In this document: in pieces, positions 1 to 32,000 of the stretch
How the letters are laid out: each line of letters opens with the position of its first letter
How positions within the stretch are numbered: position 1 is the stretch's first letter
From: Candidatus Saccharimonadota bacterium
GTDB taxonomy: Bacteria > Pseudomonadota > Alphaproteobacteria > CAJXXZ01 > 1604HC
Direction of reading: 5' to 3'
Assembly: GCF_008189285.1 (NCBI RefSeq)
Contig: NZ_CP043315.1
Span: 150,001 to 182,000, forward strand
Length of the DNA: 32,000 nt
The notes under the pieces: model-generated
What the model was told of the DNA's origin: nothing
Databases searched by the model: none
The model's input: only the letters and a program-made list of their open reading frames with translations
Translations under genes and position numbers: made by a program

Positions 1-1
1 T

Positions 2-853
2 CCACATTTTCTATTATCAATTATTTTTAATGCTCCTATTGAAAAGTTGGAGATAGGAATAAATGGATTTAGTGAAATGAATATTATACCATCTGGAATT
101 GCAATTTCCAGATTACACATTCATGCATTTGAATGTGATCTATACCTTCCTGCTTGTACGCTTTATAATCACCTCGTAGATTCAGATGAACTTCAATCTG
201 AATTTGGTCTTACTTTTGATGAATTAGAGGTTGAGTTAGCATATGAACTATTAGGTGCAAATGATTATGGAATAGAACATAAAATCATCAATGATTGTTT
301 TCAAGATGGCATTAATACCAACTTTTGCTTTTGTTATAGTGATAATGATAATGAATTAGATGATTTAGGAAAAAAAGAAGATTATAAACGCATGAATTTT
401 AGCAAAGAAATGAGACATGATCGTATCAATATTTTAAGTGTATCGATAGATATGCAGCAACATTTATTGCTAAGGAATATTATACAATTGGAATATATTG
501 CCATACTGCCAAAAGAGCTAATAATTGTAGGAGATCATGTAGATCTTTTAGATTTAAATAAGGAAGCATTTATACGTGGAGATTATTTTAGAAAAGGATT
601 GTTGGATTTTCCTTTTGTGCTTAATGCTGATAATGGAAGTGACACGCCTGCTAATTTTGCAAAACTCGAGGAGTTGGATTTGTTTTTTAGATTACTTAAA
701 GATGTATACTCAAAAATAGAGAGAAAAAGCGTAGAATGGACTAATGCATATATGAATAATAACGAGAATCTCTCTTCCTTTTCTTTCAGCAATCCAAAGC
801 CAATAGAAAATCTTTTGGAATATTACAATAATTTCGTTAAAAATAATTCATAA
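2..853 (+). CDS. hypothetical protein; 5' end probably lies outside the window
   Basis: The frame is open from nt 2 to the TAA at 851-853, with no stop between the window edge and the TTG at 47 used by the ORF track. The product is acidic and Cys-containing. I recognise no family motif. Confidence 0.5.
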   Translation, partial: PHFLLSIIFNAPIEKLEIGINGFSEMNIIPSGIAISRLHIHAFECDLYLPACTLYNHLVDSDELQSEFGLTFDELEVELAYELLGANDYGIEHKIINDCFQDGINTNFCFCYSDNDNELDDLGKKEDYKRMNFSKEMRHDRINILSVSIDMQQHLLLRNIIQLEYIAILPKELIIVGDHVDLLDLNKEAFIRGDYFRKGLLDFPFVLNADNGSDTPANFAKLEELDLFFRLLKDVYSKIERKSVEWTNAYMNNNENLSSFSFSNPKPIENLLEYYNNFVKNNS

Positions 854-871
854 GAAGCGATTTTTTGATTG

Positions 872-926
872 TTTTTGCAATAATTTTCTATAATTTCTAT
901 ATTTTTGCAATAATTTTCTATAATTT
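872..926. repeat. 25-bp direct repeat, two copies with a 30-bp period (tttttgcaataattttctataattt)
   Basis: Exact copies at 872-896 and 902-926. The second copy contains the birA stop codon (918-920 on the - strand) and the last codons of birA. Confidence 0.9.
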
Positions 927-1700
927 ATAACTTAAATTATCCTTTAATCTTAATCTTCCTTTATGAAAAGTTCTTCTTTCATTATTCGATTCAATAATTA
1001 TCATTCCATTTTTATCATAACCTTTAAATATTCCTTCAATTTCTTGATTTTCAATATGAAGAGTAATTTCCTGATTTAAATATGCAGAATATTTATTGAG
1101 TTTTTTGAGAAAGAAATTAATTCCATGATTAAGAAAATTATCCAAATAAGTCAATATTTCATCACAAATATCTTCAGTCAACTTCTCTATATCTATTTCG
1201 TGCTTCAAAATATCTTTCAAGCAAATTGAATTTTCAGCATGGGCAATATTTACATTAATCCCAATCCCAATAACAGCCAATTGATGCTCTTTGTATTTAT
1301 GTAAATCACATATCACGCCGCCCATTTTCTTATTATTATATAAAATATCATTAATCCACTTTACACTTATCTCAACATTGTAATTTTGCAAAATATCATG
1401 AATTAAAATAGTGAATATTTGAGTAAGATTTATAACATTGCATTTTTTTAATTTTACTATGCAGCTAAGGTATAAATTGCCTTCAGGAGAATGCCATGAG
1501 CGTCCATATTGTCCTCGCCCATCATTTTGTTTTTTTGCTTTAATTGCAATAAATTTATTTTCATTTAATATAGATTCAAGATTAATTTCTTCGTTATATT
1601 TTTCATGAATAATATCTTTAGCAATAATTTGAGTACTGTCAATTTGATCTAAGTTTATCAATAAAAATTTTTTGAAATTACTGAGACTTATTAAATTCAT
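918..1700 (-). CDS. birA: biotin--[acetyl-CoA-carboxylase] ligase, class I (no N-terminal DNA-binding domain)
   Basis: GRGQYGRSWHSPEGNLYLS matches the BirA motif GRGRxGRxWxSPxG. LDQIDSTQ lies near the N-terminus. At 260 aa it is too short to carry the wHTH repressor domain. Confidence 0.85.
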   Translation of the reverse strand: MNLISLSNFKKFLLINLDQIDSTQIIAKDIIHEKYNEEINLESILNENKFIAIKAKKQNDGRGQYGRSWHSPEGNLYLSCIVKLKKCNVINLTQIFTILIHDILQNYNVEISVKWINDILYNNKKMGGVICDLHKYKEHQLAVIGIGINVNIAHAENSICLKDILKHEIDIEKLTEDICDEILTYLDNFLNHGINFFLKKLNKYSAYLNQEITLHIENQEIEGIFKGYDKNGMIIIESNNERRTFHKGRLRLKDNLSYKL

Positions 1701-1775
1701 ATGTAAATTTTACACAATATCTGAATAATAGAAAGCGTATTATTGAAACGCGCAAGATGCATGATCACAATATGC

Positions 1776-1819
1776 GAGACATATTATTGCAATATATGAG
1801 ATATGTTATTGCAATATAT
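1776..1819. repeat. 22-bp tandem repeat x2 in the birA/gltX divergent intergenic region
   Basis: gagacatattattgcaatatat (1776-1797) is followed by gagatatgttattgcaatatat (1798-1819). 20 of 22 positions are identical, counted by hand. Confidence 0.85.
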
Positions 1820-1843
1820 TATATAGAATTTTACGATTAGTAT

Positions 1844-3121
1844 ATGTTATGCACTAGATTTGCCCCAAGCCCAACTGGATTATTACATTTGGGAAATGTT
1901 AGAACAGCTTTATTGTCATATTTATGGTCCATGAATAATAAAGGAAAATTCATATTACGTTTTGATGATACGGATAGAGTTGAAGAGGAATATATTAAAG
2001 CAATTAGAACAGATCTTGAATGGATGAATATTAAATTTGATAAAGAAATATTTCAATCAGAAAGAAATGCAATATATTCAAAATGGCTTGAAATTTGTAA
2101 AGAAAAAGGGATTGTATATCCAGCATATGAAACAAAAGAAGAGCTTGACCAACTGAGAGAGAAATTATCTAAAGAGAAAAAGCCTCCAGTGTTTAAAAAA
2201 TTCAATGCAAAGCAAGCAGATGACACAAATCCACATTGGAGATTTGAATTGCCGAGCATAAAAATTGAATGGAATGATGCAATTAGGGGAAAAATTTCTA
2301 TTAATCTGAAATCAGTCAGCGATCCAATTGTGCAAAAAAGTGACGGTTCATTTACTTATATGCTTACTAGCGTGATTGATGATATTGAGGAAAAAGTTTC
2401 TCATATTTTTCGAGGTGAAGATCATGTGACCAACACAGCAATTCAAATATACATGTTTGAGAGAATTGCTAATCATAAAGTAGAATTTGGTCATTTGCCT
2501 ATTTTGCTTAACAAAGGTGGGCAGCGAATGTCAAAAAGAAATAAAGATGAAAGTATTCAAGATTTAAGAAATGAAGGATTTTCCGCTATGACCCTTGCAA
2601 ATCAGATGCTGTTTATTGGAAAGAGCGAGTTTCATCTTTGTAAAACAATGGAAGAATTGAGCAAATATGCTGATTCTCAATTTTCTTCTTCACAGATTCG
2701 TTGGTCTAAAAAAGAAGCGTTAAAATTACAAAATAAATTTATTCAATCTTTAAGTCAAAATGAAGCTCATGGATATTTTGGAATAAACTTTGATAAATGG
2801 GAATTGATTAAAAGTGAAATTTCATTCAAGCAAGATTTAGAAGATTGGAAAAAGATTTTTGAAAATTGCGACGTAGTATCAGATGAAAAGATTAATTTTA
2901 AAGAACTGAATATAGATGAAAAAATATTTGAATTTGATAAAATGAATATTGACTGGAATAATTTTATAGCAAGCATTAGAGAATTAGAGCATGGGAAAAT
3001 TGTTATGAAAAAGATGAGAAGCATATTAACTGGGAAGAAATTTGGCCCATCAATGATTGAATTACTTGAAAATATAGATATTAAAATCCTTAAACATAGA
3101 TTTTATGCATCTATTGCATAG
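1844..3121 (+). CDS. gltX: glutamate--tRNA ligase (short form, 425 aa)
   Basis: RFAPSPTGLLHLGN is a HIGH-type motif and RMSKR is a KMSKS-type motif. The C-terminal LTGKKFGPSMIELL resembles the GluRS tail. It is longer than GluQ-RS, so I call it GluRS. Confidence 0.8.
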   Translation: MLCTRFAPSPTGLLHLGNVRTALLSYLWSMNNKGKFILRFDDTDRVEEEYIKAIRTDLEWMNIKFDKEIFQSERNAIYSKWLEICKEKGIVYPAYETKEELDQLREKLSKEKKPPVFKKFNAKQADDTNPHWRFELPSIKIEWNDAIRGKISINLKSVSDPIVQKSDGSFTYMLTSVIDDIEEKVSHIFRGEDHVTNTAIQIYMFERIANHKVEFGHLPILLNKGGQRMSKRNKDESIQDLRNEGFSAMTLANQMLFIGKSEFHLCKTMEELSKYADSQFSSSQIRWSKKEALKLQNKFIQSLSQNEAHGYFGINFDKWELIKSEISFKQDLEDWKKIFENCDVVSDEKINFKELNIDEKIFEFDKMNIDWNNFIASIRELEHGKIVMKKMRSILTGKKFGPSMIELLENIDIKILKHRFYASIA

Positions 3122-3143
3122 ATAAAAAATATTTCATGATGAA

Positions 3144-3287
3144 TTCTGAACTGTCAATATTGGTTTATAAGTTATTAAATTCTGAACTGTCAATATTGGT
3201 TTATAAGTTATTAAATTCTGAACTGTCAATATTGGTTTATAAGTTATTCAATGCTGAACTATTAAGATTGGCTTATAAGTTATTAAA
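3144..3287. repeat. 36-bp tandem array, 4 copies (2 identical, 1 with a single substitution, 1 more diverged)
   Basis: The unit is ttctgaactgtcaatattggtttataagttattaaa, at 3144, 3180, 3216 (1 substitution) and 3252 (several substitutions). Copies 1-3 contain the 8-bp palindrome caatattg. Copies abut with no spacers. Confidence 0.95.
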
Positions 3288-3298
3288 ATAAAATTAGC

Positions 3299-3334
3299 TT
3301 TGTAAAATAAGAAAAGTTTGTAAAATAAGAAAAG
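3299..3334. repeat. 18-bp tandem repeat x2 (tttgtaaaataagaaaag)
   Basis: Exact copies at 3299-3316 and 3317-3334, between the 36-bp array and glyA. Confidence 0.9.
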
Positions 3335-3429
3335 AATAATTCAACTGCTATAAGCAATAAATTCATTATAAAAAATAAATTATCGCAACTTGCTTGATAA
3401 AGATTATAATAATTCATAAAATTCGTTAT

Positions 3430-4656
3430 ATGAATGATTTTACATTGCATGGTTCTCGAGATCTTGAAACACATTCTCTGTTGGCACAAGAGCATGAAAA
3501 GCAAAATAATACTATCTCCTTAATCGCTTCAGAAAATCTTGCTTCAACTCAAGTTAGGCATGCTCAAAGCTCTGTTTTTACTAATAAATATGCTGAAGGA
3601 TATCCTGGGAAAAGATATTATGGAGGATGCGAGATAGCTGATAAGTTAGAGATTTTATGTCAGAAAAGGGCATGCGAATTATTTGGTGCAAAATATGCTA
3701 ATGTACAACCGCATTCTGGGTCTCAAGCAAATATGGCTGTGTTTAATGCTTTGCTTAAACCTGGAGATGTAATTCTTGGAATGGATTTATCTTCTGGAGG
3801 TCATTTGACACATGGATCTAAAGTAAATTTTTCTGGAAAAATATACAATTCAATTTCTTATGGATTAAGCGATGATGAGTTAATTGATATGAATCAAGTA
3901 AGGAAGATTGCTCTTGAACATAGCCCTAAAATGATTATTGCAGGAACATCAGCTTATAGTAGAGTTGTAGATTGGGAAGGATTTAGGAAAATTGCAGATG
4001 AAGTAAATGCTATTTTATTAGTTGATATGGCTCATGTAGCAGGATTAATTGCTGCAGGAGAATACCCAAATCCCGTAAATTTTGCAGATGTAGTCACGTC
4101 AACTACACACAAAACACTTAAAGGGCCTAGAGGTGGAATAATTTTAACAAATCACGAAAATATTTTTAAGAAGATTAATAGCGGGGTGTTTCCTGGAATT
4201 CAGGGAGGCCCTTTAATGCATATCATTGCCGCAAAATCCATTTGTTTTAATGACGCTTCATCAGACGAATTTAAAAATTATGCAAAGCAAGTGATATTAA
4301 ATAGCAAAGCGATGACAGAAGAATTATCCAAGAAATTTCAAATTGTTTCCCATGGAACTGACACACATTTATGTATAGTAAAATTAGATAATTGTTCAGG
4401 AAAAGAAGCAGAAAAATGGCTTTCAGATGCAGGGATTATTGTAAATAAAAATATGATCTACAAAGACACTAGAAGCCCAAGAGAAACTTCAGGAATAAGA
4501 ATCGGGACTCCATTATGCACTTCAAGAGGCTTTAATGAGAATGAATGTAAGCAAATAGCAAAATATATAATCGAGATAATTGATAGCAAGGGAGAAAAAA
4601 GCAGTGGAATTAGATTAAAAGTTGAAGAATTATGCAAATTACACCCAATAGCATAG
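3430..4656 (+). CDS. glyA: serine hydroxymethyltransferase
   Basis: Contains SLIASEN and TSTTHKTLKGPRGG (the PLP lysine). I set the start at ATG 3430 (MNDFTLHG...) rather than the TTG at 3394 in the ORF track, which adds a non-conserved I/K-rich extension. Confidence 0.93.
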   Translation: MNDFTLHGSRDLETHSLLAQEHEKQNNTISLIASENLASTQVRHAQSSVFTNKYAEGYPGKRYYGGCEIADKLEILCQKRACELFGAKYANVQPHSGSQANMAVFNALLKPGDVILGMDLSSGGHLTHGSKVNFSGKIYNSISYGLSDDELIDMNQVRKIALEHSPKMIIAGTSAYSRVVDWEGFRKIADEVNAILLVDMAHVAGLIAAGEYPNPVNFADVVTSTTHKTLKGPRGGIILTNHENIFKKINSGVFPGIQGGPLMHIIAAKSICFNDASSDEFKNYAKQVILNSKAMTEELSKKFQIVSHGTDTHLCIVKLDNCSGKEAEKWLSDAGIIVNKNMIYKDTRSPRETSGIRIGTPLCTSRGFNENECKQIAKYIIEIIDSKGEKSSGIRLKVEELCKLHPIA

Positions 4657-4676
4657 TTATTTCTGAATAAAATTTT

Positions 4677-4703
4677 GTTTAATCTGTTTAATCTGTTTAA
4701 TCC
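4677..4703. repeat. 9-bp tandem repeat x3 (gtttaatct)
   Basis: gtttaatct, gtttaatct, gtttaatcc, immediately downstream of the glyA stop. Confidence 0.85.
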
Positions 4704-4974
4704 GAAGAATTGCAATGAATAAAATTGCTGTAAAATCTCGATTTCTTTAAAAGCTTCAAAATCTTTAAAATAATTGCATAGAATTTAAAAGAATCATATA
4801 AATTAAAAAATGAATTAATCATAAGTTTATATAAGTTTGCATTTCAAATTCCAAACAAGATAAATATTTCAGTTTGGTGGAATATGAAGCTATATTTCAA
4901 GATTGATCAATAGGTATATATAATAATTTTGTAATTTATTTGAGTTATTGCTCTATTGATTGTAATATGTAATT

Positions 4975-7713
4975 ATGAAATATTTTGTTGCGTTACCTAA
5001 AACATCTTTTCCAATTAAATCTAAAGATAATAAAGAAATATTGGATTTTTGGTCTAAAATTTCTTTGTATAAGAAGTTGCACGAACGTGATGCTGAAAAG
5101 TTTTTGTTGCATGATGGACCTCCATTTGCAAATGGGTCTCCTCATATGGGTCATGCAGTAAATAAAATAATGAAGGATATCTTTAATCGTGGAAAAGCGA
5201 TGTTAGGATATAAAATTGATTATGTTCCTGGATGGGACTGCCATGGACTGCCAATTGAATCCGCAGTTGAAGCTGCATTACGCAAAGAAGGCAAAAGAAG
5301 ATCTGAATTAAGTGTTGAAGAATTCAGGATTATGTGCAAAGATTTTGCATCAAAATGGATTAAAGTTCAAAAAGATGGATTTGTTCAAATGGGAGTTATT
5401 GGAGATTTTGAAAATCCATATACAACCATGAAGAGTCAGTTAGAAATTTTGAAAGAATTTCATAAATTTGTCGCAGATGGACTAATATACAGAGGATCTA
5501 GGCCAGTTATGTGGTCATGTTCTGAAGCAACTGCGTTGGCTGAAGCTGAAGTAGAGTATTATGACAAGCAAAGCAATTCTATTGATGTAAAATTTGAGAT
5601 CACAAAAAGCAAAAATAAGAATTTAATTGGGTCTAAAATCGTTATTTGGACCACAACTCCATGGACATTGCCAGCAAATAGAGCAGTTGCATATGGTGCA
5701 GATTTTGAGTATGTGATCATAAAAACAGGAGAAGAAAAACTCATCATTGCAAAAGATTTATTGGATGAATTTTGCAAAAGATCATCGATAGATAAAAATA
5801 TTGCTGAAACAATTAATGGAAGTGATTTAGAGGAGTCTTTCTGCAAACATCCTATGTATGATTTAGGATTTGAAATGGAAGTCCCTGTTGTTGAAGGGCA
5901 TCATGTTTCTTTGGATCAAGGAACTGGATTTGTTCATATTGCTCCAAGTCATGGTGAAGAGGATTTTATAATAGGCAAGAAATATAATCTGGAAATTCCT
6001 GAATTAATAAATGAGCGAGGAAAATACAAGGAAAATGTTTCACTTATTGGCGGAAAAGATATTTTTGCTAGCGAGGAAATTATTATAGAAGAATTGCAAA
6101 AATTGAATATAATTGCATCTCATACAAAAATTACGCATTCTTATCCTCACTCCTGGAGATCTAGAAAGCCTTTGATTTACAGAGTAACTCCGCAGTGGTT
6201 TATCAATATCAAACAGATGAAGAAAAATGTTTTAGAAGTTGTAGATCAAGTTAATTGGATTCCAGATTTTGGAAAAATGCGATTTGTTTCTATGTTGGAG
6301 AATAGGGGAGATTGGTGTGTTTCTAGGCAGAGAATATGGGGCGTGCCTTTAGCTATTTTATATCACAAGGATACTGGAGAGATCCTGAAAGATGAAAATA
6401 TTCTGAATGAAATCCAAAATAGACTAGCTAAGGATGGAGTAGATAAATGGTGGAGCATTGCTAATGAGTATGTTGAAAAGTATCCAGATTACATTCCTGT
6501 ATATGATATTTTAGATGTTTGGTTTGAATCTGGAGCTAGCCAATCTTATGTTCTTGATGGAGAAGTTGCTGATGTTTATATTGAAGGATCTGATCAGCAT
6601 AGAGGTTGGTTTCAATCTTCTGCATTGCAGGCTTCAAGGGAAGTTGCAAAACTTCCATACAAGAATTTAATTACACATGGGTTTGTTGTAGATAAAAATG
6701 GAAGAAAGATGTCTAAATCCCTTGGTAATGGCGTAGACCCTATGGATATTATTGAGAAAAATGGGGCAGATTTGATCCGTTTATGGATTTCTAGTCAGAA
6801 TTATACTGAAGATATGAGGTGGAGTTTAGAGCATCTTAATCGCGTTAAAGATATGGAGAAAAGATTCAGAAACACAATTAAATATATGATTGGAAGCACT
6901 CAATTCGAATTTGGAGGAAATTATAAATCAATGCCTTTGCTTGAAAAGTGGATATTAAATAAATTGTATGTTTTGAATGAAGAGTTTAAGAGTTCAGTAA
7001 ATGAATTTACAACTTACAAATTCATCAGAAAGTTATTTTTGTTTTGCACTGTTGATTTATCTGCATTTTATTTTGATATAAGGAAAGATGTTTTGTATTG
7101 TGATGACATGAAGGATGAATCTCCAAAATTAGTTCGTTTAGTATTGAAAAATGTTTTGGATTGTTTGTTGAAATGGCTTGCTCCTACAATGAGTTTTGCA
7201 ACAGAAGAAGCGTGGAAGGCTATGGGTAATCAAGATTCAATTCATGAGCAAAAAATTATGGAATTAGATTCTTTATGGAAAAACAATGATGCAGAATTAG
7301 AAATTGCTAAATTGAGAGAAATAAGAAAATCAGTTACTTCAATATTGGAAAATATGAGAGAAGCTAAGGATATCAATTCAAGTCTAGAAACAGAAATTGC
7401 AATTATAACTAAAGATATAGATAAATCTCATGAAAATATTATGAAAGAGATATGCATTGTTTCTTCAGTGAAAATATTTAATGATATTCAAGAGTTTGAA
7501 CTTTATAATTTAAATTTGAATGATAAATTTGATATTAGTAAAATTGACAGCAACAAAACAGATGAGATGAGAGATCAAAATATCATTATTTTTGCTAAAA
7601 AAGCCACAGGAAATAAGTGTCCAAGATGCAAGAAAGTATTCATGAATATTGAAGAATTATGCGAAAGATGCGAAAAAGTATCTGAGCTGTACAAAGAAAA
7701 AGATTCTGCATAA
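4975..7713 (+). CDS. ileS: isoleucine--tRNA ligase (bacterial type 1 with C-terminal zinc knuckle)
   Basis: PPFANGSPHMGH (HIGH) and KMSKS are present. The CP1 editing motifs WTTTPWTLPAN and GTGFVHIAPSHGEEDF are intact. The C-terminus has CPRC...CERC. Confidence 0.95.
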   Translation: MKYFVALPKTSFPIKSKDNKEILDFWSKISLYKKLHERDAEKFLLHDGPPFANGSPHMGHAVNKIMKDIFNRGKAMLGYKIDYVPGWDCHGLPIESAVEAALRKEGKRRSELSVEEFRIMCKDFASKWIKVQKDGFVQMGVIGDFENPYTTMKSQLEILKEFHKFVADGLIYRGSRPVMWSCSEATALAEAEVEYYDKQSNSIDVKFEITKSKNKNLIGSKIVIWTTTPWTLPANRAVAYGADFEYVIIKTGEEKLIIAKDLLDEFCKRSSIDKNIAETINGSDLEESFCKHPMYDLGFEMEVPVVEGHHVSLDQGTGFVHIAPSHGEEDFIIGKKYNLEIPELINERGKYKENVSLIGGKDIFASEEIIIEELQKLNIIASHTKITHSYPHSWRSRKPLIYRVTPQWFINIKQMKKNVLEVVDQVNWIPDFGKMRFVSMLENRGDWCVSRQRIWGVPLAILYHKDTGEILKDENILNEIQNRLAKDGVDKWWSIANEYVEKYPDYIPVYDILDVWFESGASQSYVLDGEVADVYIEGSDQHRGWFQSSALQASREVAKLPYKNLITHGFVVDKNGRKMSKSLGNGVDPMDIIEKNGADLIRLWISSQNYTEDMRWSLEHLNRVKDMEKRFRNTIKYMIGSTQFEFGGNYKSMPLLEKWILNKLYVLNEEFKSSVNEFTTYKFIRKLFLFCTVDLSAFYFDIRKDVLYCDDMKDESPKLVRLVLKNVLDCLLKWLAPTMSFATEEAWKAMGNQDSIHEQKIMELDSLWKNNDAELEIAKLREIRKSVTSILENMREAKDINSSLETEIAIITKDIDKSHENIMKEICIVSSVKIFNDIQEFELYNLNLNDKFDISKIDSNKTDEMRDQNIIIFAKKATGNKCPRCKKVFMNIEELCERCEKVSELYKEKDSA

Positions 7714-7731
7714 TAATTTATGCATTTTTTT
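7707..7731 (+). terminator. weak candidate intrinsic terminator after ileS
   Basis: A 5-bp stem (tgcat 7707-7711 / atgca 7720-7724) encloses the TAA stop in its loop and is followed by a T7 run at 7725-7731. The stem is short and AT-rich. Confidence 0.3.
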
Positions 7732-8373
7732 GAATAAAGCTTTATAATATTTTAATTTTAATTGCTAGGTATAATTTCTCAATTGATAGTCATAATTTAT
7801 TTTTTTTTTTTGCTTTAATTTCAAAGTTGCGATTTTCTAATTTTAAAATCTTATTTTGTCTAAGTCAAAAATTACAATTCTAAAATTATTATCAATATCA
7901 ATCTAATAATATTATTTTATAATTTAATCTCAATCGCAACATAATTTCAAGCATTCAAATTTCTAATTTCATAATTGCAAAACTTCAAAATTTACTTACT
8001 TTAAAATAATTTCCAATTCATGATCTTGATTATAGCTATGGATTCAATTTAAAATTCCTATTGTTGTATGTTTAAAAATTCCAAACATGAATTTAAAATT
8101 ACTTTCAACATAATATGCTTATTTCCCCATCATAGCTCTAATGTTTGGATTTTTAATTTTAATTCAAAGCCTAAATCCTGATTCCAATGATATAAATTCC
8201 AAAATTTTACTTTAAAATTATTTTTTGAAAATCATTTTAAAATATTGACTGTATTATTTCTTCCTGTGATTTGAAGTTTGCAGTTTCTGATTTCAAGATT
8301 TTCAACTTTCAATTAATTATGCGTTTGAAAGCAATTATGCTAAAATGAAAACTCAACTATCTATGGAGTGTAA

Positions 8374-9321
8374 ATGAATAATCATAATAATATTTTTGAA
8401 TCATTTGATGTGGGGATTATAGGTTCTGGACCTGCTGGAATAAGTGCTGCATTATATTGCGCTAGAGCTAATCTGAAAGTTGTGGTATTTGAAGGGCCGC
8501 AACCAAAAGGTCAATTGATGACAACTACATCCATAGAAAATTATCCAGGATTTGATGAAGAAGATGCTAAATTATTGATGCAAAAAATGCATAAGCAAAT
8601 TCAAAACGCTGGATGTTTTTTAAAAAATGAAACTATTGAGAAGATAAATCCAAACAAAGGAAGTATTGAATTAAAATCAGAAAAAGCATTGTATAGCTGC
8701 AAATCAGTTGTTCTTGCAACTGGAGCTAAGGCAAAATATTTAGGATTGGATAGTGAATTTGATTATTTAGGATATGGGGTCTCTACTTGCGCAACATGCG
8801 ATGGTGCATTTTATAGAAATCTTGAAGTTGCAGTAGTTGGTGGTGGTAACACAGCAGTAGAAGAGGCTATATATCTTTCTAACATTGCTTCAAAAGTTCA
8901 TGTGATACATAGAAGAGAAACTTTTCGTGCAGAGCAAATTATGCAAAATAGAATGCTTGAAAAAGAAAATATTGTGATGCATTTAAATTGCACTTTGAAT
9001 GAAGTAATTGGAACCAAATCTCCAAAGCTTGTGACTGAGGCAAAAGTGCTGAATTTAATATCAAAAGAAATTACAAATCTTAAAATAGATGGAATTTTTA
9101 TTGCCATAGGCCATTCTCCTCAAACTGATTTGGTTAAAGGTTTAGTTGAGCTTGATAGCAGTGGATATGTTGCGTCGAACAATGTGAAGACAGAAATTCC
9201 TGGATTATTTGTTGCTGGAGATGTAGTTGATCAAGTTTACAGGCAAGCAATTACATCTGCAGGGCAGGGATGCATCGCAGGAATTGAGTCAATTAAATAT
9301 ATACAAGAAAATTTTAAATAG
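8374..9321 (+). CDS. trxB: thioredoxin-disulfide reductase
   Basis: GSGPAG (FAD), the CATCDG redox-active disulfide and GGGNTAVEEA (NADPH) are all present. Confidence 0.93.
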   Translation: MNNHNNIFESFDVGIIGSGPAGISAALYCARANLKVVVFEGPQPKGQLMTTTSIENYPGFDEEDAKLLMQKMHKQIQNAGCFLKNETIEKINPNKGSIELKSEKALYSCKSVVLATGAKAKYLGLDSEFDYLGYGVSTCATCDGAFYRNLEVAVVGGGNTAVEEAIYLSNIASKVHVIHRRETFRAEQIMQNRMLEKENIVMHLNCTLNEVIGTKSPKLVTEAKVLNLISKEITNLKIDGIFIAIGHSPQTDLVKGLVELDSSGYVASNNVKTEIPGLFVAGDVVDQVYRQAITSAGQGCIAGIESIKYIQENFK

Positions 9322-10742
9322 AATAATAATATAAATTAGTGAAATTAGAAATATAAATTAACACCATGATAAGACTATGATGAAATTTCGAAAATGATAA
9401 TAATAGAATTAATGAAATTTACAATGTAATTCAAAATAATTAGGAAATATTGCATTTAAAGCGCAATTTTAAAATAATTGCCAAATCAGTCATGTTTTCA
9501 TGTGAATATTTAGGTTAAATATTTCAAAACAATGCATTTTTTTCAGAAATTTTAAATTTTAATGAATATTTTCAAAAGAATCAGATTTTAGTTGTGAAAT
9601 TTATAGTGATTTAGCATTTTAAGTAGTTAAGATAAATAGCTCATATTTGTTGTTTTATAAATATTGATAATTTTATGAGTCAATATTTGCATGAGTCCTA
9701 ATAAAGCGTATTCACATGAGATTTTAATAATTTAACAGTGTAAAATATAATATAATAATAAATTTTTCAATAGATTTAAAATATACAAATGCATTTTTTT
9801 GACAAGCAATATCACGAAATATACTTGATTATTTAAGCGATGAATTGCAATATTGAATAGAAAAATGAGATGTTAATTTGACACTTATGAAATCTTAATG
9901 ATGCAAATACTCATTAATTATGTTGAAATAGTATTTATGGAAATAGATTTCTATGCATATGCAATGCGATTTTTTTTAATTTCAATTTATTCTTACGCTC
10001 TCAATTCCTTAAAATATTTATAATTTGAATCACTCTCAATTTTCTTTGTGAAAACCTTTCTTAAAAGTTTTTTGCATCGTATGGTTTAATAATTTATGAA
10101 TTAGCTATGTAGTCTGAGAAATAAAATTATGTATTGCGATGTAAGTTTATAGAGTAGGCAAGTTGCTGAAATAAATTAAGTGCACTTTGAGTTTAAAGGG
10201 CTAGTAATTTAGTTTAGTTATTTAAAAAATTAAATATTATTAAACTTTGAATTTTTTAATGCGCATTATCGGCAATATATTGATAAATTTAAAATTAAAG
10301 CATCTCTCCAACGTGCAAAATTTAAAGTATTGTTTCAATAATATTAAATTCCACATTATGACCTTAAATGCATAATGCGAAGACTGCAAATCAAGCTTTT
10401 GCTATATTTAAAATATCAAGCTTTTCATATATTTCTAATTTTTATGCATTTTGATCAAAGTGCTTAATGAGTATTATTTTTAATCATGCATATGATTTTG
10501 AATTTATATATTTTTAAAGACTTTAATCATAAGCTTTGAAAATATAAAAAGCAACTTATTGAAATTCACCTCATAAAATCTTATTGATATAAAACAACAA
10601 ACCCTTTAATTAAAATGCTAAGTTTATAAAGTATTAAATAATTTATTTATATAAAATTTAATTTTAAAATATGAAATCAATTAAAAATTATTTATGAATC
10701 TAGAAAAGGAACAAAATAATCTTAATTATATGAATTTATGAG

Positions 10743-11267
10743 TTATTGCTGAACTCTGAAAGGCATTAAACCTATGTATCTAGCTCTTTTAATTGCTTGA
10801 GACAAACATCTCATTTGTTTGGCGCTAATTCCAATGATATATCTAGAAAGTATTTTACCATATGGACTTATGAATTGACTTAAATTATTTAAGAATGCAG
10901 ATTCTCCAAGCATTAGCTCAGATTTTCTTTCCTTAACTTTTCCTTCAATTCCTAGAGTTAATCTATCAAGTGGTTTGTCAAATTTATCTAGCTTTACAAT
11001 TAAATCTCTCAAGAATTTATCATTAATATCTATAAGACGTTTCATGTCTTTTAATTTCAATGGATCTAAATTGAAATCTACAACAAAATAATGAGCTCTT
11101 GCATTTCTATTCATTTCATAAGCTGTTTTAGCAAGTCCGAAGTTTCTAACTCCGCCTAACTCACCATTGTTTTCTTTAATGTATTGAACAATTTTCTCAA
11201 CATGCAATTGCGCTTCATCAGCTGAGAGATTCTGCTCTAATGCACAAACTAATCTATAATTACGCAT
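10743..11267 (-). CDS. rpsF-rpsR: fused 30S ribosomal proteins S6 and S18 in one reading frame (174 aa)
   Basis: The N-terminal part (MRNYRLV...AHYFVVDF...DKFLRDLIV) aligns with S6 (E. coli MRHYEIV...AHYVLMNV...NDAVIRSMV). The C-terminal part (GKILSRYIIGISAKQMRCLSQAIKRARYIGLMPF) aligns with S18 (E. coli [34 protein letters not shown]). There is no stop codon between them. I set the start at ATG 11267, giving the canonical MR.Y start. Confidence 0.8.
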   Translation of the reverse strand: MRNYRLVCALEQNLSADEAQLHVEKIVQYIKENNGELGGVRNFGLAKTAYEMNRNARAHYFVVDFNLDPLKLKDMKRLIDINDKFLRDLIVKLDKFDKPLDRLTLGIEGKVKERKSELMLGESAFLNNLSQFISPYGKILSRYIIGISAKQMRCLSQAIKRARYIGLMPFRVQQ

Positions 11268-11305
11268 AACCACATAATAGCTTAAATTTATGCAAAGTAG
11301 AAGGC

Positions 11306-12352
11306 TTAATTAATATTAATATATTCTCTTTTTACTCTTGATCCAAGATTGCAAGTGATTTCCATTCCTTTGATTTTACTGTTCCAGTTAGCTATTTTTT
11401 CAAATGTTATATTTTCTCCAAGCAACTCTACTTTATCATCATTTAAATTGATTGATGTAACATCTAAAGTTAAGTAATCCATAGAGCATGATATAATTGG
11501 AGCGTAAGATCCATTAGTGAATGCAAATCCTTTCCTTATAGCGTATCCATCGCCATATCCTATATTTACTATTGCTATTTTTATGTCTTTTTGCGCTTGA
11601 TATCCCTGAGAATATCCTACATACTCTCCTTTTAAAACATTTTTTACAGATATTATGAAAGCTGTTAATTTTCCAACTGATTTAAGAGGTATATTTTTAG
11701 ATTGCTCATTTGACCCATATAAAAATCTGCCAATTCTAGACAATCCTTCATGATGTTTTTCTTCTAGCAATATTCCACATGATGAAGATAGGCTTTTTTT
11801 GCATCCTTGTATTTGATTGATTTTTTCTAACTGACTATTATTAGTTGAATATTCTTCATATCCGCATGCCAAATGATGCATGACAAAATCTATGCCAATT
11901 GAATCTAATATGCTTTTCATTTTGAAGAAATCATTTATATCTAATCCAAGTCTATTCAGTCCAGTTTCAATTTGTATAGAAATAGGTTTATTTTTATTGC
12001 ATTTTTTACAATGCTCACTCCACAGCATAATTTGCTCTTTATTAAAACATACAGGAATAATATTTCTAGACCATATTTCTTCAATTTCATAGTCAAAAAA
12101 TCCGCCCATAATGTATATTTTAGAATCAGATTCTTTGGACACATTAAATATCTCTATAGCCTCATTAATATCATTAACAAAAAAGCTCCTGCAATCAGTA
12201 TTATTGATAAGATGCTCAACAACTTTTGTCGCGCCAAATCCATAAGCATTGCATTTTACAACAGCTCCACAATGATTTACATTGCTTTTGATATAATTGT
12301 AGTTGTATGCAATATTTTGCAAATTGATTTGAAAGGTTGCGCTTTTACTCAC
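11306..12352 (-). CDS. alr: alanine racemase
   Basis: VVKCNAYGFG is the PLP-lysine motif. Length (348 aa) and overall pattern are consistent with Alr. Confidence 0.85.
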   Translation of the reverse strand: MSKSATFQINLQNIAYNYNYIKSNVNHCGAVVKCNAYGFGATKVVEHLINNTDCRSFFVNDINEAIEIFNVSKESDSKIYIMGGFFDYEIEEIWSRNIIPVCFNKEQIMLWSEHCKKCNKNKPISIQIETGLNRLGLDINDFFKMKSILDSIGIDFVMHHLACGYEEYSTNNSQLEKINQIQGCKKSLSSSCGILLEEKHHEGLSRIGRFLYGSNEQSKNIPLKSVGKLTAFIISVKNVLKGEYVGYSQGYQAQKDIKIAIVNIGYGDGYAIRKGFAFTNGSYAPIISCSMDYLTLDVTSINLNDDKVELLGENITFEKIANWNSKIKGMEITCNLGSRVKREYININ

Positions 12353-12400
12353 AAGATTATTTTATAGTTTTTTTTAGTTTATTTCAATTTGTAATTTAAA

Positions 12401-12457
12401 ATATCACAACATCAGCTGTATTGTGATATTACATGAAAATTACAGTAAATTTCATGT
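12401..12457. promoter_or_regulatory. two adjacent inverted repeats, each with an 11-nt spacer, between divergent alr and lspA
   Basis: IR1 is atatcacaa (12401-12409) / ttgtgatat (12421-12429), 9 bp perfect. IR2 is acatgaaa (12431-12438) / tttcatgt (12450-12457), 8 bp perfect. Their function is unknown. Confidence 0.35.
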
Positions 12458-12507
12458 TTATAAATAAATAACCAGATAACAGTTGTGATGATATTTTTGA
12501 AAATAAT

Positions 12508-12972
12508 ATGTATAATAAATTTTACATGATTAGCAAAAGTTTTCTTACTCTATTTATAGTATTCGCAGATCAAATGACAAAAAAGTTTGCCTTACAATAT
12601 TCATTTAAATATGGAATTTATTCATTAACTTCGTTTTTGAAAATATTAATTAAATGGAATTATGGGCTCAGTTTTAGCGTTTGCGATAGTTTTCATACAA
12701 GGGTTTTGCAATTTGTTATGCTTAGCGCTTGCATTCTTTTATCTAGTATGTGGCATAAAGCTAAAATAAAATCTGAAACTATAGCATACAGCCTAATATT
12801 AGGTGGAGGAATAGGTAATTTGATAGATAGAATTTGGCATGGAGCAGTGCTTGATTTTATTTACATTCACATGAAAGGATTTAGCTTTCCAGTATTTAAT
12901 ATTGCAGATATATCAATTACTGTAGGAATAATGATGATTATCTGGAATAATATTATGTATAAAAAAAGATAA
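12508..12972 (+). CDS. lspA: lipoprotein signal peptidase (signal peptidase II)
   Basis: GGGIGNLIDR and VFNIADISITVG carry the two catalytic Asp regions. Several hydrophobic segments are present. The start could instead be the internal ATG at 12526. Confidence 0.88.
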   Translation: MYNKFYMISKSFLTLFIVFADQMTKKFALQYSFKYGIYSLTSFLKILIKWNYGLSFSVCDSFHTRVLQFVMLSACILLSSMWHKAKIKSETIAYSLILGGGIGNLIDRIWHGAVLDFIYIHMKGFSFPVFNIADISITVGIMMIIWNNIMYKKR

Positions 12973-13070
12973 ATTCAAGTAAATTTGATTATTAGCTAAG
13001 TATTGATTAAAATAAAGATACAAAAACACAATTTATATAATTTATATCTTTACTTCTATTGTCATGAAGC

Positions 13071-13763
13071 TTGTTTGCTAGTTTTGAAAATAGTCTAAAT
13101 AGCATTCAAAATTGCATAAAATTTACTTCGAATCAATTAGAAGTAGTGCAGGATTCAATGCAAATAAATGCAAATATTGAAGATTATAATTTTTCACATG
13201 AAATTATTAAGGAAATTGACACAATCAGATCTATTGTAGAAGGAATTCAAATCATCTTTTTTAGATAAGAAATCTTTAGAGTATAGATTATGTAATGAAA
13301 TAGATGAAGATGAAATAACAGCATATGAGAGAGAAATATCTCTTATTTGCGAAGCGGCAAAAGAGCAAGAAAATAAATTTGAAGTAAAAGAAGTAATTAG
13401 AAAAATAAAAGATTTTTTATTAAATTAGGCGAATTTCATAATTATTATTTATTTGTTTCAGGTAATTTAAGTAACAAAGAAAAAGAATTAGATGAAAAAA
13501 TGAATATTATAGAGAATATAAGCAGTATTATAGATAATGAAGTTAGTCTTCCTGATTTGGAAAGAATTCAAAATCCTATTAGTGAAATTTCTAATGAAAT
13601 AGACATTTTGAAAGATCAAAAGAATTATTTCGCAAAAAAGTGTTCAGAGCTTTCAAATTCAGGAGATTTGATTGTGAGAAAAATTCTTGGCCTATCTGAA
13701 TCATTAAGAGGTTTAGTTGAATTGCAATATGATGGCACTGTATTGCAAACTGTTATTAATTGA
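13071..13763 (+). pseudogene. coiled-coil-like gene of unknown function split across three frames (or three small ORFs)
   Basis: Frame 0 is open 13071-13268, frame 1 is open 13240-13428, and frame 0 is open again 13401-13763. The overlaps fall on T6 runs at 13257-13262 and 13413-13418. One T fewer at the first run and one T more at the second would restore a single ORF of about 230 aa. The first segment has only a TTG start. Confidence 0.45.
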
Positions 13764-13766
13764 CAT

Positions 13767-14657
13767 TTATTCCAGAATATCTAAATTTAATTCTTTGATC
13801 TTGTTTTTAATAGAAAGCATATCACGCCACATATCTTTTTTCTTGCTTGGAGAGCGAAGAAGGTAAGAGGGGTGAAAAATAGGAATGTACAATCTATTAT
13901 TGTGATCTATAAATTCTCCTCTTACTGTAGTGATAGCCTTAACTTGATTCATTACAGCTTTATATGAAGTGCTTCCAATTAATATTACAATTTTTGGATT
14001 AATAATCTCGATATGATTGAGTATATAAGGTCTCATGATCTTAATTTCTTCTGTTGTTGGAGCGCGATTTTCTGGAGGTCTCCATGGAACAATATTGGTA
14101 ATATAGTAATTTTTACGATATATTTTAGCTGCATTGAGCATTGATTCAAGCAATTTTCCACTTTCTCCAACAAATGGCTTCCCTTGTTTGTCTTCTTCTT
14201 GACCAGGCGCTTCTCCTATTAGCATCAATGGAGATTCTGAATTCCCATCTGAAAACACCATTGTTGTTGCATATTTTTTGAAAGGAAATTCTATTTTAGC
14301 TAAATTAGATCTTAATTCTGACAATGTGTTTGATTTGACAAATTCTTGAAAATTTTCCATTACGATTTTCTCTTTAGTTTTCATCTTTTTCTCTTTAGTT
14401 TGAATAGACTTTTGAATAACATTTTCTTTAATTTTCATGTCATTAATTGTGGTTTTTTTAATTTTTATATCATTAGTTTCTAAGCAATCAGATTGAATGC
14501 AATCATCAGATTCTCCACTGCAATTTTCTTGGAAATTTTCTGATCTCATAGAATTGTCGCATGAAGAATATTCAGGCCTATCAGAATAATTAGAATAATT
14601 TGGCATGCTAGGTTTTGCGTGCATTTTTTTAACCCATAATTCGTATGATTTTGACAT
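13767..14657 (-). CDS. uracil-DNA glycosylase, family 4, with a low-complexity N-terminal extension
   Basis: GEAPGQEEDKQGKPFVGESGKLL matches the family-4 motif GEAPGxxEDxxGxPFVGxxGxLL. HPSYLLRSP lies near the C-terminus. Confidence 0.85.
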   Translation of the reverse strand: MSKSYELWVKKMHAKPSMPNYSNYSDRPEYSSCDNSMRSENFQENCSGESDDCIQSDCLETNDIKIKKTTINDMKIKENVIQKSIQTKEKKMKTKEKIVMENFQEFVKSNTLSELRSNLAKIEFPFKKYATTMVFSDGNSESPLMLIGEAPGQEEDKQGKPFVGESGKLLESMLNAAKIYRKNYYITNIVPWRPPENRAPTTEEIKIMRPYILNHIEIINPKIVILIGSTSYKAVMNQVKAITTVRGEFIDHNNRLYIPIFHPSYLLRSPSKKKDMWRDMLSIKNKIKELNLDILE

Positions 14658-14658
14658 G

Positions 14659-14964
14659 TTATGCCTTAAATGAAGTTCCGCAGTGGCATGTTTTTTTGAA
14701 ATTAGAGCTAGTAATAAGAAATCTTTCTTCCATTAATTCTTCAAGAAAATCTACGGTTGATTCGCTTATTCTTGATAAAGTAAATTGATCTGTAATAATA
14801 GACTTACTTCCATGTTTAAATATTATATCTCCTTCATTACAAGATTGAGGAAATGAGAATTCGTATTTAAATCCATTGCATCCACCAAAAAAAACTTTCA
14901 CTTTTATAAAATTTTTGTTCATTTGATTCATTTTGTCAGCTGCATTTTGAGACAAATATATCAT
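14659..14964 (-). CDS. A-type iron-sulfur cluster carrier (HesB/IscA/ErpA family)
   Basis: Contains GGCNGFKYEF and the C-terminal CHCGTSF (C-x-C-G-x-S-F). 101 aa. I cannot distinguish iscA from erpA by eye. Confidence 0.85.
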   Translation of the reverse strand: MIYLSQNAADKMNQMNKNFIKVKVFFGGCNGFKYEFSFPQSCNEGDIIFKHGSKSIITDQFTLSRISESTVDFLEELMEERFLITSSNFKKTCHCGTSFKA

Positions 14965-15014
14965 GAGTAAATAATATCATATATGCTATTTGATTTGTAA
15001 GTATTTGAAAAATA

Positions 15015-15749
15015 GTGCATCTGGTATATAATACAAGTAAATGTGGAGGTTTTTTGAACAAGAAAATTCATAAAATTCATATAGATAATTCAATTAAAGG
15101 AATCAATTTAATTAAAGAGTCTAATTTAGATAGTAAAATTATTGGATTTAAATCTGACGAATCTGTGTATGATTTACATACTGAGATTCCTGCTGGATCT
15201 GATGTAACCCCTTTGTACAGAGAAGATCATGAGTACATACACTTTTTAAGACACGATGCAGCTCATGTTTTAGCGCAAGCTTTAACATACATGTATCCTG
15301 CTATAAAATTTGGAAAACAGTTTTTCAGGGATGAAAATGTTTTTGGATTTGATGTGCACTTAGCTGGTTATGTTTTTACTGCATCAGATTTTTCTAAGAT
15401 TGCAGAAATTATGAGAAAAGTTGTTGCAAGCAAAGATAATATTATAAAGCATATTTGGGATAAGGAAAAAGCTTTAAGTTATTTTTCAAATGATAAGTTT
15501 AAACAAGATATAATTTCTAACTCTCCAAAAGAAAAAGTGACTCTTTATGAGCATGGCGATTATATTGATATTTGTGGAGGCCCTAGAGGCTTGAATAATG
15601 ATCATGTTGGGGAACATTTTGCTTTGTTGGAAATTGAAAGTTCAACATGGATGTATGATGATGAAAAGAATATGCAACGAATTATAGGAATTTGTTTCAG
15701 AAATAAAGATGAAATGGATGCTTTTATGAAAGAAAATAACTCCAAATGA
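15015..15749 (+). CDS. stand-alone ThrRS N-terminal module (TGS-like + N2 editing domain); candidate trans-editing factor
   Basis: RHDAAHVL, YEHGDYIDICGGPRG and MQRIIGICFRNKDEMDAFMKE align with E. coli ThrRS RHSCAHLL, FHEEYVDMCRGPHV and LQRIYGTAWADKKALNAYLQ. The ORF stops where the catalytic core would begin. The ORF-track start is GTG 15015. The in-frame TTG at 15054, preceded by GGAGG at 15045-15049, is a better candidate start. Confidence 0.75.
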   Translation: MHLVYNTSKCGGFLNKKIHKIHIDNSIKGINLIKESNLDSKIIGFKSDESVYDLHTEIPAGSDVTPLYREDHEYIHFLRHDAAHVLAQALTYMYPAIKFGKQFFRDENVFGFDVHLAGYVFTASDFSKIAEIMRKVVASKDNIIKHIWDKEKALSYFSNDKFKQDIISNSPKEKVTLYEHGDYIDICGGPRGLNNDHVGEHFALLEIESSTWMYDDEKNMQRIIGICFRNKDEMDAFMKENNSK

Positions 15750-15774
15750 TTTGCTGTAGTTTGGGGTTAAAATA

Positions 15775-17646
15775 ATGATAGAAGTAAAATTAGATAATTC
15801 TATAGAGCAATTTGGATCTGGTGTTTTTGCATGCTCGATTGTTGAAGAGTTAGGAAGCAAAGCAAAAGATTTTGTTGGATTTAAATGCAATAAAACTGGA
15901 TACATTTATGATCTTCATAGCTGTTTGCGAGGTCCAGTTTCTGTGGTCCCTGTGATTAAAAATAGTCCAGATCATATGATTATATTACGCTATGATGCAG
16001 CTCATATTTTATCTGCAGCTTTGAAAAATTTACATAAATCCAAAATTGCACAAATAGAAGTTGCTGATGGAAATTTCCATATAGATTTTTATTGTGATAA
16101 AAATATTTCAGATCATGATTTTCAAGACATAGAGAATAAAATGAATGAATTAATGAAAAATAACGATAAATTCATGGTAAATTCTTATAACAAAGAACAG
16201 GCTATAGAGTTATTTGAAAACAATGAGCTGGCTATAAAGATAATTGAACGTAGCAAGGAAGAACATTTTTCTGTGCATAGCTTTGCATGTCATAATATCT
16301 TATCTGAAGATCCTGCAAGTTTGTATGCTAAAAATTTACATTTTAAGCTTTTATCAGTATCTGGATCTAGTTGGGATTATGGTTCTGAAAAATTGCAGAG
16401 AATTTATGGAACTTGCTGGAATAGTAAAGAGAAATTAAATAATCATTTAGCTGAGATTGAAGAAAATTTGAAATGGGATCATAGAATTTTAGGGAAAAAA
16501 ATGTCTATGTTTCATATAGATCCTGAGGTTGCCAGTGGAATGGTTTTCTGGCTTCCAAATGGAATGAAATCTTTAAACAATATTAAACAATATTTAAGAG
16601 AAACATGGGTTAATTACAAATATCAAGAGGTTCTAACTCCTATAGTTATGAACTCTGATTTGTGGGATAAATCTGGTCACTCAGAAATGTTTAAAGAAAA
16701 TATGATGTTTATGAATTTACAAGATAATGAGTATGCTTTAAAGCCAATGAGTTGTCCAGCTCATATCAATATTTTTAAATTAGGAAATAAGAGCTATAGG
16801 GATTTGCCTTACAAATTATCTGAATTTGGATTATGTCATAGATATGAGCCTTCTGGGTCTTTGCAAGGCTTGATGAGAGCTAGAAGCTTTACTCAAGATG
16901 ACGCTCATGTTTTTGTATCTGAAGATCAAATTGAAGAAGTTATTTTAACATTTTGTAAAATGTTGAAGGAAATTTACAAAAGATTTGGATTTGAAGATGT
17001 TCTTGTTTGTCTTGCAACAAAACCTGAAAAGCATATAGGGGATAGCGAGTCTTGGTCTAAAGCTGAGTCTGCGCTTTTGCAATCTGCTAATAAATCTGGC
17101 TTAAATTGTGAGATTAATGAAGGGGAGGGCGCATTCTATGGGCCTAAGCTAGAATTTTCTATTAAAGATAAAAAGGGACACGTATGGCAATGTGGAACAG
17201 TTCAAGTTGACTTTTCTTTGGCAAAAAGATTAGGCGCTACATATACTGATGAAGATTCTGAGAAGAGAAATCCTATCGTGATTCATCATGCTGTTTTAGG
17301 ATCTCTTGAAAGATTTCTAGGAATTTTGCTTGAGAATACCAAGGGAAGATTGCCTGATTTTGTGCATCCTCATCCTGTGGTAATTTTCCCTATTAAAGCA
17401 GAAGAGTATGCGAATGATATAAAAAGCAAAATAGAAAAAAGTGGATTATATTGTGAGATTGATAATTCAAATCAAACTTTGAGTTATAAAATTAGAAATT
17501 GGATTGATCAAAGAGTGAATTATATAATTATTGCAGGAAAGAAAGAGCAAGAAAATAATGTCATTACTTTAAGATCTACAAATGGAGAGGAAGAGAAATT
17601 GACTGTAGAAGAGTTCGTATCAAGGGTTAAGGTTTCAAATGAATAA
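15775..17646 (+). CDS. thrS: threonine--tRNA ligase (full length)
   Basis: The zinc and class II motifs KPMSCPAH, FTQDDAHVF and IHHAVLGSLERF are present, as are EGAFYGPKLEF and the C-terminal anticodon-binding domain. The N-terminal editing-domain motifs are degenerate (RYDAAH; no DxCRGPH). Confidence 0.95.
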   Translation: MIEVKLDNSIEQFGSGVFACSIVEELGSKAKDFVGFKCNKTGYIYDLHSCLRGPVSVVPVIKNSPDHMIILRYDAAHILSAALKNLHKSKIAQIEVADGNFHIDFYCDKNISDHDFQDIENKMNELMKNNDKFMVNSYNKEQAIELFENNELAIKIIERSKEEHFSVHSFACHNILSEDPASLYAKNLHFKLLSVSGSSWDYGSEKLQRIYGTCWNSKEKLNNHLAEIEENLKWDHRILGKKMSMFHIDPEVASGMVFWLPNGMKSLNNIKQYLRETWVNYKYQEVLTPIVMNSDLWDKSGHSEMFKENMMFMNLQDNEYALKPMSCPAHINIFKLGNKSYRDLPYKLSEFGLCHRYEPSGSLQGLMRARSFTQDDAHVFVSEDQIEEVILTFCKMLKEIYKRFGFEDVLVCLATKPEKHIGDSESWSKAESALLQSANKSGLNCEINEGEGAFYGPKLEFSIKDKKGHVWQCGTVQVDFSLAKRLGATYTDEDSEKRNPIVIHHAVLGSLERFLGILLENTKGRLPDFVHPHPVVIFPIKAEEYANDIKSKIEKSGLYCEIDNSNQTLSYKIRNWIDQRVNYIIIAGKKEQENNVITLRSTNGEEEKLTVEEFVSRVKVSNE

Positions 17647-18229
17647 AAATATCAAAAAGAAAGTGTTGATGAATAACAAGATTAATGCTGATAGAGTGTC
17701 AGTTATTCATGAAAAAGAACAAATGGGAACAATGTCTTTAATGTCTGCGTTAAATATGGCTGAAGACATGAGGCTAGATTTAGTTCAGGTTTCTGATGGA
17801 AATGTGCCTACTTGTAGATTGATGGATTATAAGCAATTTTTATACAAGCAAAATAAGAAGAATGCAGAAATTAAAAGAAAGTCCAAAACTTTTGAAATTA
17901 AAGAAATACAAATTAGGCCAAAAATAGGTCAACATGATATAGAAACTAAAGTAAAGCATGCTAGAAGATTTTTAGATGCTGGAAATAAAGTTAAAGTTGT
18001 ATTAAGACTAAGAGGAAGAGAAATGGCGCATGTTGAATTGAATGTTGAAAATGTTTTAAAACAATTTGCTACTTATGTTGACGATATTTCTGTAATTGAA
18101 AAAGAGCCAAAACAAGAGATGAGAAATAGAATTTTTATGACATTGAAGCCAGATCAAGCTAAAATAGATAAAAAATTAAAAGATCAAACTGAAATAGACA
18201 AAGGTCAAACTGATTCAGACAAAGAATAA
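17639..18229 (+). CDS. infC: translation initiation factor IF-3
   Basis: LDLVQVS...PTCRLMDYKQFLYKQNKK and the C-domain pattern match IF-3. It overlaps the thrS stop by 8 nt, preserving the conserved thrS-infC linkage. The exact start is uncertain (ATG 17639 or 17669). It has a K/D/Q-rich C-terminal tail. Confidence 0.88.
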   Translation: MNKNIKKKVLMNNKINADRVSVIHEKEQMGTMSLMSALNMAEDMRLDLVQVSDGNVPTCRLMDYKQFLYKQNKKNAEIKRKSKTFEIKEIQIRPKIGQHDIETKVKHARRFLDAGNKVKVVLRLRGREMAHVELNVENVLKQFATYVDDISVIEKEPKQEMRNRIFMTLKPDQAKIDKKLKDQTEIDKGQTDSDKE

Positions 18230-19989
18230 TGAATATTGCCATTCAATTTTTCCAATTAATTTTCAATTTTTCGCGAATATTTTTTTTCGCATTCAGTTTG
18301 TTTTTATTTAATACTGCAAACAAAAAATACATTGAATTGTTTAGTGGCAAAATTTATTTTGAATCAGCAAATTTAACTAATAAAGGTTTTTTAATAAATA
18401 ACATTAATGCGTTTGGTGCTAGGATTGAAAAAATCACAATTGGATTAAGTAAATTAGAGCTATATAAGCTTAATATTTTGAAATTCGATTTCAATTTTAA
18501 CGCTTATTATAAAGATGCATTTCATTTTAATGGAGATTTATTAAATAAAAAAATTAGCTTTGAATCCACAGTGCATAATGGAAAAATTACTTTAAATACA
18601 AAAGGGATTGAAAAAAGCAAATTAATTGGATTTTATACTAATGGCAATATTATTCTAGAGTTATCAAATGGTATCTTAGCTTATTCAGGCGATAAATTAA
18701 TCGCAAAATCAGATACAAAGAAATATTTTCTTCAAACAGAAATTGATTTGAAAAACAAAGAAATTAAGAAAGTTGATTTTTATTTCAAAGATAGAAAAAT
18801 AAAATTATTATTTGACGAGAAATGGGATTTTAAATCTTCAGATGAAAATTTAAATATTGCAATTAATCTTAATAAAGATTTGATAGGATCTGGAAAAATA
18901 AACATTAATAAGAAATTTGGAATACTAGACTCTGATTTGAATTTCAACATTGAGGCAAAAAATATGTCTGTGCATGCTTATGGAAATAAAAACCAATCAA
19001 TAAAAATTCAAGATTTTGACTTGTTAGAAAAAAACATTAAGTGGAATTTATACTTTAATGCTAAAAAACAAGCATTCGAATTAGATTCTGATTCAATTAA
19101 ATTGCATGCTCAATTTTTGACAAATAACATTAAGTTTAATTTTAAGTTGAATTCAAAAAAGATTGATATATCTGCATTTGGATTTATGGATTATGATAAT
19201 AATATTACTATTGAAGGAAATGGAGATTATATTTCCTTGCTTGATATGAAGTCTTTATTTAAGAGCAGTGGAAAAAATACATTGAATGGGAAATTTAAAT
19301 GGAAAAAAGCGCAATGGATTTCTGATCTATATTTGCAAGATATGAAAATTTCTTGCTATAAAAGCGCTGAAGGGTTAGAAAAATGTTCCATTGATGCTAA
19401 TTTTGAAGAAAATCCTATTGTATTGTGGAAAAACATGCTTCACGACCCTTTGTATTTTAAAGTTTGGAATTTTGCTAGAGCATTTGAGCTTATGTATGGA
19501 GATAATATGTTTAAGTCAACTGGGGTATTAGATGGAGAGATTTATGTTGGAGAAAAAGGGATGCCTTGGCATTTTACTTTGCATGATTTTGAAAGCACTC
19601 AGCAGTTTAGTGCAATTTATTTGCAAGTAATATCTTTAAAATTTTGGGCTTCATTATTTAAGCAGAATCAAAAAAAATGGGATTATTTAAGTGGAAGTGG
19701 GTATATATCAAACGATAAATATGAAATTAATGAAATTAAAATGGAGAACGATTATTTCAAAATTGATGGATCAGGATTTATTCATAGATATGAAGATTTG
19801 TTAGATATTAATGGGTTTTTAGGAACAAAATCAATTACGAGCGATCTAAAAGACCTTATGAAATCTAAAGGAAAAAGCAAAGTTGATTTTCATATTCATG
19901 GAAGTTTAAAGAATCCAATTATAGATAATAAGATTGGATTTAGAAAATTAGCCGCCCCTATGCTTCCTTTGGCATTCTTCTTGATATAA
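18229..19989 (+). CDS. membrane-anchored N/K-rich protein, possibly AsmA/TamB-like
   Basis: A 586-aa uninterrupted ORF in a stop-rich AT genome. It has an N-terminal hydrophobic anchor (IFFFAFSLFLF) and long beta-rich repetitive stretches. The C-terminal DFHIHGSLKNPIIDNK resembles the G-x-L-x-x-P motif I remember from AsmA-like proteins. Its ATG overlaps the infC TAA by 1 nt. Confidence 0.4.
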   Translation: MNIAIQFFQLIFNFSRIFFFAFSLFLFNTANKKYIELFSGKIYFESANLTNKGFLINNINAFGARIEKITIGLSKLELYKLNILKFDFNFNAYYKDAFHFNGDLLNKKISFESTVHNGKITLNTKGIEKSKLIGFYTNGNIILELSNGILAYSGDKLIAKSDTKKYFLQTEIDLKNKEIKKVDFYFKDRKIKLLFDEKWDFKSSDENLNIAINLNKDLIGSGKININKKFGILDSDLNFNIEAKNMSVHAYGNKNQSIKIQDFDLLEKNIKWNLYFNAKKQAFELDSDSIKLHAQFLTNNIKFNFKLNSKKIDISAFGFMDYDNNITIEGNGDYISLLDMKSLFKSSGKNTLNGKFKWKKAQWISDLYLQDMKISCYKSAEGLEKCSIDANFEENPIVLWKNMLHDPLYFKVWNFARAFELMYGDNMFKSTGVLDGEIYVGEKGMPWHFTLHDFESTQQFSAIYLQVISLKFWASLFKQNQKKWDYLSGSGYISNDKYEINEIKMENDYFKIDGSGFIHRYEDLLDINGFLGTKSITSDLKDLMKSKGKSKVDFHIHGSLKNPIIDNKIGFRKLAAPMLPLAFFLI

Positions 19990-20167
19990 TTTAATAATTT
20001 GCATTATTTTCTCTATTTTATTAAATCATAAGATTTCTTTTTTATAAAAGATTTTTTCTTTAAAGAATGCATAACATTAATTGATTTTTTATAATTTAGC
20101 TTTGTTTCATTTCTTATGAAATAAACGTATTCTAATAATAAGAATTCTGACTTCATTTTATGTTTAA

Positions 20168-20404
20168 ATTATAAAATTAGTAGTTGATCTGATCAAAGAA
20201 TGAATTATATAATTATTGCAGGAAAGAAATAGTCAGAAAATAATATTATTGCTTTAAAATTCATAAATAGATAAGAGGAAACATTGATTGAAGAAAGTCT
20301 ATATCAAGAGCTAAGTTTCATCAATTAAAATTTCATGATTCTTAGATGTTCAAAGAGCGTGAGTTTAACTCTTAATGAATGCCTATGTGAAAAGATTGAT
20401 GAAG
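20168..20404 (+). pseudogene. decayed duplicate of the thrS 3' end, probably running into an infC 5' remnant
   Basis: 20191-20265 aligns ungapped with thrS 17506-17580 at 64/75 positions (hand count), including a 29-nt exact run (17516-17544 = 20201-20229). An in-frame TAG at 20230-20232 replaces the GAG codon. The weaker, gapped matches to infC are 20341-20355 vs 17774-17789 and 20374-20404 vs 17801-17827. Confidence 0.7.
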
Positions 20405-21139
20405 TAAAAATATTATTGATGTTGAATAAAATGATATTAAAGCAACTTCTTAAGCTTAATTTTATTTATATAGATTGCTCTGTCTTAGATAATATATCTA
20501 CTGTTTGAGTACTGTTGCTTTAATTTGTTATTCATAGCTATCTAAATGCTTCTTAATTTCAAAATATTTCTCTTTGTAAATAAGTCATAGGATAAGAAAT
20601 AATTTGCATTATAGCAATTAAGTATGCATTTTTAAATAAATAGAGAATAAATTAAACGTCAAAAGCGAATAGGGATCATTTAAGAATTAGTAATGAATAT
20701 GATAAGTATGGCAAATTAATTTATGCCAAGAAGCTTAATGCAATAAATTAACTCTATTCAAAAAAATTTATTTATAGCCTTGTAGTGCATTTAAATATTT
20801 AGAAAAAATGCTTGTATTTGATGACGTGTATTTTTACATTAGCTTATTGCTATAAACTATTTGCTTTAAGCAGTGCTTATTAAAAATCTTTTGAATTTAT
20901 GAAAAATGAATTACGCTAAAAATTTAACTTATAATAATAGCAATAATTTAAATGCAATACAGTAATTTAGATTGATAAAATTTCATGATTTTGCAGTAAA
21001 AGATAGATAAGCATTAATATATTTTATGCATTATGCAATATATTTTGATAATTTGAATTATGTAAATAAATAATAATTTAAACAAAATGTAATAATTAAT
21101 TAAAAAATTAAATCCTAACTTCAGAAGAAACTAGGAAAG

Positions 21140-21163
21140 ACAATTATACAAGAATATAATTGT
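21140..21163 (-). terminator. candidate hairpin terminator downstream of the outer-membrane protein gene
   Basis: A perfect 9-bp inverted repeat (acaattata 21140-21148 / tataattgt 21155-21163) with a 6-nt loop lies about 30 nt past the stop, followed on the - strand by T/C-rich sequence. The stem is entirely AT-rich, so stability is doubtful. Confidence 0.3.
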
Positions 21164-21191
21164 TGAGTTTGATTTAAAGGGTTTTAACCTA

Positions 21192-22052
21192 TCAACCAAA
21201 TTTGAACATGTCTAGACCAAATCTAATTGCTCCGTTGAATCCAAATGCTTCTTTTCTCTTGAATGAAAGTTCAGCTTTGTCTCCACCTTTTGCAAATGTA
21301 ACATCAGCAATTTTGATATCTTTGTTTGCTCTTAGTTGGCCTGTAACTTCTGCTCCAACAAAAAATGTTTCATTGATTAACCAGTCAGCTCCTAGCTTTA
21401 AGTAACCACCGAAAGAATATTGCATCTTTGTTTTTACTTCTGCAAGATCTTTTCCGCCGTATGTGAATTTAGTGTTATGCATCATAGCACCAATTCCACC
21501 ATTCAAACGCATATTATCCATTGCGTAGTAAGATGCAAATACACCTGTGTAACCAGCAAAGTAATGACTTAGCTTTAAGTGGTTTGTGGCATCTTTTGTA
21601 CCAGCAATGCTTTGTGTTCCTGCTGATGAAGTTACAGGAGTAGCTGAAGTTCCTCCGTTTCCTGTGCTAGAAGAAGTATTCTCAGATGTTGTTTTGTTTT
21701 CATCTGAAATGTCATTCAACCATGCTTCTCTTTTTCCTAGGTCAGCAAAAATTTCCCAACCAATAGCTGCTTGCTTCCACATTTTGTAAGAAACAGAAAG
21801 GCCAGCTCTACCAGCAAAGTATCCAAGATTCTTTGTTTGTTCGAACTTTAACTCTTCGTCACGAGAAAGCTCAACTCCAGCAATGCTTTTACCATCAATG
21901 CTTGATTTGATTTCATTTGCTTTTGAAGATTGGTATCTAACAACAGGAGCTAACCAAATTGATGCGCACCCTTTCTTTGCATAACAAGCTTCAGAGTGAG
22001 CTGAGTTAGCAATTGCTAAAACACTCAAAGATAATAAGATTTTTCCGTACAC
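21192..22052 (-). CDS. beta-barrel outer-membrane protein (porin / surface-antigen-like) with a Ser/Thr-rich loop
   Basis: It has a signal peptide (YGKILLSLSVLAIANSAHS/EA), alternating hydrophobic beta-strand patterns and an aromatic-rich C-terminus (FGLDMFKFG). I set the start at GTG 22052, preceded by AGGGAGG (GGAGG at 22064-22060) with 7-nt spacing, not the ORF-track ATG at 22130. Confidence 0.6.
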   Translation of the reverse strand: MYGKILLSLSVLAIANSAHSEACYAKKGCASIWLAPVVRYQSSKANEIKSSIDGKSIAGVELSRDEELKFEQTKNLGYFAGRAGLSVSYKMWKQAAIGWEIFADLGKREAWLNDISDENKTTSENTSSSTGNGGTSATPVTSSAGTQSIAGTKDATNHLKLSHYFAGYTGVFASYYAMDNMRLNGGIGAMMHNTKFTYGGKDLAEVKTKMQYSFGGYLKLGADWLINETFFVGAEVTGQLRANKDIKIADVTFAKGGDKAELSFKRKEAFGFNGAIRFGLDMFKFG

Positions 22053-22488
22053 GAATACGCCTCCCTTAAATAATTTCAACGCTTTAATAGCGAATACAAT
22101 CATTCTAAGCAAAAAAAACATTAAAAGCAATGTATTCTTTGAGAAATGCGTATAGATTTTCCACTTAAATTGAATGCAATTATCAAGAATTTTAAATAAA
22201 ATGATTTCATCAATACTTAACTATTATTAATTATGATTTAATTGTATATGCATTACCATGAAGTGTTAAATTTTCTGAATTAGGAAAATTTTAACAGAAA
22301 AAAACTTAATTCGTAAATTTTCTATTAATAGTTTTCTTATAAGAAATTGATGTCATATCAAATCTATTTTTTAATTTGCTTTTGATTCATGGTAATTTTT
22401 AAAGAAACTTAAAGAAACTTTTTTGAAAAATCTAGAAATAATTTGCTATATACTTGAGAAAAATCATGAAAAACTGTAATTTTTATTT

Positions 22489-22764
22489 ATGCCATGTAAA
22501 ATTAAGCAAATTTCTATGATGTCTAAAATAGAAGTCGTTGATCCTGATCAAGTGGAGCAAGATTTTGATAACATAATGGATTTGATGCATAAAATGGACA
22601 ATGTTGGTCAATTGAATGGATCTTTATATCAATATTCCTTGAATGCAATAAGGGAAGATAATCCTGTAAATGTTATAAAAAATGAGAATTTTGATCCAAT
22701 GATGAATGCGAATGATTTTAAGGAAAATCTATTTGTTGTGGATGGAGTTGTAGATGAAAAATAA
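22489..22764 (+). CDS. gatC: Asp/Glu-tRNA amidotransferase subunit C (divergent)
   Basis: It lies immediately upstream of gatA and overlaps it by 11 nt. Its size is typical (about 80-91 aa). IREDNP and a C-terminal FVVDGVVDE resemble GatC LRED.. and F.VP.V.E. The start may be the internal ATG at about 22516. Confidence 0.65.
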   Translation: MPCKIKQISMMSKIEVVDPDQVEQDFDNIMDLMHKMDNVGQLNGSLYQYSLNAIREDNPVNVIKNENFDPMMNANDFKENLFVVDGVVDEK

Positions 22765-24211
22765 TTGTTCTAGTTTAAGTTTGAAGCAAATAAGAGATTT
22801 ATTAAAAGTTGGGCAAATATCTCCATTGACCTTAGTTAGTGAGATGTATGATGAGATAGATAAATTTTCTAATCTTAATAATTTTATTGCTTTAAGCAAA
22901 GATATGGCTTTTGAGCAAGCTGAAAAAAGCTGGAAGAGAATAAAAGATGGAAATGCGAGAAAATTAGAGGGAATCCCTATAGGAGTTAAGGATTTGTATG
23001 CTGTAAAAAATCTTAAAATGACCGCATGTTCAAAGGCTTTGGAGAATTTTGTTGCTCCATTTGAATCTCAAGTTACAGAAAATTTGTGGAATGAAGGAGC
23101 TATTTGTCTTGGAAAATTGAATATGGATGAATTTGCTATGGGATCTTCAAATAGAACTAGTTGTTTTGGAGCGTCTATTAATCCATGGAGCAATGGAGAT
23201 AAATTAGTTCCTGGTGGATCGTCTGGAGGAAGCGCTTCCGCAGTTGCTTCTGGAACTTGTTTTGCTGCATTGGGAAGTGATACAGGTGGGTCTGTTAGAC
23301 AGCCAGCTTCATTTTGTGGGATAGTTGGATTTAAGCCATCTTATGGACGATGTTCTAGAAGAGGAATGATTGCATATGCTTCTTCGTTTGATCAAGCTGG
23401 AATATTTGCTAGATCTGTCGAAGACGCCGCGATTATGATGGATAGCATGATGAGTCATGATTCTGGAGATTCCATGTCTAGCATGGAAAAAATACCAAAT
23501 CTAGAAAATGCGAACATATCAGTTAAAGGTAAAGTTATAGGGTATCCAGCAAATTGGATGGATGACTTAGATTCTCATGTAGTTAATAATTGGAAGAAGG
23601 CTTTGAAAATTCTTGAAGACCTTGGAGCTATTATTAAGCCTATTGATTTATTAGAATTTGACGCCTATTTGTCAACATATTACTTATTAACTTCTTCAGA
23701 AGCTGCTTCTAATTTAGCTAGATACACTGGAGTTTGCTATGGAAATAAAACAGATAAAAAAATAAACCCTGAATATAATAAAACTTTTGCTTTATTTGGA
23801 GAAGAAGTAAGAAGAAGAATATTTATGGGTGTTCATAATTTGTCTCAAGAAAACTATGAAAATGGATATAGCTTAGGGCTAAAAACAAGAAAATATATCA
23901 AAAATCAATTCATGGATTTATTTAATGATGTGAGTATGATTGTTTATCCTTGCTCTCCTAGAGAAGCATTTGGAGTTGATAGTGTATTCCAAAATCCATC
24001 AGATGCTTATCATGAAGATGTATTTACAGTGATTGCAAATCTTATTGGATCTCCTGCTATTTCTGTGCCTATTGGGCTTGGAAAAAACAATCTTCCTCTT
24101 GGGATTCATTTGATGACAAAATCATTTGAGGAGGAATTCTTGATTTCTGCTGCTAAGGAAATTGAAAAATACGCTGAATTTAAAGGATGGTTAGATTATG
24201 ACAAAAAATAA
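22754..24211 (+). CDS. gatA: Asp/Glu-tRNA amidotransferase subunit A
   Basis: Carries the amidase signature GGSSGGSASAVASG and GSDTGGSVRQPASFCG. Confidence 0.93.
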   Translation: MKNNCSSLSLKQIRDLLKVGQISPLTLVSEMYDEIDKFSNLNNFIALSKDMAFEQAEKSWKRIKDGNARKLEGIPIGVKDLYAVKNLKMTACSKALENFVAPFESQVTENLWNEGAICLGKLNMDEFAMGSSNRTSCFGASINPWSNGDKLVPGGSSGGSASAVASGTCFAALGSDTGGSVRQPASFCGIVGFKPSYGRCSRRGMIAYASSFDQAGIFARSVEDAAIMMDSMMSHDSGDSMSSMEKIPNLENANISVKGKVIGYPANWMDDLDSHVVNNWKKALKILEDLGAIIKPIDLLEFDAYLSTYYLLTSSEAASNLARYTGVCYGNKTDKKINPEYNKTFALFGEEVRRRIFMGVHNLSQENYENGYSLGLKTRKYIKNQFMDLFNDVSMIVYPCSPREAFGVDSVFQNPSDAYHEDVFTVIANLIGSPAISVPIGLGKNNLPLGIHLMTKSFEEEFLISAAKEIEKYAEFKGWLDYDKK

Positions 24212-25628
24212 TTGGAAATTGGTGATTGGATTAGAGGTGCATGCTCAAATTTCAACTAAATCTAAGTTGTTTTCTAGAGCATCTACTGCCTGTGAATCTC
24301 CAAATACTTGTGTGGATTATCTTGATTTGGGACTTCCTGGCGCTCTTCCTGTTTTGAATAAAGAATGTGTTAGGAAGGCCATAATATCTGGACATGCTTT
24401 AAATATGACCATTAATCATACTTCTCAATTTGATAGAAAACATTATTTTTACCCAGATTTGCCTTTGGGTTATCAAATTACACAATTCTATCATCCAATT
24501 GCTGAAAATGGATCTGTGCCAATTTGGATTGGTCAAGAAATTAAAAATATTGGAATCAATAGAATACACATGGAAACTGATGCTGGAAAAAGCACTCATA
24601 AAGATGGAAAAACGTACATTGATTTAAATAGATGTGGAATTCCTCTTATGGAAATTGTTACAGAGCCAGATTTTAGAAGTGAAGAAGAAGTAGCTACATT
24701 CTTTAGGATTTTACAGGCAACTTTGCGAAAAATTGGAACTTGTGATGGAAATATGGATAAAGGGCAGATGAGAGCTGATGTAAATGTATCCTTGAGAAGA
24801 TCTGATGATGATGAATTTGGGACAAGAGTTGAGATAAAAAATATAAATTCTGTGAATTTTATGAAAAAAGCAATTGCATATGAATATGAAAGACAGGCAA
24901 AAATACTAGAATCTGGAGAGAAAATTATTCAAGAAACTAGGTTATTTAATGAAAATACATGCACTACATCTCATATGAGAAACAAGGAAGATGCTGCTGA
25001 TTATCGTTATATGCCTGATCCAGATCTGCCTCTTTTGATCTTGGATGATGAAATGAAGAATGAAAAAATAGAAGATAAGTCAATTCTTCCTTACAATATT
25101 TGCAAAGATATCGTTAGCTTGGGGGTTTCATATCAAGATGCTTGGATTGTAGCTGAAAATCCTCAGTTGACGAATTTATTTTATGAGGCTGGGAAGTTAT
25201 TGAATTCAGAAGACAAGATTACTCTTTTTAAATGGATCATTGGAGATGTAATTTCATATATGAAGAAAAATTCTGAAGCTGTAGTTAATCCTAGTTATTT
25301 GAGTAGTTTGATTGCTGAATTGAGCAAGGGAAATATTTCAGGAAAAGCTGCAAAAGAAGTATTGTTAAATATGATTGAGCAAAATAAGAGCCCTGTTGAA
25401 ATTATTAAAGAAAAAGGGCTTGCTCAAATAAATTCTTCTGAAGAGATTAGAAGTATAGTTAGTGATGTTATGAAAAATCATCAAAAAGAAATTGAATCCT
25501 ATAAAAATGGAAATGAAAATTTAAAGCAATTCTTTGTTGGTCAAGTAATTAAATCAACAAAAGGAAAAGCTAATCCAAAAATTACTCAAGATGAGGTAAT
25601 GAATTATCTAAACAATATTAAAATATGA
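24198..25628 (+). CDS. gatB: Asp/Glu-tRNA amidotransferase subunit B
   Basis: Contains GLEVHAQI, YFYPDLP, DLNRCGIPLMEIVTEPD, RADVNVS and the C-terminal GatB/YqeY tail. It overlaps gatA by 14 nt. Confidence 0.93.
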   Translation: MTKNNWKLVIGLEVHAQISTKSKLFSRASTACESPNTCVDYLDLGLPGALPVLNKECVRKAIISGHALNMTINHTSQFDRKHYFYPDLPLGYQITQFYHPIAENGSVPIWIGQEIKNIGINRIHMETDAGKSTHKDGKTYIDLNRCGIPLMEIVTEPDFRSEEEVATFFRILQATLRKIGTCDGNMDKGQMRADVNVSLRRSDDDEFGTRVEIKNINSVNFMKKAIAYEYERQAKILESGEKIIQETRLFNENTCTTSHMRNKEDAADYRYMPDPDLPLLILDDEMKNEKIEDKSILPYNICKDIVSLGVSYQDAWIVAENPQLTNLFYEAGKLLNSEDKITLFKWIIGDVISYMKKNSEAVVNPSYLSSLIAELSKGNISGKAAKEVLLNMIEQNKSPVEIIKEKGLAQINSSEEIRSIVSDVMKNHQKEIESYKNGNENLKQFFVGQVIKSTKGKANPKITQDEVMNYLNNIKI

Positions 25629-25697
25629 ATTTTAATATTTTTTAATGACATCATTTTCTCTTTCTTATAGTTTTCAAATATTGCAAAATCGATAAAT

Positions 25698-25733
25698 AAT
25701 AAGATTGGTTAAAAAAATAAGATTGGTTAAAAA
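25698..25733. repeat. 18-bp tandem repeat x2 (aataagattggttaaaaa)
   Basis: Exact copies at 25698-25715 and 25716-25733, downstream of gatB. Confidence 0.9.
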
Positions 25734-26059
25734 TTTCAATGAAGGTAATTTAATAAGATTTATGGAATTTACGTAATAGATTTGCAAAGCATGTTAAGGG
25801 TCAAATTTGTTTAATAATTTAATAAATTTTAAAAGAAATAATTCTATTGCGATTTTATTAATTGATGCGAATATACTTAAATTTTCATAATAACCCATTG
25901 TTAATTGAGCCGCCGTTGAATTGCAAAATATTTATTTAGCATTTAAATTATTTTATTGCTTATTAGCTGTTGAATTTATTTTGCATATCTTTTTAATTTC
26001 CGATTTGTGTTGATGTTGCTGTGATATACATTTTGTTGCAGATCATATAAAGTTTATTT

Positions 26060-28405
26060 ATGAGTGTTAAAAAGAAGTTTCTAGATTATTTTGCTAGTAA
26101 AAATCACTTAATTATTCCATCTTTTTCTTTGATTCCATTAAATGATCCAAGTTTGTTGTTGATAAATTCTGGAATGGCTCCTATGAAAAAGTTTTTTCTT
26201 GGACAGGCAAAGCCTCCAAGCTCTAGAATTGCCAATAGTCAGAAATGCATTAGGGCAGGTGGAAAGCATAATGATTTAGATGATGTTGGATATACAAAAA
26301 GGCATCATACTTTTTTTGAGATGTTGGGAAATTTTTCTTTTGGAGATTACGCGCATCAAGAAGCGATTGATATGGCATGGGATTTTTTGACAAATAATTT
26401 AAATTTACCTTGTGAGAAATTACATATCACTGTTCACCCAAGTGATAAAAAATCTTTAGAAATATGGAAGAAAACTCCTAATGTTATTCATGATAATATT
26501 GTTTTTGAAAAAGAAAATGAATGGAGTGCTGGAGAAGAAGGGCCATGTGGAGTTTGCACAGAAATTTTCTACGATCATGGAGGTCATATACCAGGAGATA
26601 TAACTCAAGGTGATAGATTTGTTGAAATATGGAATATGGTTTTCATGACTGACAATGTTTTTAATGGAGTAAAAACTAAATTAGACAAGCCATGCGTAGA
26701 TGCTGGAATGGGATTAGAGAGAATGGAAGCTCTTTGCAATGGAACAAATGATAATTATGAAGCTCCATTTTTTGCAAATATGATTAAATTGATTTCTAAA
26801 AATGATATCGACAACATTAATAATAGAATTGTAGCAGATCACAGTAGGTCAATTGTATTTATGATAGATGCTGGAGTTTCGCCTGATTCTGAGGGTGTGG
26901 GGTATGTGCTTCGTAAAATTATTAGGCGTGCTATAAGAAGATCTATTAATAATAATTCAATTGAAATATGCATAGATTATATTATAAACAATATGTCTAA
27001 TGATTACCCTTCTTTGTTAAAAAATCGAGAGAAAATAATAAAAGTATTTCATGATGAAAAAATGCAATTTTTGAATGTGTACAATCAAGGCATTTGTAAA
27101 TTAAATGATTATATCGATCAAGGTGAAATTGATGAAGAAAAAGTTTTTGAATTATATGACACACATGGATTCCCATATGATATATCCTTTGAAATTATGA
27201 AAGAAAAGGGAATTTCGTATGATTATGACAAATTTGAAAAAATGACAAAAAAACAAAAAGAATTTTCAAAATTGAAGAAATATCATGTAGAGAGCAAGAA
27301 TAGAATTACAGAATTTGTAGGGTATGATTGCGAAAAGATAGAAAGTAAAATTTTAGATATTCAGAAAAATGATAAAACATATATTTTGCTTGATAAAACT
27401 CCATTTTATGTTGAGTCTGGAGGGCAAAAAAGCGATTCTGGAATTATAGAAACTGACTCTGGTGTTTTTGAAGTTGAAGATATGCAGAAAAATGATCATG
27501 AAATATGGCATATTGGTAAAATCATTAAAGGGTCAATTGAATTAGGGCAGACTGTTACAGCAAAAGTGGACAATATAAAGAGAAAAGGGTTAAAGCAACA
27601 CCATACTGCTACGCATATCTTGATGTCGATTTTGAGAAAGAAGTTTGGAAATTCTGTGCTTCAAAAAGGATCTAGTGTTAAGGAAGATAGTCTAAGATTG
27701 GATTTTTCTATGAATGATCTTATTGATCAAGATAGTTTGAAAGAAACTACTATGGAAATTAATAGAGTTATACAAGATAATATCGAAATTTCAACCAATG
27801 TTACAGATTATGAATCTGCTGTGAAGCAAGGCGCTTTGATCACTGAGAAAAATTATCCAAATGAAGTTAGGGTTCTAAAAATAGGAGATATTTCTACTGA
27901 ATTATGTTGTGGAACTCATGTAAGATCAACTGGAGAAATTGGATTGTTTGCTATTAAAAGCCATAAAAGCGTTGCTTCTGGAATAAAAAGAATAGAGGCA
28001 ATTTGTGGTATGAGTGCTGTAAATTATTATTTATATTCAGAAAAGCAGGGCAAATTATCAAAGTCTGATGATGTAGAAAATAGCGCCAAATCTATTAATA
28101 GAAAAGAAATTAAAATTAGCAATCTTAATATATTGATTGAGCAATACAGCAATGCAAATGCAAAATATTTACTTGGTGAAAGTGATAAATATATTAAAAT
28201 GCATGATTTAGTTATTTTGACTAATGATAAAAATGCTATTTTAGTTAAAGTGGGAGATAAAATTGTTAAAGATGCTGCAGAAATATTGAGAAATATTGGC
28301 GGAAAAGGTGGAGGAAATAAAAATCTCGCCCAAGGAAAAATAGAAAAAATCAATTTTAACGACATTATTGATAAATTTATGAGTGAAAGTGAAGGAATGA
28401 TATGA
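26060..28405 (+). CDS. alaS: alanine--tRNA ligase (compact, 781 aa)
   Basis: Contains HHTFFEMLGNFSFGDY, the editing-domain motifs HHTATHIL and CCGTHV, and the C-terminal GGKGGGNKNLAQG. Confidence 0.95.
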   Translation: MSVKKKFLDYFASKNHLIIPSFSLIPLNDPSLLLINSGMAPMKKFFLGQAKPPSSRIANSQKCIRAGGKHNDLDDVGYTKRHHTFFEMLGNFSFGDYAHQEAIDMAWDFLTNNLNLPCEKLHITVHPSDKKSLEIWKKTPNVIHDNIVFEKENEWSAGEEGPCGVCTEIFYDHGGHIPGDITQGDRFVEIWNMVFMTDNVFNGVKTKLDKPCVDAGMGLERMEALCNGTNDNYEAPFFANMIKLISKNDIDNINNRIVADHSRSIVFMIDAGVSPDSEGVGYVLRKIIRRAIRRSINNNSIEICIDYIINNMSNDYPSLLKNREKIIKVFHDEKMQFLNVYNQGICKLNDYIDQGEIDEEKVFELYDTHGFPYDISFEIMKEKGISYDYDKFEKMTKKQKEFSKLKKYHVESKNRITEFVGYDCEKIESKILDIQKNDKTYILLDKTPFYVESGGQKSDSGIIETDSGVFEVEDMQKNDHEIWHIGKIIKGSIELGQTVTAKVDNIKRKGLKQHHTATHILMSILRKKFGNSVLQKGSSVKEDSLRLDFSMNDLIDQDSLKETTMEINRVIQDNIEISTNVTDYESAVKQGALITEKNYPNEVRVLKIGDISTELCCGTHVRSTGEIGLFAIKSHKSVASGIKRIEAICGMSAVNYYLYSEKQGKLSKSDDVENSAKSINRKEIKISNLNILIEQYSNANAKYLLGESDKYIKMHDLVILTNDKNAILVKVGDKIVKDAAEILRNIGGKGGGNKNLAQGKIEKINFNDIIDKFMSESEGMI

Positions 28406-28466
28406 AAATAGAGATTTATAAGTTTAATTTGTGCAAATTATGCAAAATTATGAAAAAGAGTAGTTT

Positions 28467-29000
28467 ATGATAAAAGTTGTAAATAAAACATATTTTATCA
28501 GCGAATTGCCTGAAAATAATAAATATGAAATAGCCTTTATTGGGCGTTCTAATGTAGGAAAATCATCTTTATTAAATGCAATTTTAAATCATAAAATATC
28601 TAGAGTTTCAAAAACTCCTGGATGCACAAGATGGCTTGGGTATTATCAATTTAAAGATATTTCTCTAATCGATTTGCCTGGGTATGGATATGCAGAAATG
28701 AGCAAAAAACGCATTGGGTTAATTGATACTATGATAGAAAAATATTTGCTATCTGGAAGAGTTAATGAGCTATGGGTTTTGATAGATTCAAGAAGAGGTA
28801 TCATGGAAATTGACTTAGAGATTATTAATTTTGCTAGAGAAAATAATGTAGAATTGAAAATTATTTCCACAAAGAATGATAAGAAGGATGTAAAAATTAT
28901 GGAAGCATATTTTTACACTTCTGCAAAAACAAAGCATGGAATTGATAAAATAACTGCTTATATGAATGAAATAAACTCCAATCATTCCAATCATAGATAA
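28467..29000 (+). CDS. engB: ribosome-biogenesis GTPase EngB (YihA/YsxC)
   Basis: Contains the P-loop GRSNVGKSSLLNAI, DLPGYGYA and TKNDK (NKxD-like). Confidence 0.88.
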   Translation: MIKVVNKTYFISELPENNKYEIAFIGRSNVGKSSLLNAILNHKISRVSKTPGCTRWLGYYQFKDISLIDLPGYGYAEMSKKRIGLIDTMIEKYLLSGRVNELWVLIDSRRGIMEIDLEIINFARENNVELKIISTKNDKKDVKIMEAYFYTSAKTKHGIDKITAYMNEINSNHSNHR

Positions 29001-29227
29001 TATCTGCATAATTTTGCAGAAATTTATGAAAATAGAGATTTGAAATCTATGTTTGATTTTTTTAATAGAATTTTTTAATATAGAATTGATTTAATGAATG
29101 AAATTGTGGTAATTTTTCTATTAATAATACAATGCTAAATGAGAGTTTTGCAATGCGACATTGAAAAATAATTAATTAAGTGATAATGTTTTAATAAGAA
29201 TTTTAATAAAAATAACTGGAGGATATA

Positions 29228-29410
29228 GTGGCAGTTCCAAAGAAGCGAGTATCGATACAAAAGAGAAGACTTAGACATTCTAATAGTAGAATTAGATTGC
29301 CTAATACTGTAGTTTGTTCATGTGGTAAGTACAGATTGACTCATAATGCATGTAAGCACTGTGGTATGTACAGAGGAAGACAAATTATAAAGATCAAAAC
29401 AGAGGATTGA
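29228..29410 (+). CDS. rpmF: 50S ribosomal protein L32
   Basis: MAVPKKRVSIQKRRLRHS with zinc-ribbon cysteines CSCG...CKHCG. The GTG start is preceded by GGAGG at 29218-29222. Confidence 0.92.
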   Translation: MAVPKKRVSIQKRRLRHSNSRIRLPNTVVCSCGKYRLTHNACKHCGMYRGRQIIKIKTED

Positions 29411-29416
29411 TCTGCT

Positions 29417-30394
29417 TTGAATAAAACTTTTTCTATAGATTGTATGGGAGGGGATTATGGGCCTCAAGTTGTTCTTGATGCTGCTTTTCATACACTTAAA
29501 GAGTTTAAAGATCTGAATTTAATTTTTTTCTTAGACAAAGAAAGTAAAGTAAGTCTAGATAATTTAAGGATTTTTTCAGATAGATTTGAAATCAGAAGGT
29601 GCGAGAAATTTCTCAAAGCAGATGATAGTTTGTTGTCTATGTTGAAAAATGCTAAATTTTCCACTATGAAGGCTGCATTGCAATCTGTTTCTGATAAGGA
29701 AAGTAGCGCTGTTTTTACAGTTGGTCACACAGGTCCTTATTTTATACTTGCTAAGAAGATTTTAGGGTTTATTAAAGGGGTAAATAGAATTCCTTTGGCA
29801 GTCATGATACCTTCTAGCAATGGCTCTAAAGTTTTAACTGACATTGGAGCGAATCTCGAATGCTCTGCTACTGATTTATATAAATTTGGCCTACTTGGCA
29901 AAGAATTTATCAAATCAGTTTTGAGTATTGATAATCCAGGAATCAGTTTAATTAATGTTGGTCATGAAGAAAATAAAGGAACTGAAGAATTGCGTAATTC
30001 TGCAAGTTTATTTCGTAAAAAAATTGGCAATGATTTCAAAGGATTTATTGATGCAGACAAAATTTTTACCTGTGAAGCTGATGTAATTGTTACTGATGGA
30101 TTTTCAGGTAATTGTATTTCTAAGGCATGTGAAGGAACATCTAGATTTATTATGAGCAAATTCAATAAGTATTGGATTGTAAGAAAGTTAATATCTTTAT
30201 TTTCTGATAGTGCAGATAGATATAATGGAGCTGTGTTGCTTGGAATAAATGGATTGTCTATCAAAGCTCATGGATCATCTAAAGAGCCTTCTTTGGTCAA
30301 TGCATTAAGAACTACATATAGATTTGCTTCAAAAGCAGATTTATTGATGAAAAATCTTAACTCTATTGACTTTGAATCAAATGAATTACAATAA
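29417..30394 (+). CDS. plsX: phosphate acyltransferase PlsX
   Basis: IDCMGGDYGP lies at the N-terminus, with a TDGFSGN-type motif and the conserved rpmF-plsX-fabH order. It uses a TTG start. Confidence 0.9.
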   Translation: MNKTFSIDCMGGDYGPQVVLDAAFHTLKEFKDLNLIFFLDKESKVSLDNLRIFSDRFEIRRCEKFLKADDSLLSMLKNAKFSTMKAALQSVSDKESSAVFTVGHTGPYFILAKKILGFIKGVNRIPLAVMIPSSNGSKVLTDIGANLECSATDLYKFGLLGKEFIKSVLSIDNPGISLINVGHEENKGTEELRNSASLFRKKIGNDFKGFIDADKIFTCEADVIVTDGFSGNCISKACEGTSRFIMSKFNKYWIVRKLISLFSDSADRYNGAVLLGINGLSIKAHGSSKEPSLVNALRTTYRFASKADLLMKNLNSIDFESNELQ

Positions 30395-30399
30395 ACAAC

Positions 30400-31302
30400 A
30401 TGAATGATATGATGATTTGCGATGTTGGGATGTATTTACCTAAAAAAATTTTACATAACAATGATTTGCCTGATTCTTTAGATACTAATCATGAATGGAT
30501 TCACCAAAGAACTGGTATAGAGACTAGACGAATTGCTGCTGAGAATGAAACAACTGGATTTATGGCTTACAATGCAGTGAAAGATATGAAATTTAAGAAT
30601 TTAAAAATGATTATAGTAGCAACGTCTACTCCTGATGTTGCGTTTCCTTCGTGTGCTTCTTATTTGCATCAAAAATTGAGCGAGTCTCATGGTTTGTGTA
30701 GAAATATTATGTGTTTTGATGTTCATGATGCATGTAATGGGTTTGTGCAAACAATGGATATAGCTTTGCAATATTTGAATAGCTTTGAAGAATATTCTGA
30801 GGTTTTGATAGTTGGCTCAGAAACTATGACAAAATTAATCGATTGGACAGATAGAGGCACTGCAATATTGTTTGGAGATGGGGCAGGGTCAATGTTGCTG
30901 AATAACAGTGGAAAAGTTTTATATAAATCCTCTAAGAGTATTCCAAATTATGATTCATTAAACACTAGTGGAAATAAGATAAATATGAATGGTAGAGAAG
31001 TATTTAAAACAGCCGTAAGAAGCTTTTCTGAAGATGTGAATAATGCCATGAATAATGTTGGTGAAATAGATTGGTTTGTGCCTCATCAAGCAAATTTAAG
31101 AATAATTGAATCTGTGCTTAAAAACACTAAATTGAATGAGAAATCGCTCATTTATAATGGAAATCTATATGGAAATACATCAGCAGCATCAATTCCTATA
31201 GCCTTTCATCAGGAATTTTCCAAAATGAAAAAAGGACATAAGATATTATTTAGTGCATTTGGAGCTGGATTGCGAGGAAGTAGTTTGTGTATTCAAATTT
31301 AA
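30400..31302 (+). CDS. fabH: 3-oxoacyl-ACP synthase III
   Basis: Contains HEWIHQRTGIETRR and the catalytic triad contexts DACNGF (Cys), VPHQANLRI (His) and GNTSAASIP (Asn). Confidence 0.92.
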   Translation: MNDMMICDVGMYLPKKILHNNDLPDSLDTNHEWIHQRTGIETRRIAAENETTGFMAYNAVKDMKFKNLKMIIVATSTPDVAFPSCASYLHQKLSESHGLCRNIMCFDVHDACNGFVQTMDIALQYLNSFEEYSEVLIVGSETMTKLIDWTDRGTAILFGDGAGSMLLNNSGKVLYKSSKSIPNYDSLNTSGNKINMNGREVFKTAVRSFSEDVNNAMNNVGEIDWFVPHQANLRIIESVLKNTKLNEKSLIYNGNLYGNTSAASIPIAFHQEFSKMKKGHKILFSAFGAGLRGSSLCIQI

Positions 31303-31516
31303 TCGAATTCCTAATTATTGCATTTTAATCTGATTATTTGATAGGTGTTTATGTGTTCATTGTATTATTCTTAAGTTAACTTATACATTGAAATAATAAT
31401 TTGCATGAATGCTGAAGAATAATCATGAAAGTCAAATTATTACATGAAAAGAAGAGAGAGTAGTATTTTTAGATAATTTGCAGATTATATTCTTATATAT
31501 AGATGCGACAATGTTT

Positions 31517-31545
31517 TTGACATTTAATTAGAAAGTTTTTATATG
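31517..31545 (+). promoter_or_regulatory. candidate sigma-70 promoter for the tRNA-Tyr/tRNA-Gly(/tuf) unit
   Basis: A perfect TTGACA at 31517-31522, a 17-nt spacer, then tatatg at 31540-31545 (4/6 to TATAAT). A second TTGACA at 31554-31559 lacks a good -10 at proper spacing. In AT-rich DNA, -10-like hexamers are weak evidence. Confidence 0.3.
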
Positions 31546-31603
31546 AAAAACTCTTGACAAAAATAGGGAAAAGAGGCAAATTACTATTGTTACTCTTTGT
31601 TGG

Positions 31604-31688
31604 GGAGGAATGGTCGAGTGGTTAAAGGCAGCAGGCTGTAAACCTGCCGACGGTGTCGTCTACGTAGGTTCGAATCCTACTTCCTCCA
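31604..31688 (+). tRNA. tRNA-Tyr (anticodon GTA), class II with long variable arm; CCA not encoded
   Basis: Hand-folded. The acceptor is ggaggaa/ttcctcc, the D stem gtc/ggc, the anticodon stem gcagg/cctgc with loop ct-GTA-aa, the 16-nt variable arm cgacggtgtcgtctac, and the T arm gtagg-ttcgaat-cctac. The architecture closely parallels E. coli tRNA-Tyr. Confidence 0.93.
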
Positions 31689-31695
31689 TACTTAT

Positions 31696-31767
31696 GCGGG
31701 CGTGGTTCAATGGCTAGAATGTCAGCCTTCCAAGCTGAAGACGTGGGTTCGACTCCCATCGCCCGCT
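31696..31767 (+). tRNA. tRNA-Gly (anticodon TCC); CCA not encoded
   Basis: Hand-folded. The acceptor is gcgggcg/cgcccgc, the D stem gttc/gaat, the anticodon stem tcagc/gctga with loop ct-TCC-aa, and the T arm gtggg-ttcgact-cccat. Confidence 0.92.
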
Positions 31768-31806
31768 TTTTTTACTAAGAGTACTTATTTTTTTAGGGGG
31801 TTACGA

Positions 31807-32000
31807 ATGGCTAAACAGCAATTTGAAAGAAATAAACCACATCTTAATGTAGGAACTATTGGTCACGTTGACCACGGAAAGACAACTTTAACAGCTGCAA
31901 TTACTAAAGTTTTGTCAGAAACCGGACAAGCTGAATTTAAAGGTTATAGCAATATTGATGCTGCACCTGAGGAAAAAGCTAGAGGTATTACTATTTGCAC
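31807..32000 (+). CDS. tuf: elongation factor Tu, 5' part (runs off the window)
   Basis: [35 protein letters not shown]...[15 protein letters not shown] Shine-Dalgarno-like element lies about 7 nt upstream. The tRNA-Tyr/tRNA-Gly/tuf order is conserved. Confidence 0.95.

Follow-up and report, generated by a model that had tools for sequence, protein, structure and literature searches.

Ribosomal proteins S6 and S18 are a textbook case of partners that must pair before they can bind rRNA. The locus described here raises the question of whether the two can be encoded, and retained by evolution, as a single polypeptide. In a preliminary description of the window (the whole stretch of 32,000 nucleotides that was analyzed), one gene was read as carrying both proteins in a single 174-codon frame. 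The evidence presented below leads us to conclude that this gene is, in all likelihood, a genuine and selectively maintained fusion of rpsF (encoding bS6) and rpsR (encoding bS18), whose product would act as a single tethered chain in the 30S subunit.

Translation of the interval 10743–11267 with table 11 revealed zero in-frame stops, and an alternative in-frame GTG at 11273, two codons 5' of the ATG, would give a product of 176 aa. The coordinates of the gene, its segments and its neighbors are collected in Table 1. The 174-aa protein (20.2 kDa and pI 9.7, both computed) is identical to a protein recorded in NCBI for Candidatus Cytomitobacter indipagum, an endosymbiont that belongs to the Holosporaceae and lives in a diplonemid protist (PMC11909080), Diplonema aggregatum (PMC5845003). 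The source genome is 628 kb in size and the window is AT-rich (29% GC). In NCBI, the protein bears the name "30S ribosomal protein S6" only, an annotation that would mislead gene-content surveys of reduced genomes into counting S18 among the lost genes.

Table 1. Features of the fused rpsF-rpsR locus in window coordinates; pN, pS and amino acid identity are from the comparison of C. indipagum with C. primus.
Feature	Residues	Coordinates	Strand	Basis or description	pN	pS	Identity to C. primus (aa)
Alanine racemase (alr), directly upstream		11306..12352	minus	Ala_racemase_N and Ala_racemase_C domains			
Spacer, alr stop to fused ATG, 38 nt		11268..11305	minus	Sequence			
Fused rpsF-rpsR CDS		10743..11267	minus	ORF list and sequence; 174 codons plus TAA stop at 10743-10745			
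bS6 domain	1-95	10983..11267	minus	PF01250, TIGR00166, AF2, Foldseek	0.21	0.54	66%
Linker FDKPLDRLTLGIEGKVKERKSELMLGESAFL	96-126	10890..10982	minus	Alignment to split L005 S6/S18 and to E. coli S18	0.33	0.73	47%; least conserved segment
Internal ATG	Met119	10911..10913	minus	In-frame, just upstream of S18 core			
bS18 conserved core	127-174	10746..10889	minus	PF01084, TIGR00165; includes AIKRAR	0.08	0.74	87%; best conserved part

Profile searches detected both proteins within the frame. PF01250 (Ribosomal_S6) matched residues 3–92 over the full length of the profile (1–90 of 90) with 65.4 bits (cut-off 27), and TIGR00166 (S6, NCBIfam) matched residues 1–94 (profile 1–94 of 95) with 57.8 bits (cut-off 42.9). 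At the other end of the protein, PF01084 (Ribosomal_S18) matched residues 128–168 (profile 12–52 of 52) with 53.1 bits (cut-off 21), and TIGR00165 (S18, NCBIfam) residues 127–170 (profile 24–67 of 70) with 46.8 bits (cut-off 38.75). Each half also scored in Pfam and NCBIfam when submitted alone. The initial reading of S6 and S18 in one frame was therefore confirmed: a single ORF holds both halves, and each lies above the curated cut-offs of Pfam and NCBIfam.

Examination of related genomes for the fused or split state revealed the compact fused gene (169–174 aa) intact in five of them. Orthologues were found in C. primus (172 aa, 68% identity), in the alphaproteobacterial MAG HK-STAS-PROT-4 (174 aa, 42–43% identity), in Ca. 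Nesciobacter (now Ignotibacter) abundans (171 aa, 35–38% identity) and in Ca. Gromoviella agglomerans (169 aa, 26% identity). Cytomitobacter, Ignotibacter and Gromoviella have been grouped as "fast-evolving Holosporaceae" with genomes of 590–628 kb (PMC11909080). A check at the DNA level found no internal stop in the window or in the fused loci L001–L004 and L082–L084. The C. primus CDS was identical in two independent assemblies, and that of Gromoviella was identical in an assembly and in an SRA-derived contig.

The preliminary description had placed a linker of about 20 aa between the two domains and had considered the usual basic N-terminus of S18 to be missing. The linker exists, but it measures approximately 31 residues. 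Its first half (…LDKFDKPLDRLTLGIEG) aligns with the C-terminal tail of S6, while its second half, KVKERKSELMLG, aligns with the basic N-terminus of free S18, which in E. coli reads YFRRRKFCRFTA. As read from this alignment, the linker consists of the C-terminal tail of S6 and, after it, what remains of the S18 N-terminus in degenerate form. The usual form of that N-terminus is indeed gone; its alignment with E. coli S18 indicates, however, that S18 is nearly complete and that its N-terminus is degenerate rather than missing. Within the remnant, KVKERK stands opposite YFRRRK of E. coli S18; this stretch, which the HMM matches do not cover, is only weakly basic, and the linker as a whole has a pI of 6.3. 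The Cytomitobacter-type fusion contains no copy of M...RRRKxC, the start of S18 itself. The four closest fused proteins have in common the sequence LDKxxKxL after the S6 domain and linker lengths that agree within 1–2 residues, which points to one ancestral event for these four. The Gromoviella fusion, whose linker cannot be aligned with that of Cytomitobacter, may derive from the same event or from a separate one.

The structure of the fused protein was predicted with AlphaFold2 (AF2) using a 27-sequence alignment, giving a mean pLDDT of 88.8 and a pTM of 0.83 for the whole chain. The pLDDT was 94–98 in the S6 domain and 83–92 in the S18 core, and was lowest (approximately 65) at residues 100–120. 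The secondary structure of the S6 half is predicted as E-H-E-E-H-E, and both AF2 and Foldseek assign to it the ferredoxin-like beta-alpha-beta-beta-alpha-beta fold of bS6. Foldseek superposed this half on solved bS6 chains, including 1g1x_A, with TM(target) of 0.81–0.93 (rmsd 1.0 Å at 0.93). This superposition spans about half of the query (TMq of approximately 0.5). A pTM of 0.83 for the whole chain, set against this S6-only TMq, implies a defined arrangement of the two halves, suggesting that packing of the S6 and S18 domains against each other is confidently predicted in the model. In a profile search of all PDB sequences, every chain returned contained either S6 or S18, and none combined the two.

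Residues that contact rRNA in the canonical protein are retained. The AIKRAR motif is kept in the S18 core, where K160, R161 and R163 correspond by alignment to K60, R61 and R63 of E. coli S18, residues that hydrogen-bond C719 and C720 of 16S rRNA (PMC4647458). R163 is found without exception in 27 fused proteins, and K160 in at least 90% of them. The IDYKD motif of E. coli S18, whose Y23 and K24 lie at the interface with S6 (PMC4647458), has given way to ESAF-LN in both Cytomitobacter species and in the MAG HK-STAS-PROT-4. It is partly kept in Nesciobacter (IDY-LR), and kept in Gromoviella (IDYKN) and in most other fusions. The presence of ESAF-LN in place of IDYKD could reflect an S6–S18 interface that has been relaxed or altered; that the interface relaxed after the partners became tethered is one possible, and speculative, reading of the loss.

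It had also been suggested that the internal ATG (Met119) could allow separate translation of an S18-only protein. In this case a free S18-like protein would be made alongside the full-length chain, and S18 would still enter the ribosome as a separate subunit. The ATG is in frame and just upstream of the S18 core, and, considering that the genes of this genome lack a Shine–Dalgarno (SD) signal, a missing SD does not exclude a start at this site. The homologous codon, however, is ATA in C. primus, TTG in the MAG (where an ATG occurs one codon earlier) and GCT in Nesciobacter, so that no start at or near position 119 is conserved among them. Furthermore, the sole SD-like sequence, AAGGA, lies 16 nt upstream of Met119, and 9% of the internal ATGs in the window score equally well or better, while the conserved linker length and LDKxxKxL junction fit a translated tether. 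Given the lack of conservation of Met119, a separate S18 product is unsupported, and we consider a two-product gene improbable.

A precursor that is cut in the linker, releasing ordinary, separate S6 and S18 into the ribosome, is also an improbable explanation. Cleavage might be expected to fall in the linker, the least conserved and least confidently modeled segment of the protein, but the four aligned linkers contain no conserved cleavage-like motif, and the neighborhood of the gene suggests no dedicated protease. The trimmed S6 tail and S18 N-terminus, moreover, fit a tether and not a spacer to be discarded.

To compare selection along the fused protein, pN and pS were calculated for each segment between C. 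indipagum and C. primus (Table 1). Synonymous sites are near saturation between the two species (pS 0.54–0.74), and the S6 and S18 halves are both under purifying selection. These values weigh on the proposal that the S18 moiety is a decaying remnant, with S18 supplied by a second, functional rpsR at another place in the genome. Although the degenerate S18 N-terminus and IDYKD interface motif would fit such decay, no part of the protein is better conserved than the S18 core (pN 0.08 vs pS 0.74), the rRNA-contact residues of this core are intact, and a redundant copy would be unlikely to be retained in a genome of 628 kb. Decay of the S18 half is therefore very unlikely, and maintenance of both halves in one gene is the reading that we follow.

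The fusion initially appeared to be exceptional, and a word-indexed search, which returned only the protein itself and that of C. primus, gave an impression of rarity. This impression was rejected when 1.84 billion representative proteins were searched exhaustively with phmmer: the best 150 matches included 47 further two-domain S6+S18 proteins. With the addition of two profile searches, 185 two-domain proteins were collected, all of them in the order S6-then-S18. Compact fusions occur in unrelated lineages, and the Cytomitobacter gene is thus far less exceptional than was first thought. A locus search with a 4-sequence alignment (S6 patterns) gave mostly split, unrelated S6 genes of Campylobacterales and Actinomycetota.

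The collected proteins were divided by length into a long class (>190 aa; 124 of the 185) and a compact class (≤190 aa; the other 61). The long proteins are mostly MAG singletons, at least 63 of which keep the S18 start (M…RRRKxC), often after a frameshift-like low-complexity sequence; they probably reflect lost stops, frameshifts or assembly errors. Two-domain proteins of this length in protein sets derived from MAGs should accordingly be treated as likely artefacts and not be counted as fusions. In the compact class, M…RRRKxC is present in only three proteins. The existence of such artefacts among two-domain proteins might suggest that the Cytomitobacter gene, too, arose through sequencing, assembly or gene calling, by a miscalled or lost stop between in-frame rpsF and rpsR, but this gene is compact and has lost the S18 start, and its intact state in five genomes diverged to synonymous saturation, together with the identical CDS in independent assemblies, effectively refutes this explanation.

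Several compact clusters recur in independent datasets: P0009 (8 members), P0008 (5), P0011 (5), P0077 (6 members, 14 contigs) and P0099 (3 members, 7 contigs). Another of these, P0133, carries the NCBI label "Gammaproteobacteria bacterium". P0099, P0077 and P0133 are gamma-type fusions, and both halves of P0099 are closest to proteins of E. coli, Pseudomonas and Vibrio. P0048, a singleton known from a single 1.4-kb contig, is Bacteroidota-type: its S6 and S18 halves both have their nearest counterparts in Porphyromonas and Flavobacterium. For P0013, the nearest proteins come from Firmicutes and Bacteroidota. That the halves of P0099, P0048 and P0013 are nearest to different groups indicates that the compact fusion arose independently several times. 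The DNA-verified fused loci have a GC content of 27–33% and the split locus of the relative L005 one of 46%, a sample too small for an association. All verified cases of fusion are AT-rich, and those genomes whose size is known measure 0.56–1.5 Mb.

Some compact fusions already carry the IMG label "ribosomal protein S6/ribosomal protein S18". Full-text literature searches found no published description of an S6-S18, bS6-bS18 or rpsF-rpsR fusion, and the preprint on the Cytomitobacter genome makes no mention of ribosomal proteins or fusions. The fusion thus appears to be undescribed in searchable papers while being already implicit in public protein databases.

How might the two genes have become one? 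The preliminary description proposed intergenic loss in a shrinking genome. This origin, which here means that the stop codon of rpsF and the spacer behind it disappeared, is supported by the small size of the genome, by the fused relatives and by a relative in which the genes are split. In this relative, the Rickettsiales MAG MSM10 (L005), rpsF ends in …NAA-TAA and is followed after four codons (12 nt) by the ATG of rpsR in the same frame, so that one substitution in the stop codon would fuse both genes. The MSM10 locus had itself been a candidate fusion, tblastn having matched residues 1–173, and was rejected on finding the TAA between the genes. The composition of the Cytomitobacter linker, S6 tail followed by degenerate S18 N-terminus, is consistent with loss of the rpsF stop in place. 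An in-place origin is confirmed by an AT-rich "Alphaproteobacteria bacterium" (L084; 1.47 Mb, 27% GC) with a compact 185-aa fusion. Its gene order, fabD-fabG-acpP-fabF followed by the fusion, a 314-aa ORF, rplI and dnaB, is that of the ancestral neighborhood. We propose that an ancestor of Cytomitobacter and Nesciobacter, which form one branch of the fast-evolving Holosporaceae, lost the stop codon of rpsF and a short spacer, that the fusion thereby originated in place, and that trimming of the S6 tail and of the S18 N-terminus followed.

The surroundings of the gene were analyzed for remnants of the ancestral operon and for expression signals. The absence of rplI after the gene, noted at the outset, was verified: the 1.4 kb downstream (9322–10742) hold no ORF longer than 49 aa. 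Downstream of the fusion, rplI is absent in L002–L004 and L082 as well; in L084 it lies two genes away. The neighbors of the fused gene differ between the two Cytomitobacter species, and a 394-aa downstream ORF of C. primus has no match in the window by tblastn.

On the upstream side, no leader, promoter or SD sequence is recognizable in the 38-nt spacer that separates the gene from alr. Neither the rpsF_leader nor any other Rfam family was found at gathering score in the window, or at E≤10 between positions 9300 and 11800. No sigma-70-like site occurs within approximately 370 nt upstream of the fused gene, and the promoter and terminator scan yielded 3 promoter-like sites, compared to 10 expected by chance, and 0 terminators. 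Considering the short gap and the lack of a promoter- or terminator-like site nearby, the fused gene and alr are most simply read as one transcription unit, and are probably co-transcribed. The SD duplex energy at the start of the fused gene is −0.9 kcal/mol, and the mean anti-SD duplex energy in the window is −2.0 kcal/mol at gene starts vs −2.5 kcal/mol at internal ATGs; since gene starts in the window carry no SD signal, the SD analysis is uninformative. In the window as a whole, then, neither an rpsF leader nor an SD signal was detected.

The position of the two proteins in the ribosome bears on how a fused chain might function. On the 30S platform, bS6 (including its C-terminal extension) and bS18 line a groove beside the 16S 3' tail (PMC7797042), and the ends that are joined in the fusion are therefore neighbors in the subunit. 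Separate S6 and S18 pre-form a heterodimer that then binds the rRNA–S15 complex (PMC4647458). In our working model, the 20-kDa chain would fold into an S6 domain and an S18 core, both of normal form, connected by a flexible tether of approximately 30 residues. Once S15 is in place, the chain would bind the central domain of 16S rRNA as a "heterodimer" that is already assembled and necessarily 1:1. Synthesis as a single chain would render both translational coupling and rpsF-leader feedback unnecessary. The view that the fusion covalently ties the S6:S18 assembly heterodimer, already put forward in the preliminary description, is supported as a reading; we infer that the protein is translated as one chain, escapes cleavage and is incorporated into the 30S subunit as one chain.

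A broader interpretation, which we offer tentatively and hold to be possible rather than probable, is that covalent hard-wiring of S6 to S18 evolved repeatedly, that the tether was permitted by prior loss of SD signals and leader feedback, and that platform assembly was altered as a result. According to this proposal, SD initiation and leader feedback had been lost beforehand, which left the S18 N-terminus, located next to the 3' tail of 16S rRNA, free to turn into a tether. If this interpretation is correct, a single chain would change the order or the cooperativity of platform assembly. A natural single-chain S6–S18 offers a test of how far the pairing step limits assembly of the 30S platform, and could guide the design of minimal or engineered ribosomes. 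The lineages with repeated hard-wiring would comprise the Holosporaceae, at least one other alphaproteobacterial lineage and gammaproteobacterial lineages, and possibly also Bacteroidota-type and Firmicutes-like lineages.

Selection has preserved the fusion in a clade of endosymbionts with strongly reduced genomes, and other lineages offer parallel cases. In comparison with known systems, it represents a variation on two familiar proteins and a typical Rosetta-stone fusion, neither unique nor a new kind of system. PDB entries 1G1X and 4YBB, which we take to be examples of the canonical bS6:bS18 heterodimer (E. coli, T. thermophilus), illustrate the arrangement from which it departs. The Cytomitobacter protein shares both folds with this heterodimer, and its S18 half keeps the AIKRAR rRNA-contact motif, but the pair forms one covalent chain with a tether of approximately 31 residues and an altered IDYKD motif. 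In the canonical rpsF-(priB/ssb)-rpsR-rplI operon, the S6:S18 complex regulates its own synthesis through the rpsF_leader. The fused gene derives from the same adjacent genes, and the L084 fusion is still located upstream of rplI and dnaB; in the window, by contrast, there is no leader RNA and no rplI downstream, and the gene lies 38 nt from alr.

The other compact fusions (including MDB2592682.1, "Gammaproteobacteria bacterium") resemble the Cytomitobacter protein in their S6-then-S18 order, their size (165–193 aa) and the loss of the S18 start, but are of independent origin, and most of them keep the IDYK that Cytomitobacter has lost. The long MAG fusions (200–316 aa) have the same Pfam pair on one predicted protein; unlike the Cytomitobacter protein, they keep a complete S18 start (M...RRRKxC), and frameshift-like low-complexity stretches are frequent in them.

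A tighter S6–S18 contact has also evolved in mitochondria, where one mitoribosomal [2Fe-2S] cluster bridges bS6m and bS18m. Bridging [2Fe-2S] clusters are described for the human mitoribosome in one report (PMC11791143). In both the mitoribosome and Cytomitobacter, evolution has locked the S6–S18 contact more tightly, although bS6m and bS18m are two separate chains joined by a cofactor, with no peptide bond between them. According to the Rosetta-stone principle, partners that are separate in most genomes are found fused in a few. The S6–S18 fusion follows this principle in joining interacting partners; Rosetta-stone fusions, however, represent a concept and not a family, and the present case involves core ribosomal proteins, among which, to our knowledge, fusions are uncommon.

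Both NCBI and UniRef label the fused protein of C. indipagum (window 10743-11267) as "30S ribosomal protein S6" only. Because the fused protein is named solely as S6, automated gene-content tables would score S18 as absent in Cytomitobacter, Nesciobacter and Gromoviella. S6 and S18 domains occur together in over 100 protein predictions, 200-316 aa in length, from MAG-derived sets (P0168, P0184, P0284-P0380 and others), in which S18 retains its own start and frameshift-like, Arg/Ala/Pro-rich junk stands in place of the S6 tail. These long proteins are probably assembly or stop-loss artefacts that inflate the apparent tally of the S6-S18 domain architecture.

A further candidate fusion, in the MAG Rickettsiales bacterium MSM10 (L005, 3001-3621), was suggested by a tblastn summary in which query residues 1-173 were matched. 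It was rejected, since a TAA separates rpsF (115 aa) from rpsR (87 aa); the two genes share a common reading frame, with only this stop codon and 12 nt between them. At the locus of the compact fusion in a 1.47-Mb alphaproteobacterial genome (L084; GCA_964277385.1), a 314-aa ORF without Pfam domains (3689-4633) separates the fused S6-S18 gene from rplI.

Taken over all gene starts in the window (for example 1844, 4975, 11267 and 12508), no Shine-Dalgarno signal was found. The mean anti-SD duplex energy was −2.0 kcal/mol at starts versus −2.5 at internal ATGs, as computed for the window, with the 16S 3' end lying outside it. Initiation in the C. indipagum genome appears to be mostly SD-independent.

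Features of the window outside the fused gene
Feature	Window position	Strand	Remarks
AT-rich stretch, 1.4 kb	9322-10742		between trxB and fused S6-S18 gene
244-aa ORF	15015-15749		GTG start
tRNA-Tyr(GTA) and tRNA-Gly(TCC)	31604-31767	plus	adjacent genes

Apart from the two tRNA genes, no RNA gene was detected in the window. The 244-aa ORF, which had no Pfam match at E<=1e-5, is surrounded by otherwise well-annotated housekeeping genes. ORFs in the AT-rich stretch do not exceed 49 aa, and it gave no Rfam matches. At the equivalent relative position, C. primus carries a 394-aa ORF (L001 6561-7745) without Pfam domains, and a tblastn search of this ORF against the window, the AT-rich stretch included, found no similarity; on this comparison, therefore, the stretch would represent either a fully decayed gene or a lineage-specific ORF.

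The surrounding gene order (window 8374-12352) is rearranged relative to the C. primus loci L001 and L002. In C. indipagum the fused gene is preceded by alr, whereas in C. primus it is preceded by gyrB, with alr located beyond trxB; gltX, glyA, ileS, trxB and alr lie close to the fused gene in both species.

Follow-up and report, generated by a model that had tools for sequence, protein, structure and literature searches.

A free-standing ThrRS editing module adjoins a thrS with a decayed editing pocket in the endosymbiont Candidatus Cytomitobacter indipagum: a putative trans-editing pair

Introduction

Why would Candidatus Cytomitobacter indipagum, a bacterial endosymbiont that lives in marine protists and has a tiny genome, keep two genes related to threonyl-tRNA synthetase (ThrRS) side by side? 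The genomes that carry the pair measure about 0.6 Mb, a size at which duplicates are usually purged. An earlier note on the window (the whole stretch of 32,000 nucleotides that was analysed) described two ThrRS-related ORFs in tandem on the same strand, 25 nt apart, and proposed that the smaller one proofreads in trans for a synthetase that no longer edits in cis. This layout was verified, with ORF A at 15015 or 15054..15749 and ORF B at 15775..17646; all features located below lie on the + strand. We consider it probable, though well short of certain, that the two are old paralogues between which the work was split, ORF A deacylating Ser-tRNA(Thr) in trans on behalf of a ThrRS that is dead in cis; both activities and the trans mode are inferred.

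A separate gene for the amino-terminal module

The product of ORF A is 100% identical to the NCBI entry 'hypothetical protein FZC35_00705' of Ca. Cytomitobacter indipagum. It would measure 244 aa from GTG 15015 and 231 aa from TTG 15054 (15054..15749). The TTG is the likely start because a Shine-Dalgarno GGAGG, read directly from the sequence, lies 4 nt upstream of it (15045..15049), because the GGAGG-N4-TTG arrangement recurs at no fewer than five orthologous loci (Nesciobacter, C. primus and the loci labelled L005, L006 and L002), and because a promoter-like site, TTGAAA-16 nt-TATAAT (15005..15032), overlaps the GTG, which was rejected on these grounds. With 11 of 12 matches this site is the top-scoring one of the region, but it remains only suggestive since the total number of promoter-type sites in the region is not above shuffle expectation. 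The 25-nt spacer between ORF A and thrS (15750..15774) contains an SD-like GGGG at 15764-15767 and no terminator, which implies co-transcription of the two genes; its counterparts at the orthologous loci measure between -4 and +39 nt, stop and start codons overlapping in two genomes. Downstream, infC (IF-3; 17639..18229), which shares 8 nt with the end of thrS including its stop, completes a conserved A-thrS-infC unit, predicted to be transcribed as a whole. ORF A and thrS are read in different frames, and ORF A brings its own SD, start codon and stop codon; it is a gene apart from thrS at 8/8 loci. A read-through or frameshift fusion of the two ORFs was rejected given the different frames, the variable spacer and a TAA soon after the TGA of ORF A. 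No regulatory RNA or tRNA was found in a search near the ORF A-thrS locus.

Pfam was nearly blank on both amino-terminal modules and thus uninformative for homology: on ORF A, tRNA_SAD (PF07973) scored 17 bits, below its gathering threshold of 24, and TGS (PF02824) gave no match. NCBIfam, a PDB sequence search and a fold search were used instead. ORF A covers only profile positions 1-166 of NCBIfam thrS TIGR00418 (E 3e-20) and aligns with residues 36-232 of Staphylococcus aureus ThrRS (1nyq, E 1e-20) and 56-234 of Escherichia coli ThrRS (1qf6, E 1e-13). Its homology is secure despite the Pfam failure, since the NCBIfam and the best PDB matches are both this strong. The AlphaFold2 model (pLDDT 91.9) matched 6vu9, 1tje, 1nyq and 1qf6 in Foldseek with TM 0.80-0.86 and E of about 1e-16 over 215-230 aligned columns; target-normalised, the closest fold match is the E. 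coli N1-N2 fragment (TMt 0.82). The carboxy terminus coincides with the start of the linker helix, and neither HGTP_anticodon (Pfam) nor the Ser-tRNA(Thr) hydrolase model NF011500 (NCBIfam) matched ORF A. The proposal that the small ORF consists of N1 and N2 only was thus borne out: domain identity and fold, both observed, confirm ORF A as a stand-alone ThrRS N1(TGS)+N2 editing module. As a separate polypeptide homologous to an aminoacyl-tRNA synthetase editing domain and lacking a synthetase core, it meets the definition of a free-standing factor.

The editing pocket of the synthetase has decayed

ORF B (15775..17646) is a full-length thrS of 623 aa, complete as the earlier note had it. It scores 545 bits on TIGR00418 (cut-off 384), which satisfies the definition of a Thr-tRNA ligase, and its class II core (tRNA-synt_2b, aa 317-521), Zn-ligand motifs and anticodon-binding domain (HGTP_anticodon, aa 535-619) are intact, MSCPAH, QDDAHVF and HHAVLGSLERF all being present. 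Pfam found neither TGS nor tRNA_SAD on ORF B, and proteins of the B family have no precomputed Pfam match to either domain, whereas all other near relatives have one. The AlaRS encoded in the same window, an internal control, retains both HxxxH and CxGxH, and tRNA_SAD matches it strongly.

The N-module of ORF B (aa 1-228, 15775..16458) keeps the N1-N2 fold (AlphaFold2 pLDDT 88.6; Foldseek TMq 0.81 to ThrRS N-modules) with a decayed editing pocket. Its editing-side motifs are RYDAAH (15988..16005), in which alignment places Tyr at H73 (E. coli numbering here and below), and ...VHSFACHNILSEDP...; the stretch VHSFACHNILSEDPA (16273..16317), equivalent to the E. coli Y173...D180-x-C182-x-G-P-H186 region, retains zero catalytic residues. 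At H73, H77, K156, Y173, D180, C182 and H186, ORF B reads Y, H, A, H, I, S and A, which does not qualify it as editing-competent. This decay, already suspected in the earlier note, was observed in 8/8 B orthologues: they keep 2-4 of 10 pocket positions, K156, Y173 and D180 are gone from all eight and C182 from seven, and the replacements differ among them (Y,Q,Y,N,H,N,H,H at position 73; H,N,H,H,N,Y,H,N at position 77).

Could ORF B nevertheless edit in cis with a remodelled pocket, ORF A being redundant or supplementary? The retained fold and the non-neutral evolution of its N-module would fit, as would the survival of single residues (both His in the B orthologue of L006, C182 in that of Nesciobacter). 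Yet K156, Y173 and D180 are lost throughout, conservation within B is lowest in N2 (39%), and the replacement residues are unconserved at every pocket position, so that no alternative catalytic constellation appears to have been selected. We regard cis editing by ORF B as very improbable.

The small protein retains the pocket with two substitutions

The earlier note recorded RHDAAH and DICGGPR as kept in the small ORF. Both are present, but the second carries Arg in place of H186, a near-invariant His of ThrRS, which went unflagged. RHDAAH (15249..15266) corresponds to E. coli R72-H77, and its two histidines (H67 and H71 of ORF A, equivalent to H73 and H77) are invariant in 8/8 orthologues, so that the HxxxH motif is satisfied. 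Lys150 (15501..15503), the counterpart of K156, is likewise invariant in 8/8 A orthologues and is A or I in 8/8 B proteins. DICGGPR (15567..15587) aligns with D180-M-C182-R-G-P-H186; its Cys, Gly, Pro and Arg are invariant (8/8), and CxGxH is accordingly not met. Taken at positions 73, 77, 104, 156, 173, 180, 182, 184, 185 and 186, the A proteins read HHFKYDCGPR in 8/8 orthologues save for E180 in one; the ThrRS-specific K156, Y173 and D180 are thus present (K 8/8, Y 8/8, D 7/8 plus one E), and an invariant Y104F accompanies the invariant H186R. All 10 pocket residues (HHYKYDCGPH) occur in 106/112 of the nearest alphaproteobacterial ThrRSs, and each position is 95-100% conserved in a second sample of 148 N-modules. 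Position 186 is H in 256/260 other ThrRS N-modules and R in 0/260.

The CxGxH motif (C182-x-G184-x-H186) has been called invariant (PMC12003907). In E. coli ThrRS, the H186A mutation lowers the editing kcat 70-fold and H73A lowers it 7000-fold, while C182 is critical (PMC4041444). Given the cost of H186A, any enzymatic activity of ORF A could be weak or altered. It is also conceivable that the invariant H186R relieves the editing cysteine of inhibition by metals or of sensitivity to oxidants. The pair bears on the role of this supposedly invariant histidine, Arg having been fixed here by nature.

The loss of a residue important for kcat (PMC4041444) would also suit a non-catalytic ORF A, an RNA- or protein-binding factor whose conserved 'catalytic' residues serve binding and not hydrolysis. 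It could be ribosome-associated, like the mitoribosomal protein mL39 (MRPL39), or an accessory subunit of tRNA(Thr) or ThrRS. Chains of mL39 are the next-best fold matches after ThrRS (TMq about 0.7, E 1e-11 to 1e-12), and this stand-alone protein with a ThrRS N1-N2-like fold illustrates an earlier recruitment of the fold outside synthetases. On the other hand, mL39 is a eukaryotic ribosomal protein only about 15% identical to ORF A, and the N-module of ORF B matches it equally well, so that the resemblance reflects the general fold only. We know of no evidence for catalysis by mL39 or for ribosome association of ORF A, and the searchable literature yielded nothing linking mL39/MRPL39 to ThrRS. 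H73, H77, K156, Y173, D180 and C182 are jointly invariant in the A orthologues, which is what a working hydrolytic pocket predicts. A purely binding role seems to us quite unlikely.

Conservation, selection and origin of the pair

A survey of related genomes recovered the pair, in the same order, in all eight genomes or contigs found (Cytomitobacter, Nesciobacter and related MAGs). The gene order iscA<- A-> thrS-> infC-> was observed at 8/8 loci with an A homologue, representing at least six species-level genomes; the A-thrS-infC order was seen in L001-L006. Such a shared locus, together with an identity of only 26% over 231 aa between ORF A and the N-module of ORF B (E 3e-22), supports the earlier assertion that the small ORF is not a fresh duplicate. 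That it has been maintained holds as well: its frame is intact without frameshifts at 8/8 loci, dN lies far below a saturated dS, and it is under stronger constraint than B's own N-module. With synonymous sites at saturation (pS 0.6-0.8), omega can give no more than a rough upper bound, and dN/dS was replaced by a comparison of N-module with core identity calibrated on 112 ordinary ThrRSs. Mean identity among orthologues is 54% for ORF A, 46% for the B N-module and 65% for the B core, while an ordinary N-module at that core divergence would be expected to show 60% (sd 6). The decay is reciprocal, N2 being kept in A (0.60 identity versus 0.39 in B) and N1 in B (0.61 versus 0.44 in A).

These observations of synteny and purifying selection bear on the suggestion that ORF A is a functionless, decaying remnant of a duplicated thrS. 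Its 'hypothetical' NCBI annotation, weak Pfam signal and TTG start might be so read. However, the intact frames despite saturated dS, a rate close to the one expected of an ordinary working N-module (0.54 against 0.60) and slower than that of B's N-module, the invariant pocket residues, the conserved SD and start arrangement and the persistence of the gene in genomes of about 0.56-0.63 Mb under strong deletion pressure all speak against it. The remnant reading is strongly disfavoured by the comparative data, and we find it barely credible.

In a neighbour-joining tree, A and B split from all other N-modules with 87% bootstrap. The tree is unrooted, with A, B and all others each forming a clade, so that a sister relation of A and B is not provable and long-branch attraction is possible. 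Paralogy was for this reason argued from characters observed in the alignment: R186 is common to A and B and found in 0/260 others, and D74 and P59 are also common to both. From such shared derived characters, A and B would be old, subfunctionalised paralogues. In the reading that we favour, thrS or just its 5' part was duplicated in tandem in the common ancestor of the Cytomitobacter/Nesciobacter endosymbiont clade, the two copies subsequently subfunctionalising.

Proposed division of labour

Under the split that we favour, ORF B would charge tRNA(Thr) without proofreading in cis, its fused N-module having lost the pocket while keeping the fold and a well-conserved N1/TGS domain; this loss of activity is inferred from the residues. 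Free-standing ORF A, with its N2 hydrolytic pocket retained, would most likely act as a Ser-tRNA(Thr) deacylase in trans. It is predicted to capture mis-serylated tRNA(Thr) let go by ThrRS and to hydrolyse the ester bond by the usual N2 machinery, in which H73 and K156 would position waters, D180 would read the seryl moiety and C182 would contact the A76 2'-OH. The evidence for ORF A includes no biochemistry and no expression data; its deacylase activity, like the trans mode, is an inference. The sparing of Ser-tRNA(Ser) is also only inferred and, in the absence of an anticodon-binding domain, has no explanation, which counts against the proposal. Nor need editing be retained at all, since Mycoplasma and like organisms with reduced genomes tolerate its loss (cited in PMC4041444).

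Unconstrained tRNA specificity opens a further alternative, namely that ORF A is an active deacylase with shifted or broader substrates (Ser-, Gly- or Ala-tRNA, in the manner of AlaX-S) and not a dedicated Ser-tRNA(Thr) editor; in one variant, the genome would have lost other editing factors and ORF A would deal with further mischarged tRNAs. Besides the missing anticodon-binding domain, the lineage-specific pocket changes H186R and Y104F, a weak AlaXM similarity (NCBIfam E 1.8e-05) with AlaX folds among the matches, and the relaxed tRNA specificity reported for the N2 domain (PMC11295145) point this way. ORF A is nonetheless far closer to ThrRS N-modules (TM 0.80-0.86, identity 22-26%) than to AlaX (TM 0.4-0.57, identity 12-17%), the ThrRS-specific K156, Y173 and D180 are invariant in A, linkage to thrS is strict in every genome, and AlaRS retains its own cis editing site. 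We judge a broader or shifted substrate range unlikely.

Comparison with known editing systems

The trans-editing factors catalogued in a 2024 review (PMC11295145) are AlaX, the INS/ProX family, DTD/ATD and archaeal ThrRS-ed; none is a free-standing bacterial-type ThrRS N2 domain. The split crenarchaeal ThrRS (Korencic et al. 2004, as cited in PMC11295145 and PMC4787780), with ThrRS-cat and a free-standing ThrRS-ed, resembles the A/B pair in placing charging and Ser-tRNA(Thr) proofreading on two polypeptides, the editor acting in trans. Archaeal ThrRS-ed, however, is defined by a DTD-like fold and its own anticodon-binding domain (PMC11295145), which ORF A does not meet, having a bacterial N1-N2 fold and no such domain, and synthetase B still bears a dead copy of the editing module. 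In Anabaena, a ThrRS with a degenerate N2 (T2) is rescued in trans by a paralogue with a bacterial-type N2 (T1) (Rubio et al. 2015, PMC4787780). This bacterial pair is likewise one of compensation between paralogues, but T1 and T2 are both full-length synthetases whereas ORF A is N1-N2 only; T2 keeps HxxxH and DxCRGPH and is impaired by an insertion whereas the pocket residues of ORF B are gone; and the Anabaena pair is conditional on zinc limitation whereas the A/B arrangement is constitutive and syntenic.

AlaX proteins (AlaXp-S/M/L), which edit Ser-mischarged tRNA in trans (PMC11295145, PMC12003907), belong to the same ThrRS/AlaRS editing-domain superfamily; they too are free-standing, and both HxxxH and CxGxH occur in them. 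ORF A differs in being of ThrRS type (TGS domain, K156, Y173, D180) and in lacking the fourth Zn ligand (H186R). It falls short of the AlaX family (NCBIfam AlaXM 24.6 bits, cut-off 300), and in the fold search AlaX and AlaRS, the latter within the same TM range of 0.4-0.57, rank below ThrRS and mL39. The E. coli N1-N2 fragment (1tje/1tke/1tkg/1tky; 'EcN1+N2' in PMC12003907) has the same two domains (224 versus 231 aa), yet it is a laboratory truncation and not a natural gene, with H186 and Y104 where ORF A has R and F. Finally, Mycoplasma ThrRS is naturally editing-defective (Li et al. 2011, cited in PMC4041444 and PMC4787780) and, like that of this endosymbiont, combines a reduced genome with a degenerate editing site. 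In Mycoplasma, no compensating stand-alone N2 paralogue is reported and mistranslation is tolerated, whereas here an intact, conserved copy adjoins thrS. The pair bears on whether ThrRS editing is indispensable in endosymbionts, Mycoplasma having simply lost it, and on how an N2 domain without an anticodon-binding domain selects tRNA(Thr).

Stand-alone modules in other bacteria

The arrangement had been thought undescribed in bacteria. No description of a stand-alone N1-N2 module beside a degenerate-editing thrS was found in the searchable literature, and the Cytomitobacter genome preprint mentions neither thrS, editing nor synthetases. To this extent the claim stands, and the locus appears to be a naturally occurring separation of charging from error correction that was previously undescribed for bacterial-type ThrRS, offering a directly testable partition of one synthetase's two functions between paralogues. 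Stand-alone TGS+tRNA_SAD proteins as such are not unique to the clade, since unrelated ones occur in other bacteria. We tentatively suggest, while rather doubting it, that free-standing bacterial-type N1-N2 proteins form an unrecognised class of ThrRS trans-editing factors of several origins ('ThrX', by analogy with AlaX). Within it, the A proteins of Cytomitobacter and Nesciobacter would be obligate proofreading partners, the synthetase being locked in by reciprocal decay; if true, the pair would be a textbook case of constructive neutral evolution in a shrinking genome. The name would also serve annotators for proteins now called 'hypothetical' or 'TGS domain-containing'.

Many short N1N2-like matches from an exhaustive search are contig-end fragments or frameshifted ThrRS genes, whose tails extend into the DHRKLG linker; these were excluded from the stand-alone proteins. 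For the Clostridia MAG that bears one candidate, P0157, the catalytic ThrRS was not located. In this Clostridia lineage (P0157/P0169), the module is found where thrS would be, just before infC-rpmI-rplT, and carries no catalytic domain, and in the P0079/P0160 cluster of marine bacteria such a protein stands alone.

Genetic organization of the locus

The two ThrRS-related ORFs that an earlier note had described as lying in tandem, 25 nt apart, are present in the window, the G+C content of which is ~29%. ORF A (15015 (GTG) or 15054 (TTG) to 15749, + strand) encodes a ThrRS N-module only and is 100% identical to 'hypothetical protein FZC35_00705' of Candidatus Cytomitobacter indipagum, an endosymbiont of diplonemid protists with a genome of ~0.63 Mb. 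ORF B (15775-17646, + strand), which is thrS, begins 25 nt 3' of A and its stop is overlapped by infC, starting at 17639; no terminator was found between A, thrS and infC. A most likely starts at TTG 15054, as judged from a GGAGG located 4 nt upstream and from the recurrence of GGAGG-N4-TTG in at least five orthologous loci. The alternative start GTG 15015 is disfavoured as it falls inside a promoter-like site, TTGAAA-16-TATAAT.

Two observations concern thrS itself. In the related locus L006 (4677-6612), thrS was called in two pieces of 449 aa and 128 aa on an 11-kb contig with 2x coverage, probably because of a frameshift in the assembly and not because the gene is truly split. P0215, a EukProt TRINITY transcript, is a 385-aa fragment sharing 61% identity with B; its presence in a eukaryote transcriptome assembly indicates that host RNA-seq captures endosymbiont thrS transcripts.

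Domain content and fold of A and B

That A consists solely of the ThrRS N-terminal module, as previously proposed, is supported by both profile and fold comparisons. The NCBIfam thrS model matched A at profile positions 1-166 only and matched B end to end with 545 bits (cut-off 384). Pfam detected the class II core and anticodon-binding domain in B, with neither a TGS nor a tRNA_SAD match, and only a sub-threshold tRNA_SAD match in A, which lacks the anticodon-binding domain. A shares 26% identity with the N-terminal 230 residues of B (E 3e-22) and, among solved structures, aligns to residues 36-232 of S. aureus ThrRS 1nyq (E 1e-20) and to E. coli ThrRS 1qf6 (residues 56-234, E 1e-13) and 1tje (E 1e-12). 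A was modelled confidently with AlphaFold2 on the alignment of the 8 family members (pLDDT 91.9, pTM 0.88). In the PDB, the model is closest to ThrRS N-modules, among them the isolated editing fragment of E. coli, 1tje (TMq 0.80-0.86, E ~1e-16), followed by mitoribosomal mL39 chains (TMq ~0.7) and, lower still, by AlaRS editing domains and AlaX (TMq 0.4-0.57). A confident fold was likewise predicted for the B N-module (aa 1-228; pLDDT 88.6), with TMq 0.81 to the same ThrRS structures, so that A and B both carry a complete N1(TGS)-N2 module. The N1+N2 fragment of E. coli ThrRS folds on its own, is stable and has served in experiments (PDB 1tje; 'EcN1+N2' in PMC12003907).

The editing pocket is lost in B and retained in A

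Ten pocket positions, numbered as in E. coli ThrRS, were mapped on an alignment of 8 A proteins, 8 B N-modules and the E. coli and S. aureus fragments. Since the B copy of locus L007 stops at the contig end, it has no residue at positions 184-186, where n=7 for B. All 8 A proteins have H73, H77, K156, Y173, C182, G184 and P185, as well as Phe at position 104 (Y104 in E. coli) and Arg at position 186; D180 is kept in 7/8 and is Glu in the remaining one. Across the B proteins, position 73 reads Y,Q,Y,N,H,N,H,H, position 77 reads H,N,H,H,N,Y,H,N and position 182 reads S,C,L,A,S,S,M,S; position 104 is I, L or V, position 156 A or I, position 173 H or C, and position 180 I, V or L. G184 and P185 each persist in 5/7 B proteins (the others having D and K, and A and S, respectively). 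The full HHYKYDCGPH signature is found in 106/112 of the nearest non-clade ThrRSs (Rickettsia, Pelagibacterales and other Alphaproteobacteria), and each position is 95-100% conserved in 148 diverse N-modules retrieved by exhaustive profile search. In E. coli, the editing kcat falls 7000-fold with H73A and 70-fold with H186A, and C182 is critical (PMC4041444).

Aligned in this way, the editing pocket of B is destroyed in the eight orthologues, which bears out the degenerate editing site inferred in the earlier note, and that of A is preserved except for one fixed, lineage-specific His to Arg replacement in CxGxH. The B replacements are not conserved among orthologues, which indicates that selection maintains no alternative site. 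The AlaRS encoded in the window (26060-28405) served as an internal control: it keeps HxxxH and CxGxH and gives a strong tRNA_SAD match, so that editing sites are not in general decay in this genome.

Arg replaces the CxGxH His (window 15567-15587 in A) in all 8 A proteins and in 5/8 B proteins, the other B residues being A and C. Arg at 186 occurred in 0/148 of the diverse N-modules and in 0/260 other ThrRS N-modules in all, and the CxGxH motif has been described as 'invariant' (PMC12003907). This His is involved in activating C182 for oxidation and contributes to a metal site with a putative inhibitory role (PMC4041444, PMC12003907), so H186R may alter redox or zinc sensitivity. Arg186 might stand in for the His in stabilising the C182 thiolate.

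Distribution and selection

A word-index search retrieved 8 A homologues with 46-100% identity: those of Ca. C. primus, Ca. Nesciobacter abundans and one alphaproteobacterial MAG, and further copies on two short contigs and on two circular ~620-kb MAG chromosomes. In an exhaustive profile search of 1.8 billion representatives, a gap set the family apart, as its two representatives scored 387 and 361 bits and ThrRS in general 144 bits, and a scan of GTDB species representatives placed the A family in five species only. The survey of related genomes suggested in the earlier note revealed the same order in every locus found, UDG and iscA on one strand and A, thrS and infC on the other, with an A-thrS spacer of -4 to +39 nt.

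The small ORF was also thought to be maintained rather than a fresh duplicate. This holds: besides its low identity to B, its reading frame is intact in all copies despite saturated synonymous sites (pS 0.6-0.8). Mean dN is 0.39 for A, 0.48 for the B N-module and 0.26 for the B core. Calibrated on N-module versus core identity in ordinary alphaproteobacterial ThrRS pairs, the observed core identity of 0.65 predicts a normal N-module identity of 0.60 (residual sd 0.06); the observed values are 0.54 for A and 0.46 for the B N-module. By domain, N2 identity is 0.60 in A versus 0.39 in B, and N1/TGS identity is 0.44 in A versus 0.61 in B. Such reciprocal domain conservation, as read from these sequence identities, is the pattern predicted by subfunctionalisation. 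It rules out the possibility that A is a decaying relic.

Origin of the pair

In a neighbour-joining tree (204 columns), A and B are each monophyletic (100%) and group together against all other N-modules with 87% bootstrap, although long-branch attraction cannot be excluded because both branches are long. A and B have in common the derived states R186 (0% in others), D74 (9%) and P59 (12%), as well as a shortened loop before the LQRI motif. Most simply, the clade ancestor, with H186R already fixed, would have duplicated thrS or its 5' third in tandem. Complementary loss would have followed, the upstream copy losing the catalytic core, if ever present, and the downstream copy the editing pocket.

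A putative trans-editing factor

Serine is not excluded at the ThrRS zinc site, hence Ser-tRNA(Thr) is produced (PMC4787780, PMC11295145). With the B pocket gone, released Ser-tRNA(Thr) would be hydrolysed in trans by A. This would resemble Anabaena, where apo-T1 edits for T2 (PMC4787780), and Crenarchaeota, where ThrRS-ed acts for ThrRS-cat. On comparative and structural evidence, we regard it as fairly probable that A deacylates Ser-tRNA(Thr) in trans and thereby compensates for the dead cis site, an activity that is inferred without biochemistry. Although A has no anticodon-binding domain, it might spare Ser-tRNA(Ser) by reading the discriminator base or the acceptor stem, by docking on ThrRS, because EF-Tu protects this tRNA, or because the conserved TTG start keeps expression low.

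Free-standing proteins homologous to aaRS editing domains are already known to edit in trans. The free-standing factors covered in a 2024 review are AlaXp, the INS superfamily, DTD/ATD and archaeal ThrRS-ed, with no bacterial N2-type factor among them (PMC11295145). Consistent with the earlier suggestion that this is not a described bacterial architecture, full-text literature searches found no description of the A-B arrangement, nor does the Cytomitobacter genome preprint mention it. What is new is the conserved pairing of an intact free N1-N2 module with a cis-dead full-length ThrRS, together with their reciprocal decay.

Other stand-alone modules

The stand-alone TGS+tRNA_SAD architecture is not unique to A in sequence space. 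P0157, a 246-aa protein of this type with intact HxxxH, K156 and CxGPH, is encoded in JGI metagenomes 3300024272 and 3300024268 (L008 5001-5741 and L009 5001-5741) and found on at least 24 contigs of up to 558 kb. Its gene lies directly 5' of infC-rpmI-rplT, the usual thrS position, with no adjacent catalytic domain. P0169, a 72% homologue annotated as hypothetical, comes from a 'Clostridia bacterium' MAG. P0160 and the P0079 cluster (L010 5001-5720 and L011 2653-3372, Tara Oceans scaffolds) are likewise stand-alone TGS+tRNA_SAD proteins; the 11 members of the P0079 cluster, all of 239 aa, end at the linker helix and have D180 replaced by Ala. No thrS was found near these genes, their neighbours being TGT, YajC, CsrA and sulfatase. 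Eukaryotic mL39 emerged from the fold search as a third stand-alone derivative of the N1-N2 fold.

P0028 and P0125, matched in the exhaustive profile search, are N2-only ThrRS-like proteins without TGS and may represent another stand-alone N2 architecture. In both, the C-terminal tail is an acidic linker rich in Pro and Glu; that of P0028 terminates in a hydrophobic segment resembling an anchor.

Additional observations in the window

The usual infC partners rpmI-rplT are absent from the position 3' of infC in the window and related loci. A 586-aa ORF without Pfam match (18229-19989, + strand) lies directly 3' of infC in the window, and all related loci have a gene of 506-727 aa at this position. 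Elsewhere, a single 176-aa ORF (10743-11273, - strand) matches both Ribosomal_S6 (aa 5-94, E 5.5e-18) and Ribosomal_S18 (aa 130-170, E 3.5e-14), and looks like an rpsF-rpsR gene fusion.
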